IMG/VR virus record: IMGVR_UViG_2579778919_000004
Span: 1-9,156 of that record
Direction: 5' to 3' (one strand)
Length of the DNA: 9,156 nt
Source of the DNA: a virus
Lineage: Duplodnaviria; Heunggongvirae; Uroviricota; Caudoviricetes
In this document: positions 1-9,156 of the stretch, piece after piece
How positions within the stretch are numbered: position 1 is the first letter of the stretch
How the letters are laid out: the number at the start of each line of letters is the position of its first letter
Notes under the pieces: model-generated
Database searches by the model: none
Seen by the model: the letters and a program-made list of their open reading frames with translations, nothing else
What the model was told of the DNA's origin: nothing
Translations under genes and position numbers: made by a program

Positions 1-1
1 C

Positions 2-700
2 TCAGGTGTCTGGATATCGCACCTGCTGGAAAACCTGCCGGAAGAGAAACTGGCATCGGCGCTGAAAGATGACAACCCGAACTGGGAGTATATCGACGGC
101 GAAATCGTCAAGCAGGGATCGCTGGCCCACAGTCAACTTGATATCCCGGAACTCCAGCGCCGGGGGCTGGTCATTCTGGCTTCGGAGAGTAAGGATTTTC
201 GTCTGCTGGCGCATCTGCTGAGAACCCTGCAACACGCCGGTGATCCTCATCTCGCATTGCGCCTGCTGGCGCTGTATGTGGAGCATTACTGGGCGGTGGC
301 TGCGCCGCAGAATATGGCGCATAAAAAACGCTTTGCCAGCCAGGTCATTAAACGCTTTGAAACAGGTATTGAAGTTTTTTCACAGAACGCCGCCACAGCG
401 CAGCGCGATGCGCTGTCAGGGGAACTGGCAAAACTGGCGCAATGCTGGCAGTCACATAACGCCCCGGAACTGGCACAGGCTACTGATGATCTTTTTGCCC
501 TGTACCAGCGTGCGTTTAATCGTGCGGCACCGGCTCCTGTCCCCACTCCGGCGGCCTCCGGTAGTTCACCACAGACCACCGCCACGTCTGAAAGCGGCGT
601 GACGCAACCCAGTGCTCCGGCTCCCCAAATCGTCATCGACAGTCACGACGACAAAGCCTGGCGCGACACGCTGTTAAACATGACGGGCGTTAGGGGTTAA
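2..700 (+). CDS. 3' portion of a host chromosomal gene (5' end lies outside the window); unidentified protein with a Pro/Ala/Ser/Thr-rich linker; possible ImpA_N/TssA-like N-terminal domain; probable prophage integration target
   Basis: Seen in sequence: the frame starting at position 2 is open with no stops to TAA at 698-700; the first in-frame ATG at 257 is probably internal. This stretch is visibly more GC-rich than the phage DNA to its right. The C-terminal part has a low-complexity linker (PAPVPTPAASGSSPQTTATSESGVTQPSAPAP). Motifs SKDFRLLAHLL and LALRLLALYVEHYW are reminiscent of ImpA_N-type domains, recalled from memory and unverified. The stop overlaps the integrase stop on the opposite strand (TTAA at 697-700). 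Confidence 0.55.
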   Translation, partial: SGVWISHLLENLPEEKLASALKDDNPNWEYIDGEIVKQGSLAHSQLDIPELQRRGLVILASESKDFRLLAHLLRTLQHAGDPHLALRLLALYVEHYWAVAAPQNMAHKKRFASQVIKRFETGIEVFSQNAATAQRDALSGELAKLAQCWQSHNAPELAQATDDLFALYQRAFNRAAPAPVPTPAASGSSPQTTATSESGVTQPSAPAPQIVIDSHDDKAWRDTLLNMTGVRG

Positions 701-2010
701 CTTACTGATTTTAATAATCCTCCCGTACTGTTCTCGTGGCTATGGGGCATCAATGGGGCAAAATCTGCCAGCTTCTGATTCAGCATTGCGATCTGCTCTG
801 CGCTGCTGTCAGCCATCCATGCACCGTAAACATTGAACACCATCTGCGCGCTCGCATGCCCCATCTGACTGGCAATAAAACTCGGGTTTGCACCAGCAGA
901 TAATGACCAGCACGCATAGGTATGTCGTGACTGGTACGCCTTTCTGTGTCTGATCCCCGCGCGCTTTAGTGCAGCTTCCCATGAGTCGCCTACTGAATCG
1001 ACCCGGTAGATAAATCCGACCTGCTTACTGCGCCTGACCACATGCGGGTTAAAGACGAATGTACACTCATGGGTCACCGAACGACCGTACTCACGTAACT
1101 GCACTTCAATGTGATATTGCCTGCCCAGCCTTGTCATTTCAGCCTGATTTTTCAGGATACTGATTGCGGGCTGGATAAGATGCACCACTCGATCTGTGCT
1201 TGCCTCGGTTTTCGGTAGAGTGAACTCACCAAGTTTCGTATAATTACGCCTGACGGTAATTGTTCCCGCCTTCAGGTCGATATCTTCCCAGGCCAGGGAA
1301 ACCAGTTCCCCGTGACGCATTCCTGTGTACACTGCTAATGACCACAGGTTTTTCGTCTGCTGATGCCGGCATGCATCTATCAGGCGAATAAATTCATCAC
1401 GAGACAGAGGATCTGGTTCTGCCCTGGCTTTTTTCAGAGGCTTAATTCCCTCGAATGGATTCACCTCTAAGTAACCGTGATCCGCAGCAAACTGAAACAT
1501 TCCGGCCATTGTCGTCATGTAATAGTTCACAGTAACAACGCTTCGCCCTTTTGTCGGGGATTTGTTTTTCGTCGGATTCTGGTAACCAGTTAGCAAATCT
1601 TTCCTGAGATACAGCAATTCCTCTTTGGTTACTGCTGACGCCAGGCGATTACCTCCGATCCTCGGAACCATATTCCTTGCGACAGACTCATAGCGATTGA
1701 ATGCGTTCGCGCAGATTTCCATCCGTTTCAGATCCAGCCATTTTTCTTCAAGTTCTTTCACTGTAATGTCTTTTTTACTTACACCAAAAGCCTTGAGATT
1801 AGGGGAGTCAGGAAACTGGGTTGCATAATCAAAGGTTCCTGTGCGGATGGCAAAACATACTGATATCCGCAGTTCCCCGGCTATCTTCCTGTTCTTAGCG
1901 GTGTCAGGGACACCGAGACTTTCCCTGACACGCTTACCTTTAAAATTAAACCAGATGCGTAATGTGCCACCGTGGTTTTCGACGCCTGTTGGATATGTGA
2001 CTTTATCCAT
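697..2010 (-). CDS. int: Phage tyrosine integrase (site-specific recombinase), 437 aa
   Basis: ATG at 2008-2010 preceded by a GGAGG Shine-Dalgarno 5 nt upstream. The C-terminal catalytic region has tyrosine-recombinase hallmarks: YTGMRHGEL (Arg box), SRHTYACW, QMGHAS and NVYGAWM (candidate nucleophilic Tyr). The N-terminal region (RIWFNFKGKRVRESLG ... GTFDYATQFP) resembles Rac/lambdoid integrases. Position at the prophage end next to xis. Confidence 0.95.
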   Translation of the reverse strand: MDKVTYPTGVENHGGTLRIWFNFKGKRVRESLGVPDTAKNRKIAGELRISVCFAIRTGTFDYATQFPDSPNLKAFGVSKKDITVKELEEKWLDLKRMEICANAFNRYESVARNMVPRIGGNRLASAVTKEELLYLRKDLLTGYQNPTKNKSPTKGRSVVTVNYYMTTMAGMFQFAADHGYLEVNPFEGIKPLKKARAEPDPLSRDEFIRLIDACRHQQTKNLWSLAVYTGMRHGELVSLAWEDIDLKAGTITVRRNYTKLGEFTLPKTEASTDRVVHLIQPAISILKNQAEMTRLGRQYHIEVQLREYGRSVTHECTFVFNPHVVRRSKQVGFIYRVDSVGDSWEAALKRAGIRHRKAYQSRHTYACWSLSAGANPSFIASQMGHASAQMVFNVYGAWMADSSAEQIAMLNQKLADFAPLMPHSHENSTGGLLKSVS

Positions 2011-2065
2011 TGATACCTCCAGACGCCCAAGAGCGATATGAGCTTACCTTTTTCATGGCATCAAA

Positions 2066-2302
2066 TCACCCTGGCTGTTTGTTTTTCATTGAAGCCACCC
2101 AGGCATCGACCGCTTTACGGTTATACATGCATTCACTTGATGGCTTCGGGTTACCATCTGGTGAAACGTGGATATATTCCCGGCCAATCATCCAGCACTC
2201 TTTTCTGGCCCGGAGGATGGTACCGGGCTTGAGCCCGGTCACCGCGATCAGAACACTTTCACAAACCCAATCGTTAGGAGCTAACTGAATAACATTGCTC
2301 AT
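2066..2302 (-). CDS. xis: Excisionase (Xis-type DNA-binding protein), 78 aa
   Basis: Small ORF immediately upstream of int on the same strand; ATG at 2300-2302. The segment GTILRARKECWMIGREYIHV resembles the winged-helix core of lambdoid excisionases (lambda Xis has a comparable RECRIF...DGREY pattern). Confidence 0.8.
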   Translation of the reverse strand: MSNVIQLAPNDWVCESVLIAVTGLKPGTILRARKECWMIGREYIHVSPDGNPKPSSECMYNRKAVDAWVASMKNKQPG

Positions 2303-2311
2303 ATACCCGCC

Positions 2312-2461
2312 TCACACCACGTCAAGGCCACGGCAGTGGCACCACGTTTCGAACATTCGTTTAACCACTTCCCGGCAGTAGAACCCTTCCTGATCCCTAG
2401 AGAGGTCGTAGCGGTTGCTGTAACGCTGGCGCACCCATATTTCAAATGCCTTGTGCATCAT
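2312..2461 (-). CDS. Small hypothetical protein (49 aa), translated by hand; absent from the ORF track, probably because it is short
   Basis: Manual translation of the minus strand gives MMHKAFEIWVRQRYSNRYDLSRDQEGFYCREVVKRMFETWCHCRGLDVV. The ATG at 2459-2461 overlaps the stop of the upstream gene and follows GGAGGTGAA. It fills an otherwise unexplained 155-nt gap in a tightly packed operon. Confidence 0.4.
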   Translation of the reverse strand: MMHKAFEIWVRQRYSNRYDLSRDQEGFYCREVVKRMFETWCHCRGLDVV

Positions 2462-2769
2462 TTCACCTCCGCAGATAACGTCGTCACAATTACATGCTGG
2501 CGCGCCTTGGGCTTTATCAGAAAAATAGCCTTGTCATACCTGAGTCCGTATCCACCTTCACGTTCGCAGCGTGCGACTGAGGCGCACAAAGAGCGGGGAA
2601 TACCTTTCTTGCTGACATCAAATACCCAGGCGTTTTTGAGATCGAGGATCAGATTTCCTACATCGCCACCAATGCGTTCGATATAGCGTTCAATAGCGTG
2701 AACAGTCACCATGTAGTGGCGAAACTGCACACTTCCTGAGGCGGTCATTATTGGTGTAGTGGTGGTCAT
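2458..2769 (-). CDS. Hypothetical phage protein (103 aa from the ATG at 2767-2769)
   Basis: The track ORF 2458..2805 begins further upstream, but GGAGGTGAAGTG-ATG places the likely start at 2769, overlapping the stop of the upstream gene (ATGA). No recognisable domain. Confidence 0.7.
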   Translation of the reverse strand: MTTTTPIMTASGSVQFRHYMVTVHAIERYIERIGGDVGNLILDLKNAWVFDVSKKGIPRSLCASVARCEREGGYGLRYDKAIFLIKPKARQHVIVTTLSAEVK

Positions 2770-3260
2770 CACTTCACCTCCACGCCGATCCCGGCAATGA
2801 CACAAGCTCGTTCTATAGCTTCTTTCGCCCAGCGCTTATAGGTTTCCGGATGGAAAGCCTCGCTTTTGCCTGTACCGCTCCAGAATGCTTTTGAACCAGT
2901 ATCTGGCAGGGTGATGGTCAATTGCTTACCATTGGTAACATCGTTAATCAGCCCTGACTTAATATTCAGTTGCAATTCTTTGTCTATCAGTGCTTCTTCC
3001 AGTTCGGCAACATGGCATTCAGAATCAATCAGGTTGCTTTCCACAGAAGACAGGGCTTGTTTTAGTCGCTCGATCTCCGCCGCCATGTAGTAACCGGTTT
3101 TGCTCCAGGTATCCACATCATCACCGGTCATATCCGGTTCCATCGTCGCCATGAGAATGGCGTCGTGATAGTCCTGGCTGCCACTGGTAATCGCAACAGC
3201 GTAGGTGTCACTGTTTTCGCGCTTATGGATAAGCACGACAGGGTTAGTGATTTTGCTCAT
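2769..3260 (-). CDS. Hypothetical phage protein, 163 aa, with a predicted central coiled-coil-like segment
   Basis: ORF with ATG at 3258-3260 overlapping the upstream stop (ATGA). The central region (AAEIERLKQALSSVESNLIDSECHVAELEEALIDKELQL) has a heptad-like character. No recognised family. Confidence 0.72.
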   Translation of the reverse strand: MSKITNPVVLIHKRENSDTYAVAITSGSQDYHDAILMATMEPDMTGDDVDTWSKTGYYMAAEIERLKQALSSVESNLIDSECHVAELEEALIDKELQLNIKSGLINDVTNGKQLTITLPDTGSKAFWSGTGKSEAFHPETYKRWAKEAIERACVIAGIGVEVK

Positions 3261-3481
3261 CGTGCCGCCTCTCGCTGGATTGTCTTGTGGGCTCGCAACA
3301 TATCGCGGGATTTTCCGGACAAAACCGTCTTCATGAAGAACATTCCACTGCGGTTTGCAACTATTCCTGGAGTGCAGATCAGCGTGGCGTCTACCACCCG
3401 GTTATGTTTACGGAATTCAAACACCGTGCTGGTGATAACGATGTTCGCCACGGCGCCGTAGTCCTGGTATTGGATTTTCAT
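3257..3481 (-). CDS. Hypothetical small phage protein, 74 aa
   Basis: ATG at 3479-3481 preceded by GAGGAG with an 8-nt spacer; overlaps the stop of the upstream clamp-like gene (ATGA). Confidence 0.7.
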   Translation of the reverse strand: MKIQYQDYGAVANIVITSTVFEFRKHNRVVDATLICTPGIVANRSGMFFMKTVLSGKSRDMLRAHKTIQREAAR

Positions 3482-4044
3482 GCCAGATGCTCCTCAACAA
3501 TTTTGAAAGCATCATCACGGCATGGCATCACGACGAACTCAGGGTTACCGTATGTAGTGTTGATCACTGGATCGAACTGAATGCGTACCGCTCCAGCCTC
3601 ACCGGAAGGGCGTAACTGGATGGGAATAAACTTTCGCTCGCGACCAAACATCTTTTCCGGATAGCTGAGGTATTCAGCCTGGATAACCGGATTGATACTG
3701 AAATCCACTTTTTTCGGGATGACGCGTTCCATATCAGGAAAACGACCATCAACAAGTTTGATGCCAGTGATCAAGATCCGACGCTCGAACGTGTCGCGGT
3801 GAATGGCAAAGGCTTCTTTGTTGAATACCAGTTCAGTGGTTTCCGCTTTCGCCGGAACCGGTCCTTCAAACTGGACGATGATGTTTTTCTTCGTCCGGAT
3901 GCCGTGCTCCATGCGCAGTGCTACATGCCCGTTAGTTGACTCGATATATTTCGGAGTGATGTGCACACCATTCAGGTAGTAACGGACATCATTTTTTGCA
4001 GCGCATACCAGAGCTGCGCGAATGAGTTTCGACTGGATGATCAT
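3478..4044 (-). CDS. Truncated DNA polymerase III beta sliding clamp (DnaN)-like protein, 188 aa, corresponding to clamp domain II plus an abbreviated domain III
   Basis: Three colinear motifs match E. coli DnaN as I recall it: DVRYYLNG (DnaN domain II, with flanking K-LI-A and T-GH-LA context), KLVDGRFPD..RV.PK (DnaN TSKLVDGRFPDYRRVLPK) and the C-terminal VVMP.R (DnaN ends AAYVVMPMRL). The ORF is about half the length of DnaN (366 aa) and lacks domain I. Strong tandem SD (GGAGGTGGAGG) before the ATG at 4042-4044. Confidence 0.7.
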   Translation of the reverse strand: MIIQSKLIRAALVCAAKNDVRYYLNGVHITPKYIESTNGHVALRMEHGIRTKKNIIVQFEGPVPAKAETTELVFNKEAFAIHRDTFERRILITGIKLVDGRFPDMERVIPKKVDFSINPVIQAEYLSYPEKMFGRERKFIPIQLRPSGEAGAVRIQFDPVINTTYGNPEFVVMPCRDDAFKIVEEHLA

Positions 4045-4871
4045 GCCTCCACCTCCACGAAGATCTCTTTCGGATCCTTACGCAGAACGAAGCCACCAAA
4101 TTCAGGATGTTGCCAGCGCTTGCGTTTACCGCTTGGGGGAACGGATTCTTCCAGCAGCACCTGAAATGCGTGAATGAACGATTCACGGTGTACGCACAGC
4201 CCACGAACTCCCGGCAACTGTCTGGAGGGCAGGTTTGCGAACTGAACAAGACGACGGCACGAAGGATCGGACAGACTGGTTTCCCATGACACTTTGTGTA
4301 CCGGAACGAATTCGGCATCGGTATTCACGAATTCAGTCGAACTAATGCGCCGTTGTGGTAGAGAGGAAGATACAGGCGAAGCAGCAACCAGGTTGGTGCC
4401 ACTCACTTCCATTACTGCTTTCATCGTCGCTGATGCGGTTGCTTCGGCCACAACACGGGCCAGCGAAAGAATGTCATGGTTCATGCTGATTTCCTGCTGG
4501 TGTGATTTAGCTACTGGCACTTCTTTGCTGTATGTGCCTGTGGTCATGATGGCAGGGAGTACATCTTCACAAACCCAGTCCTGTACGCGTTCAGCCGATG
4601 GAAGCTGGCTTCGCAGGATAAGGCGGAACAAGTCGGCCTGACCAGCAAGCTGAGTACCGCGCGGTTTTTCACCAAACCCCAATTCTAACGATTCGTTATA
4701 ATCAAGTTTAATCAATGCCTTGCAGTGGTCTTTCAGCGCTTTTGCTGGGTTCGTATAACCGAGGGATTTAGCCAGTTCTACAGCGTCAAACGCTGGCTTT
4801 CCCTCATAAAGAATTCCGCTCATAGAAAAATTGAGTTCTTCTGAGCTAAAGGTCATAAGTTGTTTATTCAT
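4041..4871 (-). CDS. BRO-N domain protein (phage antirepressor-like N-terminal domain) with an uncharacterised C-terminal half, 276 aa
   Basis: The N-terminal ~120 aa shows a BRO-N pattern: FSSEELNFSMSGILYEGKPAFDAVELAKSLGYTNP ... DLFRLILRSQLPSAERVQDWVCEDVLPAIMTTGTY. ATG at 4869-4871 preceded by GAGGGAAATAACG. The C-terminal ~150 aa has no recognisable motifs. Confidence 0.82.
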   Translation of the reverse strand: MNKQLMTFSSEELNFSMSGILYEGKPAFDAVELAKSLGYTNPAKALKDHCKALIKLDYNESLELGFGEKPRGTQLAGQADLFRLILRSQLPSAERVQDWVCEDVLPAIMTTGTYSKEVPVAKSHQQEISMNHDILSLARVVAEATASATMKAVMEVSGTNLVAASPVSSSLPQRRISSTEFVNTDAEFVPVHKVSWETSLSDPSCRRLVQFANLPSRQLPGVRGLCVHRESFIHAFQVLLEESVPPSGKRKRWQHPEFGGFVLRKDPKEIFVEVEA

Positions 4872-4882
4872 CGTTATTTCCC

Positions 4883-5461
4883 TCAGTGCATAACTGGCAT
4901 TTCTGGCATGCCGTTGGCGTTAATCTCTCCGATGTAGTCATCGTGAAGCATCTCAAGTCCTTTTCGCCCAAAGGGTGACATCCTGAATCCGCACCCCGGA
5001 TCCGCAATCACCATGTCCTGATACATGCGAAGGGCTAGGGCTGAACCCTCGCAAACGCCATATTTCTCTATGGCGATGCTTTCCACATGGTTAGCGAGAG
5101 AAAAACGCAGTGGACCGGGGTAGATACTCAAATTTCCTTTCTTACCCGAATAAATAACTGCGATATCAACGCCGCCGTCACCGTTAGGAACCTCAACCAT
5201 GCCGTTCTTATCCTTCTCTTCGTTGATGAATACTGTTGCTACCAGCCAGCGCCACAGAATGAGTTCTTTCTCTGCGCCTAAAGAAACCAAACCAGCTGCC
5301 ACGGCATCCATAATGCAGGCCAACCAACGCAGCCCCTCTGAGTTGCGGGAGTCAAAGCGCGAACCATCGAATTGTTTAACCGCGCCAGACCAGCCAATAA
5401 CGCGAGTTCCGATCTTGATGCCGTTTGGCGTAGTTTCTGGCGCGTCGTAATTGCTGCTCAT
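4883..5461 (-). CDS. Hypothetical phage protein, 192 aa
   Basis: ATG at 5459-5461 preceded by GGAGGG with a 6-nt spacer; overlaps the upstream stop (ATGA). No recognised domain. Confidence 0.78.
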   Translation of the reverse strand: MSSNYDAPETTPNGIKIGTRVIGWSGAVKQFDGSRFDSRNSEGLRWLACIMDAVAAGLVSLGAEKELILWRWLVATVFINEEKDKNGMVEVPNGDGGVDIAVIYSGKKGNLSIYPGPLRFSLANHVESIAIEKYGVCEGSALALRMYQDMVIADPGCGFRMSPFGRKGLEMLHDDYIGEINANGMPEMPVMH

Positions 5462-5880
5462 CGAATACCCTCCGGTTTACTGGCCTGTAGTTCGTCAACC
5501 TCTTTAACGAAGCGGTCGTGCATGGCGTCCCACTTCTCACACCATTTCGTCATGTCACGCTTAATGGCCAGAATGCGGCGAAGACGTCGAACACAGCGCT
5601 GGTGGGCTCCGATGTACTCAACTGTTGTGCCTCCTCGCTGCCAACAATTCAGCTCTGGATTGAGTGGGTGGACTGCCTGCACATCCGGGTGCCGCTGCTC
5701 GAAGCCGGAGCGATAAAACGCTTCTGAAGTCATAAAGAACGCCAGATAGCGGATCGCCGTATCTCGCGTGAAGCATTTTTTGATACGACCGTGGCGTACT
5801 GCCACGAACAGTGGGCCAACTGGCGTATCGTGTTTCTGTAATGCAAGGTCAATCATGCTTACGGTGCGTTTATCGTTCAT
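5458..5880 (-). CDS. Hypothetical phage protein, 140 aa, with four Cys and a basic stretch (possible metal- or nucleic-acid-binding)
   Basis: ATG at 5878-5880 overlapping the upstream stop (ATGA). Cys at KKCF, NCWQ, HQRCV and KWCEKW; arginine-rich RCVRRLRRILAIKR. No recognised family. Confidence 0.72.
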   Translation of the reverse strand: MNDKRTVSMIDLALQKHDTPVGPLFVAVRHGRIKKCFTRDTAIRYLAFFMTSEAFYRSGFEQRHPDVQAVHPLNPELNCWQRGGTTVEYIGAHQRCVRRLRRILAIKRDMTKWCEKWDAMHDRFVKEVDELQASKPEGIR

Positions 5881-6098
5881 TTCCGATCCTTAACTTTGCT
5901 GTATCGCTCGTGACTCATTACTTCCCAGTTCTTTCCGCCATCGCGGGAGAGTAGCCGCCAGCGGTGATTAACCTTGAGGCTCAAATTACCGGAGCCGTGC
6001 ATACGGCAGGGGTGAATGCGCCTTGCTCTGAACTGGCTTAAAACGTGTGCTGCTTTGAGGTGAACCCACTCAGGAATTCGAATTGCTGTCAGTGCCAC
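5877..6098 (-). CDS. Hypothetical small phage protein, 73 aa, with a probable GTG start
   Basis: The first codon of the track ORF is GTG, not ATG, and is preceded by AGGAG with a ~7-nt spacer. The 5' end overlaps the 3' end of the upstream gene by 29 nt. An internal start is an alternative. Confidence 0.55.
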   Translation of the reverse strand: MALTAIRIPEWVHLKAAHVLSQFRARRIHPCRMHGSGNLSLKVNHRWRLLSRDGGKNWEVMSHERYSKVKDRK

Positions 6099-6321
6099 CA
6101 GTTAGCTCCTGTATACGTAACCCGGCTTCGCGAGCCATTTTGATAAAAGTGTCCAGTGCGCAAATATGTTCGTCGTCGAGCAGCCGGCGGTCGCATGTCA
6201 CACGCCCTTTTTCTATGTAAAGAACCACGCGTCCGGTGAAATCCGGAAGCACATGCAGATCCACGTTGAGGACTGGGGGGGGGATCTGCATTCCGTGCAT
6301 AATTGTTTGTTGTGAGGCCAT
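6070..6321 (-). CDS. Hypothetical small phage protein, 83 aa; contains a C9 homopolymer in its coding sequence
   Basis: ATG at 6319-6321 preceded by GGAGGAATTAACTG. The codons for IPPP (ATC CCC CCC CCA) form a 9-nt C run, seen as G9 on the + strand at ~6275-6283. Confidence 0.65.
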   Translation of the reverse strand: MASQQTIMHGMQIPPPVLNVDLHVLPDFTGRVVLYIEKGRVTCDRRLLDDEHICALDTFIKMAREAGLRIQELTGGTDSNSNS

Positions 6322-6683
6322 CAGTTAATTCCTCCACATACGTATTTCTCTTTCGCGTGTTTAATTAACTCCGCAAAAATCTCGTCAACAATCATCTTTC
6401 CGGTTTCGGTCAGATATTCGGTGTGTCCATTGATATCGACGCTTTTCATATACGTCTGGCGAAGAAATGTTTCCGCTTCTGTGTTGAATTCAGTCCGATC
6501 CTGTTTTTCGAAGCGCAGCAAAAGTTTCAGTATTGATTCTTCGTTAATCTCGATAACCTGAATATTGTCATCGGGCATATTTACGGAGAGACAATAACCT
6601 CCTGTCTTGCGCTTCATTCGGTTTAATGTCGCAATAGCAATGCGGCGGCGATAAATTTCAATGGTGTTGTTTTTCATTGTCAC
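6321..6683 (-). CDS. Hypothetical phage protein, 120 aa; first gene of the tightly coupled block
   Basis: ORF with ATG at 6681-6683 (a second ATG lies two codons in); moderate SD-like GGGCGG upstream. Its stop overlaps the start of the next gene (TGATG). No recognised domain. Confidence 0.68.
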   Translation of the reverse strand: MTMKNNTIEIYRRRIAIATLNRMKRKTGGYCLSVNMPDDNIQVIEINEESILKLLLRFEKQDRTEFNTEAETFLRQTYMKSVDINGHTEYLTETGKMIVDEIFAELIKHAKEKYVCGGIN

Positions 6684-6776
6684 TACCGCCCGTAAGCCTT
6701 GCGCAGAAAAAGGTTTGCAATATGCAGATAACTATTTCCATAAGAGGCGAAAAGTTTTGCTGTCTTGTGTGCTGCT

Positions 6777-7073
6777 TTATCTTTCAGAAACGTCATTATT
6801 GCCCCCCCCTTTGAGGTGTTCTCCATCGTCATTTTTTGTCATGAAGCAAAGCTCATTAAGTAATGAGGTGAATCTTCCCGCTACCTTCACATCAGTGCGT
6901 GTGATTGCGGGCATAAGTAACTGGGTAAATTCAGCACGCAGCTCATGCGCATATTTATTGGCACACTCTGCTGTTTTGTGGGCTTTATTTATGTAAAGAA
7001 AGTCGCCATCCTGATTGGCTGGATGGACTTTGTTATTCACGATTTCACTTCTGACGATAATATTCATTTGCAT
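6777..7073 (-). CDS. Hypothetical protein, 98 aa (or 96 aa from the ATG at 7065-7067); AT-rich moron-like gene with a G8 tract near its 3' end
   Basis: The ORF lies in AT-rich DNA. GAGG sits only 2 nt before the first ATG but 8 nt before the third-codon ATG, which favours the latter start. The codons for KGGGN contain G8, seen as C8 on the + strand at ~6802-6809. Confidence 0.62.
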   Translation of the reverse strand: MQMNIIVRSEIVNNKVHPANQDGDFLYINKAHKTAECANKYAHELRAEFTQLLMPAITRTDVKVAGRFTSLLNELCFMTKNDDGEHLKGGGNNDVSER

Positions 7074-7140
7074 TTCCTCAGGGTGAGTTTTTCCCCACCC
7101 TAAAAGGTGTTAATTATTAATAATTGACTTAATTAGTTAG

Positions 7141-7434
7141 TTAAATAGCAGAGAACATTTTCTTAATATCAGGATGGTCATCTATGATTTTTTTAGCATC
7201 ATCACATGCCTCGTCATATGATTTAAAGAAATCAACTAATACGAAATAATTTTCGATGCGTTCGTAAACGGCGAACTCCATCTCACCAACAAATGTCGTA
7301 TTGAATTGGTAATCAAAACCTTTATCGTGAGGCTGCACAGCATGGCAATAAGACCAATGCGAATTGGTTGATCTAAGCTTGGCGTGAATATCAAATGTCT
7401 GGCAGGTAGGTTTTGGTTGGGAGTTTGTGTTCAT
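7141..7434 (-). CDS. Hypothetical mildly acidic protein, 97 aa; first gene downstream of the predicted PL
   Basis: ATG at 7432-7434 preceded by GGAG with an 8-nt spacer. AT-rich composition. The protein is Asp/Glu-rich toward the C-terminus (DEACDDAKKIIDDHPD). It is not basic or Arg-rich, so it does not look like a lambda N-type antiterminator. Confidence 0.68.
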   Translation of the reverse strand: MNTNSQPKPTCQTFDIHAKLRSTNSHWSYCHAVQPHDKGFDYQFNTTFVGEMEFAVYERIENYFVLVDFFKSYDEACDDAKKIIDDHPDIKKMFSAI

Positions 7435-7560
7435 CTCATTGGCTCCGTTGTTTGCCGATGAAATGAGAATACTTAAGTATTAATTGAAGGTCAATGGTAT
7501 TAATACAAAAAGAATAATAGTTTTCTTATGTATTTGTTATTGAAGATTATTTTAGTAATA
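7435..7560 (-). promoter_or_regulatory. Predicted leftward early promoter and operator region (PL/OL analogue)
   Basis: On the minus strand: TTGACC (-35; + strand ggtcaa at ~7489-7494), a 17-nt spacer, then TATTCT (-10; + strand agaata at ~7466-7471), about 25 nt upstream of the ATG at 7434. A perfect 14-bp palindrome AATACTTAAGTATT (~7468-7481) overlaps the -10 and spacer, and a second palindrome GTATTAATAC (~7497-7506) lies just upstream of the -35. Both share the TAATAC half-site found in the cI-cro intergenic region. Confidence 0.4.
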
Positions 7561-7598
7561 AAAAAGCCGACGCTATGGTCGGCTTGGTGCTTTTTTGG
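7559..7598 (-). terminator. Rho-independent terminator downstream of the repressor gene (hairpin flanked by an A-run and a T-run, so potentially bidirectional)
   Basis: AAAAAA-AAGCCGAC-gctatg-GTCGGCTT-ggtgc-TTTTTT: a perfect 8-bp stem with a 6-nt loop. On the minus strand the stem is followed directly by TTTTTTATT, about 20 nt past the repressor stop. Confidence 0.6.
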
Positions 7599-7605
7599 CA
7601 GCGGA

Positions 7606-8298
7606 TCAGAAGATTGTTGATACCCAAAACAGTCTTCCTAAAACTTCAAGACTATCCATGTCTACTTCTTCGTCAGGGTATTCATCAGAGTTGTAGCTTC
7701 TGATTGTCACCTTATCTGGCCCAGATCTGTAGAGGATTTTTAACCTTTTCCATCCACCTTGGTTGATGCCGTAAATTTTACCATCCACGATACGCTTGTC
7801 ATGGCAGTTTATGGCAACAGTTGAGCCATCAGCGATCACTGGCTCCATGCTATTTCCGTGTGCAGCAAAGCATAGAACGCCATCACCATCACTATTAGCT
7901 CCCACCTTTCGCAATGTTGCTTTGGAAAATCTAAGTTTTTTTCCATTGTAATCATCATTAAGGGCGCTGCCATCTCCACATGCGAACTCGATATCCTTCA
8001 AGTAAGGCACCTCTACCTCATCATCCTCAAGCGGCGTTTGCTTATCCCATGGATCTATACCAAACATTCTTTGTTCTGGCGTTTTTGCTGGCCCCATGGT
8101 GCCTTCACCAGTGCTTAACCATATGGGATCTACATCCAGTGCTTTGGCTATATCCACGATTTTTCCGCTGGACTGAGCTTTTCCTGAGGTTAGTTTTTGT
8201 ATGGCCCCCTGGCTTACCCCAACCCTATGCGCTAATTGACTTTGAGTAGCCCCAGCATGAGCCATCGCCAGCCTTAGTCTTTCTGCAAGTGTGTTCAT
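7606..8298 (-). CDS. CI-like prophage repressor: N-terminal XRE-type HTH plus C-terminal S24 (LexA/UmuD-like) autopeptidase domain, 230 aa
   Basis: N-terminal HTH (QSQLAHRVGVSQGAIQKLTSG). C-terminal S24 signatures: GNSMEP (catalytic Ser in a G-x-S-M context) and downstream WKRLK (candidate catalytic Lys). Candidate autocleavage site Cys-Gly in FACGDG, as in UmuD. ATG at 8296-8298 preceded by GGAG. Divergent from a cro-like gene. Confidence 0.9.
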   Translation of the reverse strand: MNTLAERLRLAMAHAGATQSQLAHRVGVSQGAIQKLTSGKAQSSGKIVDIAKALDVDPIWLSTGEGTMGPAKTPEQRMFGIDPWDKQTPLEDDEVEVPYLKDIEFACGDGSALNDDYNGKKLRFSKATLRKVGANSDGDGVLCFAAHGNSMEPVIADGSTVAINCHDKRIVDGKIYGINQGGWKRLKILYRSGPDKVTIRSYNSDEYPDEEVDMDSLEVLGRLFWVSTIF

Positions 8299-8424
8299 CT
8301 TAGTATCTCCGATTTTTATGCATATTTAATACCACAGGATTAACCATGGCAAGCGGATAATACTTGATTAATTATTCCTTTGGTATTATTTTATATCTTT
8401 AATATTAATACTAAGGGCTTTGTT
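8299..8424. promoter_or_regulatory. Divergent immunity control region (OR analogue) with candidate PRM (leftward) and PR (rightward) promoters and repeated TAATAC-type operator half-sites
   Basis: AT-rich 126-bp intergenic region between the divergent repressor and cro-like genes. TAATAC or its complement occurs at ~8327, ~8358, ~8383 (complement) and ~8406. Imperfect palindromes: TAATACCACAGGATTA (~8327-8342), GGATAAT..ATTATTCC (~8355-8378), and CCTTTGGTATTA with TAATACTAAGGG (~8377-8417). Candidate PR: TTGATT (~8364-8369), 17 nt, TATTTT (~8387-8392). Candidate PRM on the minus strand: TTGCCA, 17 nt, TTAAAT (+ strand ~8347-8352 and ~8324-8329). Confidence 0.55.
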
Positions 8425-8667
8425 ATGACTGATGAGGTGTTTGAATCCCCAATGGCGAAAGCCGTGTACGTTGCTGGTGGTCAAAGTTCGCTTGCTAAAA
8501 AGGTTGGCGTTACGCAAGGGGCCGTCTGGAAGTGGGTCAGGGGGATCAAGAAAGTTTCTCCGGTCCATGCAGTGGCAGTATCAAACGCAGTTAATGGAAT
8601 TGTTAAGCCTCATGAACTGCGGCCTGATTTGCCGACTCTTTTCCCGCACCCGGGCAATGAGGTGTGA
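8425..8667 (+). CDS. Cro-like / YdaS-family HTH regulator, 80 aa
   Basis: ATG at 8425 preceded by AAGGG with a 7-nt spacer; the track start at 8380 is a TTG inside the operator region and was rejected. The segment AVYVAGGQSSLAKKVGVTQGAVWKWVRG ... ELRPDL resembles Rac prophage YdaS as I recall it (VVGGQSALARLLGVSPPSVNQWIKG ... ELRPDI). Divergent from the repressor. Confidence 0.8.
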   Translation: MTDEVFESPMAKAVYVAGGQSSLAKKVGVTQGAVWKWVRGIKKVSPVHAVAVSNAVNGIVKPHELRPDLPTLFPHPGNEV

Positions 8668-8668
8668 T

Positions 8669-8878
8669 ATGTCGCACTCAATCACTACCGAAAACCAAAT
8701 TAAGCAATTGGATATCGATTATCGCGATCCGCGCGGTGTGATTGTGCATGTCACCGGCTGGAATCGGGATAAGCAGCAGGTGTATTTCACCAGGCAGAAT
8801 TATCCGCATGAATGTATGCAGCCTGTCTGGAAGTTCCAACAATATTTTACGAAGGTCTCGGAGGCGCAAAATGCGTGA
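8669..8878 (+). CDS. Hypothetical small early protein, 69 aa
   Basis: ATG at 8669-8671 lies 1 nt after the cro-like stop and is preceded by GAGG with a 6-nt spacer. The longer track ORF from 8432 overlaps the cro-like gene in another frame and was rejected. No recognised domain. Confidence 0.6.
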   Translation: MSHSITTENQIKQLDIDYRDPRGVIVHVTGWNRDKQQVYFTRQNYPHECMQPVWKFQQYFTKVSEAQNA

Positions 8879-9156
8879 TTACGGAAAGGTGCCGTCTGAG
8901 TTTTGGTTGGACCAAAACGGCAACAAATGGAAAGTGCCCACGATCAAAGGTCGCCTGAAAATGCGCGTACCCTGCCATCGCGCACTACGCGAATTTGTTC
9001 TTTGGCGCGACGGTTTCAAATGCCGTCATTGTGGTAGTCAAGACCGCATTAAATTGGTCGCAGATCACATTGTATCGCGACGTAACGGTGGTGCTCACCA
9101 CCCAGACAACATGCAATGTTTGTGTGATTCCTGCAATGCGCGCAAGGCTTCCCTAG
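8871..9156 (+). CDS. HNH endonuclease family protein, 3'-truncated by the window edge
   Basis: ATG at 8871 preceded by GGAGG with a 6-nt spacer; overlaps the previous gene by 8 nt. Manual translation: MRDYGKVPSEFWLDQNGNKWKVPTIKGRLKMRVPCHRALREFVLWRDGFKCRHCGSQDRIKLVADHIVSRRNGGAHHPDNMQCLCDSCNARKASL. It has the C-x2-C ... D-H ... N ... H ... C-x2-C arrangement of the HNH motif. Confidence 0.8.
   Translation, partial: MRDYGKVPSEFWLDQNGNKWKVPTIKGRLKMRVPCHRALREFVLWRDGFKCRHCGSQDRIKLVADHIVSRRNGGAHHPDNMQCLCDSCNARKASL

What the first reader, a model, noticed from the sequence alone, without database searches (positions are those of the whole stretch)
3478..4044. Prophage-encoded truncated beta sliding clamp (DnaN) homologue
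The 188-aa product keeps three signature segments of the bacterial beta clamp in the correct order (DVRYYLNG, KLVDGRFPD..RV.PK and the C-terminal VVMP.R) but lacks domain I and much of domain III. A half-clamp cannot form the normal head-to-tail dimer ring by itself. It could heterodimerise with or poison host DnaN, sequester clamp-binding partners, or act as a phage-specific processivity or recruitment factor. I do not recall a canonical lambdoid early gene of this type. It sits inside an operon of unknown genes, so it may mark an uncharacterised host-takeover or anti-defence module.
Basis: partly seen in the sequence, partly recalled or inferred. Interest (0 to 1): 0.8.

Follow-up and report, generated by a model that had tools for sequence, protein, structure and literature searches.

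The report
Phage mini-clamp keeping only the binding pocket
A prophage gene encodes a cut-down copy of the bacterial DNA sliding clamp that keeps the two pieces forming the clamp's partner-binding pocket and has lost the pieces that close the ring, so it probably captures clamp-binding proteins and does not encircle DNA; it belongs to a large phage family that was noticed before but never studied.

Summary

The architecture is domain II plus only the second beta-alpha-beta-beta-beta half of domain III ('IIIb'). Domain I and the first half of domain III are absent, and they carry both sides of the ring-closing dimer interface and five of six named dsDNA contacts.

The retained parts hold all 18 published residues of the clamp-binding-motif pocket. 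Thirteen are identical in this protein (28% identity overall; Fisher p=4e-5). They are the most conserved columns across 71 diverse family members.

The gene is under strong purifying selection (dN/dS 0.06) and lies in the early-left operon of a lambdoid-type prophage. Its neighbours are mosaic, with no fixed partner.

Most likely it is a non-ring pocket module that binds clamp-binding motifs of host replication or repair proteins, as decoy or adaptor. That function is inferred, not shown.

The family is large (735 representatives). Short phage beta homologues were noted in 2011, and databases label them inconsistently, including a wrong 'RusA-like resolvase' label. None is characterised. Interest is moderate.

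The parts
3478..4044 (-). Complete ORF (188 aa plus TGA stop) encoding the short beta-clamp homologue
   Evidence: PHROG 3007 full-length match E=1.3e-64. Median dN/dS 0.06 among 28 alleles.
4046..4056 (-). Shine-Dalgarno-like GGAGGTGGAGG just upstream of the ATG, inside the 3' end of the upstream gene. Stop and start overlap as ATGA.
   Evidence: Sequence read. A 4-bp overlap with the upstream gene occurs in 53 of 81 related loci.
3709..4044 (-). Residues 1-112, the equivalent of clamp domain II (E. coli beta about 132-251)
   Evidence: Alignments. Domain II alone scores 69.8 bits against the family HMM.
3967..3990 (-). DVRYYLNG (residues 19-26). Holds pocket subsite I residues R21 (=R152) and L24 (=L155).
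   Evidence: R152 and L155 columns are conserved in 70 and 67 of 71 diverse members.
3919..3936 (-). TNGHVA (residues 37-42), the equivalent of beta T172-L177 in pocket subsite I. T, G and H are kept; R176->V and L177->A.
3841..3867 (-). Residues 60-68 (EGPVPAKAE), a predicted loop where E. coli domain II has its second channel-lining helix (beta 197-209). Basic R197, K198 and R205 are replaced by F, E and T.
   Evidence: DSSP of the AF2 model; residue mapping
3712..3759 (-). KLVDGRFPDMERVIPK (residues 96-111). Holds pocket residues P103 (=P242), R107 (=R246) and V108 (=V247), plus the domain II-III linker.
3517..3708 (-). Residues 113-176, a single beta-alpha-beta-beta-beta half-domain equivalent to the SECOND half of clamp domain III (beta about 318-366, 'IIIb')
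   Evidence: Family HMM gains 23-28 bits with IIIb against 6.7 bits with IIIa. On the diverse alignment the gains are +24.5 and +3.9. A second reference clamp gives +15 to +18 against about 0. Foldseek alignments span about 257 columns, so they run to the C-terminus of beta.
3667..3684 (-). IQAEYL (residues 121-126). Q122 and Y125 are equivalent to subsite II residues N320 and Y323.
   Evidence: N in 36 and Q in 12 of 71 members; Y in 57 of 71
3517..3534 (-). VVMPCR (residues 171-176), equivalent to beta V360-R365, the last strand of the clamp. It closes the pocket against domain II.
   Evidence: M362 column conserved in 70 of 71, P363 in 66 of 71, R365 in 56 of 71
3481..3516 (-). Residues 177-188 (DDAFKIVEEHLA), a clade-specific C-terminal helix beyond the clamp's natural end. 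It is absent from many distant family members, which end at MPxR(L).
   Evidence: AF2 helix 179-187; alignment A1
4041..4871 (-). Context: upstream, translationally coupled gene for a Bro-N / anti-repressor-like protein (276 aa). It is a frequent but not obligate neighbour.
   Evidence: Pfam Bro-N E=4.9e-15. Upstream neighbour in 57 of 81 loci. ORF6N-type protein in E. coli prophages.
3257..3481 (-). Context: downstream, translationally coupled 74-aa gene (phrog_1001, function unknown). It is a frequent but not obligate neighbour.
   Evidence: Downstream neighbour in 60 of 81 loci. Also present in Stx phages that lack the clamp-like gene.

Best explanation
The gene encodes a compact, non-ring derivative of the bacterial beta sliding clamp. 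It consists of clamp domain II fused to the C-terminal half of domain III. These are the two physically adjoining pieces that build the clamp's peptide-binding pocket, the site where Pol III alpha, the delta clamp-loader subunit, Pol II/IV/V, MutS/MutL, Hda and others dock through a short clamp-binding motif.

The protein has lost domain I and the distal half of domain III. Those segments carry both sides of the ring-closing interface and almost all named DNA contacts.

I propose that it is made early after prophage induction from the leftward early operon. It would act as a soluble pocket module that captures clamp-binding-motif-bearing host replication or repair proteins. It could work as a competitor of the host clamp (decoy) or as an adaptor that hands such a protein to the phage.

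Shown: homology, fold, architecture, loss of interface and DNA-contact segments, pocket conservation, purifying selection, and a family-wide stable short length.

Inferred: that the pocket binds clamp-binding motifs, that the protein does not form a ring, the identity of the ligand, the timing of expression, and the physiological consequence.
For: Homology and fold:
- Family profile vs E. coli beta E=1.8e-24.
- AF2 pLDDT 97.4.

Architecture:
- HMM scoring against dissected E. coli DnaN gives domain II 69.8 bits, +IIIa 76.5, +IIIb 92.7-97.9.
- The result is reproduced with a diverse 71-member alignment and with a second full-length reference.

Pocket:
- All 18 pocket residues listed in the 2024 review (PMC11139829) fall in the retained segments.
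- 13 of 18 are identical in this protein, against 32 of 143 elsewhere (Fisher p=4.2e-5).
- In 71 diverse representatives the four most conserved columns are R152, G174, M362 and P242, and 7 of the top 8 are pocket residues. Mean entropy is 1.37 vs 2.71 bits, Mann-Whitney p=2.6e-6.

Losses:
- Interface residues I78, F106, I272, L273 and E298-E304 all lie in absent segments.
- Five of six named dsDNA contacts (Q15, G23, R24, R73, R80) are in absent domain I.
- One channel helix is replaced by a loop and basic residues are lost.

Functionality and family:
- Median dN/dS 0.06.
- Strong SD and translational coupling.
- 735 representatives; the best 150 are mostly 170-230 aa and none is 300 aa or longer.

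Other:
- No conserved clamp-binding motif in neighbouring phage proteins, which points to a host ligand.
- The review reports that delta binds monomeric beta about 50-fold tighter than the dimer. A monomeric pocket could therefore be an effective competitor (inference).
Against: - No binding, oligomeric-state or phenotype data exist for any family member that I could find.
- Pocket residues are also the most conserved part of DnaN generally. Part of their prominence could reflect how homologues are detected, although their conservation within the divergent family argues for selection.
- Two subsite I residues differ (R176->V, L177->A), and N320->Q and M364->C in this clade. Ligand specificity may therefore differ from host beta.
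- Within the close clade, pocket codons are not visibly more constrained than the rest of the protein: nonsynonymous/synonymous difference ratio 0.30 vs 0.35. The whole protein is constrained.
- The protein is basic (pI 9.05), which by the 2011 heuristic suggests direct DNA binding rather than a purely soluble decoy.
- A decoy that titrates Pol III would also harm a phage that depends on host Pol III.
Confidence: 0.5

Rival explanations
1. Non-ring, DNA-bound processivity or tethering factor. The basic protein binds duplex DNA directly, in the manner of herpesvirus UL42/UL44. It uses its pocket to hold a polymerase (host Pol III or Pol I, or the phage's own A-family polymerase in lytic relatives) on phage DNA without a clamp loader.
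For: - pI 9.05 and net charge +4, against 5.25 for E. coli beta and 5.96 for its equivalent segment. 52% of family members have pI above 8.
- Kazlauskas & Venclovas link high pI and absence of a clamp loader to direct DNA binding.
- Dhillonvirus relatives encode their own PolA and primase-helicase but no clamp loader.
- The Vibrio phage homologue sits among SSB, Dam, exonuclease and RdgC genes.
- The pocket is conserved.
Against: - 37% of the family is acidic (pI below 6.5), so DNA binding is not a family-wide property.
- Basic channel residues of beta are replaced and one channel helix is lost.
- No clamp-binding-motif pattern was found in the Dhillonvirus polymerase or other replication proteins.
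Confidence: 0.2
2. Self-assembling sliding clamp of new stoichiometry. The orphan half-domain pairs with the half-domain of a second subunit, reconstituting a full clamp domain about a two-fold axis. Dimers or tetramers (4 x 1.5 = 6 domains) then form a half-ring or a closed ring that works as a true clamp.
For: - A clamp domain is built from two homologous beta-alpha-beta-beta-beta units, and the protein has exactly three of the twelve units of a ring.
- A lone half-domain would otherwise expose the surface that normally packs against IIIa (inference from published clamp topology; note).
- From my own knowledge, not retrievable here: E. coli beta*, the domain II+III short form, was reported to be active as a clamp in an oligomeric state other than the dimer.
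- The whole protein is strongly constrained, not only the pocket.
Against: - AF2 folds the monomer with very high confidence (pLDDT 97.4, pTM 0.91), which suggests a self-contained fold. A clade-specific C-terminal helix could cap the exposed face.
- The channel-lining helix of domain II is lost, basic channel residues are not conserved, and five of six named DNA contacts are missing.
- Ring closure would need a homotypic domain II edge pairing that no known clamp uses.
- No clamp loader is encoded nearby.
- The hypothesis could not be tested, because no multimer prediction was available.
Confidence: 0.12
3. The conserved pocket has been re-targeted. It binds something other than canonical clamp-binding motifs, such as a phage protein with a divergent motif, the neighbouring Bro-N/ORF6N anti-repressor-like protein, the Nmad5 DNA-modification enzyme in Dhillonviruses, or single-stranded DNA (which also binds this site in beta). 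The protein would then serve as a phage-internal scaffold.
For: - Subsite I substitutions R176->V/I and L177->A are family-typical.
- The Bro-N/ORF6N gene is the usual translationally coupled upstream neighbour (57 of 81 loci). In this window it contains QADLF at residue 78.
- An Nmad5 gene is adjacent in a two-gene cassette in Dhillonvirus.
- The review notes that beta has a second DNA-binding site that takes the ssDNA part of primed DNA. That this site coincides with the peptide pocket is my own knowledge, not retrieved here.
Against: - Neighbours are mosaic and all combinations occur.
- The neighbours of distant homologues are unrelated to one another.
- QADLF lies inside the folded Bro-N domain, is not conserved in the cluster representative, and I estimate about one such match by chance in the window's proteins.
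- No motif was found in Nmad5.
- 13 of 18 pocket residues are identical to host beta, which favours a host-type ligand.
Confidence: 0.12
4. Poison subunit. The half-clamp hetero-oligomerises with host DnaN monomers and blocks ring closure or loading, shutting off host replication.
Against: - Both sides of the canonical dimer interface are absent: I78/F106/R103/R105 in domain I, and I272/L273/E298-E304 in IIIa.
- The edges that remain free are ones already satisfied intramolecularly in host beta (inference).
- Lambdoid phages need the host clamp for their own replication (established knowledge).
Confidence: 0.04
5. RusA-like Holliday junction resolvase, as many RefSeq phage records and PHROG 3007 label it; or else a non-functional gene remnant.
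For: The PHROG 3007 label has been propagated to records such as NC_054640, NC_054650 and NC_048112.
Against: - No RusA or other nuclease family was found in Pfam or NCBIfam even at E<=1.
- The fold is unambiguously a clamp.
- Against a remnant: dN/dS is 0.06, the ORF is intact with a strong SD, and length is stable across hundreds of clusters.
Confidence: 0.01

Closest known systems
Bacterial beta sliding clamp (DnaN, Pol III beta; e.g. E. coli, PDB 2POL/1MMI)
   Same: - Homologous sequence (profile E=1.8e-24).
- 13 of 18 peptide-pocket residues identical.
   Different: - 188 aa rather than 366 aa.
- No domain I and no first half of domain III, so no canonical dimer interface. Five of six named dsDNA contacts are missing.
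- One channel helix is replaced by a loop.
- Basic rather than acidic (pI 9.05 vs 5.25).
- Phage-encoded, in an early operon.
Short phage polIII-beta homologues noted by Kazlauskas & Venclovas 2011 (NAR 39:8291, PMC3201878); PHROG 3007/947; PGAP 'beta clamp domain-containing protein'
   Same: Same class: phage proteins of about 170-230 aa that begin at clamp domain II. This protein matches PHROG 3007 end to end (E=1.3e-64). BFVD models of phage proteins of 178-215 aa match it with TM 0.7-0.8.
   Different: [quoted passage not shown] Here the third domain is shown to be only its second half.
- I found no description of pocket retention combined with interface loss in the papers I searched.
- No member has an experimentally assigned function, and database labels conflict ('DNA polymerase III beta subunit', 'RusA-like Holliday junction resolvase', 'hypothetical').
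E. coli beta* (UV-inducible short clamp made from an internal start in dnaN; Skaliter, Paz-Elizur & Livneh, J Biol Chem 1996). Cited from my own knowledge; the papers were not retrievable here.
   Same: A naturally occurring N-terminally truncated beta clamp that starts at about domain II and retains the partner-binding pocket.
   Different: - beta* keeps the whole of domains II and III (about 26 kDa) and was reported to act as a processivity clamp.
- The phage protein lacks half of domain III as well.
- It is a separate gene under its own selection, not an alternative product of dnaN.
Non-ring viral processivity factors with the clamp fold (herpesvirus UL42, UL44, BMRF1, PF-8)
   Different: - They have two full clamp domains, are only remotely related, and bind their polymerase at a different site.
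- DNA binding by the phage protein is untested, and 37% of its family is acidic.
Phage proteins that target the host clamp pocket from outside (e.g. Staphylococcus phage Twort Gp168; PDB 7evp appears among the hits)
   Same: They would affect the same interaction hub, the clamp pocket and its clients, during phage takeover.
   Different: Those proteins are ligands or inhibitors of the host clamp and are not clamp homologues. This protein is a copy of the pocket itself, so it would act on the clients and not on the clamp.

Membership tests
Bacterial beta sliding clamp DnaN (TIGR00663; Pfam PF00712+PF02767+PF02768) | Three clamp-fold domains (N-terminal, central, C-terminal) in one chain of about 366 aa | tested here: not met
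   188 aa. Only domain II plus half of domain III. No PF00712 or PF02768 hit at E<=1. HMM dissection.
Bacterial beta sliding clamp DnaN (TIGR00663; Pfam PF00712+PF02767+PF02768) | Score above the curated family cutoffs | tested here: not met
   TIGR00663 24.5 bits against a cutoff of 137.65. PF02767 18.8 bits against a cutoff of 27.
Bacterial beta sliding clamp DnaN (TIGR00663; Pfam PF00712+PF02767+PF02768) | Sequence homology to DnaN and the DNA-clamp fold | tested here: met
Bacterial beta sliding clamp DnaN (TIGR00663; Pfam PF00712+PF02767+PF02768) | Head-to-tail dimer interface (I78/F106 with I272/L273; K74, R96, R103, R105 with E298-E304) | tested here: not met
   All of these residues map to segments absent from the family.
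Bacterial beta sliding clamp DnaN (TIGR00663; Pfam PF00712+PF02767+PF02768) | Clamp-binding-motif pocket (subsites I and II, 18 residues) | tested here: met
   All 18 positions are present and 13 are identical. They are the most conserved columns in the family. Actual peptide binding was not tested.
Bacterial beta sliding clamp DnaN (TIGR00663; Pfam PF00712+PF02767+PF02768) | dsDNA contacts in the central channel (Q15, G23, R24, R73, R80, Q149) | tested here: not met
   Five of six lie in the absent domain I. Q149 corresponds to N18.
Bacterial beta sliding clamp DnaN (TIGR00663; Pfam PF00712+PF02767+PF02768) | Forms a closed ring, is loaded by the clamp loader and confers processivity | not testable with these tools
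   Needs multimer modelling or biochemistry. Only a monomer model could be made.
Short phage polIII-beta homologues (PHROG 3007; PGAP 'beta clamp domain-containing protein') | End-to-end match to the family profile | tested here: met
   PHROG 3007 E=1.3e-64, residues 1-179 on profile positions 3-188 of 190.
Short phage polIII-beta homologues (PHROG 3007; PGAP 'beta clamp domain-containing protein') | Length about 170-230 aa, starting at clamp domain II and ending at the MPxR strand | tested here: met
   Alignments A1 and A4. Median length of the additional representatives retrieved is 190 aa, and none is 300 aa or longer.
Short phage polIII-beta homologues (PHROG 3007; PGAP 'beta clamp domain-containing protein') | Encoded by phages or prophages | tested here: met
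   Integrase, excisionase, cI and cro in the window. 248 phage records. 303 IMG/VR loci.
RusA Holliday junction resolvase (the label attached to PHROG 3007) | RusA family sequence signature or RusA fold | tested here: not met
   No RusA hit in Pfam or NCBIfam at E<=1. The fold is a DNA clamp.
E. coli beta* type short clamp (domains II+III) | Complete domains II and III | tested here: not met
   The first half of domain III is absent: IIIa adds 6.7 bits or less, IIIb adds 15-28 bits.
Non-ring viral processivity factors (UL42/UL44 type) | Basic DNA-binding face and direct DNA binding without a loader | tested here: inconclusive
Known anti-phage defence or candidate systems (PADLOC-DB) | Match to any PADLOC model, for the protein or its operon neighbours | tested here: not met
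   No hit for the protein. The only neighbour hit is a chance-level match to the 163-aa ORF (PbeC, E=0.0086, 12.9 bits).

The most novel reading that the evidence does not exclude
The protein is a quarter-ring subunit, three of the twelve beta-alpha-beta-beta-beta units of a clamp. Its orphan half-domain pairs two-fold symmetrically with that of a second copy, rebuilding a whole clamp domain. The resulting dimers (half rings) or tetramers (closed rings of four subunits) would have partner-binding pockets on BOTH faces. That would be a sliding clamp with a symmetry and stoichiometry unlike the dimeric beta, trimeric PCNA/gp45 or any known clamp, possibly self-loading on phage DNA.
Probability: 0.08. 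Interest if true: 0.9.

Novelty: new variant of a known kind. Interest (0 to 1): 0.55.

Why it matters
The clamp pocket is the traffic hub of bacterial replication and repair. Pol III, the clamp loader, translesion polymerases, mismatch repair and Hda all compete for it, and it is an antibiotic target.

A widespread phage family that copies only the pocket and discards the ring would be a natural pocket mimic. It would be a new way for phages to rewire or starve that hub, acting on the clients and not on the clamp. It would also be a ready-made minimal scaffold for studying or screening pocket ligands.

The hypothesis is sharply testable through peptide binding, pocket mutants, and replication, SOS and mutator phenotypes.

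The work also corrects a propagated mis-annotation ('RusA-like Holliday junction resolvase'). It refines the 2011 description of these proteins from 'domains II and III' to 'domain II plus the pocket-forming half of domain III'.

If the protein instead proves to be an ordinary accessory with no phenotype, the finding reduces to a tidy annotation of a known, uncharacterised phage family.

Tried and rejected
- **Single-sequence AlphaFold** gave an unusable model (pLDDT 28.9) and was discarded.
An alignment of protein-representative hits was accepted.
- **A profile-based second homologue search** timed out. The AFDB fold library was unavailable. Model coordinates were not exported, so pocket geometry, surface charge and exposed hydrophobic area could not be measured.
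- **Conserved partner gene:** the genes of about 250 aa next to homologues in a Dhillonvirus, a Vibrio phage and this window are unrelated to one another. In 81 loci of the close clade, upstream and downstream neighbours occur in all combinations. The 74-aa downstream gene also occurs in Stx phages without the clamp-like gene. A fixed partner is rejected.
- **Phage-encoded clamp-binding motif:** only QADLF (Bro-N, inside the folded domain) and QIAML (integrase) were found in the window, and I estimate about one such match by chance. None was found in Dhillonvirus replication proteins or Nmad5. No convincing conserved motif was found in neighbour clusters.
- **Defence-system membership:** PADLOC is negative for the protein, with only a chance-level PbeC match to one neighbour.
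- **RusA-resolvase label:** rejected.
- **Pseudogene or remnant:** rejected for this gene (dN/dS 0.06). The Fels-1 copy does appear to be a remnant.
- **Literature:** searches for a characterised phage mini-clamp or pocket decoy found nothing relevant beyond the 2011 survey. The 'clamp-like' mention in the V. cholerae WASA paper is unrelated. The beta* papers are not in the library.
- **hhalign against a 328-aa three-domain relative** aligned only domain II, because the internal deletion breaks the local alignment. The dissection approach replaced it.
Full report

Yes. The ORF occupies 3478-4044 on the minus strand, with ATG at 4042-4044 and TGA at 3478-3480, and encodes 188 aa. The three quoted motifs are present in the stated order: DVRYYLNG (residues 19-26), KLVDGRFPDMERVIPK (96-111) and VVMPCR (171-176). 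A fourth DnaN block, TNGH (37-40), lies between the first two.

With the single sequence the similarity to the clamp is modest but reproducible:
- Pfam DNA_pol3_beta_2: E=0.002, 18.8 bits, below the 27-bit cutoff.
- TIGR00663: E=1.2e-5.
- PHROG 947 'DNA polymerase processivity factor': E=3e-8.
- phmmer against PDB: about 1e-4, aligning residues 5-117 to E. coli beta 136-256.

With a family profile it is decisive, at E=1.8e-24 against E. coli beta. The window is a complete 9,156-bp contig (GCA_000482045.1, ATJZ01000057.1). It carries one end of a lambdoid-type prophage: integrase 697-2010, DUF1233 excisionase 2066-2302, S24-type cI repressor 7606-8298 and cro-like gene 8380-8667.

**2. Structure**

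Single-sequence AlphaFold failed (pLDDT 28.9). With an alignment of 71 diverse family representatives the model is excellent, at mean pLDDT 97.4 and pTM 0.91.

- The 50 best-ranked Foldseek hits against the PDB are all bacterial beta clamps, nearly all at probability 1.00.

Domain II accounts for only about 112 residues. The rigid superposition of about 160 residues therefore means the extra half-domain sits in its native position relative to domain II.

**3. Exact architecture**

A clamp domain is two beta-alpha-beta-beta-beta units. I scored the family HMM against dissected E. coli DnaN:

| Construct | Bits |
|---|---|
| Domain II alone | 69.8 |
| Domain II + first half of domain III (IIIa, 254-309) | 76.5 |
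| Domain II + second half (IIIb, 310-366) | 92.7 |
| Domain II + strand 254-258 + 318-366 | 97.9 |
| IIIb alone | 18.0 |
| IIIa alone | 1.7 |

The result holds with the more diverse alignment, at +24.5 against +3.9 bits. It also holds with an independent 328-aa three-domain relative, at +15 to +18 against about 0 bits. Foldseek alignments span about 257 columns, so they run from domain II to the C-terminus of beta across a gap.

The protein is therefore domain II plus IIIb, as if one repeat unit (roughly beta 259-317) and all of domain I had been removed in register. The model also predicts two changes. A loop at residues 60-68 replaces the second, channel-lining helix of domain II. A clade-specific C-terminal helix (179-187) extends beyond the clamp's natural end.

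**4. What was kept and what was lost**

I used residue lists from a 2024 review (PMC11139829).

- *Kept.* All 18 residues of the clamp-binding-motif pocket fall in the retained segments. These are subsite I (R152, L155, T172, G174, H175, R176, L177, P242, R246, V247, V360, M362) and subsite II (H175, N320, Y323, V344, M362, P363, M364, R365). None lies in IIIa.
- *Identity.* In the window protein 13 of 18 are identical. N320->Q and M364->C are conservative, R176->V and L177->A differ, and V344 is variable, as it is among true clamps. That compares with 32 of 143 identical elsewhere (Fisher p=4.2e-5).
- *Family conservation.* Across 71 representatives that are mostly 25-46% identical to the query, the four most conserved columns of the entire family are R152, G174, M362 and P242. 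Seven of the top eight are pocket residues. Mean column entropy is 1.37 against 2.71 bits (Mann-Whitney p=2.6e-6).
- *Lost.* Every residue of the ring-closing interface lies in an absent segment: I78 and F106 with I272 and L273, and K74, R96, R103 and R105 with E298-E304. Five of the six named dsDNA contacts (Q15, G23, R24, R73, R80) are in the absent domain I. Basic residues R197, K198, R205 and K332 are replaced by F, E, T and G.

Published topology gives a geometric reading (inference; note). The pocket sits at the junction of the T172-L177 strand of domain II and the last strand of domain III. IIIb is thus the half of domain III that abuts domain II. IIIa is the distal half that closes the ring. 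The phage protein is the minimal contiguous piece of a clamp that still contains the whole pocket.

**5. Is it a working gene, and how common is it?**

Among 28 distinct 564-nt alleles from related loci, median dN/dS is 0.06 at median dS 0.77. A GGAGGTGGAGG Shine-Dalgarno precedes the ATG, and start and stop codons overlap both neighbours by 4 bp.

- An exhaustive phmmer search of 1.84 billion representatives finds 735 at E<=1e-3 and 108 at E<=1e-10. The best 150 are mostly 170-230 aa and none is 300 aa or longer.
- Homologues occur in 248 phage GenBank records, mainly Salmonella, Escherichia, Klebsiella, Vibrio, Acinetobacter, Proteus and Burkholderia phages.
- They occur in 303 IMG/VR loci and in 61 of 5,426 complete E. 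coli genomes.
- BFVD holds many phage proteins of about 160-250 aa with this fold, the closest at TM 0.7-0.8.

The short form is therefore a stable, selected architecture and not a truncation artefact. The Fels-1 copy is an exception: only the C-terminal 61% aligns, and that stretch is annotated as separate small ORFs.

**6. Context**

In the window the gene lies in a tightly packed leftward operon between the cI-type repressor and int/xis. A terminator hairpin (7564-7585) and a promoter-like site (7494-7466) lie just downstream of cI, and no predicted terminator lies in between. Delayed-early expression on induction is inferred from this, not shown.

- Upstream is a Bro-N anti-repressor-like protein, and downstream a 74-aa protein of unknown function.
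- Across 81 loci of the close clade these are the commonest neighbours (57 and 60 loci), but other families substitute in all combinations.
- The 74-aa gene also occurs in Stx phages that lack the clamp-like gene.
- In a Dhillonvirus the homologue forms a two-gene cassette with an Nmad5 gene, on the opposite strand inside the structural module. That phage has its own A-family polymerase and primase-helicase but no clamp loader.
- In a Vibrio phage the homologue lies among RdgC, exonuclease, Dam and SSB genes.
- The adjacent genes in these three contexts are unrelated to one another.
- PADLOC gives no hit for the protein and only a chance-level match to one neighbour.
- No convincing conserved clamp-binding motif was found in neighbouring proteins.

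**7. Mechanism**

Best supported (confidence about 0.5): a non-ring pocket module that binds clamp-binding motifs of host replication or repair proteins, acting as a competitor of the host clamp or as an adaptor. The architecture, the losses, pocket conservation and selection are shown. Binding, ligand identity and consequence are inferred. The review's report that delta binds monomeric beta about 50-fold tighter than the dimer suggests a monomeric pocket could compete effectively.

Main rivals:
- *DNA-bound, loader-independent tether or processivity factor (0.2).* Supported by pI 9.05 against 5.25 for beta, and by the 2011 heuristic linking high pI to non-ring DNA binders. Weakened because 37% of the family is acidic.
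- *Self-assembling clamp of new stoichiometry through half-domain pairing (0.12).* Geometrically attractive but untested. Weakened by the lost channel helix and DNA contacts, and by the confident self-contained monomer model.
- *A re-targeted pocket that binds a phage protein or ssDNA (0.12).*
- *Poisoning of host DnaN (0.04).* It lacks any canonical interface.
- *The 'RusA-like resolvase' label or a dead remnant (0.01).* Refuted.

**8. Comparison with what is known**

It works like, and descends from, the beta clamp, but it fails the membership tests for DnaN. It lacks three domains, scores below the curated cutoffs, and has no dimer interface and almost no channel contacts. It passes the homology, fold and pocket tests.

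It is a clear member of the short phage polIII-beta homologues: PHROG 3007 at E=1.3e-64, and PGAP's 'beta clamp domain-containing protein'. [quoted passage not shown] The existence of such proteins is therefore known. I found no functional study, and no description of the domain II + IIIb pocket-only architecture, in the papers I searched.

The nearest cellular precedent is E. coli beta*, the UV-inducible domain II+III product of dnaN. I cite it from my own knowledge because the papers were not retrievable. It differs in keeping all of domain III.

**9. Verdict**

The finding is real and correctly identified. 'Sequester partners / recruitment' is the option the evidence favours. 'Poison host DnaN' and 'anti-defence module' have no support, and the gene is not rare.

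Novelty: a variant of a known kind, seen before but only coarsely described and never characterised.

Interest: moderate (0.55). It is not a new category, but it gives a crisp, widely distributed and directly testable hypothesis about how phages engage the host's central replication and repair hub.

Noticed in passing
window 5877-6098 (-) and 6070-6321 (-): A 73-aa ORF with a strong ParE-like toxin domain hit (PF24732, E=2.3e-20) overlaps by 29 nt an upstream 83-aa ORF (phrog_340, E=1.9e-26). The two may be a toxin-antitoxin pair inside the early-left operon. Neither ORF appears among the genes called for this contig in the public collection.
   Followed up: partly
PHROG 3007; phage records such as NC_054640, NC_054650, NC_048112, NC_021563, PP580404: The label 'RusA-like Holliday junction resolvase' attached to this family appears to be an annotation error propagated through many RefSeq and GenBank phage records. 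No RusA signature is present and the fold is a clamp.
   Followed up: yes
L001 5155-6489 (Escherichia phage vB_EcoS_WF5505, Dhillonvirus): The Dhillonvirus homologue forms a two-gene cassette with an Nmad5 gene (PF18757, E=6.8e-55), on the opposite strand inside the structural module. A point mutation in Nmad5 lets Dhillonviruses escape the Tmn defence system, and the gene is toxic to clone (PMC11846954). Whether the clamp-like protein works with Nmad5 is unknown.
   Followed up: partly
window 4041-4871 (-), residue 78 of the Bro-N protein: The translationally coupled upstream Bro-N protein contains QADLF, which fits the pentameric clamp-binding consensus. From my own knowledge it resembles the internal QADMF motif of E. 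coli Pol III alpha. It lies inside the folded Bro-N domain, is not conserved in the cluster representative, and I estimate about one such match by chance in the window's proteins.
   Followed up: partly
L085 about 4711-5345 (Salmonella phage Fels-1, STM0896 / STM0896.2n): In Fels-1 only the C-terminal 61% of the clamp-like protein aligns (82.5% identity), and that stretch is annotated as separate small ORFs. It looks like a degraded or recombined copy, while the adjacent 74-aa gene is intact at 90.5% identity.
   Followed up: partly
window 7564-7585 and 7466-7494: A perfect 8-bp-stem hairpin with T-runs on both strands (a bidirectional terminator-like site) lies immediately downstream of the cI-type repressor gene. 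It is followed by a leftward promoter-like site (TTGACC-17-TATTCT) that may drive the early-left operon.
   Followed up: no
window 1-700, ORF 257-700 (+): The 147-aa ORF abutting the integrase end has a Pro/Ala/Ser-rich C-terminal half and no Pfam hit. The first roughly 670 bases of the window have no counterpart at the equivalent E. coli integration site (yecE/yecN/cmoA side), so the host is probably not E. coli.
   Followed up: no
window 2458-2805 (-), 7141-7434 (-), 6777-7073 (-): Several operon ORFs have no annotation. The 115-aa ORF has no hit in Pfam or PHROGs and only a chance-level one in NCBIfam (E=0.04). The 97-aa and 98-aa ORFs have no Pfam hit. The early-left operon is almost entirely uncharacterised.
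   Followed up: no
family-wide (alignment A4): Family pI is bimodal: 52% of members are above 8 and 37% below 6.5, with median 8.4. This suggests two functional or partner classes within the short-clamp family.
   Followed up: no

Follow-up and report, generated by a model that had tools for sequence, protein, structure and literature searches.

Few phage regulators are as common, or as poorly understood, as the BRO, Rha and KilA-type proteins, to which the names "antirepressor" and "KilA" are routinely misapplied. One such protein of 276 amino acids is encoded in the DNA analyzed here (the window, a stretch of 9,156 nucleotides from IMG/VR record IMGVR_UViG_2579778919_000004), and an identical protein, ESA25883.1, carries the deposited name "KilA protein [Escherichia coli SCD1]". 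The initial annotation had recognized a BRO-N domain at its N-terminus, no familiar motif in the last ~150 residues, and a possible functional link to a clamp-like gene directly downstream. The question raised by this locus is what the C-terminal half of the protein is, where else it occurs and what it may contribute to the action of the whole protein.

Prophage context and gene boundaries

The window covers the left arm of a lambdoid prophage in its integrated state. It contains a tyrosine integrase (697-2010), a DUF1233 excisionase (2066-2302) and a long leftward series of small, overlapping, functionally unannotated open reading frames, to which the 276-residue frame belongs, as well as a cI-type repressor gene with HTH and Peptidase_S24 domains (7606-8298) and a divergent YdaS/Cro-like gene (8380-8667). 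A terminator-like hairpin follows cI (7564-7585). Downstream of it, on the minus strand, lies a candidate pL-like promoter, TTGACC-17-TATTCT (7466..7494), a consensus match only; it is the likely source of a leftward early transcript that would include the gene studied here. The same prophage type, located beside yecN and a DUF72 gene, is present in two of 5,426 complete E. coli genomes.

The gene itself occupies 4041..4871 on the minus strand, with an ATG start at 4871 and 276 codons followed by a TGA stop. A GAGGG Shine-Dalgarno sequence, read directly from the sequence, is placed 9 nt 5' of the ATG (4880..4884, minus strand), and the reading frame begins 11 nt after the preceding 192-residue frame. 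Since this ribosome binding site overlaps the TGA that ends the upstream frame (4883-4885), the gene has no promoter of its own; scans of the region near it found neither a dedicated promoter nor a LexA box. At the other end, an ATGA at 4041-4044 combines its stop codon with the start codon of the following 188-residue frame. The codons of residues 266-276, which together with the stop (4041..4076, minus strand) form a tail unconstrained by dN/dS, hold the GGAGGTGGAGG ribosome binding site and the ATGA overlap that serve this downstream gene. The DNA of the tail also represents a ~28-nt repeat of gene junctions that is present in three copies. Apart from such junction repeats, a search for repeated DNA that could act as binding sites returned nothing but short repeats that probably arose by chance.

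An N-terminal Bro-N head

The BRO-N call of the initial annotation was confirmed by Pfam, in which Bro-N (PF02498) matches residues 22-106 with an E-value of 4.9e-15 and 56.4 bits, above the curated cut-off of 25.6. In the full-length AF2 model residues 5-111 fold as a domain (pLDDT 66-85), and we assign residues 1-111 (4539..4871, minus strand) to this swappable head, which is acidic with a pI of 5.2. Bro-N is the sole Pfam match of the protein at E<=0.1. Neither KilA-N (PF04383) nor Rha (Phage_pRha, PF09669) was matched, and the deposited name KilA is unsupported because the KilA-N domain is absent from the Pfam result. PHROG families labelled "anti-repressor" align to residues 1 to ~140 only. 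The literature treats both Bro-N and KilA-N as domains that bind DNA (PMC8096241), and by analogy DNA binding is predicted for the Bro-N head here.

A C-terminal module behind different heads

When the C-terminal 162 residues were searched alone, Pfam gave nothing at E<=10, including ANT/KilAC (PF03374), while the best E-values were 0.13 in PHROGs and 0.12 in NCBIfam. Comparison with PDB sequences, both as a single sequence and as a profile, gave nothing meaningful. No PADLOC model matched the protein or the products of its neighbors, and membership of these genes in a defense system was rejected on this result. The description of the C-terminal part as unrecognized thus holds across all five collections, and so does the absence of the standard ANT domain that would have marked an ordinary antirepressor. 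The same is true of its family, where none of 102 members matches ANT at E<=0.5.

Homologs are nevertheless present. With residues 115-276 as the query, 303 were retrieved, nearly all of them 250-290 amino acids long, and in BLAST comparisons against the full-length query the homology breaks off sharply at residues 121-131. The clearest case is a Rha-headed protein (P0008) that is 97% identical over residues 131-276 and unrelated N-terminal of that. Heads of the Rha type were assigned to 81 and of the Bro-N type to 36 among 116 full-length hits; in a Pfam census of 101 members, Phage_pRha was found in 72 and Bro-N in 26, with the C-terminal part again outside any family. Overall, Rha heads account for ~70% and Bro-N heads for ~30%, and a KilA-N head was seen once, in a distant relative (P0129) that joins it to the module. 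More distant Rha-headed relatives retain the signatures SD..CR.L...IP and RWxHPxxGxF.

The distribution of the module is narrow. Only 25 clusters with the module, 14 of them full-length and one of them the KilA-N-headed P0129, came out of an exhaustive profile search through 1.84 billion representatives, and its range is the Enterobacterales (Citrobacter, Salmonella, Enterobacter, Klebsiella, Kosakonia, Superficieibacter, Erwinia, Yersinia and Serratia). Most close relatives of the 276-residue protein belong to the Citrobacter freundii complex. Neither the gene nor the module was found in sequenced phages (INPHARED) by megablast or tblastn. An apparent two-gene form, in which the module seemed to be split off (L003/L004), was dismissed as a 1-nt frameshift in the linker, and other short stand-alone forms sit on tiny contigs; for these reasons, such forms are unusable as evidence that the module can act autonomously. 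From residue ~125 onwards the protein constitutes one evolutionary cassette, which other Enterobacterales prophages place behind a Rha or, rarely, a KilA-N head.

Anatomy and predicted fold of the module

The module is preceded by a linker (residues 112-130; 4482..4538, minus strand) which by BLAST holds the recombination junction with Rha-type relatives at residues ~121-131. Its first element is a nearly invariant helix, HDILSLARVVAEATASATMKAVMEV, at residues 131-156 (4404..4481, minus strand), evident in the alignments and modelled as a helix of low pLDDT; it is a probable oligomerization or docking element. A second linker (residues 157-183; 4323..4403, minus strand) is variable, rich in P, A and S, prone to indels and disordered, with pLDDT below 50. 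It leads to a predicted core at residues 184-242 (4146..4322, minus strand) and a basic extension, SxPPxGKRKRWQHPEFGGFxLRK, modelled as a beta-hairpin at residues 243-265 (4077..4145, minus strand). Invariant residues of the hairpin are K251, R252, W253, P256, F258, F261 and L263, and those of the module further include D202, C205, R206, L208, P215, F232, S243 and P246.

Structure prediction of the C-terminal domain, which the initial annotation had named as a way forward, produced a core with a winged-helix fold of the excisionase/MerR type. In the module-only AF2 model, built from a 102-sequence alignment, residues ~183-270 are confident (pLDDT >90) and run in the order strand, helix, helix, wing, strand, helix, followed by the beta-hairpin and a terminal helix; a helix of low confidence and a disordered linker come before. 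The core elements are a strand at 188-190, helices at 191-198 and 202-211 (the latter with SDPSCRRL), the wing, a strand at 226-228 and a helix at 229-242. The full-length model, with a pTM of 0.38, shows the folded Bro-N domain, the helix at 131-156 and disordered linkers, and the confidence of the C-terminal domain is lower there than in the module-only model, the alignment being shallower. The low pTM and the disordered linkers indicate that the domains are independent of one another.

Three structure searches agree on the fold, with Pukovnik Xis, pSK1 Par, RacA and BldC among the matches. Foldseek against the PDB recovered this same set with target-normalized TM scores of 0.59-0.72 at E-values that are not significant, and the superposition spans the whole of the target domain (53/54 residues). 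In a viral structure library the matches were proteins named "Excise", "HTH DNA binding" and PrtN, with probabilities of 0.9-0.99. CbpM and RppC, which have the same fold and bind proteins rather than DNA, were also among the structural matches. On the models, then, residues 184-242 have an excisionase/MerR-type winged-helix fold. The HTH_17, MerR and Phage_AlpA profiles of Pfam match neither the query nor any family member, and homology to these winged helices is unproven for this reason. The strand-helix-helix-wing-helix topology is shared with Pukovnik Xis (4j2n), pSK1 Par (8csh), RacA (5i41), BldC (6amk), TorI (1z4h) and PrtN-like proteins; unlike these, the domain here carries the additional KRKRWxHPxFGGF hairpin and a terminal helix, lacks a profile relationship, and follows a conserved helix at the C-terminal end of a larger protein. 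With a DUF1233 excisionase already encoded by the prophage, the domain is unlikely to act as an excisionase itself. The globular C-terminal domain is basic (pI 9.2) and, given its invariant R206, K251 and R252, probably binds DNA.

Selection and conservation

Pairwise dN/dS values were computed against five homologous loci (L002, L005, L006, L008 and L009). The invariant helix gives 0.03-0.12, the hairpin 0.06-0.13 and the Bro-N head, compared with Bro-N-type loci only, 0.03-0.10. For the winged-helix core they are 0.04-0.08 against L002, L005 and L006, and 0.29 against L008. The linkers reach 0.18-0.9, and the last ~10 residues about 1. Purifying selection everywhere outside the two linkers and the last ~10 residues indicates that the whole reading frame is real coding sequence, and the C-terminal half is a discrete, portable module under purifying selection.

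Conservation is uneven within the module. Identity across the helix stays at 81-96%, Rha-type relatives and those from Yersinia and Serratia included. In the Yersinia and Serratia relatives only ~50% of the core is identical, as opposed to 81-85% of the helix and 70-74% of the hairpin. Such a pattern would be expected of a core that provides a variable specificity and of a helix and hairpin that serve a constant task. The extreme conservation of the helix also suggests a conserved protein partner, a point against the DNA-binding model, which names none.

The clamp-like neighbor

Directly downstream lies a reading frame of 188 residues with one beta-clamp-like domain (3478..4044, minus strand). 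Its resemblance to clamps is weak: TIGR00663 dnaN (E=1.2e-5) and PF02767 (E=0.002) both score below their curated cut-offs, and phrog_947, "processivity factor", matches with 3e-8. The best PHROG is phrog_3007, whose label "RusA-like resolvase" is probably wrong. The initial annotation had read the position of the two genes as a functional link. The adjacency itself is real and frequent, with the ATGA overlap at this locus; in 15 of 20 loci with the module, the next gene downstream is a clamp-like homolog. These 15 include loci from Yersinia, Serratia and Klebsiella, module identities down to ~50%, Rha heads, and different upstream and flanking genes. The link beyond adjacency fared less well. 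The clamp-like gene is absent from 5/20 loci, among them that of E. coli EC2001, whose module shows 83% identity. Of the sequenced phages, 248 carry a member of the clamp-like family and not one of these (0/248) has the module; their clamp-like genes sit among genes for primase/helicase, dUTPase, methylase, ParB and endonuclease VII. Fels-1 has a degraded clamp-like copy and no module. The two genes show no co-variation of subtypes, identities of module and clamp-like protein being 53% and 82% in one locus (L020) and 65% and 31% in another (L003). The neighboring 74- and 140-residue genes are equally syntenic, and ATGA overlaps are common to most gene junctions in the operon. The adjacency is best explained by conserved gene order, a better account than an obligate partnership.

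Possible functions of the protein

Iyer, Koonin and Aravind reportedly described, in 2002, the class of phage regulators that arise by shuffling BRO, Rha and KilA-N domains. The protein studied here resembles these regulators in having an N-terminal Bro-N head and an exchangeable second module, and differs from them in that this module matches no catalogued partner (ANT/KilAC, T5orf172 and others) and is confined to Enterobacterales prophages. On balance, and with somewhat better than even confidence, we favor the view that it is a two-headed member of this shuffling class that binds DNA as a regulator or architectural protein and is made from the early-left transcript of a lambdoid prophage. 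Both ends of the protein are predicted to contact DNA. Site specificity would come from the exchangeable head together with the rapidly diverging winged-helix core, and a constant function from the invariant helix and the basic hairpin; this function may be self-association, contacts with the backbone or minor groove, or both. The protein would be produced from the leftward, pL-like early transcript following induction or infection and would bind DNA in a bivalent or oligomeric form, as a regulator or an architectural factor. In such a scheme the recurrent clamp-like neighbor would reflect the conserved gene order of a prophage lineage and not an obligate partner.

A different division of labor is known from Listeria. 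AriS-like regulators combine a constant C-terminal domain with alternating AntA/B, Bro-N and pRha heads, and their halves are separately active; in AriS itself (LMRG_02920), encoded by comK prophages, the ANT/KilAC C-terminus inhibits the host SOS response and the heads regulate the phage (PMC9043618). Our protein is likewise a two-domain early phage protein in the size range of ~260-280 residues with a constant C-terminus and alternating heads, and this analogy keeps alive the idea that it is a dual-function regulator, in which the constant module would bind some conserved protein of the host or the phage (one of SOS, replication or division, for example) and the head alone would bind phage DNA. 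That some proteins of the same fold, such as CbpM and RppC, bind proteins is a point against the DNA-binding view. However, the C-terminus here is a helix with a winged-helix-fold domain that has no sequence relation to ANT/KilAC, its basic domain carries a KRKRW patch typical of nucleic-acid binders, and DNA binders form the majority of its structural neighbors, so that we regard this reading as unlikely, if worth keeping in mind. A protein partner nearer at hand would be the clamp-like protein, which a DNA-binding neighbor might position or load on DNA. The overlapping genes and their adjacency in three quarters of the loci speak for it; loci without the clamp-like gene, clamp-bearing phages without the module, independently varying subtypes, equally conserved 74- and 140-residue frames and the generic nature of the ATGA junction all speak against it, and we consider such a partnership distinctly improbable. 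We attach even less weight to the thought that the module is a new host- or phage-directed effector comparable to the SOS-inhibiting ANT domain of AriS, perhaps forming a previously undescribed three-gene early cassette with the clamp-like and 74-residue genes that would act on DNA replication or repair.

The expectation of antirepressor activity, which came with the BRO-N call, also deserves comment, the more so as the PHROG families that match the head are labelled "anti-repressor Ant". A classical antirepressor would inactivate a CI-type repressor, either that of its own prophage or that of a co-resident one, and known Ant-type proteins do include some with Bro-N heads (PMC9043618). The database label and the occasional Bro-N-type head are what our protein has in common with P22 Ant, P1 Ant1 and Gifsy GfoA. 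Yet these labels stem from the head only. Unlike those antirepressors, the gene has no ANT domain and no separate immunity or LexA-controlled locus, lying instead inside the early-left operon; the resident repressor is self-cleaving, having an S24 domain, and needs no antirepressor. The identity of the module is also unlinked to that of cI: 82% and 33%, respectively, in L005, and 83% in L002, which has no cI match. The expectation is therefore left without specific support, and an antirepressor role seems to us very improbable. The two-headed DNA-binding regulator or architectural protein is the reading that we retain.

Implications

Domain shuffling in phage regulators was already known, and the present case is another instance that overturns no concept. 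What is new is the definition of this C-terminal cassette, with its boundaries, invariant residues, predicted fold and narrow distribution in the Enterobacterales, for which the databases searched hold no family entry, together with its exchange among three kinds of heads. Defining the module corrects the annotation of these proteins and supplies a construct map for experiments.

Results and Discussion

The Bro-N-headed protein encoded at window 4041-4871 (minus strand) was deposited under the name 'KilA protein' (ESA25883.1), which is unsupported because the protein has no KilA-N domain. For its homologue in E. coli G3/10, the RefSeq start is placed 15 nt downstream; the upstream ATG of the gene has a better ribosome-binding site than this RefSeq start. 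In two independent metagenome assemblies (L003, positions 3960-4000, and L004), an identical 1-nt frameshift in the inter-domain linker breaks the reading frame in two, leaving one ORF for Bro-N and another for the C-terminal module. The latter could restart at a methionine equivalent to M130. This frameshift could represent a real allele or a sequencing error common to both assemblies.

A direct repeat of about 28 nt was detected in three copies at gene junctions on the minus strand (window 2452-2479, 2763-2790 and 4038-4065). Each copy contains the codons of a C-terminal '...VEV(E/K)', which form a GGAGG ribosome-binding site, together with the following gene's start (an ATGA or overlapping one). 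These repeats may act as a translational-coupling signal or may mark where mosaic modules were joined by recombination. The tail of the Bro-N-headed protein that is encoded by the repeat evolves neutrally at the protein level.

The family of the clamp-like gene directly downstream (phrog_3007; window 3478-4044, minus strand), which also includes the genes of phage loci L021 and L022, was found in 248 sequenced phages. The annotation of its members is inconsistent: some are called 'DNA polymerase III beta subunit', some 'RusA-like Holliday junction resolvase' and others hypothetical. The RusA name seems to be an annotation error that has spread from record to record. In the Serratia loci L008 and L012 (6420-6824), the module gene and the clamp-like gene are about 400 nt apart, and this spacer presumably holds an extra small gene. 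In the Enterobacter-type prophages L017-L019, the gene immediately upstream of the Rha-headed module gene encodes a Band_7 (SPFH) protein (2130-2957). The virulent phage Skarpretter (L021) also has a Band_7 gene (439-1290), positioned three genes upstream of its clamp-like gene. Band_7 and the clamp-like gene may form a recurrent association.

Elsewhere in the window, the gene in the cro position (8380-8667, plus strand) was assigned to the YdaS_toxin family (PF15943, E=2.1e-17), and its match to P22_Cro is weak. On the minus strand, an ORF of 73 amino acids (5877-6098) matches a ParE-like toxin domain (PF24732, E=2.3e-20), and the same ParE_like gene is also present in the related prophage locus L018. 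An 83-amino-acid ORF belonging to phrog_340 (6070-6321, minus strand) lies upstream of the ParE-like ORF and overlaps it. This ORF could be the cognate antitoxin, in which case the two (5877-6321) would be a toxin-antitoxin pair within the early-left operon, the leftward run of small overlapping ORFs that includes the Bro-N-headed gene.

What the first reader, a model, noticed from the sequence alone, without database searches (positions are those of the whole stretch)
6275..6283. C9/G9 homopolymeric tract inside the 83-aa gene
The coding sequence ATC CCC CCC CCA (IPPP) forms a 9-nt C run, which is unusually long for enterobacterial coding DNA and prone to slipped-strand mispairing. A +1 or -1 slip would move translation into the overlapping alternative frame represented by track ORF 6089..6337 (which reads the same tract as DPPPSP). 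This is either a phase-variable switch or a sequencing or assembly indel hotspot.
Basis: seen in the sequence. Interest (0 to 1): 0.45.

Follow-up and report, generated by a model that had tools for sequence, protein, structure and literature searches.

The report
Slippage-prone C9 run in prophage gene
A run of nine C's near the start of a small prophage gene of unknown function is a real mutational hot spot: about 45% of related prophages that keep an unbroken run carry a length that breaks the reading frame, so it behaves as a slippage on/off switch, a known kind of device that is rare in enteric bacteria and their phages.

Summary
The run is real: G9 at 6275-6283 on the + strand, which is C9 (ATC CCC CCC CCA, Ile-Pro-Pro-Pro, codons 13-16) in the 83-aa minus-strand gene 6070..6321. 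This gene belongs to phrog_340 (function unknown) and lies in the early-left operon of a lambdoid prophage.

Among 33 distinct related sequences with an unbroken run I find C6, C7, C8, C9 and C10, and gene calls imply C11, C13 and C15. Fifteen of the 33 are out of frame, against 0 of 15 with an interrupted run. Identical 820-nt flanks carry C9 or C10. One widespread lineage repaired a C8 allele with a 7-nt duplication, and a relative then slipped again to C7. The reading frame after the run is intact in every locus.

A sequencing artefact is unlikely. A second G-run 0.5 kb away varies independently, and out-of-frame alleles recur in independent assemblies.

The alternative ORF 6089..6337 is not conserved, a Pro-Pro-Pro run is not required, and the gene is not the partner of the ParE-like gene downstream.

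Verdict: a genuine replication-slippage frameshift switch or hot spot. Adaptive phase variation is unproven. It is a new member of a known kind.

The parts
6275..6283 (-). C9 homopolymer (G9 on the + strand). It covers codons 13-16 (ATC CCC CCC CCA, IPPP) of the 83-aa gene and is the hypermutable run.
   Evidence: Relatives carry C6 to C10 in DNA, and gene calls imply up to C15.
6070..6321 (-). 83-aa gene of family phrog_340, function unknown. Its ATG (6321..6319) overlaps the TGA stop of the upstream gene by one base.
   Evidence: phrog_340 E=1.9e-26. 318 homologues, all named hypothetical or carrying no useful name. Q4, Q5, G10, I13, P14 and P16 are nearly invariant.
6330..6335 (-). Shine-Dalgarno-like GGAGGA, 8 nt upstream of ATG 6321.
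   Evidence: Read directly from the sequence. Function is inferred.
6335..6337 (-). GTG in the alternative frame. Gene callers use it as the start for C8 and C11 alleles, giving the 88-89-aa 'MEELTDGLTTNNYARNAD-PPP-VLNV...' products. It lies inside the Shine-Dalgarno sequence of the real start and has no good one of its own.
6213..6215 (-). TAG reached from ATG 6321 after a -1 change (C8 or C11). The product is 35-36 aa.
   Evidence: Simulation.
6089..6091 (-). TGA reached from ATG 6321 after a +1 change (C10 or C7). The product is 76-77 aa and Arg-rich. The stop starts 4 nt after the GTG start codon of the next gene.
   Evidence: Simulation.
6253..6291 (.). Perfect 10-bp inverted repeat (coding strand ATGCAGATCC ... 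GGATCTGCAT) bracketing the run. Each arm holds a GATC site (6258-6261 and 6283-6286).
   Evidence: The fold z-score is -1.7, which is not significant. Relevance is unknown.
5877..6098 (-). Downstream ParE-like ORF (73 aa). It starts at GTG 6098 with AGGAG at 6106-6110 and overlaps the 83-aa gene by 29 nt.
   Evidence: PF24732 E=2.3e-20. It is a separate mosaic module.
6321..6683 (-). Upstream gene of family phrog_1737 (118 aa from ATG 6677). Its stop is coupled to the start of the 83-aa gene.
6802..6809 (-). Second, independently hypervariable run in the same operon: G8 on the coding strand, preceded by AAA. It sits at the junction of the 98-aa ORF 6777..7073 and a 37-aa ORF that starts at ATG 6796.
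7466..7494 (-). pL-like promoter match (TTGACC, 17 nt, TATTCT) downstream of the repressor gene and its terminator (7564-7585). It would drive the operon that holds both runs.
   Evidence: Consensus scan only. The repressor gene is 7606..8298, with HTH and S24 peptidase domains.

Best explanation
The C9 run is a genuine hypermutable mononucleotide repeat. Slipped-strand mispairing during DNA replication adds or removes single C's. This shifts the reading frame of a small accessory gene (phrog_340, function unknown) in the repressor-controlled early-left operon of a lambdoid prophage of Citrobacter, Enterobacter and E. coli.

Lengths of 6, 9, 12 or 15 keep the frame from the translationally coupled ATG 6321 and give 2 to 5 prolines. 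The window is in this 'on' state. Lengths of 8 or 11 end translation after 35-36 aa. Lengths of 7 or 10 give a 76-77-aa nonsense product. These alleles are off, or at best leaky or altered at the N-terminus.

Shown here: the run, its heritable length polymorphism, the link between frameshifts and an unbroken run, the intact downstream frame, and repair by compensation.

Inferred: replication slippage as the cause, the off status of out-of-frame alleles, and reversibility within lineages.

Not shown: that switching is selected for.
For: (1) Length polymorphism. Among 48 distinct 400-nt haplotypes, 33 have an unbroken run of 6 or more C's: C6 x3, C7 x2, C8 x7, C9 x14, C10 x7.
(2) Frameshifts are confined to unbroken runs. 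15 of 33 are out of frame, against 0 of 15 for interrupted or short versions (CCCCACCCC, CCCATCCCC, CCACCCCCA, CCCCCGCCC and others); Fisher p=0.0017.
(3) Changes are recent and recurrent. Identical 820-nt flanks carry C9 (L038) or C10 (L019, L043). Flanks with 1 difference in 820 carry C6 or C8 (L015, L006). Flanks with 5 differences in 820 carry C9 or C10 (L030, L029). At least 19 state changes are needed on a tree of 35 haplotypes.
(4) The frame after the run is intact in all 57 loci, including every out-of-frame allele. Frameshifted alleles are therefore not old pseudogenes.
(5) Selection restores the frame. One lineage has C8 plus a tandem duplication of CCTCAAC (IPPQSSTLNV). Its protein is indexed in 152 blocks of the collection, and the same lineage is C7 in L058.
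(6) Gene calls in public genomes record the other states: 88-aa alt-start proteins (C8, one of them indexed in 234 blocks), DPPPPV (C11), IPPPPPV (C15), third-frame starts MECRS/MGFRS, and 64-aa calls starting at Val20.
(7) It is not a platform artefact. The length of the second run is uncorrelated with this one. C8/G10 is reproduced in four independent samples.
(8) Established knowledge: indel rates rise exponentially with homopolymer length in E. coli (PMC8510543). Homopolymer tracts at the 5' end of genes act as reversible inactivation switches, mutating about 1000 times faster than point mutation in inlA (PMC2831843).
Against: No read-level data were available, so heterogeneity within a single culture and the switching rate are unknown.

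The run is not extremely unstable. Four near-identical contigs (0-1 differences in 2067 nt) all carry C8 and G10. The C8 allele is widespread in one Enterobacter prophage lineage. My rough estimate is about 400 times the per-site substitution rate, from three close pairs (3 run differences against 6 substitutions in 2460 nt). That fits an ordinary 9-nt G/C run in a mismatch-repair-proficient enteric host and is slower than classical contingency loci.

The gene sits in a repressed prophage operon. Weak selection alone could let frameshift alleles persist.

The function of the protein is unknown: there is no Pfam, NCBIfam, PADLOC or PDB match, and the AlphaFold2 model has mean pLDDT 55. No phenotype can be attached to on or off.
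Confidence: 0.72

Rival explanations
1. Neutral hot spot and gene decay. The mutational mechanism is the same, but the gene is dispensable in lysogens. Out-of-frame alleles are then dead ends drifting in repressed, possibly defective, prophages, and there is no switch function.
For: 45% of unbroken-run alleles are out of frame. The operon lies behind a repressor gene and a pL-like promoter, so it is probably silent in lysogens. The C8 allele is stably inherited and widespread. Function is unknown. The run arises from Pro-Arg-Pro by a single substitution.
Against: No out-of-frame allele has any further lesion in the 58-65 codons after the run (57 of 57 intact). The frame was restored by a 7-nt duplication in a widespread lineage. 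All 15 interrupted or short alleles are in frame. The N-terminal residues Q4, Q5, G10, I13, P14 and P16 are nearly invariant. So the protein is under purifying selection and frameshifts are young or reversible.
Confidence: 0.35
2. Recoding rescue. Out-of-frame alleles still make the normal protein, because ribosomes shift +1 on CCC-C (for C10 or C7) or -1 (for C8), or because RNA polymerase slips on the run. Run length would then tune the amount of protein rather than switch it on or off.
For: CC[C/U]-[C/U] is a well-documented +1 slippery site for tRNA-Pro, with up to about 1% frameshifting in E. coli when placed at the second codon (PMC4519876). A +1 shift in a C10 allele would recreate exactly I-P-P-P-V (inferred from the sequence). 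Pro-Pro-Pro is known to stall ribosomes (general knowledge, not tested here). The downstream frame is intact in every allele.
Against: There is no significant stimulatory RNA structure downstream of the run (z=-1.7; the only stem brackets the run itself). There is no Rfam match. Unprogrammed frameshifting is low, 1% or less. The compensating 7-nt duplication shows that C8 was costly enough to be repaired. Transcriptional slippage is documented mainly for A/T runs (my recollection, not checked here).
Confidence: 0.15
3. Sequencing or assembly artefact. The true length is always 9 (or 6), and the other lengths are homopolymer miscalls.
For: Homopolymers are error-prone on some platforms. Many of the sequences are draft or metagenome assemblies of unknown platform. 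No reads were available.
Against: The same C8 allele occurs in two NCBI assemblies and two ENA metagenome assemblies with 0-1 differences in 2 kb, and its protein is indexed in 234 blocks of the collection. The lengths of the two runs are uncorrelated. C6 alleles (one proline fewer) and the C8 plus 7-nt duplication allele are in-frame, heritable variants. Fifteen of 33 out of frame is far above consensus error rates.
Confidence: 0.05
4. A stable poly-proline coding run, or a programmed dual-frame gene. Either Pro-Pro-Pro is selected at the protein level, or the overlapping ORF 6089..6337 is a second product reached by programmed frameshifting.
For: P14 and P16 are nearly invariant. The alternative frame is open for 82 codons in the window.
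Against: The middle residue of P-x-P is R, P, T, S, L, C, H or I across the family, and Arg is commonest. The proline count varies from 2 to 5. The alternative frame has stops at codon 24-29 after the run in about a third of run-bearing lineages and at codon 7 in most homologues without a run.
Confidence: 0.03

Closest known systems
Homopolymeric-tract (simple sequence repeat) phase variation at the 5' end of a coding region, for example the poly-C run in Bordetella pertussis bvgS, the poly-G runs in Campylobacter jejuni and Neisseria surface genes, and the poly-A run in Listeria inlA (PMC2831843, PMC1891110)
   Same: An unbroken mononucleotide run lies within the first 16 codons. One-nucleotide gains and losses shift the frame. 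Length varies between very close relatives. The downstream frame stays intact.
   Different: The host is an enterobacterial lambdoid prophage, in mismatch-repair-proficient bacteria where such loci are rare. The run is short (9) and probably switches more slowly. The gene has unknown function and lies in a repressed operon. No switching rate or phenotype has been measured.
Hypermutable poly-G tracts in Campylobacter phages (Sorensen et al. 2021, Cell Rep 35:109214, seen only as a reference in PMC10877375; the target genes are my recollection, not checked here)
   Same: The G/C homopolymer is phage-encoded, and its length variation creates subpopulations with different gene expression.
   Different: As I recall, those are virulent phages of a host with weak mismatch repair, and the tracts lie in receptor-binding or structural genes with a demonstrated host-range phenotype. 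Here the phage is temperate, the gene is an early accessory gene, and no phenotype is known.
CCC-C +1 ribosomal frameshift sites read by tRNA-Pro (PMC4519876, PMC7577736)
   Same: The run consists of consecutive CCC-C motifs, and a +1 shift in a C10 allele would restore the exact protein.
   Different: No stimulatory element or conserved second frame is present. The frameshift here is encoded in the DNA and inherited.
Type II toxin-antitoxin pair with a ParE-family toxin
   Same: A small upstream gene overlaps a ParE-like ORF (PF24732) by 29 nt.
   Different: The ParE-like module follows unrelated upstream genes of 117, 130 and 135 aa; the 135-aa gene checked (phage AsXd-1) ends in the same ...SYSDTNS tail. 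Many phrog_340 genes (76-78 aa, for example Fels-1 STM0898.2n) have no ParE-like gene downstream.

Membership tests
Simple-sequence-repeat contingency (phase-variable) locus | An uninterrupted mononucleotide repeat of about 7-8 nt or more inside the 5' part of an ORF or in its promoter | tested here: met
   C9 at codons 13-16 of an 83-codon ORF.
Simple-sequence-repeat contingency (phase-variable) locus | Repeat length differs between closely related strains or elements while the flanks stay (near-)identical | tested here: met
   C9 against C10 with 0 of 820 flank differences. C6 against C8 with 1 of 820. C9 against C10 with 5 of 820. Overall range C6 to C10 in DNA, and up to C15 from gene calls.
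Simple-sequence-repeat contingency (phase-variable) locus | Length changes move the ORF in and out of frame while the rest of the gene stays intact | tested here: met
   In-silico products for C6 to C12. The downstream frame is intact in 57 of 57 loci. 15 of 33 unbroken-run alleles are out of frame, against 0 of 15 interrupted or short ones.
Simple-sequence-repeat contingency (phase-variable) locus | Frequent, reversible switching within a clonal population (typically 1e-5 to 1e-2 per division) | not testable with these tools
   No reads or cultures were available. Indirect evidence points to a moderate rate: four near-identical contigs share C8/G10, and my estimate is about 400 times the per-site substitution rate.
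Simple-sequence-repeat contingency (phase-variable) locus | On and off states give different phenotypes with conditional selective value | not testable with these tools
   Protein function is unknown.
Programmed ribosomal frameshift or dual-coding gene | A second reading frame conserved as coding across relatives | tested here: not met
   The alternative frame is interrupted at codon 24-29 in about a third of run-bearing lineages and at codon 7 in most homologues without a run.
Programmed ribosomal frameshift or dual-coding gene | A stimulatory RNA structure or element next to the slippery site | tested here: not met
   The fold of the run plus 90 nt downstream has z=-1.7, and 11 of 200 shuffles fold as well. 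The only strong stem encloses the run itself. No Rfam family matches.
ParE-type toxin-antitoxin pair (83-aa protein as antitoxin) | Adjacent, overlapping small genes with the antitoxin upstream | tested here: met
   29-nt overlap, and the ParE-like ORF has its own AGGAG.
ParE-type toxin-antitoxin pair (83-aa protein as antitoxin) | The two genes consistently occur together as a unit | tested here: not met
   The identical ParE-like protein follows unrelated upstream genes of 117, 130 and 135 aa (AsXd-1). phrog_340 genes ending ...EEISND lack it (Fels-1).
ParE-type toxin-antitoxin pair (83-aa protein as antitoxin) | A recognisable antitoxin or DNA-binding domain in the upstream protein | tested here: not met
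   No Pfam, NCBIfam or PADLOC hit, and no PDB hit below E=0.7 even with a profile. The structure model is too poor to judge.

The most novel reading that the evidence does not exclude
This family of Citrobacter, Enterobacter and E. coli lambdoid prophages carries a set of G/C homopolymer contingency runs. At least two lie in the early-left operon (6275-6283 and 6802-6809), and a third lies about 3 kb further on in relatives. On this reading the runs are maintained because they randomly switch accessory early genes (phrog_340 and its neighbours) on and off. Each lysogen population would then release or harbour phage variants that differ in some host-takeover, anti-defence or exclusion function. 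That would be repeat-based bet-hedging in a temperate phage of mismatch-repair-proficient enteric bacteria.
Probability: 0.2. Interest if true: 0.65.

Novelty: new member of a known kind. Interest (0 to 1): 0.45.

Why it matters
Homopolymer frameshift switches are textbook in Neisseria, Haemophilus, Campylobacter, Helicobacter and Bordetella. They are scarce in Enterobacteriaceae, and as far as I know are barely described in their temperate phages.

Here one short stretch of a prophage early operon holds two independently variable G/C runs, with dozens of natural alleles in every frame and a documented frame-restoring compensation.

If the switching is functional, it would be a simple handle on an uncharacterised, widespread phage gene family: phrog_340 has 318 homologues in the protein search. 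It would also be an example of phage-encoded bet-hedging.

If the switching is not functional, there is still a practical lesson. Annotation pipelines call this gene in at least four ways (83, 88, 75 and 64 aa) or miss it entirely, purely because of run length.

Tried and rejected
1. Antitoxin hypothesis for the 83-aa protein. It was prompted by the ParE_like Pfam hit on the overlapping downstream ORF. I rejected it because the ParE-like module follows unrelated upstream genes, and because many phrog_340 genes have no ParE-like gene downstream.

2. Function by homology or fold. Pfam, PHROGs, PADLOC, NCBIfam, and PDB sequence and profile searches gave nothing beyond phrog_340 'unknown function'. 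AlphaFold2 with 54 sequences gave mean pLDDT 55, so I ran no fold search.

3. Dual coding of ORF 6089..6337. Rejected because the frame is not conserved.

4. A frameshift-stimulating RNA structure or a known RNA family. None was found.

5. Selection for poly-proline. Rejected because the middle residue and the proline count both vary.

6. Platform artefact. I tested it through the correlation between the two runs (none) and through reproducibility across samples.

7. Very close relatives of the window. Exact look-ups of the window's own neighbouring proteins returned only the window's own contig (ATJZ01000057.1, GCA_000482045.1) and one E. coli with the Pro-Arg-Pro version.

8. Literature. I found no paper on this locus or on the accession.

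9. The tree-based rate is weak. Mosaic recombination inflates the tree length to 1.08 substitutions per site, so I relied on close pairs instead.

Full report
**Observation**

The + strand carries G9 at exactly 6275-6283. On the minus strand this is ATC CCC CCC CCA, giving Ile13-Pro-Pro-Pro16 of an 83-aa ORF, 6070..6321. It is the only homopolymer of 9 or more bases in the window. Under independent base frequencies, 0.04 G/C runs of that length are expected. G8 on both strands matches 3 times against 0.14 in dinucleotide-preserving shuffles, and 1 of 200 shuffles reaches 3.

**Context**

All genes in this part of the window lie on the minus strand. In transcription order they are:
- an HTH plus S24-peptidase CI-like repressor, 7606..8298;
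- a terminator-like hairpin (7564-7585) and a pL-like promoter match (7494..7466);
- small ORFs;
- a phrog_1737 gene, 6321..6683;
- the 83-aa gene (phrog_340, E=1.9e-26);
- a ParE-like ORF, 5877..6098 (PF24732, 2.3e-20);
- phrog_1886 and phrog_1515 genes, a Bro-N protein, and an integrase at 697..2010.

This is the early-left operon of a lambdoid prophage. The window is the whole contig ATJZ01000057.1 of assembly GCA_000482045.1.

The ATG of the 83-aa gene overlaps the TGA of the upstream gene (TGATG), with GGAGGA 8 nt upstream.

The protein has 318 homologues in Citrobacter, Enterobacter, Klebsiella, Salmonella, E. coli and others; all are named hypothetical or carry no useful name. It has no Pfam, NCBIfam, PADLOC or PDB relative. 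The AlphaFold2 model is unusable, with mean pLDDT 55.

**Origin of the run**

More distant homologues read ATC CCC CGC CCC/CCA (Ile-Pro-Arg-Pro). One G-to-C change creates C9. Across the family the middle residue of P-x-P is R, P, T, S, L, C, H or I. Pro-Pro-Pro is therefore not required by the protein.

**Length polymorphism**

I collected DNA from species-representative genomes, IMG/VR viral contigs, metagenomes, annotated E. coli genomes and phages and exact-protein look-ups.

Among 48 distinct 400-nt haplotypes, 33 keep an unbroken run of 6 or more C's:

| Run length | Haplotypes |
|---|---|
| C6 | 3 |
| C7 | 2 |
| C8 | 7 |
| C9 | 14 |
| C10 | 7 |

Fifteen of these 33 are out of frame with the ATG. 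All 15 haplotypes with an interrupted or short run are in frame (Fisher p=0.0017).

Public gene calls record further states:
- 88-aa proteins starting MEELTDGLTTNNYARNAD-PPP-VLNV. These are C8 alleles called from the alternative-frame GTG at 6337. One such protein is indexed in 234 blocks of the collection.
- DPPPPV, which implies C11.
- IPPPPPV, which implies C15.
- Third-frame starts MECRS/MGFRS, which imply C10 or C7 where CAT GGA creates an ATG.
- 64-aa calls starting at Val20.

**How fast the run changes**

Identical 820-nt flanks carry C9 (L038) or C10 (L019, L043). Flanks that differ at 1 of 820 positions carry C6 or C8 (L015, L006). Flanks that differ at 5 of 820 carry C9 or C10 (L030, L029). 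A tree of 35 haplotypes needs at least 19 changes of run state, although mosaicism makes that tree rough.

From the three close pairs (3 run differences against 6 substitutions in 2460 nt), the run changes about 400 times faster than an average site. That is a coarse figure.

The run is not wildly unstable, however. Four independent samples of one Enterobacter prophage lineage (0-1 differences in 2067 nt) all carry C8, and all carry G10 at the second run.

This fits what is known: indel rates rise exponentially with run length in E. coli (PMC8510543), and 5' homopolymer tracts mutate about 1000-fold faster than point mutation (PMC2831843).

**Consequences of each length (simulation)**

| Length | Product from ATG 6321 |
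|---|---|
| C6, C9, C12 | 82-84-aa protein with 2-4 prolines |
| C8, C11 | Stops at TAG 6213-6215 after 35-36 aa. The conserved core is then in frame only with GTG 6337, which lies inside the real Shine-Dalgarno sequence |
| C7, C10 | 76-77-aa Arg-rich product ending at TGA 6089-6091, which starts 4 nt after the GTG start codon (6098) of the ParE-like ORF |

That frame is not conserved. It has stops at codon 24-29 after the run in about a third of run-bearing lineages, and at codon 7 in most homologues without a run. It is an incidental open frame.

**Evidence that the protein matters**

- The frame after the run is intact (58 or 65 codons) in all 57 loci, including every out-of-frame allele.
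- Residues Q4, Q5, G10, I13, P14 and P16 are nearly invariant. The alternative N-termini are therefore unlikely to be equivalent.
- One lineage repaired a C8 allele by a tandem duplication of CCTCAAC. The net change is +6 nt, and the protein reads IPPQSSTLNV. It is indexed in 152 blocks of the collection. Within that lineage the run has moved again: C7 in L058, and C10, C11 and C13 are implied by gene calls.

**Artefact check**

- The second run's length is uncorrelated with the first (Spearman -0.02, n=29). This argues against platform-wide homopolymer miscalling.
- Out-of-frame alleles are reproduced in independent NCBI and ENA assemblies.
- The in-frame C6 allele and the duplication-compensated allele are clearly heritable.
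- I could not inspect reads.

**Other mechanisms considered**

A +1 ribosomal shift on CCC-C would restore the exact protein from C10 alleles. Such shifts reach about 1% at favourable positions (PMC4519876). There is no stimulatory structure, however: the fold z-score is -1.7, and the only strong stem is a 10-bp inverted repeat (ATGCAGATCC / GGATCTGCAT) that encloses the run. There is also no Rfam match. I keep leaky rescue as a minor rival.

The antitoxin idea for the 83-aa protein fails on co-occurrence. The identical ParE-like protein follows unrelated upstream genes of 117, 130 and 135 aa. The 135-aa gene in Aeromonas phage AsXd-1 ends in the same ...SYSDTNS tail. phrog_340 genes ending ...EEISND, and Fels-1 STM0898.2n (IPLP, no run), have no ParE-like gene downstream.

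**Comparison with known systems**

The locus meets the sequence-level criteria of a simple-sequence-repeat contingency locus: a 5' intragenic unbroken run, length polymorphism between near-identical relatives, frame toggling, and an otherwise intact gene. Two defining criteria could not be tested: frequent reversible switching within a clone, and a phenotype.

The closest analogues are homopolymer switches in bacterial surface or virulence genes (PMC2831843, PMC1891110) and the poly-G tracts of Campylobacter phages (Sorensen 2021, seen as a reference in PMC10877375). The differences here are a temperate enterobacterial phage, an early accessory gene of unknown function, a modest run length, and a mismatch-repair-proficient host.

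**Verdict**

The hypermutability is real and heritable, and it is not an assembly artefact. The most likely mechanism is replication slippage that toggles the frame of a selected but conditionally dispensable prophage gene. Adaptive phase variation remains a hypothesis; I put it at about 0.2 in its strong, multi-run form. It is a new member of a known kind and of moderate interest.

Noticed in passing
window 6802-6809 (C8 on +, G8 on the coding minus strand), with the AAA in front of it: A second hypervariable run lies about 0.5 kb upstream in the same operon. Relatives carry G7, G8, G9, G10 or G11, the preceding A-run varies from A2 to A7, and a few are interrupted (GGGGGGTGG, GGGTGGG). Its length is uncorrelated with the C9 run. 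It sits at the end of the 98-aa ORF 6777..7073 and 5 nt before ATG 6796 of a 37-aa ORF, so it may double as that ORF's ribosome-binding site. Depending on length, the upstream ORF ends at 91-99 aa or fuses to the small ORF (127-131 aa by gene call or ORF length).
   Followed up: partly
window 6832-6837 (T6 on +, A6 on the coding strand): The window has A6 where the four aligned relatives have a 5-nt stretch (AAAAA in three, CCAAA in one). This extra base, not the G-run, is why the window with G8 gives a 98-aa ORF while L055 with G8 gives a fused ORF (127 aa by gene call).
   Followed up: partly
window 6253-6262 and 6282-6291: A perfect 10-bp inverted repeat (ATGCAGATCC / GGATCTGCAT on the coding strand) brackets the C9 run. 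Each arm contains a GATC (Dam) site, and one of them shares its G with the run. Whether a hairpin or methyl-directed repair geometry affects slippage here is unknown. The RNA fold is not significant (z=-1.7).
   Followed up: no
window 5877-6098 (-) and the last ~9 codons of 6070..6321: The ParE-like ORF (PF24732, 73 aa) is a mobile mosaic module. The identical protein is indexed in 1365 blocks of the collection, behind unrelated upstream genes of 84, 117, 130 and 135 aa, usually with the same 29-nt overlap (not the 117-aa case). The phrog_340 genes and the one 135-aa gene checked (phage AsXd-1) then end in a similar ...D(S/T)(N/D)(S/T)N(S/T)-type tail. No cognate antitoxin is evident.
   Followed up: partly
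related loci L024, L025, L037, L030/L042, about 3.0-3.9 kb upstream of the C9 run in operon orientation (beyond the end of the window): A third recurrent G/C run (C8 to C10, flanked by ...GACCAG and TGACACACC...) lies on the far side of the immunity region in relatives. This suggests that the phage group carries several such runs.
   Followed up: no
window 6070-6321 and 5877-6098; L059 and L071 (the same contig, ATJZ01000057.1): In the gene calls on record for the window's own assembly (GCA_000482045.1), neither the 83-aa gene nor the ParE-like ORF is called; there is a gap between the 118-aa and 140-aa genes. The exact 83-aa sequence is also absent from the protein collection. Elsewhere the same gene is called as 64, 75, 83, 85 or 88 aa, depending on run length.
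   Followed up: partly
L054-L058 (locus coordinates about 1540-1580): A 7-nt tandem duplication (CCTCAAC CCTCAAC) immediately after a C8 run restores the reading frame (IPPQSSTLNV). This compensated allele is widespread, indexed in 152 blocks of the collection, and its run has since varied again.
   Followed up: yes
window 3478-4044 (-): A 188-aa protein matches PHROG families annotated as RusA-like resolvase (phrog_3007, 1e-64) and DNA polymerase processivity factor. It also has a weak, sub-threshold Pfam match to the central domain of the DNA polymerase III beta subunit. The annotation is odd and was not examined further.
   Followed up: no

What the first reader, a model, noticed from the sequence alone, without database searches (positions are those of the whole stretch)
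6777..7434. Two AT-rich moron-like genes occupy the PL-proximal position where an N-type antiterminator would be expected
The first two genes downstream of the predicted PL lie in DNA that is visibly more AT-rich than the rest of the operon. Neither product is basic or Arg-rich like lambda N; the first is mildly acidic. Acidic early proteins at this position are candidates for anti-restriction or anti-defence functions (DNA mimics) or superinfection exclusion. The 98-aa gene also has its own AT-rich upstream region (7074-7140) and could be expressed in the lysogen.
Basis: partly seen in the sequence, partly recalled or inferred. Interest (0 to 1): 0.5.

Follow-up and report, generated by a model that had tools for sequence, protein, structure and literature searches.

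The report
Orphan early genes behind prophage PL
The two AT-rich genes are real, repressor-controlled first genes of a prophage early-left operon; the first belongs to a conserved orphan family that always sits beside the repressor, the second is a frame-variable gene overlapping an overlooked 37-codon gene, and none has a known function.

Summary
ORFs 7141-7434 (97 aa) and 6777-7073 (98 aa) lie just downstream of an operator-flanked PL. Their GC is 0.389, against 0.50 for the rest of the operon, and neither is N-like.

The "moron / lysogen-expressed" reading is mostly not supported.
- orf97 belongs to a conserved orphan family (dN/dS 0.16). It is the first or second gene after a cI-type repressor even in relatives only 23-38% identical. 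It has no promoter or terminator of its own and is AT-rich in 94 of 94 relatives.
- The 98-aa ORF is one frame variant of "gene A". Gene A fills a variable slot that holds an S24-only peptidase gene in 68 of 85 related loci.
- Its 3' end overlaps an overlooked, strongly conserved 37-codon gene B (6683-6796), which is translationally coupled to whatever fills that slot.
- A G6-G11 tract at the A/B junction varies between otherwise identical sequences. It gives a fused 127-aa form, a coupled form or an overlapping form. The window also carries a private extra A.
- The AT-rich spacer upstream holds a conserved hairpin that pairs the ribosome-binding site. No promoter was detected there.

No homology or fold evidence gives a function. 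An immediate-early host-directed role is an inference.

The parts
7564..7585 (-). Intrinsic terminator hairpin just after the cI stop. It insulates the PRM/cI transcript from the genes downstream.
   Evidence: 8-bp stem with 5 GC pairs, followed by TTTTATTACT. It is the only minus-strand terminator-like site in the window.
7466..7517 (-). PL promoter (-35 TTGACC at 7494-7489, -10 TATTCT at 7471-7466) with two operator-like sites, OL1 at 7466-7483 and OL2 at 7500-7517.
   Evidence: The operator pattern matches four times in the window, only at PL and PR/PRM, against 0.33 expected.
7141..7434 (-). orf97, the first cistron of the PL operon. It belongs to a conserved orphan family that is mildly acidic and has GC 0.374.
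   Evidence: dN/dS 0.16; conserved position next to the repressor.
7080..7110 (-). Conserved intergenic RNA element. The main hairpin pairs AGGGTGGG with CTCACCCT (7080-7101) around a GAAAAA loop (7088-7093). A competing small upstream stem pairs CACC (7106-7109) with GGTG (7096-7099). In the predicted fold, CCUU pairs with the Shine-Dalgarno GAGG (7076-7079).
   Evidence: conserved in 67 distinct downstream sequences from 100 orf97-bearing loci; compensatory changes in the upstream stem; none in the main stem; MFE -18.2 kcal/mol, Shine-Dalgarno paired.
6777..7073 (-). The likely start is the ATG at 7067. The helical core is very strongly conserved. The C-terminal frame depends on two homopolymer runs.
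   Evidence: core dN/dS 0.04; this exact protein occurs on this contig only.
6832..6837 (-). A6 run. The window has one A more than all relatives, which changes ...MTKMTMENTSK... to ...MTKNDDGEHLK...
   Evidence: the A6 version is found in 0 IMG/VR contigs and the A5 version in 5.
6802..6809 (-). G8 run, 5 nt upstream of the gene B ATG. This is the hypervariable junction between gene A and gene B.
   Evidence: G6-G11 across 29 unique loci. Pairs with 100% identical flanks differ in run length.
6683..6796 (-). Small gene B, 37 aa: MTFLKDKAAHKTAKLFASYGNSYLHIANLFLRKAYGR. It overlaps the 3' end of gene A by 20 nt. Its stop overlaps the GTG of orf120.
   Evidence: present in 134 of 139 loci; dN/dS 0.15, or 0.12 where gene A is absent; ATGA overlap with the upstream gene in 58 of 59 S24-type loci; phiP27, Stx phages, Fels-1.

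Best explanation
The interval is the promoter-proximal end of a cI-repressed early-left (PL) operon. The prophage is an N-less, lambda-like one related to Hendrixvirinae phages such as AsXd-1. The window is a whole contig of the E. coli SCD1 draft assembly.

Shown:
1. orf97 is transcribed from an operator-covered PL and is insulated from cI by a terminator. It belongs to a protein-coding orphan family under purifying selection. The family's defining trait is its position as the first or second gene after a cI-type repressor. It is a conserved early gene of this phage group. It is not a moron.
2. The 98-aa ORF is one of three frame variants of gene A. Gene A occupies a variable second slot, which is usually filled by an S24-only peptidase-domain gene.
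4. In the gene A lineage a hypervariable G tract lies at the junction, 5 nt upstream of the gene B ATG. Depending on its length, gene A is fused to B (127 aa), stops on a TAATG overlapping B's start (coupled), or stops 8 codons into B. The window shows the third state, produced by a private extra A.
5. A conserved hairpin between orf97 and the second slot is predicted to pair that gene's Shine-Dalgarno sequence.

Inferred:
- All three proteins are made only after derepression, as immediate-early products.
- orf97 acts in trans on a conserved host or phage target, through host takeover or anti-defence. It does not bind RNA or DNA.
- Gene A and gene B work together. This rests on fusion ('Rosetta stone') logic.
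- The G tract and the hairpin tune how much B, and in which form, is made.
For: Promoter, operators and terminator.

orf97:
- 104 clusters at 90% identity and 41 representatives at 50% identity.
- dN/dS 0.16 over 69 unique sequences.
- GC 0.369 +/- 0.015, lower than the operon downstream in 94 of 94 loci.
- Found after repressors that range from 25% to 100% identity to the window cI.
- Distant members (P0176, P0174, P0173, P0163) also follow an HTH-S24 repressor divergent from Cro/YdaS.

Second-slot inventory over 85 non-redundant loci: S24-only gene 68, gene A 15, a 141-aa protein 1, none 1.

Gene A, gene B and their junction:
- Gene A core dN/dS 0.04 and gene B 0.15.
- In distant relatives (64-80% identity) A and B are separate, adjacent ORFs.
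- ATGA overlap between the S24-only gene and B in 58 of 59 loci.
- Three C-terminal forms of gene A.
- G6-G11 tract lengths; 18 of 25 near-identical pairs differ in tract length, including pairs with 100% identical flanks.

Hairpin.
Against: - There is no functional evidence of any kind. No hit was found in Pfam, PHROGs, NCBIfam, PADLOC or PDB sequences.
- The AlphaFold models are unreliable (pLDDT 52 and 53). Foldseek gave nothing below E = 1.
- The promoter scan is consensus-based. AT-rich DNA can hide weak or non-sigma-70 promoters, so lysogenic expression is not excluded.
- Homopolymer lengths in draft assemblies can be sequencing errors. The window's A6 run is private to one 2013-era draft contig.
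- The main hairpin stem shows no compensatory changes, so it could be conserved as DNA sequence and not as RNA structure.
Confidence: 0.6

Rival explanations
1. Both genes are recently acquired AT-rich morons encoding anti-restriction or anti-defence DNA mimics, or superinfection-exclusion factors. At least the second has its own promoter and is expressed in the lysogen.
For: - AT-richness is confirmed.
- Both proteins are orphans with no known family.
- The second slot is variable between related phages.
- In lambda, the AT-rich PL-proximal genes are accessory host-interaction genes: ral GC 0.41, sieB 0.39, kil 0.36, against N at 0.50.
Against: - orf97 keeps its position across deep divergence and across immunity types.
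- Its low GC is a stable family trait.
- Neither gene is flanked by its own promoter or terminator.
- PL is operator-covered and a terminator follows cI.
- Net charge of -5 and -1 is far from known DNA mimics.
- The spacer upstream of gene A holds a hairpin plus Shine-Dalgarno sequence shared with the S24-only gene.
Confidence: 0.2
2. orf97 functionally replaces N. It is a non-Arg-rich early factor that keeps RNA polymerase reading through the 6.7-kb left operon, for example by inhibiting Rho or modifying RNAP. The conserved A-rich-loop hairpin downstream of it would be its cis site, like a nut site.
For: - It sits in the first position after PL throughout an N-less phage group.
- orf97 and the hairpin travel together as one module; the mosaic breakpoint lies at the start of the next gene.
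- The hairpin loop GAAAAA recalls lambda boxB. This is from memory.
- The top Foldseek hit is the Rho inhibitor Rof, but at E = 3.9 and probability 0.05, which is noise.
Against: - The protein is acidic and has no RNA-binding motif.
- No intrinsic terminator is predicted on this strand between PL and int.
- The genes are tightly packed and coupled, which disfavours Rho entry. This is an inference.
- No equivalent hairpin was seen downstream of PR.
- The loop sequence is not conserved.
- There is no profile similarity to lambda N.
- Nothing resembles HK022 putL and Rfam gives no hit.
Confidence: 0.08
3. The frame variation is an artefact or decay. The 98-aa ORF is simply a 127-aa gene broken by homopolymer sequencing errors or by neutral slippage mutations, and the junction has no regulatory meaning.
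For: - The window's extra A is private to one draft contig.
- Homopolymers are error-prone. This is established knowledge.
- In E. coli VREC0864 the gene is disrupted by IS5, so it is dispensable for the prophage.
Against: - G6-G11 lengths occur in 29 unique loci from independent assemblies.
- Each of the three frames ends in a short defined tail, and each is represented by multi-member clusters: 331, 48, 44 and 30 member sequences.
- One frame recreates the ancestral stop/start overlap, TAATG.
- The gene A core and gene B remain under strong purifying selection in this lineage.
Confidence: 0.25
4. The two genes are rex-like. They would be co-transcribed with cI from PRM in the lysogen and protect the host against other phages.
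For: They lie directly downstream of cI on the same strand, as rexA and rexB do in lambda.
Against: A strong terminator, then a promoter with two operator-like sites, lies between cI and orf97. In lambda, PL lies beyond rexB. There is no PADLOC hit.
Confidence: 0.05

Closest known systems
Lambda N and HK022 Nun (first gene of the PL operon)
   Same: Same map position, immediately downstream of an operator-controlled PL. Similar small size (about 100 aa).
   Different: - No Arg-rich motif: 2 Arg, pI 5.4.
- No nut or put RNA in the roughly 25-nt leader.
- No sequence or profile similarity.
- Not a member of either family.
Lambda PL-proximal accessory genes ral, sieB, ea10 and kil
   Same: Small, AT-rich early-left genes (lambda GC 0.36-0.41) that act on host functions and are dispensable for growth. 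The variable second slot resembles this accessory zone.
   Different: - No homology to Ral or Ea10.
- Gene B against Kil gives hhalign probability 7.9% over 13 columns.
- orf97 is conserved in position and is not sporadic.
Simple-sequence-repeat contingency loci (poly-G phase variation, e.g. Neisseria, Campylobacter, Klebsiella rmpA)
   Same: A G6-G11 homopolymer inside coding sequence whose length differs between otherwise identical sequences and shifts the reading frame. For comparison see PMC5084427, PMC6321876 and bioRxiv 10.1101/2025.09.12.675794.
   Different: - It is not an ON/OFF switch. The conserved core of gene A is upstream of the tract and is always made.
- The tract chooses between three C-terminal outcomes, including fusion to a separately conserved micro-gene.
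- The tract also sits where that gene's Shine-Dalgarno sequence should be.
- Switching within a population is untested.
Phage tail-chaperone G/GT type dual products
   Same: Two proteins share an N-terminal part, and the longer one reads into the downstream frame.
   Different: Here the change is genomic (tract length). It is not a conserved ribosomal slippery site. The A AAA AAT in the window would need a +1 shift, not a -1 shift, and it is private to this contig.

Membership tests
Lambda N-type antiterminator | N-terminal arginine-rich motif; basic protein | tested here: not met
   orf97 has 2 Arg and pI 5.37. orf98 has 5 Arg and pI 6.40.
Lambda N-type antiterminator | nut site (boxA plus boxB hairpin) in the leader between PL and the first gene, with a second copy after cro | tested here: not met
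   The leader is about 25 nt with no hairpin of note. No equivalent of the 7080-7101 hairpin follows cro.
Lambda N-type antiterminator | Sequence or profile similarity to N family proteins | tested here: not met
   No Pfam or PHROG hit. hhalign of the orf97 family against lambda N gives probability 0.07%.
HK022 put-type RNA antitermination | A two-stem-loop RNA of about 70 nt just downstream of PL | tested here: not met
   Only chance short matches to the HK022 PL-nun leader. No Rfam hit at E <= 1. It is not known whether Rfam holds a put model.
Moron | Autonomous cassette with its own promoter upstream and terminator downstream | tested here: not met
   No minus-strand promoter-like site in 7074-7140 and no terminator after either gene. 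The scan is consensus-only, so weak promoters are not excluded.
Moron | Sporadic presence between otherwise similar phage genomes | tested here: inconclusive
   Not met for orf97, which is position-conserved. Met for gene A, found in 15 of 85 loci and alternating with an S24-only gene.
Moron | Base composition different from neighbouring phage genes | tested here: met
   GC 0.389 against 0.50. However, this is a stable family trait shared with the whole immunity-proximal block.
DNA-mimic anti-restriction proteins (Ocr/ArdA type) | Very acidic surface that mimics the DNA backbone | tested here: not met
   Net charge of -5 (15 Asp/Glu in 97 aa) and -1.
DNA-mimic anti-restriction proteins (Ocr/ArdA type) | DNA-like fold or structural similarity to a known mimic | not testable with these tools
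   The models have pLDDT 52-53. Foldseek found nothing significant.
Lambda Kil (considered for small gene B) | Sequence or profile similarity to Kil | tested here: not met
   hhalign probability 7.9% over 13 columns. No Pfam or NCBIfam hit.
Simple-sequence-repeat contingency locus | Homopolymer of at least 7 units in or next to coding sequence whose length changes the reading frame | tested here: met
   G8 at 6802-6809. There are three frame outcomes.
Simple-sequence-repeat contingency locus | Length polymorphism between otherwise near-identical sequences | tested here: met
   18 of 25 pairs with at least 97% flank identity differ in tract length, including pairs with 100% identical flanks. 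Sequencing error is not excluded.
Simple-sequence-repeat contingency locus | High-frequency reversible switching within a clonal population, with a phenotype | not testable with these tools
   Needs amplicon deep sequencing and reporter fusions.

The most novel reading that the evidence does not exclude
The gene A / gene B junction is a three-state contingency switch in a prophage early operon. Slippage of the G tract, which doubles as gene B's ribosome-binding site, stochastically decides the form of the conserved 37-aa micro-protein. It is made fused to gene A, made by termination-reinitiation coupling, or largely occluded. Sibling prophages would then differ in an immediate-early function. 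orf97 would be the position-defining member of an uncharacterised family of first-after-PL proteins in N-less lambdoid phages.
Probability: 0.3. Interest if true: 0.6.

Novelty: new member of a known kind. Interest (0 to 1): 0.4.

Why it matters
N-less lambda-like prophages are common in Enterobacteriaceae, yet what their first PL genes do is unknown. This work gives three concrete handles:
- It defines a position-conserved orphan family, orf97: 104 clusters at 90% identity and 41 representatives at 50%.
- It finds an almost universally unannotated 35-38-aa gene that is coupled to a variable upstream partner. The gene is also present in Stx-converting phages, phiP27 and Fels-1.
- It finds a hypervariable G tract that rewires the junction between that gene and its partner.

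These give testable entry points into early host takeover in these prophages. They also show that AT-richness next to PL is a family trait here and should not be read as evidence of recent acquisition.

Tried and rejected
- **Family searches.** Pfam, PHROGs, NCBIfam and PADLOC gave nothing for orf97, gene A (short and long forms) or gene B. The one exception was four distant orf97 relatives that touch the function-less phrog_1662.
- **PDB sequence profiles.** No hits below E = 0.1.
- **Structure prediction.** AlphaFold2 on 30- and 26-sequence alignments gave pLDDT 52 and 53. Foldseek against the PDB gave no hit below E = 1. The Rof hit (E = 3.9) is noise.
- **Gene B as Kil.** hhalign probability 7.9%. 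Rejected as evidence.
- **orf97 against lambda Ral, Ea10 and N.** Nothing.
- **RNA families.** Rfam on the whole window gave nothing. No similarity to HK022 putL.
- **Hairpin covariation.** The main stem has none. The small upstream stem has compensatory changes at 2 of 5 pairs.
- **S24-only protein as a copy of the cognate cI C-terminal domain.** Only 27% identity.
- **Literature.** Searches found no study of these genes.
- **Tool limits.** The 49-aa version found only 11 unnamed 37-aa clusters.

Full report
**Context**

The window is a prophage left arm read on the minus strand. It contains:
- integrase (697-2010) and excisionase (2066-2302);
- a run of tightly packed early genes;
- orf120 (6321-6683);
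- the two ORFs of the finding (6777-7073 and 7141-7434);
- a cI-type HTH-S24 repressor (7606-8298);
- a divergent Cro/YdaS-type gene and a DUF4222 gene.

Exact-sequence look-up shows the window is a complete 9,156-bp contig of the draft genome of E. coli SCD1. The closest annotated relatives are a prophage of E. coli G3/10 and phage AsXd-1, which is classified in Hendrixvirinae. Both carry a 100% identical cI.

**Checking the observation**

- Both ORFs exist as described.
- GC of 6777-7434 is 0.389, against 0.502 for 697-6320. None of the 4,967 equally long windows in the rest of the operon goes below 0.453.
- orf97 has pI 5.37 with 2 Arg. orf98 has pI 6.40 with 5 Arg.
- The AT-rich block is wider than the two genes, about 6250-7800.

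PL is well placed.
- TTGACC-17-TATTCT lies at 7494-7466.
- It is overlapped and flanked by two sites matching TTAATAC-N4-GTATTAA. The only other two matches in the window lie between cI and cro. That is 4 found against 0.33 expected, and 0 of 200 shuffles reached 4.
- Directly after cI there is a strong terminator hairpin at 7564-7585.

So orf97 is not co-transcribed with cI in the rex manner. It is the first gene of a repressor-controlled operon, with a leader of only about 25 nt.

**orf97**

- The protein has 104 homologous clusters at 90% identity, in Enterobacter, Salmonella, Citrobacter, Klebsiella and E. coli. All are called hypothetical.
- A profile search of 1.84 billion representatives finds only 41.
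- It matches nothing in Pfam, PHROGs, NCBIfam, PADLOC or PDB sequences.
- The AlphaFold model is unreliable (pLDDT 52). Foldseek returned only noise.

It is nonetheless a real gene.
- Median dN/dS is 0.16 over 69 unique sequences.
- It has a conserved core, EFAVYER..YFVLVDFFKSYDEAC..AKKIID.

Its most informative property is its position.
- In about 100 fetched loci it follows the repressor, whether that repressor is 100% or only 25-50% identical to the window cI.
- Family members only 23-38% identical (P0176, P0174, P0173, P0163) are again the first or second gene after an HTH-S24 repressor that is divergent from a Cro/YdaS gene.
- Its low GC (0.369 +/- 0.015) is below that of the downstream operon in 94 of 94 loci.

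Low GC is therefore a long-standing trait of this family. It is not evidence of recent import. For comparison, the lambda PL-proximal accessory genes ral, sieB, ea10 and kil have GC 0.36-0.41, while N has 0.50.

Homologues of orf98 come in three lengths that share the N-terminal ~85 residues:
- about 127 aa, ending ...KGGAIMTFLKDKAAHKTAKLFASYGNSYLHIANLFLRKAYGR;
- about 97 aa, ending ...GGGNNDVSER;
- about 90 aa, ending ...GGQ.

The C-terminal 37 residues of the long form are in fact a separate, widely conserved small gene, here called gene B.
- An ORF of 35-38 codons starting M(T/S)F(I/L)KDK and ending LYL(K/R)KAYG(R/Y) is present in 134 of 139 loci.
- Its dN/dS is 0.15, or 0.12 in loci that lack gene A.
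- In loci where the second slot holds an S24-only peptidase-domain gene, B's ATG overlaps that gene's TGA (ATGA) in 58 of 59 cases.
- B also occurs, mostly unannotated, in phiP27, Fels-1 and many Stx-converting phages.
- In relatives whose gene A core is only 64-80% identical, A and B are separate adjacent ORFs.

In the window's close relatives a G tract lies 5 nt upstream of B's ATG.
- Its length ranges from G6 to G11 in 29 unique loci.
- 18 of 25 pairs with at least 97% identical flanks differ in tract length. Several of these pairs have 100% identical flanks.

Depending on tract length, gene A has one of three fates:
- it is fused to B;
- it stops at a TAATG overlapping B's start, which is the ancestral kind of coupling;
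- it stops 8 codons inside B.

The window corresponds to the fused type (A5, G8, as in L089) plus one extra A (6832-6837). This extra A puts it in the third state and changes eight residues. The A6 version is absent from IMG/VR, whereas the A5 version is present in 5 contigs. The exact protein is recorded only from this contig. The extra A may therefore be a recent mutation or a homopolymer sequencing error.

The gene A core itself is under very strong constraint, with dN/dS 0.04. It is predicted to be helical, at low confidence.

**The variable slot**

Among 85 non-redundant loci carrying orf97, the next gene is:
- an S24-only protein of about 128 aa in 68;
- gene A in 15;
- a 141-aa protein in 1;
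- nothing in 1.

Gene A is thus the sporadic element. orf97 and B are the constant ones. In E. coli VREC0864, gene A is interrupted by IS5.

**The 'own upstream region' (7074-7140)**

This spacer is AT-rich (GC 0.328), but the consensus scan finds no minus-strand promoter in it. What is conserved across 67 distinct sequences is AACACC-loop-GGTG(G/T)GG-A-rich hexaloop-CTCACCCTGAGGAAATG.
- The predicted fold has MFE -18.2 kcal/mol. It is an 8-bp hairpin (7080-7101) extended by CCUU pairing with the Shine-Dalgarno GAGG.
- A competing small upstream stem (ACACC/GGTGT) shows compensatory changes at two of five pairs.
- The main stem shows none.
- The element is shared by loci with gene A and loci with the S24-only gene.
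- The DNA mosaic breakpoint in the window falls exactly at the start of gene A.

I read this as a translational control and linker element, not a promoter. This is an inference.

**Is an N-type factor expected here?**

- Neither protein is N-like.
- Nothing resembles HK022 putL, and Rfam gives no hit.
- No intrinsic terminator is predicted on this strand between PL and int.
- N-less lambdoid phages are documented, and their early antitermination is unresolved (PMC12315714).

The expectation is therefore weak. That orf97 substitutes for N cannot be excluded, but it has no positive support.

**Function**

Nothing computational assigns a function.

Most likely, orf97, the slot-2 gene and B are immediate-early proteins made only after derepression.
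- orf97's invariant position, independence from immunity type and non-basic nature suggest a protein-protein interaction with a conserved host or phage target.
- The recurring A-B fusion suggests that A and B act together.
- The G tract and the hairpin would tune B's mode of expression.

Anti-defence remains possible, but the present data do not favour it over other early roles. The specific DNA-mimic idea is disfavoured by the modest charge.

**Verdict**

It is mostly unsupported on two points, the moron status of the first gene and lysogenic expression.

The added value lies in three results: the position-defined orphan family, the overlooked micro-gene, and the hypervariable junction. Interest is moderate.

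Noticed in passing
window 6683-6796 (-): An unannotated 37-codon gene (MTFLKDK...RKAYGR). It is conserved in 134 of 139 related loci and is also present in phiP27, Fels-1 and Stx-converting phages. Its stop overlaps the start of orf120. No known family matches it. A weak, non-significant resemblance to lambda Kil was seen.
   Followed up: yes
window 6802-6809 (G8) and 6832-6837 (A6): Homopolymer runs at the gene A / gene B junction. The G run ranges from G6 to G11 between otherwise identical relatives. The A6 run is private to this contig, which is a draft assembly of E. coli SCD1, so a sequencing error is possible.
   Followed up: yes
window 7080-7110 (-): A conserved hairpin with an A-rich hexaloop. 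It is predicted to pair the Shine-Dalgarno sequence of the next gene, and a competing upstream stem shows compensatory changes.
   Followed up: partly
L002 2617-3003; L145 3367-3753; 68 of 85 orf97 loci: Related prophages carry an S24 peptidase domain protein without an HTH domain (about 128 aa, GDSMQP motif kept) in place of gene A. It is only 27% identical to the cI C-terminal domain. It could modulate the repressor or be a UmuD-like protein.
   Followed up: partly
window 3478-4044 (-): A 188-aa early protein with weak similarity to the DNA polymerase III beta clamp (TIGR00663 E 1.2e-5, phrog_947). Its best PHROG, phrog_3007, is labelled RusA-like. It looks like a half-size clamp-like protein.
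   Followed up: no
window 5877-6098 (-): A 73-aa, very basic protein (pI 11.5, phrog_1525). Homologues are annotated as ParE-like toxin (PF24732) in related loci. No obvious antitoxin partner was examined.
   Followed up: no
window, whole (sites at 5, 1900, 2761, 4974, 7082, 8735, 9087): The pattern GGTG-N6-14-CACC occurs 7 times against 1.03 expected (0 of 200 shuffles reached 7). No explanation was found.
   Followed up: no
window 5598-5605 and 8473-8480 (+): Two Chi sites (GCTGGTGG), both on the plus strand, against 0.30 expected (8 of 200 shuffles reached 2). The early-left operon has no recognisable exo/bet/gam-type Rec module. This recalls the 'no Rec module, high Chi' lambdoid class of PMC12315714.
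   Followed up: no
window 8978-8992 (+): A terminator-like hairpin downstream of the cro-DUF4222 pair in the rightward operon. It could be a tR1-like site, which would bear on whether this phage needs early antitermination.
   Followed up: no
L001 4865-5845: In E. coli VREC0864, the homologue of gene A is interrupted by an IS5 element. A different pair of genes (70 aa and 141 aa) occupies the position of orf97.
   Followed up: partly

What the first reader, a model, noticed from the sequence alone, without database searches (positions are those of the whole stretch)
7435..7560. Predicted OL/PL with a perfect 14-bp palindrome sharing half-sites with OR
AATACTTAAGTATT is a perfect palindrome overlapping the predicted -10 and spacer of a leftward promoter (TTGACC, 17 nt, TATTCT), and GTATTAATAC lies just upstream. 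The TAATAC half-site recurs in the repressor/cro intergenic region. This gives a coherent, testable operator model for the CI-like repressor.
Basis: seen in the sequence. Interest (0 to 1): 0.5.

Follow-up and report, generated by a model that had tools for sequence, protein, structure and literature searches.

The report
Left operator and promoter of a prophage
The palindrome is very probably the main binding site where this prophage's CI-like repressor shuts off its leftward early promoter, an ordinary lambda/434-style switch with an operator sequence that I did not find described.

Summary
AATACTTAAGTATT (7468-7481) is a perfect palindrome over the -10 and spacer of a leftward TTGACC-17-TATTCT promoter. 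GTATTAATAC sits upstream, and TAATAC recurs four times in the repressor/cro gap.

- **Operator unit.** It is a 14-16 bp dyad, (T)AATAC-N4-GTATT(A). This is the geometry of phage 434 operators (ACAA-N6-TTGT), and the repressor's DNA-binding domain is closest to 434 Cro and cI among solved structures.
- **Conservation.** In 11 diverged loci with the same recognition helix, the outer half-sites are almost invariant. The central TTAA varies, so the perfection of the palindrome is incidental.
- **Covariation.** Relatives with QAA or QPA instead of QGA in the recognition helix have ACAAC-N4-GTTGT or ATAAC-N4-GTTAT dyads. Their Cro proteins change in parallel.
- **GTATTAATAC.** It does not have the operator geometry. 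It joins a second operator (7501-7516) to an extra half-site facing the -35.
- **Elsewhere in the phage.** Strong dyads occur only at OL and OR in a complete related phage genome.

No binding or transcription data exist. This is a new member of a known kind, of modest interest.

The parts
7467..7482 (.). OL1: the primary left operator. + strand GAATAC-TTAA-GTATTA, minus strand TAATAC-TTAA-GTATTC. Its core is the perfect 14-bp palindrome 7468-7481. It covers the PL -10 and the proximal spacer.
   Evidence: One mismatch to TAATAC-N4-GTATTA. Across 11 diverged loci the half-site columns have a majority frequency of 0.97, against 0.80 for the centre. The site is also present in further loci with the QGA recognition helix.
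7466..7471 (-). PL -10 hexamer TATTCT. Five of its 6 bp lie inside the promoter-proximal half-site of OL1.
   Evidence: Five of 6 columns are invariant in 11 loci. The start site is inferred near A7459 and has not been mapped.
7489..7494 (-). PL -35 hexamer TTGACC.
   Evidence: It is conserved, with a 16-17 bp spacer, in 11 loci.
7501..7516 (.). OL2: a second, weaker dyad just upstream of the -35. + strand TAATAC-AAAA-AGAATA.
   Evidence: Three mismatches. Relatives have better versions at the same column (TAATAT-TTTT-GTATTA, TAATCT-TTTT-GTATTA), although the sequence further upstream is unrelated.
7497..7506 (.). 10-bp palindrome GTATTAATAC. It joins OL2's proximal half to an extra TAATAC(C) half-site (7497-7502, read on the minus strand) that abuts the -35. 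That half-site may nucleate a weak third site, 7487-7502.
   Evidence: GTATTAATACCATTGAC is invariant in 9 of 11 loci. The reverse arrangement recurs in QGA-class OR regions. Function unresolved.
7435..7465 (-). PL leader. It carries the Shine-Dalgarno sequence GGAG (7446-7443) ahead of the ATG at 7434.
   Evidence: Fifteen of 31 columns are invariant in loci whose first genes differ.
7141..7434 (-). First early-left gene (97 aa, no family match).
7564..7585 (.). Bidirectional intrinsic terminator ending the cI transcript. Leftward early transcription must therefore start downstream of it.
7606..8298 (-). CI-like repressor (230 aa). It has a 434-like HTH domain (recognition helix Q30-G31-A32-I-Q-K35) and an S24 autopeptidase domain (Cys107-Gly108, Ser150, Lys184).
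8327..8342 (.). OR3-like operator TAATAC-CACA-GGATTA, over the inferred PRM spacer and -10.
   Evidence: One mismatch. The half-sites are invariant or nearly so in 11 loci, and the centre varies.
8324..8352 (-). Inferred PRM: TTGCCA (8352-8347), 17 nt, TTAAAT (8329-8324).
   Evidence: Read from the sequence. TTGCC is conserved. Not reported by the scan, so this is an inference.
8358..8373 (.). Weak dyad TAATAC-TTGA-TTAATT. One good half-site lies directly upstream of, and the dyad extends over, the PR -35.
   Evidence: Three mismatches. The half-site is lost in L048, L058 and L060, so support is low.
8364..8392 (+). Inferred PR: TTGATT (8364-8369), 17 nt, TATTTT (8387-8392).
   Evidence: Read from the sequence. 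The -35 column is conserved. Inference.
8373..8388 (.). OR1-like operator TATTCC-TTTG-GTATTA in the PR spacer and the edge of the -10.
   Evidence: Two mismatches. Conserved in 10 of 11 loci.
8392..8407 (.). Further dyad-like site TATATC-TTTA-ATATTA at the inferred PR start. It is followed by the TAATAC half-site at 8406-8411.
   Evidence: Four mismatches. The minus-strand pattern TAATMT-TWWA-G is conserved in all loci, and it is a clean dyad in L058 and L060.
8425..8667 (+). Cro-like gene (YdaS-family HTH, 80 aa). Its recognition helix, T30-Q31-G32-A33-V-W-K, shares the QGA motif with CI.

Best explanation
The 7435-7560 region is the left operator/promoter (OL/PL) of a lambdoid (Hendrixvirinae-like) prophage.

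Inferred mechanism in the lysogen:
1. A dimer of the CI-like repressor (7606-8298) binds the dyad at 7467-7482.
2. The promoter-proximal half-site of that dyad shares 5 of 6 bp with the -10 hexamer of PL, so RNA polymerase is excluded.
3. A second dimer binds the weaker dyad at 7501-7516, just upstream of the -35.
4. An extra TAATAC half-site next to the -35 may help cover it.

The same kind of dyad lies over the inferred PRM (8327-8342) and PR (8373-8388, 8392-8407).

Recognition is 434-like. Each HTH domain reads the outer 5-6 bp (AATAC). The central 4 bp are not read base by base.

By homology, RecA-stimulated self-cleavage (Cys107-Gly108, Ser150/Lys184) removes repression. Cro, which carries the same Q-G-A recognition residues, then uses the same sites.

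Shown here: the sequence features, their clustering, their conservation, and their covariation with the recognition helix. Inferred: binding, order of occupancy, cooperativity, the transcription start, and SOS induction.
For: - **Layout.** The cI terminator (7564-7585) is followed by the only leftward promoter-like site in the gap, a conserved leader and the first early-left gene.
- **Proteins.** The repressor has HTH_3 plus Peptidase_S24 domains, and a divergent YdaS-type cro lies across the gap.
- **Clustering.** Seven of 8 TAATAC/GTATTA hexamers in the window lie in the two gaps. No local shuffle out of 2000 reached the observed counts.
- **Full phage.** In the complete related phage AsXd-1 (39 kb), the three dyads with 2 or fewer mismatches lie only at OR and OL.
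- **Conservation.** In 11 loci sharing the recognition helix (60-97% repressor identity), the OL1 half-sites, the -10 and the -35 are conserved. The dyad centre, the spacer and the upstream DNA vary.
- **De novo dyad search.** Over all 1024 pentamers in 48 distinct OR regions, AATAC came top (tied in a few loci) in every locus with the QGA helix. ACAAC came top in every QAA locus. ATAAC came top in 19 of 20 QPA loci and tied for top in the twentieth, L118, which has a QPS helix.
- **Spacing.** The dyad spacing peaks sharply at N4 in all three classes: 23, 21 and 15 hits.
- **Cro.** The Cro helices covary in the same way.
- **Homology.** The N-terminal domain is closest to 434 Cro (E = 3e-8) and 434 cI (E = 1.6e-5). 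An imm434 phage shows the same 14-bp geometry, three sites each in OR and OL.
Against: - There are no binding, footprinting or transcript data for this phage or any close relative.
- The promoter is a 9/12 consensus match that would not stand out on its own.
- OL2 in this window is a poor dyad (3 mismatches).
- The number of real operators per cluster and their spacing are unclear. Centre-to-centre distances in OL are 34 bp, or 20 and 14 bp if the half-site is counted. Neighbouring operators in the imm434 control lie 22-31 bp apart.
- AT-rich DNA inflates weak matches. Hits with 3-4 mismatches also occur in coding sequence.
- The covariation cannot separate CI binding from Cro binding.
Confidence: 0.8

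Rival explanations
1. The dyads are mainly or only Cro (YdaS-family) sites, or CI and Cro read the same half-site in different arrangements. For example, CI would bind AATAC-N4-GTATT and Cro would bind the head-to-head GTATT-AATAC palindrome.
For: - Cro carries the same QGA motif and covaries with the operators just as CI does.
- The reverse arrangement GTATT-N0/1-AATAC recurs in QGA-class OR regions and in OL (7497-7506, 8402-8411, 8322-8332).
- In CP-933P, PaaR2 and YdaS footprints overlap and two interleaved repeat types were described (PMC8630535).
Against: - In characterised lambdoid switches, CI and Cro share operators.
- The N4 dyad is the element common to all three specificity classes. 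The head-to-head arrangement is not found in the QAA and QPA classes.
- An extended half-site GTATTAA explains 7 of the 10 bp of the palindrome.
Confidence: 0.12
2. This is a chance AT-rich palindrome next to a chance promoter-like match. The TAATAC recurrence would only reflect -10-like, AT-rich intergenic composition.
For: - 14-bp palindromes are expected about 0.6 times per window, and another lies at 7112.
- Promoter-like matches are no more frequent than in shuffles.
- The gaps are 28-33% G+C.
Against: - Local dinucleotide-preserving shuffles never reach the observed hexamer counts.
- Half-sites are conserved while neighbouring AT-rich columns drift.
- The half-site sequence switches with the recognition helix across 48 OR regions.
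- The N4 spacing peak is sharp.
Confidence: 0.03
3. The operator assignment is right, but PL lies elsewhere or is not the main early-left promoter. Leftward genes would be expressed by read-through from cI or from a promoter nearer 7520-7560, and the dyad would act as a roadblock or looping anchor.
For: - The start site is not mapped.
- Only a 9/12 promoter match exists.
- OL lies about 0.9 kb from OR and could serve CI-mediated looping.
Against: - A strong terminator lies between cI and the gap.
- -35, spacer length and -10 are conserved across loci whose upstream DNA is unrelated.
- No other leftward promoter-like site exists in the gap.
Confidence: 0.05

Closest known systems
Phage 434 cI/Cro with 14-bp operators (ACAA-N6-TTGT)
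   Same: - The N-terminal HTH domain is the closest solved homologue.
- The operators are 14-bp dyads with conserved outer bases and a variable, AT-rich centre.
- 434 and P22 repressors read the operator centre by indirect readout (PMC3317979).
- Repressor and Cro share the first residues of the recognition helix: QQS in 434, QGA here.
- Operators cluster at both OR and OL.
   Different: - The half-site is AATAC, not ACAA(G/T).
- The recognition helix is Q-G-A-I-Q-K, not Q-Q-S-I-E-Q, so immunity differs.
- Cro here is a YdaS-family protein.
- The C-terminal domain is phi80-like.
- Operator spacing differs: 434 has centre-to-centre distances of 22-31 bp, while this OL has 34 bp, or 20 and 14 bp.
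Phage lambda OL/PL and OR/PR/PRM switch
   Same: - The gene order is the same: early-left genes, PL/OL, cI, OR, cro.
- An operator overlaps the promoter spacer and -10.
- The repressor is an S24 self-cleaving protein.
   Different: - Lambda operators are 17 bp and unrelated in sequence.
- There is no rexAB between cI and OL here, only a terminator.
- No N homologue was recognised as the first leftward gene.
- The OL-OR distance is about 0.9 kb, against about 2.3 kb in lambda.
Phage phi80 cI
   Same: It is the closest characterised full-length repressor. Overall identity is 49%, and I estimate the C-terminal domain at about 65% from the alignment. The shared sequence includes KDIEFACGDG, with the Cys-Gly bond that I recall as the RecA-dependent cleavage site in phi80 (not checked here).
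   Different: The N-terminal domain and the operators are unrelated. Phi80 OL and OR use AATCAACA/TGTGGATT-type repeats.
CP-933P PaaR2/YdaS switch of E. coli O157:H7 (PMC8630535)
   Same: It pairs a CI-like regulator with a YdaS-family Cro analogue and has experimentally shown OR operators. It also has a PL-type promoter with OL1-3, predicted from sequence and then tested in reporter fusions.
   Different: It has a different repressor family and different operator sequences (18-bp repeats, consensus GTTTAGTAA). It also carries an embedded toxin-antitoxin pair.

Membership tests
Lambdoid CI/Cro immunity switch | Repressor with an N-terminal HTH domain and a C-terminal S24 (LexA-like) self-cleaving domain | tested here: met
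   HTH_3 (E = 1.3e-8) and Peptidase_S24 (E = 7.4e-15). Ser150, Lys184 and the A-C-G motif align with phi80 cI and are invariant in the family alignment.
Lambdoid CI/Cro immunity switch | Divergently transcribed cro-type gene across a short gap that holds several related operators | tested here: met
   A YdaS/P22_Cro-type HTH gene lies at 8425-8667. The 126-bp gap holds 4 dyads with 3 or fewer mismatches, against 0.40 expected (P = 0.0015).
Lambdoid CI/Cro immunity switch | Second operator cluster overlapping a leftward early promoter beyond the 3' end of cI | tested here: met
   Dyads lie at 7467-7482 and 7501-7516, around TTGACC-17-TATTCT. They are conserved in 11 or more diverged loci.
Lambdoid CI/Cro immunity switch | Three operators per cluster, bound cooperatively and in a defined order | tested here: inconclusive
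   OL has one strong dyad, one weak dyad and an extra half-site. OR has 2-3 good and 2 weak dyads. The spacings are unusual.
Lambdoid CI/Cro immunity switch | Repressor binds the operators and represses PL and PR; induction follows RecA-stimulated cleavage | not testable with these tools
   This needs EMSA or footprinting, reporter fusions and induction assays.
Phage 434-type repressor-operator recognition | DNA-binding domain homologous to 434 cI/Cro | tested here: met
   The best solved-structure matches are 434 Cro (E = 3.1e-8) and 434 repressor (E = 1.6e-5), aligned without gaps over residues 1-65.
Phage 434-type repressor-operator recognition | 14-bp dyad operators with conserved outer 4-5 bp and a variable centre | tested here: met
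   The spacing peak is at N4 only. Half-site conservation is 0.97, against 0.80 for the centre. An imm434 control shows ACAA-N6-TTGT three times in OR and three times in OL.
Phage 434-type repressor-operator recognition | 434 immunity specificity: ACAA...TTGT operators read by a Q-Q-S recognition helix | tested here: not met
   The helix is Q-G-A-I-Q-K and the half-site is AATAC. The system works like 434 but is not imm434.
Phage phi80 immunity | phi80-type N-terminal domain and operators | tested here: not met
   Only the C-terminal domain is similar. Phi80 OL and OR sequences are unrelated.

The most novel reading that the evidence does not exclude
Within this natural family of 434-like CI/Cro pairs, one residue may set immunity specificity. 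It is the second residue of the recognition helix (Gly31 here, equivalent to 434 Gln29).
- Gly goes with AATAC.
- Ala goes with ACAAC.
- Pro goes with ATAAC.

Only operator positions 2-3 change, and the matching change is present in both CI and Cro of each phage. If this residue is causal, the family is a ready-made set of orthogonal repressor/operator pairs. It would also be a clean natural example of how hetero-immune phages arise by coordinated small steps.

A further possibility is that the recurrent head-to-head GTATT-AATAC element is a distinct binding geometry used by Cro.
Probability: 0.4. Interest if true: 0.5.

Novelty: new member of a known kind. Interest (0 to 1): 0.3.

Why it matters
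It gives a specific, testable operator map for an immunity group that is common in Klebsiella, Enterobacter, Kosakonia and Citrobacter-type prophages and is also carried by the sequenced phage AsXd-1. I found no published operator data for this group.

The three-way link between recognition helix and operator half-site (QGA/AATAC, QAA/ACAAC, QPA/ATAAC) could be used in two ways:
- to predict superinfection immunity between prophages from sequence alone;
- to supply orthogonal repressor/operator parts.

The biology itself is the textbook lambdoid switch, so it changes no concept.

Tried and rejected
- **Palindrome as evidence on its own.** Rejected. Shuffles of the window give 0.6 perfect 14-bp palindromes, and a second, unrelated one lies at 7112.
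- **Promoter scan as evidence on its own.** Rejected. Six sites were found against 4.4 expected.
- **GTATTAATAC as an operator of the same kind as the 14-mer.** Rejected. It has the opposite half-site orientation, and the N4 dyad is the recurrent unit.
- **RNA-level explanations.** There are no Rfam matches in 7000-8700. The palindrome lies upstream of the inferred start site, so it is not in the PL transcript. The consensus leader hairpin is weak (-3.75 kcal/mol) with almost no covariation.
- **phi80 operators as a model.** Rejected. They are unrelated, because only the C-terminal domains are homologous.
- **Literature.** A search for TAATAC operators returned papers unrelated to this operator; I read none of them, and I assume the hits come from TAATAC in T7-promoter primer sequences. 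The AsXd-1 hits are, by title and abstract, phage surveys and reviews, none about immunity-region operators; I did not read them.
- **Database scans with little yield.** The genome-contig scan with the single protein returned only 4 loci. E. coli complete genomes hold this immunity region in only 1 of 5426 genomes.
- **Close relatives.** They were uninformative for footprinting, because the gaps are 98% identical. Resolution came only from loci with 60-92% repressor identity.

Full report
**Context**

The window is the left arm of an integrated lambdoid prophage. On the minus strand it carries:
- integrase (697-2010);
- excisionase (2066-2302);
- a run of early-left genes ending at 7141-7434.

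A 171-bp gap (7435-7605) follows, then a 230-aa repressor gene on the minus strand (7606-8298). A 126-bp gap (8299-8424) separates it from a rightward cro-like gene (8425-8667). After cro come a DUF4222 gene and an HNH gene.

- The repressor has HTH_3 and Peptidase_S24 domains. Cro is a YdaS/P22_Cro-type HTH protein.
- The closest sequenced phage is 'Aeromonas' phage AsXd-1 (Hendrixvirinae), 93% identical in DNA and 100% in the repressor.
- Only 1 of 5426 complete E. coli genomes carries this immunity region.
- Relatives are named from Klebsiella, Enterobacter, Kosakonia and Phytobacter.

**The observation**

- AATACTTAAGTATT lies at 7468-7481.
- On the minus strand, TTGACC (7494-7489) is separated by 17 nt from TATTCT (7471-7466). 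This is the only leftward promoter-like site in the gap.
- GTATTAATAC lies at 7497-7506.
- A bidirectional intrinsic terminator (7564-7585) ends the cI transcript. Leftward early transcription must therefore start between it and 7434.

Taken one at a time, these features are weak.
- A perfect 14-bp palindrome is expected 0.6 times per shuffled window, and another lies at 7112.
- Promoter-like matches are no more common than in shuffles.

The clustering of the half-site is not weak.
- Seven of the window's 8 TAATAC/GTATTA hexamers lie in the two gaps, which make up 3% of the sequence.
- None of 2000 local dinucleotide-preserving shuffles reached the observed 3 and 4 copies.

**The operator unit**

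Scanning for TAATAC-N4-GTATTA gives these hits:

| Start | Mismatches |
|---|---|
| 7467 | 1 |
| 8327 | 1 |
| 8373 | 2 |
| 7501 | 3 |
| 8358 | 3 |
| 8406 | 3 |

Two further 3-mismatch hits lie in coding sequence. In the complete AsXd-1 genome, the three dyads with 2 or fewer mismatches lie only in OR and OL.

Close relatives were useless for footprinting, because the gaps are 98% identical. I therefore collected loci whose repressors are 60-92% identical but keep the same recognition helix, xQGA(I/V)QKL.

In the 11-sequence PL alignment, majority frequencies by column group are:

| Columns | Majority frequency |
|---|---|
| OL1 half-sites | 0.97 |
| -10 hexamer | 0.98 |
| -35 hexamer | 0.89 |
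| Dyad centre | 0.80 |
| Rest of the spacer | 0.68 |
| Upstream DNA | 0.64 |

On the minus strand, OL1 reads:
- TAATAC-TTAA-GTATTC in the window;
- TAATCC-TAAA-GTATTC in L034 and L047;
- TAATAC-TAAA-GTATTC in L048;
- TAATAC-TTTG-GTATTC in L060;
- TAATAC-TCCC-CTATTC in L056.

The outer 5-6 bp are therefore constrained, and the perfect central symmetry is incidental.

The second dyad (7501-7516) is poor in the window (TATTCT-TTTT-GTATTA on the minus strand). It is better in relatives (TAATAT or TAATCT as the distal half), even though their upstream DNA is unrelated.

**Link to the repressor**

Among solved structures, the N-terminal 80 residues match 434 Cro (E = 3e-8) and 434 repressor (E = 1.6e-5) best, aligned without gaps. 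That alignment places Gln30-Gly31-Ala32-Ile-Gln-Lys35 opposite 434 Gln28-Gln29-Ser30-Ile-Glu-Gln33.

An imm434 phage (Sf101) served as a control. It has ACAA-N6-TTGT three times in OR and three times in OL, which is the same 14-bp geometry.

I then ran a de novo search over all 1024 pentamers h for h-N4-rc(h) in 48 distinct OR regions of the wider family.
- AATAC was top (tied in a few loci) in every locus with a QGA helix. This includes Citrobacter, Yersinia and Serratia repressors only 60-64% identical to this one.
- ACAAC was top in every QAA locus.
- ATAAC was top in 19 of 20 QPA loci and tied for top in the twentieth, L118, whose helix is QPS.

The spacing profile has a single sharp peak at N4 in all three classes: 23, 21 and 15 hits.

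The Cro proteins of the same loci carry the matching residue:
- TQGAVWKW in QGA loci;
- SQAAVQKW or SQQAV(Y/F)KW in QAA loci;
- SQPAVHKW in QPA loci.

This mirrors the QQS motif shared by 434 cI and Cro. This covariation is the strongest available evidence that the dyads are the binding sites of these proteins. It cannot tell CI from Cro.

**Anatomy of the two control regions**

- **PL (shown by sequence and conservation).** The -35 is at 7489-7494 and the -10 at 7466-7471. OL1 (7467-7482) shares 5 of 6 bp of its proximal half-site with the -10. OL2 (7501-7516) lies 7 bp upstream of the -35.
- **The 10-bp palindrome.** GTATTAATAC has the reverse arrangement (GTATT-AATAC). It joins OL2's proximal half to an extra TAATAC(C) half-site that abuts the -35.
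  - GTATTAATACCATTGAC is invariant in 9 of the 11 loci; it is lost in L060 and altered in L056.
  - A similar head-to-head element recurs in the OR of QGA-class loci.
  - Its role is unresolved. It could be a weak third operator across the -35, an extended half-site GTATTAA, or a Cro-specific geometry.
- **OR (inferred).**
  - PRM is TTGCCA(8352-8347)-17-TTAAAT(8329-8324), overlapped by the dyad at 8327-8342.
  - PR is TTGATT(8364-8369)-17-TATTTT(8387-8392), overlapped by the dyad at 8373-8388.
  - Another conserved dyad-like site lies at the PR start (8392-8407).
  - A weak dyad lies over the -35 (8358-8373).
  - The inferred PR and PRM start sites are about 81 bp apart, much as in lambda (about 82 bp by my recollection; not checked here).

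**Mechanism**

The most likely mechanism is steric exclusion of RNA polymerase from PL by a repressor dimer on OL1. Binding at OL2 and at the half-site next to the -35 would assist.
- The outer bases would be read 434-style.
- The AT-rich centre would be read indirectly, as established for 434 and P22 repressors (PMC3317979).

The C-terminal domain is roughly 65% identical to phi80 cI by my count from the alignment (49% over the full length), including KDIEFACGDG, Ser150 and Lys184. This predicts RecA-stimulated self-cleavage. I recall the Cys-Gly site from the phi80 literature and did not check it here.

Occupancy order, cooperativity, OL-OR looping over about 0.9 kb, and the start site near A7459 are all inferences.

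**Comparison and novelty**

The system works like the 434 and lambda switches but belongs to neither immunity group.
- The 434 specificity test fails (QGA/AATAC against QQS/ACAA).
- The phi80 N-terminal domain and operators are unrelated.
- The CP-933P PaaR2/YdaS switch is the nearest studied case with a YdaS-type Cro, and it also has a PL-type promoter with OL sites (PMC8630535). Its operators are different.
- I found no published operator data for this immunity group.

It is therefore a new member of a known kind. The one mildly novel element is the apparent one-residue code (Gly/Ala/Pro with AT/CA/TA at operator positions 2-3), shared by CI and Cro across the family.

**Verdict**

- Confidence that 7467-7482 is a CI/Cro operator overlapping the early-left promoter is about 0.8.
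- Interest is modest (0.3).

Noticed in passing
window 7435-7465 (minus strand); also 8290-8317: The PL leader (CATTTCATCGGCAAACAACGGAGCCAATGAG, then ATG) is strongly conserved: 15 of 31 columns are invariant in 11 loci whose first early-left genes are unrelated. It resembles the cI leader and start (79% over 28 nt). A possible hairpin, UCAUC...GAUGA over the start codon, is weak (-3.75 kcal/mol) and shows almost no covariation. The reason for the conservation is unknown.
   Followed up: partly
window 7112-7125: A second perfect 14-bp palindrome, AATTATTAATAATT, lies in the gap between the first and second early-left genes, next to a short G+C hairpin (7081-7102). It has no TAATAC half-site, and its role is unknown.
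   Followed up: no
window 7606-8298 and 8425-8667; loci L034-L147: Across the repressor family, the second residue of the recognition helix tracks the operator half-site: Gly with AATAC, Ala with ACAAC, Pro with ATAAC. The Cro of each locus carries the matching residue. The correlation holds in all 48 distinct OR regions examined, apart from one QPS-helix locus (L118) where ATAAC only ties for top.
   Followed up: yes
window 7497-7506, 8402-8411, 8322-8332: Head-to-head half-site elements (GTATTAATAC, ATATTAATAC, ATATT-T-AATAC) accompany all three inferred promoters. They recur in QGA-class relatives, whereas neighbouring operators in QAA and QPA relatives are 10 bp apart. The elements could be abutting operators, an extended half-site, or a separate Cro geometry.
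   Followed up: partly
window 7606-8298 (residues 86-230): The C-terminal domain is phi80-cI-like, including FACGDG (Cys107-Gly108 rather than the usual Ala-Gly), while the N-terminal domain is 434-like. The repressor is a clear domain mosaic.
   Followed up: partly
L002/L067 (MH178096, Aeromonas phage AsXd-1): A phage deposited with Aeromonas salmonicida as host has a repressor 100% identical to this one, and operators nearly identical to those of prophages from Klebsiella, Enterobacter and E. coli. It has 51% G+C. The host attribution looks worth checking.
   Followed up: no
window 7237-7252: The only TAATAC hexamer outside the two gaps lies inside the first early-left gene (TAATACGAAATAATTT, 3 mismatches to the dyad). 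It is probably chance.
   Followed up: no
window 8669-9156: No cII-like gene follows cro. Instead there is a DUF4222 gene (8669-8878) and an overlapping HNH endonuclease-like ORF (from 8871, running off the window). Relatives have different genes at this position (DUF4222, HTH_36, pRha, Bro-N).
   Followed up: no
window 3478-4871: The early-left operon encodes a Bro-N domain protein (4041-4871). It also encodes a 188-aa protein with a faint match to the central domain of the DNA polymerase III beta clamp (3478-4044, E = 0.002, below the family cut-off).
   Followed up: no

What the first reader, a model, noticed from the sequence alone, without database searches (positions are those of the whole stretch)
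8299..8424. Divergent OR region with at least four TAATAC-type half-sites and back-to-back candidate promoters
The half-site spacing is consistent with multiple operators overlapping the PR and PRM candidates, the classic bistable switch layout. The half-sites differ from lambda operators, so this is a distinct immunity specificity.
Basis: seen in the sequence. Interest (0 to 1): 0.4.

Follow-up and report, generated by a model that had tools for sequence, protein, structure and literature searches.

The report
Prophage repressor/Cro operator region
This is the control region between a prophage's repressor gene and its cro-like gene, an ordinary lambda-style lysis/lysogeny switch whose repressor-binding sites (TTAATAC-N4-GTATTAA) I did not find described in the papers I searched.

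Summary
The 126-bp gap between a CI-like repressor gene (7606-8298, minus) and a Cro-like gene (8425-8667, plus) holds exactly four TAATAC hexamers. That cluster alone is not significant in such AT-rich DNA. However, three more copies lie in a second intergenic region (7466-7517) in front of the leftward early genes.

The real unit is an 18-bp inverted repeat, TTAATAC-N4-GTATTAA. Across ten prophage lineages whose CI and Cro share the same recognition helices, its 14-bp core matches 37 times, always in these two regions, and never in 41 kb outside them. Sister phages with one altered helix residue use AACAAC-N4-GTTGTT in the same geometry.

In the window, one full operator (8326-8343) overlaps the predicted repressor promoter. 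Another (8372-8389) overlaps the predicted cro promoter, 46 bp away. A weaker site (8391-8408) covers the predicted cro transcription start. No canonical middle operator (OR2) is present.

This is a new member of a known kind: a lambdoid immunity region with its own specificity. Binding, transcription starts and bistability are inferred, not shown. Interest is low to moderate.

The parts
7606..8298 (-). cI-like repressor gene (230 aa): N-terminal 434-type HTH domain, C-terminal S24 (LexA/lambda CI-type) self-cleaving domain
   Evidence: ORF list. Pfam HTH_3 and Peptidase_S24. N-terminal domain matches 434 Cro at E 2e-7. Model: N-terminal domain vs 434 Cro TM 0.93, rmsd 1.1 A; C-terminal domain vs LexA/lambda CI. 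Ser150 and Lys187 are invariant in 35 homologues. 49% identical to phi80 CI, in the C-terminal domain only.
8425..8667 (+). cro-like gene (80 aa), with AAGGG ribosome-binding site at 8413-8417
   Evidence: Pfam YdaS_toxin (Cro superfamily) and a weak P22_Cro match. Nearest solved relatives are Cro proteins. The helix GVTQGAVWKW is identical in all ten lineages that use TAATAC operators.
8326..8343 (.). Operator next to cI ('OR3-like'): TTAATAC CACA GGATTAA, 13 of 14 to consensus. It spans about -27..-10 of the predicted PRM.
   Evidence: Best site in the window. Present in all ten lineages. Half-site columns are 96% conserved while the centre N4 is 72% conserved (8 different centres among 12 unique versions).
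8323..8352 (-). Predicted PRM: -35 TTGCCA (8352->8347), 18-bp spacer, -10 TAAATA (8328->8323); start near 8316. cI ribosome-binding site GGAG at 8310->8307.
   Evidence: Relaxed consensus scan: TTGCCA-18 in the window, L052 (TAAAAT) and L053 (TAAATG); TTGAAT-17-TAAATT in L047; TTGCAT-16-TAAAAT in L054/55; no cI-side pair listed for L003, L038, L049 or L050. TTGC is invariant in alignment A4. Predicted only.
8357..8363 (+).
   Evidence: Exact TAATAC. It is ATATTAC in most relatives, GTATTAC in L003 and absent in L052. The would-be partner half (8368-8374) is not conserved.
8364..8392 (+). Predicted PR: -35 TTGATT (8364-8369), 17-bp spacer, -10 TATTTT (8387-8392); start near 8399
   Evidence: Relaxed scan lists TTGATT-17-TATTTT, with the -10 ending 31-33 nt before the cro ATG, in the window, L003, L038 and L049. 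L047 has TTGCTA-17-TATCAT at 32 nt. Both hexamers are 93-95% conserved. Predicted only.
8372..8389 (.). Operator over PR ('OR1-like'): TTATTCC TTTG GTATTAT, 11 of 14. It spans about -27..-10 of the predicted PR.
   Evidence: Its centre lies 46 bp from the 8326 operator in seven lineages. In relatives it is closer to consensus (e.g. TTAATAC TATA GTAATAA in L053). Half-sites are 94% conserved.
8391..8408 (.). Weaker operator over the PR start: TTATATC TTTA ATATTAA, 10 of 14. It overlaps the fourth hexamer (TTAATAC, 8405-8411) by TTAA.
   Evidence: At the same place, L054/L055 carry a 13-of-14 palindrome, TTAATAT TTTG GTATTAA. The cro-proximal half is 94% conserved and the other half 81%.
7466..7483 (.). 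OL1: AGAATAC TTAA GTATTAA (core AATACTTAAGTATT, a perfect 14-bp palindrome). It covers the spacer and -10 of PL.
   Evidence: Present in all ten lineages, with its centre 40 nt (39-44 in L038, L003 and L053) from the first leftward start codon. Its centre N4 varies: TTAA, TAAA, TTTG, TCCC.
7500..7517 (.). OL2: TTAATAC AAAA AGAATAA, 11 of 14, just upstream of the PL -35
   Evidence: Relatives carry better versions at the same place (L038 and L052 score 13 of 14).
7466..7494 (-). Predicted PL: -35 TTGACC (7494->7489), 17-bp spacer, -10 TATTCT (7471->7466). It drives ORF 7141-7434 and the leftward early genes.
   Evidence: Standard promoter scan, 9 of 12. The same pair, with the -10 ending 29-33 nt (mostly 31) before the start codon, appears in all ten lineages.
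7564..7585 (.). Two-way intrinsic terminator hairpin between the end of cI and OL
   Evidence: Terminator scan on both strands. Inverted repeat. A hairpin is retained in relatives, with compensating changes by eye.

Best explanation
The region is the right operator/promoter region (OR) of a lambdoid, HK97-like prophage immunity module. A CI repressor and a Cro protein both read the same 18-bp operators, TTAATAC-N4-GTATTAA (core AATAC-N4-GTATT).

In the window, one full operator (8326-8343) lies over the spacer and -10 of the leftward cI promoter (PRM). A second (8372-8389) lies at the mirror-image position over the rightward cro promoter (PR). A weaker third (8391-8408) covers the PR start.

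Two more operators (7466-7483 and 7500-7517) flank the -35 of the leftward early promoter PL.

In a lysogen, CI on the PR and PL operators blocks RNA polymerase and silences lytic genes. Occupancy of the PRM operator, by excess CI or by Cro, shuts off cI. SOS-triggered self-cleavage of CI frees PR.

The PRM operator has the better half-sites but a centre that always contains G/C. The PR and PL operators have A/T-rich centres. By analogy with 434 and P22, where A-tract centres raise repressor affinity, this probably ranks the sites so that PR and PL fill before PRM.

Shown here: gene identities, motif anatomy, conservation and co-variation. Inferred: binding, promoter positions, affinity order and bistability.
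For: - Genes: divergent CI (HTH_3 + Peptidase_S24) and Cro/YdaS genes flank the region. The CI model has a 434 Cro-like N-terminal domain (TM 0.93) and a LexA/lambda CI-like C-terminal domain.
- Motif in the window: 7 of the 8 TAATAC copies lie in two intergenic regions. The top 7 matches to the 18-mer consensus all fall there. Local shuffles give P = 3e-4 for the OR 13-of-14 site, and 1.5e-4 and 3e-3 for OL.
- Relatives: ten lineages whose CI is 60-100% identical share the CI helix SQGAIQKL and the Cro helix TQGAVWKW. AATAC-N4-GTATT (at most 1 mismatch) occurs 37 times in their OR/OL intervals (3.15 kb) and 0 times in 41 kb outside.
- Co-variation: relatives with CI helix SQAAIQKL and Cro SQQAVYKW or SQAAVQKW have ACAAC-N4-GTTGT at the same places and no TAATAC-type site in their OR or OL.
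- Footprint: half-site columns are 94-96% conserved. The O(8326) centre is 72%, leaders 58-68% and gaps 66%.
- Operator centres: the PRM operator centre averages 1.9 G/C. PR averages 0.9, OL1 0.8 and OL2 0.2. The effect of A-tract centres on 434 and P22 repressor affinity is stated in PMC3317979.
- Promoters: positionally matching hexamer pairs for PL in all ten lineages, for PR in five and for PRM in six.
Against: - No binding, footprint or transcript data exist for this phage.
- PR and PRM match the consensus only 8 of 12, and the standard scan missed them.
- An alternative PR (TTGGTA-17-TATTAA) scores the same in the window.
- The best palindrome sits on PRM, not PR. The proposed rescue by centre-base indirect readout is an analogy only.
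- No OR2-like site at about 24 bp is present. It is therefore unknown whether CI activates PRM or binds cooperatively.
- Many of the 37 motif hits are related by descent.
- The OR hexamer cluster alone is not significant after correcting for choice of hexamer (P = 0.24).
Confidence: 0.85

Rival explanations
1. OR is a textbook tripartite lambda-type region. The site 8357-8374 (ATAATAC TTGA TTAATTA) acts as OR2, binds CI cooperatively with 8372-8389, and activates PRM.
For: 8357-8374 scores 10 of 14. It overlaps the PR -35 and ends 4 bp from the PRM -35, roughly where lambda OR2 sits. The outer half-site is 89% conserved. L047, with the same specificity, does have a full operator overlapping its PRM -35.
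Against: The inner half (8368-8374) is not conserved as a half-site in L049, L050 or L052, and the whole outer half is missing in L052. Its centre is only 15 bp from the 8372 operator (3-bp overlap) and 31 bp from the 8326 operator, not about 24 bp. Its centre would lie near -49.5 of PRM, not the roughly -42 I recall for lambda OR2 (my own knowledge).
Confidence: 0.12
2. The TAATAC copies are not protein-binding sites. They are by-products of AT-rich promoter DNA (-10-like TATTAT/TATTAA elements) or chance low-complexity repeats.
For: The region is 28% G+C, and 24% of local shuffles have some hexamer at 4 or more copies. Several half-sites overlap predicted -10 hexamers.
Against: The 7-N4-7 dyad geometry is fixed. 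The same motif occurs at a second locus. There are 37 core matches inside and 0 outside the regulatory regions in ten lineages. Centres vary while half-sites are conserved. The half-site switches to AACAAC where the CI and Cro helices change.
Confidence: 0.02
3. The sites are read by only one of the two phage proteins, or by another regulator (a host nucleoid protein, or the BRO-N/Ant-like protein encoded at 4041-4871). CI or Cro would then use different, unrecognised sites.
For: No binding data exist. CI and Cro have different folds outside the helix-turn-helix. A few lambdoid and telomere phages have Cro proteins with narrower site sets (paper titles listed).
Against: Both recognition helices begin [ST]-Q-G-A. 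Both are invariant across all TAATAC-type lineages, and both change in the AACAAC-type lineages. No other repeated dyad stands out in OR or OL.
Confidence: 0.06

Closest known systems
Phage lambda OR/OL (CI, Cro, PR, PRM, PL)
   Same: Divergent cI and cro genes. Dyad operators overlap the spacer and -10 of both PR and PRM; the positions here, about -27..-10, match my recollection of lambda OR1/PR and OR3/PRM. The predicted PR and PRM starts are about 83 bp apart, and the outer operators are 46 bp apart (I recall 47 bp in lambda). A second operator set lies at PL. CI has an S24 self-cleaving domain.
   Different: The half-site is TTAATAC, not TATCACC, and the operator is 18 bp rather than 17. 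There is no full middle operator (OR2) in the window. OL has two sites 34 bp apart. cI is followed directly by a terminator, with no rex genes. The cI mRNA is predicted to have a leader with GGAG. No cII-like gene follows cro.
Phage 434 repressor/Cro and their 14-bp operators (ACAA-N6-TTGT)
   Same: The CI N-terminal domain is a sequence and fold relative of 434 Cro and 434 repressor. The core operator is 14 bp, with the conserved bases at the same distance from the dyad. Repressor and Cro share the start of the recognition helix. The centre bases vary and differ systematically between sites.
   Different: The recognition helix is SQGAIQKL versus TQQSIEQL in 434 (from memory), and the half-site is AATAC versus ACAA. 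The C-terminal domain is phi80-like. Operator spacing differs. The sister group (L004, L042) does use ACAA-type sites.
Phage P22 c2 repressor and its 18-bp operators
   Same: 18-bp dyad with 7-bp halves and four central base pairs read indirectly. The N-terminal domain fold matches P22 c2 (TM 0.89, rmsd 1.3 A). Cro belongs to the P22_Cro/YdaS family.
   Different: Different half-site sequence (the P22 operator sequence is from memory). Sequence identity to the c2 N-terminal domain is only 27-28%.
Phage phi80 CI
   Same: It is the best-studied phage relative I recognised among the CI matches (49% identity). The C-terminal domain and the FACGDG segment are nearly identical. The gene order cI - OR - cro-like gene is the same.
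   Different: The N-terminal domain is unrelated in sequence. The phi80 operators (AATCAACA / AATCCACA type, read by eye) are different.
Phage 933W switch
   Same: It is a precedent for a lambdoid switch that departs from the lambda paradigm: it lacks OL3, its repressor does not bind adjacent sites cooperatively, and site ranking is set by intrinsic affinity (PMC3317979).
   Different: 933W still has three OR sites. Its repressor and operators are unrelated in sequence to those here.

Membership tests
Lambdoid CI/Cro immunity region (OR switch) | Divergently transcribed repressor (HTH + S24 peptidase) and cro-like genes flank a short intergenic region | tested here: met
   ORFs 7606-8298 (-) and 8425-8667 (+). 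Pfam HTH_3 + Peptidase_S24, and YdaS_toxin/P22_Cro. Structure model.
Lambdoid CI/Cro immunity region (OR switch) | Several dyad-symmetric operators of one sequence family in the intergenic region | tested here: met
   8326-8343 (13 of 14), 8372-8389 (11 of 14) and 8391-8408 (10 of 14), plus partial sites. Conserved in ten lineages.
Lambdoid CI/Cro immunity region (OR switch) | The same operators occur at a second locus (OL) controlling the leftward early promoter | tested here: met
   7466-7483 and 7500-7517 flank the -35 of TTGACC-17-TATTCT.
Lambdoid CI/Cro immunity region (OR switch) | Operators overlap back-to-back promoters PR and PRM | tested here: inconclusive
   Hexamer pairs found in five (PR) and six (PRM) of ten lineages place an operator at about -27..-10 of each promoter. 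The matches are weak (8 of 12), were missed by the standard scan, and no transcription starts are mapped.
Lambdoid CI/Cro immunity region (OR switch) | Three adjacent operators about 23-24 bp apart centre to centre (OR1-OR2-OR3), allowing pairwise cooperativity and PRM activation from OR2 | tested here: not met
   Centre distances in the window are 46 bp (8326 to 8372) and 19 bp (8372 to 8391). The candidate middle site 8357-8374 is not conserved. The sister group L004/L043 does have 24-bp spacing.
Lambdoid CI/Cro immunity region (OR switch) | CI and Cro both bind the operators with opposite preference orders, giving bistability | not testable with these tools
   Indirect evidence only. Both helices co-vary with the half-site, and the centre composition differs between the PRM and PR/PL operators.
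Lambdoid CI/Cro immunity region (OR switch) | RecA-stimulated self-cleavage of the repressor (Ser/Lys dyad and cleavage loop) | tested here: met
   This holds for the sequence features only. GNSMEP Ser150 and Lys187 are invariant in 35 homologues, and the FACGDG loop is conserved with phi80 CI. The fold matches LexA and the lambda CI C-terminal domain. Cleavage itself was not tested.
434-type repressor/operator system | Five-helix 434-like HTH domain | tested here: met
   phmmer E 2e-7 to 434 Cro. Foldseek match to 2cro/3cro: TM 0.93-0.94, rmsd 1.1-1.2 A, 38-39% identity.
434-type repressor/operator system | 14-bp operator ACAA-N6-TTGT | tested here: not met
   The geometry is kept (14-bp core) but the sequence is AATAC-N4-GTATT. 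No ACAAC-N4-GTTGT site exists in the window.

The most novel reading that the evidence does not exclude
In this clade the right operator may work as a symmetric two-operator switch without an OR2. Identical-geometry operators would sit at -27..-10 of back-to-back PR and PRM, 46 bp apart. They would be told apart mainly by indirect readout of their centres (containing G/C at PRM, A/T-rich at PR and PL). A conserved lone half-site lies between the two -35 elements. CI would then not activate its own promoter in the lambda manner, and stability would come from intrinsic affinity ranking, or from OL-OR contacts over only about 0.86 kb. Relatives with the same specificity rearrange the site number and spacing freely: four sites in L047, and two well-separated positions in L054.
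Probability: 0.25. Interest if true: 0.4.

Novelty: new member of a known kind. Interest (0 to 1): 0.25.

Why it matters
The result defines the operator code (TTAATAC-N4-GTATTAA) and the likely promoter and operator map of an immunity type. This type is common in Enterobacter, Klebsiella, Kosakonia, Citrobacter and Serratia prophages, and in the record named Aeromonas phage AsXd-1.

It predicts which prophages should be homo-immune: all lineages with the CI helix SQGAIQKL and the Cro helix TQGAVWKW.

It also offers a natural series for studying how specificity and switch wiring evolve. One Gly/Ala position in the CI recognition helix goes with a change from AATAC to ACAAC half-sites. The same specificity is wired with 2, 3 or 4 operators.

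It does not change the general picture of how temperate phage switches work.

Tried and rejected
- A homologue search with the N-terminal domain alone gave only 5 hits. The full-length search was needed.
- The closest DNA relatives (AsXd-1, E. coli G3/10) are 97% identical and so uninformative for footprinting.
- I looked for a canonical OR2 about 23-24 bp from either full operator. The gap 8344-8371 holds only a lone half-site, and 8357-8374 fails conservation of its inner half.
- The alternative PR, TTGGTA-17-TATTAA (-10 ending 16 nt before the ATG), was rejected as primary. It is lost in L038, L050 and L047 and would remove the ribosome-binding site from the mRNA.
- The perfect 7-bp inverted repeat ATAATAC-N19-GTATTAT (8357-8389) was rejected as a single operator. 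Its half-sites are 26 bp apart (opposite faces of the helix), and one arm is absent in L052.
- The GTATTAATAC palindrome (7497-7506; ATATTAATAC at 8402-8411) was considered as a separate site type. It is better explained as two overlapping half-sites, and it is absent in L047.
- An RNA hairpin in the PL leader was tested. The RNAalifold consensus is weak (-3.95 kcal/mol, covariation -0.01).
- Rfam and tRNA scans of the window found nothing.
- Literature searches for the operator strings, the CI accession and AsXd-1 found no description of this immunity region.

Full report
**What is there.** The window is the left arm of a lambdoid prophage. It carries an integrase (697-2010, minus), an excisionase (2066-2302, minus) and a run of leftward early genes that includes a BRO-N/Ant-like gene. 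These are followed by a 230-aa repressor gene (7606-8298, minus), an 80-aa cro-like gene (8425-8667, plus), a DUF4222 gene and an HNH gene. The finding's coordinates, 8299-8424, are exactly the repressor-cro intergenic space. The repressor has Pfam HTH_3 and Peptidase_S24 domains. Its N-terminal 65 residues match phage 434 Cro and 434 repressor (E 2e-7 to 1e-4). An AlphaFold model (mean pLDDT 83) matches 434 Cro over the N-terminal domain (TM 0.93, rmsd 1.1 A, 39% identity) and LexA/lambda CI over the C-terminal domain. The cro-like protein hits YdaS_toxin (a Cro-superfamily model) and, weakly, P22_Cro. Its nearest solved relatives are Cro proteins.

**Check of the observation.** TAATAC occurs exactly four times in 8299-8424: at 8327 (+), 8358 (+), 8383 (-) and 8406 (+). 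It occurs eight times in the whole window, against 3.0 expected. Dinucleotide shuffles of the 126-bp region (28% G+C) reach four TAATAC in only 5e-5 of cases. However, some hexamer reaches four copies in 24% of shuffles, so the cluster alone, chosen after the fact, is not significant. The decisive point is that three of the other four copies lie within 30 bp (7477-7506) in the only other sizeable intergenic region nearby, upstream of the first leftward gene. The local shuffle probability there is 1.5e-4.

**The real unit.** The hexamers are parts of an 18-bp inverted repeat, TTAATAC-N4-GTATTAA. The seven best matches to this consensus in the whole 9156 bp all fall in the two intergenic regions.
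- In OR: 8326 (13 of 14), 8372 (11), 8357, 8391 and 8405 (10 each).
- In the second region: 7466 (12; its 14-bp core AATACTTAAGTATT is a perfect palindrome) and 7500 (11).

**Relatives.** The nearest DNA matches are 97% identical and uninformative. They are the record named Aeromonas phage AsXd-1 (Hendrixvirinae) and a prophage of E. coli G3/10. Protein-guided searches gave 40 IMG/VR loci, a Kosakonia prophage (CI 92% identical) and loci with CI at 87, 84 and 83% identity. Most usefully, they gave three more distant groups with CI 67, 64 and 60% identical, from an unnamed metagenome lineage, Citrobacter and Serratia. These keep the same recognition helix, SQGAIQKL. All ten lineages also share the Cro helix GVTQGAVWKW.

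In these ten lineages the core AATAC-N4-GTATT (at most one mismatch) occurs 37 times. Every hit is in the cI-cro or cI-downstream intergenic interval (3.15 kb in all). None is in the remaining 41 kb.

**Co-variation.** Relatives with CI 60-66% identical whose helix reads SQAAIQKL/I, and whose Cro reads SQQAVYKW or SQAAVQKW, carry ACAAC-N4-GTTGT at the corresponding places. That is a 434-like ACAA-N6-TTGT site in the same geometry. They have no TAATAC-type site in OR or OL; the one AATAC-type near-match in L004/L043 (position 4667) lies outside the annotated OR and OL clusters. So half-site, CI helix and Cro helix change together. This is the strongest computational evidence that both proteins read these sites.

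**Footprint within the window's own architecture group.** The figures below come from a ten-sequence alignment.

| Columns | Conservation |
|---|---|
| Half-sites of the 8326 operator | 96% |
| Half-sites of the 8372 operator | 94% |
| Centre N4 of the 8326 operator | 72% |
| cI and cro leaders | 58-68% |
| Gaps between elements | 66% |

Over all loci, the 8326-type operator has 12 distinct versions with 8 different centres but almost invariant halves.

**Promoters (predicted).** The standard scan finds PL: TTGACC-17-TATTCT (7494->7466, 9 of 12). It finds nothing in 8299-8424. A relaxed scan (8 of 12, A at -11) gives TTGATT-17-TATTTT rightward (8364-8392) and TTGCCA-18-TAAATA leftward (8352->8323). 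The cro-side pair recurs in four lineages, and L047 has TTGCTA-17-TATCAT at the same distance. Across lineages:
- The -10 of PL ends 29-33 nt (mostly 31) before the start codon in all ten lineages; the -10 of PR ends 31-33 nt before the cro ATG in the five lineages where the scan lists it.
- PRM reads TTGCCA-18-TAAAAT in L052, TTGCCA-18-TAAATG in L053, TTGCAT-16-TAAAAT in L054 and L055, and TTGAAT-17-TAAATT in L047. The scan lists no cI-side pair for L003, L038, L049 or L050.

With these assignments the layout is mirror-symmetric. The 8372 operator spans about -27..-10 of PR, and the 8326 operator spans about -27..-10 of PRM. The two predicted starts are about 83 bp apart, and the two -35 hexamers are back to back, 11 bp apart. 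The weaker 8391-8408 site covers -8..+10 of PR. At the same place, L054 and L055 carry a 13-of-14 palindrome. OL1 covers -24..-7 of PL, and OL2 lies just upstream of its -35. In relatives OL2 is a much better site, for example TTAATAT TATT GTATTAA in L038.

**What is not there.** There is no lambda-like middle operator. The two full OR operators are 46 bp apart centre to centre in seven lineages. From my own knowledge, lambda's OR1 and OR3 are 47 bp apart. The 28-bp gap between them holds only the lone half-site ATAATAC (8357-8363). That half-site is ATATTAC in most relatives and absent in L052, and its would-be partner half is not conserved. The Citrobacter lineage L047, with the same specificity, has four full operators at 22, 25 and 41 bp spacing; by eye, one overlaps the -35 of its predicted PRM. 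The ACAAC-type sister group has regular 24-bp spacing. So wiring varies within one repressor family. The window's version cannot be assumed to activate PRM or to bind cooperatively as lambda does.

**Likely mechanism.** This is the standard CI/Cro logic:
- CI bound at the PR and PL operators occludes RNA polymerase.
- Occupancy of the 8326 operator shuts off cI.
- RecA-stimulated self-cleavage relieves repression. Ser150 and Lys187 are invariant, and the FACGDG loop is shared with phi80 CI.

One apparent oddity is that the best palindrome sits on PRM rather than PR. The centres offer an explanation. The PRM operator's centre always contains G/C (mean 1.9 of 4). The PR, OL1 and OL2 centres are A/T-rich (means 0.9, 0.8 and 0.2). 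For 434 and P22 repressors, A-tracts at operator centres raise affinity through indirect readout (PMC3317979, read). The same rule here would rank PR and PL sites above the PRM site. This step is inference by analogy.

**Comparison and novelty.** Functionally this is a lambda-type immunity region. The repressor is a mosaic of a 434-like N-terminal domain and a phi80-like C-terminal domain (49% identity to phi80 CI, confined to the C-terminal part). The operator has the 18-bp, four-centre-base geometry of P22 and a 14-bp core like that of 434. The half-site matches none of lambda, 434 or P22 (those from my own knowledge), nor what I read in the phi80 operator regions. I found no paper describing this operator or this immunity region. 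That search covers open-access text only. Departures from the three-operator paradigm are already known, for example in 933W (PMC3317979). I therefore file it as a new member of a known kind, of modest interest.

Noticed in passing
window 7435-7467 (minus strand), and the equivalent in L003-L055: The leader of the first leftward gene (CATCGGCAAACAACGGAGCC before the ATG) is almost invariant across lineages, even where the downstream gene differs and CI is only 60-64% identical. An inverted repeat, CTCATT/AATGAG (7462-7467 / 7435-7440), brackets it. Its 5' arm lies upstream of the predicted PL start, so only read-through transcripts from cI would contain both arms.
   Followed up: partly
window 8377-8388 and 8406-8417: A 12-nt imperfect inverted repeat (CCTTTGGTATTA / TAATACTAAGGG) joins the PR operator to the cro ribosome-binding site. 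Its 5' arm lies upstream of the predicted PR start. By eye it is not conserved in L038.
   Followed up: partly
L001 (MH178096, 'Aeromonas phage AsXd-1') versus window 7400-8700 and L002: The record named as an Aeromonas salmonicida phage is 97% identical over the immunity region to an E. coli G3/10 prophage. Its CI is 100% identical to the window's CI and to many IMG/VR viral contigs. Source names for close CI relatives and fragments are Enterobacter and Klebsiella. The host label may deserve a check.
   Followed up: no
L004/L043 2389-2480 and 4746-4783; L042 2388-2432 and 3328-3365: Sister prophages with the same CI C-terminal domain use ACAAC-N4-GTTGT operators (434-like ACAA-N6-TTGT) at regular 24-bp spacing. 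A single Gly-to-Ala difference in the CI recognition helix (SQGAIQKL vs SQAAIQKL) accompanies the change of half-site.
   Followed up: partly
L047 1365-1503; L054 1371-1503: The same operator specificity is wired differently in other lineages. The Citrobacter type has four full operators in OR (centres 22, 25 and 41 bp apart) and OL sites 25 bp apart. The Serratia type has a cI-proximal operator 65 bp from an overlapping pair of sites next to cro.
   Followed up: partly
window 7564-7585: A two-way intrinsic terminator lies directly after cI, between cI and OL. There are no rex-like genes between cI and the leftward promoter.
   Followed up: no
window 8669-9156: cro is followed by a DUF4222 gene and an HNH endonuclease gene rather than a recognisable cII. 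How lysogeny is established (a PRE-type promoter and its activator) is not evident in the window.
   Followed up: no
window 3478-4044 (minus): This 188-aa protein hits a PHROG annotated 'RusA-like Holliday junction resolvase' (1e-64). It also hits, weakly, DNA polymerase processivity-factor families. The family name may be unreliable.
   Followed up: no

Follow-up and report, generated by a model that had tools for sequence, protein, structure and literature searches.

The stretch of DNA analysed here (hereafter the window; 9,156 nucleotides) corresponds to the immunity region of a lambdoid prophage together with its left arm. On the minus strand lie an integrase gene (697–2010) and a small excisionase-like open reading frame (ORF; 2066–2302), and beyond the latter the leftward early genes follow in series, one of them encoding a Bro-N protein. 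A cI-like repressor gene (7606–8298, minus strand; 230 amino acids) is oriented divergently from cro; its product combines an HTH_3 domain (Pfam, E = 1e-8) with a Peptidase_S24 domain (E = 7e-15) and matches the transcriptional repressor family PHROG 4 (E = 7e-50). The intergenic region between cI and cro (8326–8420) holds three copies of the repeat TTAATACCAnnGG, recovered by a repeat search at 8326–8343, 8372–8388 (inverted) and 8405–8420, which on the basis of their position we regard as putative operators. A strong bidirectional terminator-like hairpin (7564–7585) lies downstream of cI, and just past it is a conserved 97-aa ORF (7141–7434, minus strand) with no family match. This ORF was found in all six of the genome contexts examined, in most of which a small S24-peptidase gene that is absent from the window lies beside it. 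Rfam returned no structured RNA across the whole window, no terminator-like sites were found within 8425–8878, and promoter-like matches in the scanned region were no commoner than in shuffled sequence.

The Cro position is occupied by an 80-aa helix-turn-helix (HTH) protein encoded on the plus strand at 8425–8667 (ATG at 8425, TGA at 8665–8667). It matches the Pfam family YdaS_toxin (PF15943; E = 1.3e-17; score 63.8 bits, cut-off 30) and the transcriptional repressor family PHROG 35 (E = 1.6e-22), and its gene diverges from that of an S24-type cI across the putative operator region; a gene of equal length is annotated by RefSeq in E. coli G3/10. The assignment of a YdaS-family protein to this position, made in a first-pass annotation from the sequence, was thus borne out by the Pfam match. 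The same annotation had placed the start of a 69-aa gene 1 nt past the cro stop, and its coordinates and gene description proved right when read directly from the sequence: a single base, T at 8668, separates the two genes. The junction GAGGTGTGATATG (8660–8671, plus strand) packs a Shine-Dalgarno sequence within the last cro codons (GAGG, 8660–8663, 5 nt ahead of the ATG at 8669), the cro stop, the 1-nt spacer and the start of the next gene into consecutive positions.

The 69-aa ORF (8669–8878, plus strand; ATG at 8669, TGA at 8876–8878) encodes a protein of the DUF4222, or RgdR, family with a predicted SH3/Tudor-like β-barrel fold. Given a median pairwise dN/dS of 0.13 among 46 distinct DNA versions, in which variable sites were distributed 21/13/41 over codon positions 1, 2 and 3, we conclude that it is a genuine gene under purifying selection. 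The reading frame also offers an ATG at 8657 and in the window is open from 8432 onwards, for a total of 148 aa. In near-identical cro alleles, however, the DUF4222 frame is closed 22–31 codons upstream, which supports ATG 8669 as the conserved start codon; a 148-aa product (8432–8878) or a Cro–DUF4222 frameshift fusion was ruled out on the same grounds. The long open frame across cro accounts for database entries of 99–111 aa labelled as DUF4222, in which the long form is an artefact.

Database searches placed the 69-aa protein firmly in a known family. It matches Pfam DUF4222 (PF13973) over residues 18–63 (E = 1e-12; score 47.9 bits, gathering cut-off 27) and PHROG 1343, a family of “unknown function”, over 58 of 59 profile positions (E = 8.9e-29). 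All 11 residues of the family core are present (D20, G23, V26, V28, V38, R42, Y45, C49, P52, F56 and F60, in window numbering), the core being defined as columns at least 90% conserved in an alignment of 41 sequences spanning 24–91% identity. The protein is, moreover, a small single domain encoded in a prophage early operon, in keeping with the occurrence of the family in prophage and satellite early operons of Enterobacterales. With every defining feature that we tested present, membership in DUF4222 is nearly certain. The index of a public-assembly collection lists an identical protein in 1329 blocks, and 70 homologues were retrieved at 52–97% identity, for most of which the NCBI or UniRef name is “DUF4222 domain-containing protein”; relatives likewise carry the DUF4222 label in RefSeq. 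Both the exact sequence and its label were therefore already in public databases, and the protein is an ordinary member of a common prophage family. A genome scan with a narrow alignment recovered only four species-representative genomes, belonging to Enterobacter, Symbiopectobacterium, Serratia and Pantoea. NCBIfam and PADLOC returned nothing for this protein, and PADLOC returned nothing for the Cro analogue either. The first-pass annotation had described the protein as bearing no recognisable similarity to λ CII or Rac YdaT, and had named a profile search as the way to check this. In a Pfam scan at E ≤ 1, DUF4222 was the sole return, with no match to λ CII, CP76-type CII or YdaT; the absence of CII- or YdaT-like similarity therefore held, whereas the impression of a protein without recognisable relatives gave way to clear membership in DUF4222 and PHROG 1343.

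We examined the surroundings of the gene in its close relatives, comprising phages Fraca, SaltyDalty and CharmingMan, the prophage of E. coli G3/10 and six bacterial genome assemblies. The order there is cI, cro, DUF4222, a replication initiator, a 623-aa Toprim/AAA primase-helicase and Q. Across 75 non-redundant contexts of this subfamily (“CMQPVWK”; duplicates removed), the replication initiator directly follows DUF4222 in 59, and the gene that comes next shares 4 or 8 nt with DUF4222 in 72. The next genes were of the Rep340 (26), O-like (27) and HTH_36 (6) types, a 121-aa HNH endonuclease (14, the window included) or other genes (2); by PHROG and Pfam, the Rep340 initiators belong to PHROG 1701 / 25210 and the O-like initiators to PHROG 9773 / 270. 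On the upstream side, the 1-nt spacing is preserved in 69 of the 74 contexts that have an upstream gene, with 49 distinct cro genes among those upstream, and the junction GAGGTGTGAxATG moves together with DUF4222.

The same DUF4222 protein (91–100% identity) occurs alongside many cro alleles and with initiators whose N-terminal domains are of several unrelated kinds. Phage AsXd-1 offers the converse arrangement: its cI-cro region is 97% identical to that of the window (6001–7262 of L002 against 7412–8673 of the window), similarity stops no more than a few bases from the cro stop codon, DUF4222 is absent, and a different replication module follows, with O-like, DnaC-like and DnaB-like genes. 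AsXd-1 was deposited as a phage of Aeromonas salmonicida, yet its cI-cro region is common to Enterobacter and E. coli prophages. On these comparisons DUF4222 is a small conserved unit with recombination breakpoints on either flank, and it forms a junction gene between a highly mosaic immunity module and a mosaic replication module.

This exchange of neighbours bears on one explanation of the gene, in which its product is an obligate partner of an adjacent protein, either as a subunit or regulator of the HNH nuclease or as half of a toxin/antitoxin-like pair with the YdaS-family Cro. Overlapping or 1-nt-spaced genes are suggestive of co-translation, and ectopic expression of YdaS/YdaT has been reported to be toxic, both of which would be in keeping with such a partnership. 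Strict co-occurrence is nonetheless lacking on either side: the same DUF4222 stands behind 49 distinct cro genes and ahead of at least five kinds of downstream gene, AsXd-1 carries a near-identical cro with no DUF4222 at all, and neither PADLOC nor a toxin–antitoxin family matched. A pairing in the style of YdaS/YdaT is accordingly unlikely. The further proposal that the protein partners the HNH endonuclease fared no better, since the HNH gene comes next in only 14 of the 75 contexts and HNH homologues stand beside Rep genes in phages that lack DUF4222. The co-occurrence data have largely refuted this explanation, to which we assign a very low probability.

The HNH gene itself (8871–9156, plus strand; Pfam HNH, E = 8e-10) is cut by the end of the window and encodes 121 aa in relatives. 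Its ATG at 8871 lies within an 8-nt overlap with DUF4222 and is preceded by GGAGG at 8860–8864. In a context that contains the full-length HNH gene (L015), the order is DUF4222, HNH, Rep336 and primase-helicase, where Rep336 is a different initiator allele whose C-terminal half is common to Rep340. Because more distant HNH homologues (61–76% identity) lie directly upstream of initiator genes in phages without DUF4222, the HNH gene associates with the replication initiator rather than with DUF4222, and can be described as an optional insert ahead of that initiator.

Several further observations concern these nuclease genes. The first 12 residues of the HNH protein (MRDYGKVPSEFW) resemble the N-termini of initiators (MRDYGKVSPHFW and MARIRTIKPEFW), and the first 21 nt of its gene are identical to the start of the Rep340 gene (window 8871–9156; L015 6001–7363). 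Whether or not DUF4222 is present, HNH homologues always immediately precede a Rep gene; the phages concerned are diverse, and some seem to have a high GC content (L031–L038). The protein could be a replication-associated nuclease instead of a free homing endonuclease. A separate 257-aa database protein, P0096, has an N-terminal part with the appearance of a homing endonuclease and ends, in frame, with the last 23 residues of DUF4222 (ENYPHECMQPVWKIKQYFTKVTQ), which suggests insertion of a nuclease inside a DUF4222 gene. The junction thus appears to attract HNH endonuclease genes, as seen in 14 contexts and in the fusion of the P0096 nuclease to a DUF4222 C-terminus, and it may be a hotspot for nuclease insertions.

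Six more distant family members do not adjoin cro: those of Yersinia phage YeP2, Serratia phage BZS1 and Providencia phage PSTCR8lys, together with P0079, P0080 and P0114, which represent clusters at 50% identity. In all six the DUF4222 gene directly precedes the following gene and overlaps it by 4 nt. The following genes that have a family match all encode replication initiators (HTH_36 and/or Phg_2220_C); no family was matched by the gene behind P0114, which is truncated at the contig end. There are exceptions to this adjacency: an Ash-family gene separates DUF4222 from the initiator in SfV and in Hafnia phage yong2, the primase of a Klebsiella P4-like element lies 2.3 kb downstream of DUF4222, and one copy in enterohaemorrhagic E. 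coli (EHEC) is an isolated remnant flanked by insertion sequences.

The genes of SfV (L005, 3001–3180) and yong2 (L127, 3489–3674) are missing from the reference annotations. Each is an ORF of 59–61 aa that overlaps, in another frame, the 5′ end of the feature annotated as “orf37 / Ash family protein”, the N-terminal part of which is probably over-extended. A DUF4222–Ash fusion, initially indicated by tblastn for SfV orf37 and yong2, was rejected when BLASTP against the annotated protein came back empty and the separate unannotated ORF was found. SfV orf38 (PHROG 1153) was likewise rejected as a distant DUF4222 member, with an hhalign probability of 4%. In many Stx, mEp460, cdtI and ST64B records, the same tblastn match lies beneath features annotated as “Rha/antirepressor/peptidase”.

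The position of the gene invites comparison with λ CII, CP76-type CII (PF06892) and Rac YdaT. Within the rightward early operon of the window phage it comes immediately behind cro, as cII does in λ, and the first-pass annotation had raised the possibility of a novel lysis–lysogeny regulator, in effect a CII analogue at the cII position. Consistent with this idea, the early-right operons of full-length relatives of the window phage contain no recognisable CII, and the characterised family member RgdR stimulates a promoter (PMC3378721). Other evidence points away from it. SfV, YeP2, PSTCR8lys and yong2 each encode a separate CP76-type CII in one operon with DUF4222 (by Pfam PF06892 in the first three and by the record's own annotation in yong2), so that DUF4222 is not the CII of these four phages; in them it adjoins replication or Ash genes and not cro. 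DUF4222 is also found in P4-like satellites ahead of the primase, and the gene tracks replication genes. Whereas λ CII, CP76-type CII and Rac YdaT are helical HTH proteins, the 69-aa protein has no sequence match to them and is predicted to be an all-β barrel. Profile match, HTH fold and mutual exclusivity with another CII are thus all lacking, and we consider a CII-like role to be quite improbable.

The predicted structure was obtained with AlphaFold2 from 29 homologues. The model has a mean pLDDT of 82.8, exceeding 90 over residues 11–60, and consists of four β-strands, one 7-residue helix and a short fifth strand at the C-terminus, with no HTH. Foldseek found no match in the PDB better than E = 0.1; the list of weak matches was dominated by SH3, Tudor, KOW and PWWP domains, and in a viral structure library only uncharacterised small proteins and DUF1653 were matched. 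The model therefore predicts a single small barrel of SH3/Tudor-like type, unlike CII or YdaT in having no HTH, and such a barrel is a generic module for binding protein or nucleic acid. The C-terminal domain of UvrD/PcrA, the N-domain of CarD/CdnL, the RID of Mfd and the KOW barrels of NusG/Spt5 are only 9–13% identical to the 69-aa protein, and eukaryotic Tudor and SH3 domains score as well as the small bacterial barrels. We therefore take the modelled likeness to bacterial Tudor/SH3/KOW barrels to reflect a common fold class, and not as evidence for homology or for binding of RNA polymerase (RNAP).

Only one member of DUF4222 has been characterised, namely RgdR (ECs1581) of EHEC O157:H7 (PMC3378721, PMC10877973), which originates from the prophage-like element Sp7 / CP-933C of the Sakai strain (Flockhart et al. 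2012, PMC3378721). Through stimulation of the LEE1 promoter RgdR promotes type III secretion, and its expression in trans represses motility; its binding to DNA is not sequence-specific, the RGD tripeptide (residues 20–22) was reported to be important to its activity, and a co-factor role was put forward by its authors (PMC3378721). We took ECs1581 from the Sakai genome and found that it matches PF13973 (E = 2e-23) and is 30% identical to the 69-aa protein over 66 residues (BLASTP, E = 1e-9), the two having in common the core motif D..G..V.V...V.F.R..Y.(H)EC..P...F...F. Each gene belongs to an early operon and extends into the start of the gene that follows it, a P4-α-like primase gene (DUF927) in the case of RgdR; RgdR-like genes in a plasmid collection adjoin genes for the helicase RepA, AAA or DUF5906 proteins or primases.

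The stretch of Sakai Sp7 that we considered (L004, 1594585–1610169) has genes for an integrase and a primase together with small early genes; the element also encodes a major head protein, protease, portal, adaptor and terminase of its own, with no tail genes among those listed, and the PerC-like PchE and RgdR share one early region of the element. This layout resembles that of the capsid-forming phage-inducible chromosomal islands.

The two proteins also differ in several respects. RgdR is a 99-aa protein with a basic C-terminal tail and a pI of 10.1, features associated with its non-specific DNA binding, whereas the window protein stops 6 residues past the domain at 69 aa, lacks the tail and has a pI of 7.9; the RGD of RgdR aligns to Q13-L14-D15, so that this motif is absent as well. 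The settings are likewise distinct, with RgdR encoded in a P4-like satellite ahead of the primase and the 69-aa protein in a lambdoid phage after cro. Because the window protein has neither the basic tail nor the RGD motif, the DNA binding of RgdR may not carry over to it, and any functional resemblance would seem to be a loose one, via the common barrel.

One may postulate a scenario in which the protein is a host-directed modulator of transcription or of the nucleoid, its barrel binding RNAP in the manner of the Tudor-like domains of CarD, UvrD and Mfd, or counteracting H-NS. Early transcription would then be tuned globally, and the adjacency to replication genes would be a mere matter of operon layout. 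We find this scenario rather doubtful; the structural matches on which it draws are weak and generic, the RGD motif and basic tail of RgdR are missing from the window protein, and the phenotypes of RgdR derive largely from plasmid expression. It would also leave unexplained the tight translational coupling to replication genes in three kinds of element.

The reading that we prefer, which we regard as about evenly balanced between right and wrong, is that DUF4222 has an accessory early function and is translated together with the replication module. The gene is transcribed from the rightward early promoter and is translationally coupled in both directions, to cro upstream and, through the 4- or 8-nt overlap, to the first gene of the replication module downstream. 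Its product could be an accessory cofactor made along with the replication initiator, acting by protein–protein or low-specificity DNA contacts as the lytic or replicative programme starts, and might aid the function of the origin or of an early promoter, RgdR having been proposed as such a co-factor. Taken on its own, this replication-accessory mechanism is more tentative, and we would place it somewhat short of an even chance. DUF4222 would accordingly be neither a lysogeny activator of the CII type nor a subunit of the HNH nuclease, the gene for which, accompanied in full-length relatives by a different Rep allele, has been inserted between DUF4222 and the initiator in the window. As the same DUF4222 goes with many cro alleles and with several unrelated types of initiator, a specific complex with either neighbour seems unlikely, and it is more likely that the target is something constant, such as a host factor or the primase-helicase shared by this group of phages.

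Taken by itself, the 69-aa gene is a routine find: its product is identical, residue for residue, to a prophage protein that is very common, and the suggested novelties, as a substitute for CII or a partner of the HNH protein, both fail. Of some value is the conserved, coupled immunity–replication junction found in many enterobacterial prophages, which provides a lead to the native role of the RgdR family, so far known only for its cross-talk with virulence genes of EHEC. A broader and more speculative proposal, for which the only grounds are gene order, the generic fold and a single published phenotype and which we judge unlikely as it stands, is that DUF4222 proteins are widespread, overlooked licensing cofactors of lambdoid phages and P4-like satellites. 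According to this proposal, these Tudor/SH3-like proteins would be co-translated with the initiator or primase and would open early promoters or the origin on incoming DNA through a conserved host target, be it RNAP, H-NS-type nucleoid silencers or the replisome. If this were true, the effects of RgdR on the LEE and on motility in EHEC would be a by-product of that role.

What the first reader, a model, noticed from the sequence alone, without database searches (positions are those of the whole stretch)
8871..9156. HNH endonuclease as the third gene of the early-right operon
HNH nucleases in lambdoid phages are more often found next to the terminase or as homing endonucleases. An HNH gene translationally overlapping the cro-proximal small ORF is unusual. 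It may participate in replication initiation or host DNA attack, or be a mobile intron-less homing element. The gene is truncated by the window, so the full domain architecture is unknown.
Basis: partly seen in the sequence, partly recalled or inferred. Interest (0 to 1): 0.4.

Follow-up and report, generated by a model that had tools for sequence, protein, structure and literature searches.

The report
Small HNH nuclease before replication initiator
The window ends in a real, intact gene for a small DNA-cutting (HNH) enzyme that sits directly in front of the phage's replication-initiator gene, at a recombination joint, and most likely behaves as a mobile "selfish" nuclease cassette, though a helper role in replication is not excluded.

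Summary
An ORF starting at ATG 8871 overlaps the stop of the preceding DUF4222 gene by 8 nt and encodes a complete zinc-finger HNH domain (Pfam HNH E=8e-10). Only a 26-aa, poorly conserved C-terminal tail lies beyond the window; the full protein is 121 aa with no further domain.

In 20 near-identical prophage loci the next genes are a 336-aa lambda-O-like replication initiator, a primase-helicase and Q.

The gene belongs to a compact, conserved HNH subfamily. In most distant relatives examined it abuts the start of a replication-initiator gene, and these initiators belong to at least five families. Two relatives are fused to an initiator domain.

Its first ~20 codons are homologous to the 5' end of "type-B" (DnaD-like) initiator genes. 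Near-isogenic prophages (99.9% identical flanks) carry either [HNH + type-A initiator N-domain] or [type-B N-domain].

Occupancy is sporadic: 0/80 type-B loci and 10/80 loci of another initiator family carry it. The gene is under purifying selection.

Best reading (~0.5): a free-standing, homing-type nuclease cassette at a boundary of genetic exchange. Main rival (~0.25): an origin-nicking replication accessory. Cleavage and homing are untested.

The parts
7606..8298 (-). cI-like repressor (HTH + S24 peptidase). It defines the immunity region from which the rightward operon diverges.
   Evidence: Pfam Peptidase_S24 E=7e-15, HTH_3 E=1e-8, Phage_CI_repr.
8327..8417 (.). Three operator-like repeats (TAATACCAnAGGAwTAA type) between the repressor and cro genes. 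This is the presumed OR/PR region that drives the operon containing the HNH gene.
   Evidence: Inverted and direct repeats at 8327-8343, 8372-8388 and 8406-8417. No consensus sigma-70 promoter was called by the strict scan, so the promoter is inferred from the layout.
8425..8667 (+). cro-like HTH gene (80 aa), first gene of the rightward operon.
   Evidence: Pfam YdaS_toxin E=1.3e-17, P22_Cro weak; PHROG 35 transcriptional repressor E=1.6e-22.
8669..8878 (+). DUF4222 gene (69 aa), second gene. It starts one base after the cro stop and occupies the position of lambda cII.
   Evidence: Pfam DUF4222 E=1e-12; phrog_1343 E=9e-29. It is conserved upstream of both HNH-containing and HNH-less replication cassettes.
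8860..8864 (+). Shine-Dalgarno GGAGG, 6 nt upstream of the HNH start codon.
   Evidence: Read from the sequence. The same SD and start serve the type-B initiator in HNH-less relatives.
8871..8891 (+). First seven codons of the HNH ORF (MRDYGKV). They are identical in DNA to the first seven codons of the type-B initiator gene of HNH-less sister prophages and mark the left mosaic joint.
   Evidence: Junction comparison of window/L003 with L066; blastn breakpoints; N-terminal homology seen in 79 of 80 type-B loci.
8871..9156 (+). HNH endonuclease gene: 95 of 121 codons plus one base. It overlaps the DUF4222 stop by 8 nt and runs off the window end.
   Evidence: AF2 model pLDDT 88.5, with the nearest solved folds all HNH nucleases.
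9021..9146 (+). HNH catalytic core (residues 51-92): zinc-binding C51/C54 and C85/C88, D65-H66, N72, N80 and N89.
   Evidence: Pfam HNH match covers residues 51-92. These residues are invariant or nearly invariant in 74 homologues.

Best explanation
Shown:
- Window 8871-9156 is the 5' 79% of an intact gene for a 121-aa single-domain, zinc-finger HNH (His-Me finger, DH...N...N variant) endonuclease.
- It is the third gene of the rightward operon after cro and DUF4222 and overlaps the DUF4222 stop. In all close relatives its own stop overlaps the start of the replication-initiator gene. It should therefore be made early, together with the replication proteins.
- It belongs to a compact HNH subfamily whose genes sit directly 5' of replication-initiator genes of several unrelated families in temperate phages.
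- Its first ~20 codons are homologous to the 5' end of type-B (DnaD-like) initiator genes.
- It lies exactly at a mosaic joint. Near-isogenic prophages carry either [HNH + type-A initiator N-domain with TCAGTGAGTG repeats] or [type-B N-domain with other repeats].

Inferred:
- It is a free-standing, homing-type (selfish or semi-selfish) nuclease cassette.
- During co-infection, or recombination with a resident prophage, it would nick or cut HNH-less genomes at or near the initiator 5' end or origin. It would then be copied in by recombinational repair, dragging the adjacent origin-specificity module with it (intron-less homing / marker exclusion).
- Short repeats of the initiator's first codons on both sides would also allow its precise gain and loss.
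- Nuclease activity, target site and biased inheritance have not been tested.
For: 1. Intact enzyme under selection.
- Pfam HNH and HNH_5 both exceed their cut-offs.
- The catalytic and zinc residues are invariant in 74 homologues.
- The AF2 model has pLDDT 88.5 and its best PDB folds are HNH nucleases: 4h9d Gme nickase, ZRANB3 HNH, GVE2 HNH, McrA.
- pN/pS is about 0-0.25 in most allele pairs, up to 0.55.

2. Sporadic occupancy.
- The type-A initiator exists at 61% identity with DUF4222 directly overlapping it and no HNH (L061-L065, L092).
- 0 of 80 type-B initiator loci carry the HNH.
- 10 of 80 'RYRKIE'-type initiator loci carry it.

3. Position at exchange boundaries.
- L003 (with HNH) and L066 (without) are 98.8% identical to the left, as far as 53 nt into the ORF, and 99.9% identical (3 mismatches in 3,586 nt) to the right from initiator codon 167. 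Only the cassette differs.
- Homology between L194 (with HNH) and L196 (without) begins exactly at the initiator ATG.

4. The HNH moves independently of its neighbour.
- HNH proteins 60-77% identical to each other sit next to initiators of different families. For most HNHs compared, the nearest relative flanks a different initiator type.

5. Insertion scar.
- HNH residues 1-21 align with the first residues of type-B initiators (52-72% identity, E down to 2e-6).
- In L037 and L038 the same 12 nt (ATGCGTGAYTAC) start both the HNH gene and the initiator gene behind it.
- Residues 1-10 are disordered in the model.

6. Variants typical of invading nuclease genes.
- One relative has the HNH inserted in frame within a type-B initiator (P0141) and another has it fused in front (P0199).
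- PHROG 5718 combines an initiator N-terminus with an HNH.
- Gordonia phage Gsput1 has a 76-aa HNH remnant upstream of its initiator.

7. Literature frame.
- Phage homing-endonuclease genes cluster next to essential genes, including the replisome, and occupy boundaries of genetic exchange (PMC10448857).
Against: - The protein has no separate DNA-binding or target-recognition domain. Only about 45 residues lie outside the HNH core. Characterised free-standing homing endonucleases pair a nuclease domain with DNA-binding domains (PMC10448857). Small phage HNH enzymes are described as nicking enzymes encoded next to cos and terminase genes (PMC3592412).
- The subfamily is unusually well conserved (30 invariant positions among 22 sequences from different proteobacterial classes) and keeps one fixed position in front of unrelated initiator families. 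A sequence-specific homing enzyme should not find a common target there. A generic replication-linked function would explain this more simply.
- Fusions that tether the HNH to an initiator's origin-binding domain would aim it at the element's own origin. That is hard to reconcile with a purely selfish role.
- The cassette swap with sharp boundaries is also what ordinary homologous recombination between lambdoid modules produces.
- From sequence alone one cannot tell whether a nuclease gene actively homes, as stated in PMC10448857.
- The window itself stops before the initiator. Its downstream context is inferred from 20 loci with 93-100% identical HNH proteins.
Confidence: 0.5

Rival explanations
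1. Replication accessory nuclease. The HNH works with the initiator and helicase encoded just downstream. It would nick phage DNA at or near the origin, which appears to lie inside the initiator gene. The nick could provide a 3' end or relieve topology, for example to start rolling-circle or recombination-dependent replication that yields concatemers for packaging.
For: - The position immediately 5' of initiator genes is strictly conserved, usually with overlapping stop and start codons. This holds in most distant relatives examined and in isolated phages (BcepMigl gp21-gp22-gp23).
- It is co-expressed in the early operon with the initiator and primase-helicase.
- Fusions with the initiator origin-binding domain occur in both orders (P0141, P0199), as does PHROG 5718.
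- Conservation is high and selection is purifying.
- Five TCAGTGAGTG repeats lie within 250 bp inside the adjacent initiator gene (7 hits in the locus against 0.97 expected).
- The nearest solved folds include a nicking HNH (4h9d) and the fork-processing ZRANB3 HNH.
Against: - The gene is dispensable for every initiator family it accompanies: type-A without HNH, type-B 0/80, RYRKIE type 70/80 without.
- There is no co-diversification with initiator type.
- Lambda-O/DnaD-type initiators are not known to need a nuclease (general knowledge).
- No literature support was found in six full-text searches.
Confidence: 0.25
2. Exclusion weapon. The HNH would be an origin- or replication-module-directed nuclease used against competing phages, prophages or satellites that carry a different (HNH-less) replication cassette. 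This would be analogous to the Odn nucleases of ICP1 and some coliphages. It overlaps mechanistically with homing (marker exclusion), but here the nuclease would be selected for the benefit of the phage.
For: - Two alternative origin-specificity cassettes circulate in the same prophage population, and the HNH is linked to only one of them.
- Relatives combine an HNH with an initiator-type origin-binding domain (P0141, P0199). Odn has this architecture with a different nuclease domain (PMC10448857).
- The gene is expressed early.
Against: - The window protein carries no origin-binding domain, only a ~20-residue initiator-like N-terminal peptide that is partly disordered in the model.
- P0141 looks like a complete initiator with an inserted HNH rather than a dedicated weapon.
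- No satellite or competitor target was identified.
Confidence: 0.1
3. Packaging-associated HNH of the HK97 gp74 / GVE2 type. It would assist terminase in cos cleavage and merely be encoded far from the terminase.
For: - It is a small zinc-finger HNH of similar size.
- It shows weak sequence and fold similarity to GVE2 HNH (5h0m, E=1e-4, TM about 0.5) and Gme HNH.
- Many phages encode such an HNH next to cos and terminase (PMC3592412).
Against: - In the related loci whose held flanks reach the late genes (L001-L003), the gene lies in the early operon next to replication genes and 7-10 kb from them. In the other related loci examined its immediate neighbours are replication genes, never a terminase gene.
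- One relative (L002) uses a lambda GpA-type terminase with its own nuclease domain.
- The similarity to the packaging HNHs is no better than to the IscB, Cas9 or McrA HNH domains.
Confidence: 0.03
4. General DNA-attack enzyme: host chromosome degradation or McrA-like restriction of modified foreign DNA, as some automatic annotations suggest.
For: - JGI names many homologues 'McrA'.
- There is fold similarity to EcoKMcrA and ScoMcrA HNH domains.
- The gene is expressed early.
Against: - The McrA label is a generic label for the HNH domain.
- The protein lacks the modification-reading N-terminal domains of McrA enzymes; it is 121 aa against 280-530 aa for those chains.
- A host-attack role does not explain the fixed position in front of initiator genes or the fusions to them.
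- The gene sits in the early operon under the repressor-controlled region, so it should be silent in the lysogen (inference).
Confidence: 0.05

Closest known systems
Free-standing phage homing endonuclease genes (T4 Seg/Mob; ICP1 HNH and T5orf172 homing endonucleases) at boundaries of genetic exchange (Barth, Dunham & Seed 2023, PMC10448857)
   Same: - It is a nuclease gene wedged between or into essential genes, here the replication initiator.
- It is sporadically present among close relatives.
- It lies exactly at mosaic breakpoints.
- It is more conserved than, and phylogenetically uncoupled from, its flanks.
- Truncated and in-frame inserted variants exist.
   Different: - It is much smaller (121 aa) and has no recognisable DNA-binding module.
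- It occurs in temperate lambdoid prophages rather than large virulent phages.
- One fixed site type (the initiator 5' end) is used across unrelated initiator families.
- Homing activity is not demonstrated.
Small zinc-ribbon/zinc-finger phage HNH nicking enzymes next to cos/terminase (HK97 gp74, GVE2 HNHE 5h0m, Gme HNH 4h9d; Xu & Gupta 2013, PMC3592412)
   Same: - It has the same fold class and size, two CxxC pairs binding zinc, and a DH...N...H/N catalytic motif.
- These are the nearest solved structures.
   Different: - The genomic partner is the replication initiator, not terminase.
- It is encoded in the early operon.
- The last metal ligand is Asn (N89), not His.
- Sequence similarity is only at generic HNH level.
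Origin-directed nucleases (Odn) of ICP1 and coliphages: a homing-endonuclease-derived nuclease fused to an initiator RepA_N origin-binding domain (PMC10448857)
   Same: A nuclease is associated with initiator sequences. Relatives P0141 and P0199 literally fuse the HNH to an initiator origin-binding domain.
   Different: - Odn uses a T5orf172 nuclease and a full RepA_N domain.
- The window protein has only a ~20-residue initiator-like N-terminal peptide.
- No target element is known.
Lambda early-right replication module (cro-cII-O-P, with ori inside O)
   Same: - The cro-like gene comes first.
- The two-domain initiator has a C-domain about 50% identical to O proteins of mEp043, Sf101 and g341c.
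- Repeats lie inside the initiator gene.
- The N-domain plus repeats are exchanged as a specificity cassette.
   Different: - DUF4222 stands in place of cII.
- An HNH gene is inserted before the initiator.
- A Toprim/AAA_25 primase-helicase replaces P.
ShiLan-type in-frame HNH insertion elements in actinophage genes (Arsenault et al. 2025, PMC11855218)
   Same: An HNH endonuclease gene is embedded in, or overlaps, a phage DNA-metabolism gene without an intron or intein. It shows a homing-like distribution.
   Different: ShiLan lies inside a methylase gene and is read in another frame. Here the HNH is an upstream ORF that borrows the initiator's first codons.

Membership tests
HNH / His-Me finger endonuclease (Pfam PF01844, PF14279) | Profile match above the curated cut-off | tested here: met
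   HNH 39.1 bits (cut-off 21.4) and HNH_5 31.9 bits (cut-off 27.5) on the 95-aa window fragment. The same families match the 121-aa full protein.
HNH / His-Me finger endonuclease (Pfam PF01844, PF14279) | Catalytic motif: general-base His (DH), structural Asn, and a third metal-ligand His/Asn | tested here: met
   D65-H66, N80 and N89 are present in the window and invariant in 74 homologues. The last position is Asn, so this is an HNN variant.
HNH / His-Me finger endonuclease (Pfam PF01844, PF14279) | Structural zinc site formed by two CxxC pairs | tested here: met
   C51-x2-C54 and C85-x2-C88. C85 and C88 are invariant; C51 and C54 are present in at least 90% of homologues.
HNH / His-Me finger endonuclease (Pfam PF01844, PF14279) | Beta-beta-alpha-metal fold | tested here: met
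   AF2 model pLDDT 88.5, with strands 62-66 and 81-85 followed by helix 86-94. The top Foldseek PDB hits are all HNH nucleases, though E-values are modest (7.8e-3 and weaker; TM 0.47-0.55).
HNH / His-Me finger endonuclease (Pfam PF01844, PF14279) | Metal-dependent DNA nicking or cleavage | not testable with these tools
   Needs purified protein and a nuclease assay.
Free-standing homing endonuclease gene | Presence/absence polymorphism among closely related genomes at the same locus | tested here: met
   L003 against L066 has 98.8% and 99.9% identical flanks. Type-A initiators occur without HNH. Occupancy is 0/80 and 10/80 in two initiator families.
Free-standing homing endonuclease gene | Located in or next to a conserved essential gene and at a recombination boundary | tested here: met
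   It abuts the initiator start codon in most distant relatives examined. The breakpoints coincide with the ends of the gene.
Free-standing homing endonuclease gene | Separate DNA-binding / target-recognition module giving a long target site | tested here: not met
   The protein has 121 aa and no domain other than HNH in Pfam, PHROGs or NCBIfam. The N-terminal ~45 residues form one hairpin and one helix packed on the core.
Free-standing homing endonuclease gene | Cleavage of the nuclease-less allele and nuclease-dependent super-Mendelian inheritance | not testable with these tools
   Requires in vitro cleavage mapping and phage crosses.
Terminase-associated HNH (HK97 gp74 type) | Gene adjacent to the terminase genes / cos site | tested here: not met
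   The gene is in the early operon, followed by initiator, primase-helicase and Q. Terminase or late genes start at least 7 kb downstream in L001-L003. No terminase gene neighbours the HNH in any related locus examined.
Terminase-associated HNH (HK97 gp74 type) | Functional and physical cooperation with terminase in cos cleavage | not testable with these tools
   Biochemical assay needed.
Origin-directed nuclease (Odn type) | One polypeptide combining a nuclease domain with an initiator-derived origin-binding domain | tested here: not met
   The window protein lacks such a domain. Only relatives P0141 and P0199 have it.
Lambda-type replication module | Initiator with an O-like C-domain, and repeats (candidate iterons) inside its own gene, directly downstream | tested here: inconclusive
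   This is met in 20 loci whose HNH is 93-100% identical to the window's. The window ends before this gene, so for this genome it is inferred.

The most novel reading that the evidence does not exclude
The HNH may be a conserved but optional component of temperate-phage replication-initiation machinery. It would be recruited by the initiator, through its initiator-like N-terminus or in the fused forms, and nick at the origin inside the initiator gene. That nick would trigger the change from theta to rolling-circle or recombination-dependent replication. This would parallel the way gp74-type HNH proteins turned out to be components of packaging machines.
Probability: 0.2. Interest if true: 0.75.

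Novelty: new variant of a known kind. Interest (0 to 1): 0.45.

Why it matters
How lambdoid phages exchange replication-origin specificity modules, and what marks the exchange joints, is a classic question in phage mosaicism. This locus shows a nuclease gene sitting on such a joint and carrying a copy of the neighbouring gene's first codons. That pattern fits nuclease-driven exchange and would extend the 'nucleases at boundaries of exchange' picture from large virulent phages to temperate prophages of Enterobacteriaceae.

The near-isogenic prophage pairs with and without the HNH offer a ready experimental system for crosses, H66A mutants and cleavage mapping.

If the enzyme instead helps replication, it would be a new accessory factor for O/DnaD-type initiators. 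It would also bear on the unresolved theta-to-sigma switch.

On the practical side, the public gene call for this protein (142 aa) probably starts 21 codons too early. In addition, at least one downstream initiator gene is missing from the gene calls held for its contig.

Tried and rejected
- Chance ORF: rejected on profile scores, conservation and pN/pS.
- Longer start at ATG 8808, as in the 142-aa public call P0001: rejected. Homologues start at MRDY, a GGAGG lies 6 nt upstream of 8871, and the extra 21 codons overlap DUF4222 out of frame.
- Hidden extra domains beyond the window: rejected. The full length is 121 aa.
- Split initiator in mycobacteriophage Tweety (gp74 + HNH gp75 against the intact ArcusAngelus gp78): no sequence homology between them, so this is not a clean split-gene case. 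It is another cassette swap in which one version carries an HNH.
- Genome-contig scan for near-identical type-A initiators without HNH: this found only distant relatives (34-59% identity over the aligned part, apart from one 31-residue fragment), all without HNH. It gave no clean empty site for type A at above 85% identity.
- Exact-match search for the window's own contig in IMG/VR: only the related contig of L008 was found. The true downstream sequence of this genome was not obtained.
- Sequence search of the initiator against solved structures: nothing useful.
- NCBIfam: no specific family for the HNH, the initiators or DUF4222.
- Promoter and terminator scans: uninformative, at chance level.
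- Six literature searches found no description of an HNH gene upstream of lambdoid initiator genes. The library lacks most subscription-journal papers, so prior description cannot be excluded.
Full report
**1. What is in the window**

Positions 8871-9156 hold an ORF that starts at ATG 8871 and runs in frame to the window end (95 codons plus one base).

A GGAGG lies 6 nt upstream (8860-8864). The start overlaps the TGA stop (8876-8878) of the preceding 69-aa ORF by 8 nt (ATGCGTGA).

The translated fragment is MRDYGKVPSEFWLDQNGNKWKVPTIKGRLKMRVPCHRALREFVLWRDGFKCRHCGSQDRIKLVADHIVSRRNGGAHHPDNMQCLCDSCNARKASL. It matches Pfam HNH (E=8.3e-10, 39.1 bits against a cut-off of 21.4) and HNH_5 (31.9 bits against 27.5). 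It also matches more than 20 PHROG HNH families.

The signature residues are all present: C51/C54, D65-H66, N72, N80 and C85/C88-N89.

Upstream genes:
- a cro/YdaS-type HTH gene (8425-8667);
- a DUF4222 gene (8669-8878);
- on the other strand, an S24 cI-like repressor (7606-8298);
- three operator-like repeats between repressor and cro (8327-8417).

Further left lie an integrase, an excisionase and early-left genes.

**2. Completing the gene**

The database holds a protein identical over all 95 residues (P0001, named for Enterobacter roggenkampii among other sources). Its 142-aa call starts at an upstream in-frame ATG, equivalent to window 8808.

Three observations place the real start at 8871:
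- homologues begin at MRDY;
- the Shine-Dalgarno sequence precedes 8871;
- the extra 21 codons overlap DUF4222 out of frame.

This gives a 121-aa protein. Only a 26-aa, poorly conserved tail lies beyond the window, and no other domain is present.

An AlphaFold2 model of the window fragment built with 74 homologues is confident (pLDDT 88.5). Residues 1-10 are disordered. A hairpin (11-21) and a helix (34-46) pack on a beta-beta-alpha core.

The nearest solved folds are HNH nucleases: Gme nicking HNH 4h9d, the ZRANB3 HNH domain, GVE2 HNH and the McrA enzymes. Scores are modest, as expected for a domain this small. Sequence search of the PDB gives only generic HNH relatives (IscB, GVE2, Cas9).

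**3. What follows the gene**

Three genomic loci (L001-L003) and 17 IMG/VR loci (L004-L020) carry an HNH 93-100% identical to the window's. The window matches L001-L003 at 97% nucleotide identity over 8641/8656-9154.

In all 20 loci the order is the same:
- DUF4222;
- HNH;
- a 336-aa protein that overlaps the HNH stop by 14 nt;
- a 623-aa Toprim_2/AAA_25 primase-helicase;
- antiterminator Q.

The 336-aa protein matches several PHROG 'replication initiation protein' families. Its C-terminal half (residues 167-336) is about 50% identical to the O proteins of mEp043, Sf101 and g341c.

Five copies of TCAGTGAGTG cluster within 250 bp inside the part of its gene that encodes the N-domain. The locus has 7 hits against 0.97 expected, and none of 100 shuffles reached 7. 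This resembles lambda, where ori lies inside O.

For the window's own genome this downstream context is inferred, because the source contig was not found.

**4. The subfamily and its fixed position**

The window protein has 163 relatives at E<=1e-5. Most are 92-110 aa long and 58-80% identical to it. The few whose sources name an organism come from Salmonella, Klebsiella, Acinetobacter, Massilia and Rhodospirillaceae.

In a library clustered at 50% identity only 12 clusters reach E<=1e-30, so this is a compact, well-conserved subfamily.

I examined 18 distant viral loci (L021-L040). In 15 of them the gene that abuts or overlaps the HNH stop is a replication-initiator, DnaD-like or primosomal protein, assigned by PHROG or Pfam match or by its N-terminal class. 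Two more (L034, L040) are only probable initiators. The one exception (L039) has a second nuclease, of HNH_3 type, followed by helicase and primase genes.

The initiators fall into at least five N-terminal classes:
- type A: MARIRxIKPEFW;
- type B: MRDYGKxxxxFW;
- M[AS]RYRKIExxxW;
- DUF1376;
- WLRLW.

The same layout appears elsewhere:
- a Salmonella diarizonae prophage (cI - cro - YdaT - HNH - type-A initiator - DnaB);
- Acinetobacter (cI - cro - 91-aa ORF - HNH - initiator - DnaB);
- other genomes;
- isolated phages: BcepMigl gp21 (HNH), gp22 (replication protein) and gp23 (DnaC-like loader); Gordonia phage Gsput1, with a 76-aa HNH remnant before its initiator; and mycobacteriophage Tweety, with an initiator-like gp74 followed by HNH gp75.

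No related locus examined has a terminase gene next to the HNH.

The arrangement is therefore not a one-off. It is absent from the classical lambdoid phages. The HNH part finds no match in 5,426 complete E. coli genomes and no relative above 45% identity in 50,697 phage records.

**5. Presence and absence, and the mosaic joint**

Seventeen IMG/VR loci (L066-L069 and L071-L083) have the same or nearly the same DUF4222, primase-helicase and (in all but L083) Q (up to 100% amino-acid identity), often the same cro, and the same initiator C-domain. They lack the HNH and have a different initiator N-domain, type B.

L003 (with HNH) and L066 (without) compare as follows:
- to the left they are 98.8% identical, as far as 53 nt into the ORF;
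- to the right they are 99.9% identical (3 mismatches in 3,586 nt), starting at initiator codon 167;
- the variable cassette is 829 bp (HNH residues 8-121 plus the type-A N-domain with its repeats) against 489 bp (the type-B N-domain with different repeats, GAAGGGGCT).

At the left joint the first 21 nt of the HNH ORF (ATGCGTGATTACGGAAAGGTG, MRDYGKV), together with the upstream ribosome-binding region, are identical to the start of the type-B initiator gene.

More distant type-A initiators (61% identical; L061-L065 and a Pantoea genome) follow DUF4222 directly with no HNH. Ten further type-A relatives in bacterial genomes also lack it.

Among the 80 best type-B initiator loci none has the HNH. 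Among 80 loci of the RYRKIE type, ten have an HNH-family gene ending at the initiator start and 70 do not.

In one pair from that family with diverged initiators (about 79% nucleotide identity), L194 with HNH and L196 without, homology begins exactly at the initiator ATG.

**6. The borrowed 5' end**

In 79 of the 80 HNH-less type-B loci, HNH residues 1-21 align with the initiator's own first 18-29 residues at 52-72% identity, with E-values down to 2e-6. An example is MRDYSTVSPQFWFDRTGKKW (HNH) against MRDYGKVSPHFWIGRTGKEL (initiator).

Where an HNH precedes a type-B initiator (L037, L038), both genes begin with the same 12 nt, ATGCGTGAYTAC. The HNH gene is thus bracketed by a direct repeat of the initiator's first four codons.

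The window's codons 9-16 also resemble the same codons of the type-A initiator, 73% identical over 22 nt at the same offset from the ATG.

I read this as a scar. An HNH gene entered the 5' end of an initiator gene, kept that gene's translation start, and left a duplicated start for the initiator behind it. Such repeats would also allow precise loss and gain of the cassette. This reading is inference.

**7. Independence from the neighbour, and fusions**

HNH proteins that are 60-77% identical to each other lie next to initiators of different classes. For most of the HNHs compared, the nearest relative flanks another initiator type.

Two proteins from the representative library are fusions:
- P0141: type-B initiator N-domain (1-141), then HNH (220-316), then a C-terminal tail;
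- P0199: HNH (31-118), then a type-B N-domain (131-282).

PHROG 5718, an 'HNH endonuclease' family, matches both the type-A initiator N-terminus and the HNH in adjacent parts of its profile.

**8. Selection**

The eight distinct alleles differ mainly by synonymous changes. The window differs from the others by 4-8 synonymous and 0-2 non-synonymous changes in 95 codons. Pairwise pN/pS is 0-0.25 in most pairs, up to 0.55, and the extra non-synonymous changes appear only when the 26-aa C-terminal tail is included in the comparison. The gene is therefore maintained, not decaying.

**9. Interpretation**

The following are shown: an intact HNH gene, placement in the early operon, fixed synteny with initiators, sporadic occupancy, location at exchange boundaries, a 5' end shared with type-B initiator genes, and the existence of fusions.

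The published picture that fits best is that phage nuclease genes of homing type cluster beside essential genes, including replisome genes, and occupy boundaries of genetic exchange (Barth, Dunham & Seed 2023, PMC10448857).

I therefore favour a free-standing, homing-type cassette that spreads by cutting HNH-less alleles and being copied in with the adjacent origin-specificity module (confidence about 0.5).

Several points count against a purely selfish reading:
- the protein has no separate DNA-binding module;
- small phage HNH enzymes are described as nicking enzymes encoded next to cos and terminase genes (Xu & Gupta 2013, PMC3592412);
- conservation is unusually high;
- the position is constant in front of unrelated initiator families;
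- the fusions would point the nuclease at the element's own origin.

These points keep alive the main rival, an optional origin-nicking accessory of the initiation machinery (about 0.25). An Odn-like exclusion role is a further possibility (about 0.1). A packaging role (about 0.03) and a general DNA-attack role (about 0.05) have little support.

Barth et al. themselves caution that sequence data alone cannot show whether a nuclease gene homes.

**10. Novelty and score**

The enzyme class and the idea of nucleases at mosaic boundaries are both known. Three things appear to be undescribed in the literature I could search:
- a conserved small-HNH subfamily nested at the 5' end of replication-initiator genes of temperate phages;
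- its sharing of the initiator's first codons;
- its alternation with an HNH-less origin cassette in near-isogenic prophages.

A recent survey of 314 lambdoid phages mentions only sporadic HNH genes elsewhere in the genome (PMC12315714).

I rate this a new variant of a known kind, with interest 0.45. It is moderately interesting to phage specialists and directly testable with the natural pairs of prophages with and without the HNH.

Noticed in passing
L003 10633-10879 (inside the 336-aa initiator gene, downstream of the window's end in related prophages): Five copies of TCAGTGAGTG (one inverted) lie within 250 bp of the part of the gene that encodes the initiator N-domain. The locus has 7 hits against 0.97 expected by chance. 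These are candidate origin iterons inside the initiator gene, as in lambda O.
   Followed up: partly
L003 10086-10914 versus L066 3513-4001: Two alternative origin-specificity cassettes sit in otherwise 98.8-99.9% identical prophages. One is the type-A N-domain (plus HNH) and the other is the type-B N-domain with its own GAAGGGGCT repeats. The right breakpoint is sharp, at initiator codon 167, the junction between the N- and C-domains.
   Followed up: yes
window 8808-8870; P0001: The public protein record for this gene (142 aa, 'HNH endonuclease signature motif containing protein') probably starts 21 codons too early, at an ATG that overlaps DUF4222 out of frame. Family-wide conservation supports the start at 8871.
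   Followed up: yes
L107 5332-6255 (Salmonella enterica subsp. diarizonae contig): A 307-aa type-A, O-like initiator ORF between the HNH and DnaB is absent from the gene calls held for this contig, leaving an apparent 890-bp gap.
   Followed up: partly
P0141 (452 aa) and P0199 (406 aa), from the representative library: These are natural fusions of this HNH subfamily with a type-B initiator origin-binding domain, in both orders. Their genomic context could not be looked up with the tools allowed.
   Followed up: partly
window 8669-8878: A DUF4222 gene occupies the slot where lambda has cII. It is conserved (97-100% amino-acid identity) in front of both cassette types, always overlapping the next gene's start. 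Its function is unknown.
   Followed up: no
window 3478-4044 (minus strand): A 188-aa early-left ORF shows a weak, sub-threshold match to the central domain of the DNA polymerase III beta clamp (E=0.002, 18.8 bits against a cut-off of 27).
   Followed up: no
window 8302-8673: The cro region matches Aeromonas phage AsXd-1 at 96.8% nucleotide identity over 372 bp (hit H1). That is an unexpectedly close match between an enterobacterial-type prophage and a phage listed with an Aeromonas host.
   Followed up: no
L039 6007-6779: In one viral contig the HNH is followed by a second, unrelated nuclease gene (HNH_3 / zinc-binding loop type) instead of an initiator, and then by helicase and primase-polymerase genes. 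Two nuclease genes are stacked at the head of a replication module.
   Followed up: partly
L103 2287-2517 (Gordonia phage Gsput1 gp44): A 76-aa protein annotated 'HNH endonuclease' directly upstream of the replication initiator retains only the C-terminal half of an HNH motif. It looks like a decayed copy.
   Followed up: partly
L104 1853-2941 versus L106 1989-2936 (mycobacteriophages Tweety and ArcusAngelus): Between conserved flanks, Tweety carries an initiator-like gp74 plus HNH gp75, where ArcusAngelus carries a single RepA-like initiator of the MxRIRSTKPEFW type. This is another replication-cassette swap in which one version includes an HNH.
   Followed up: partly
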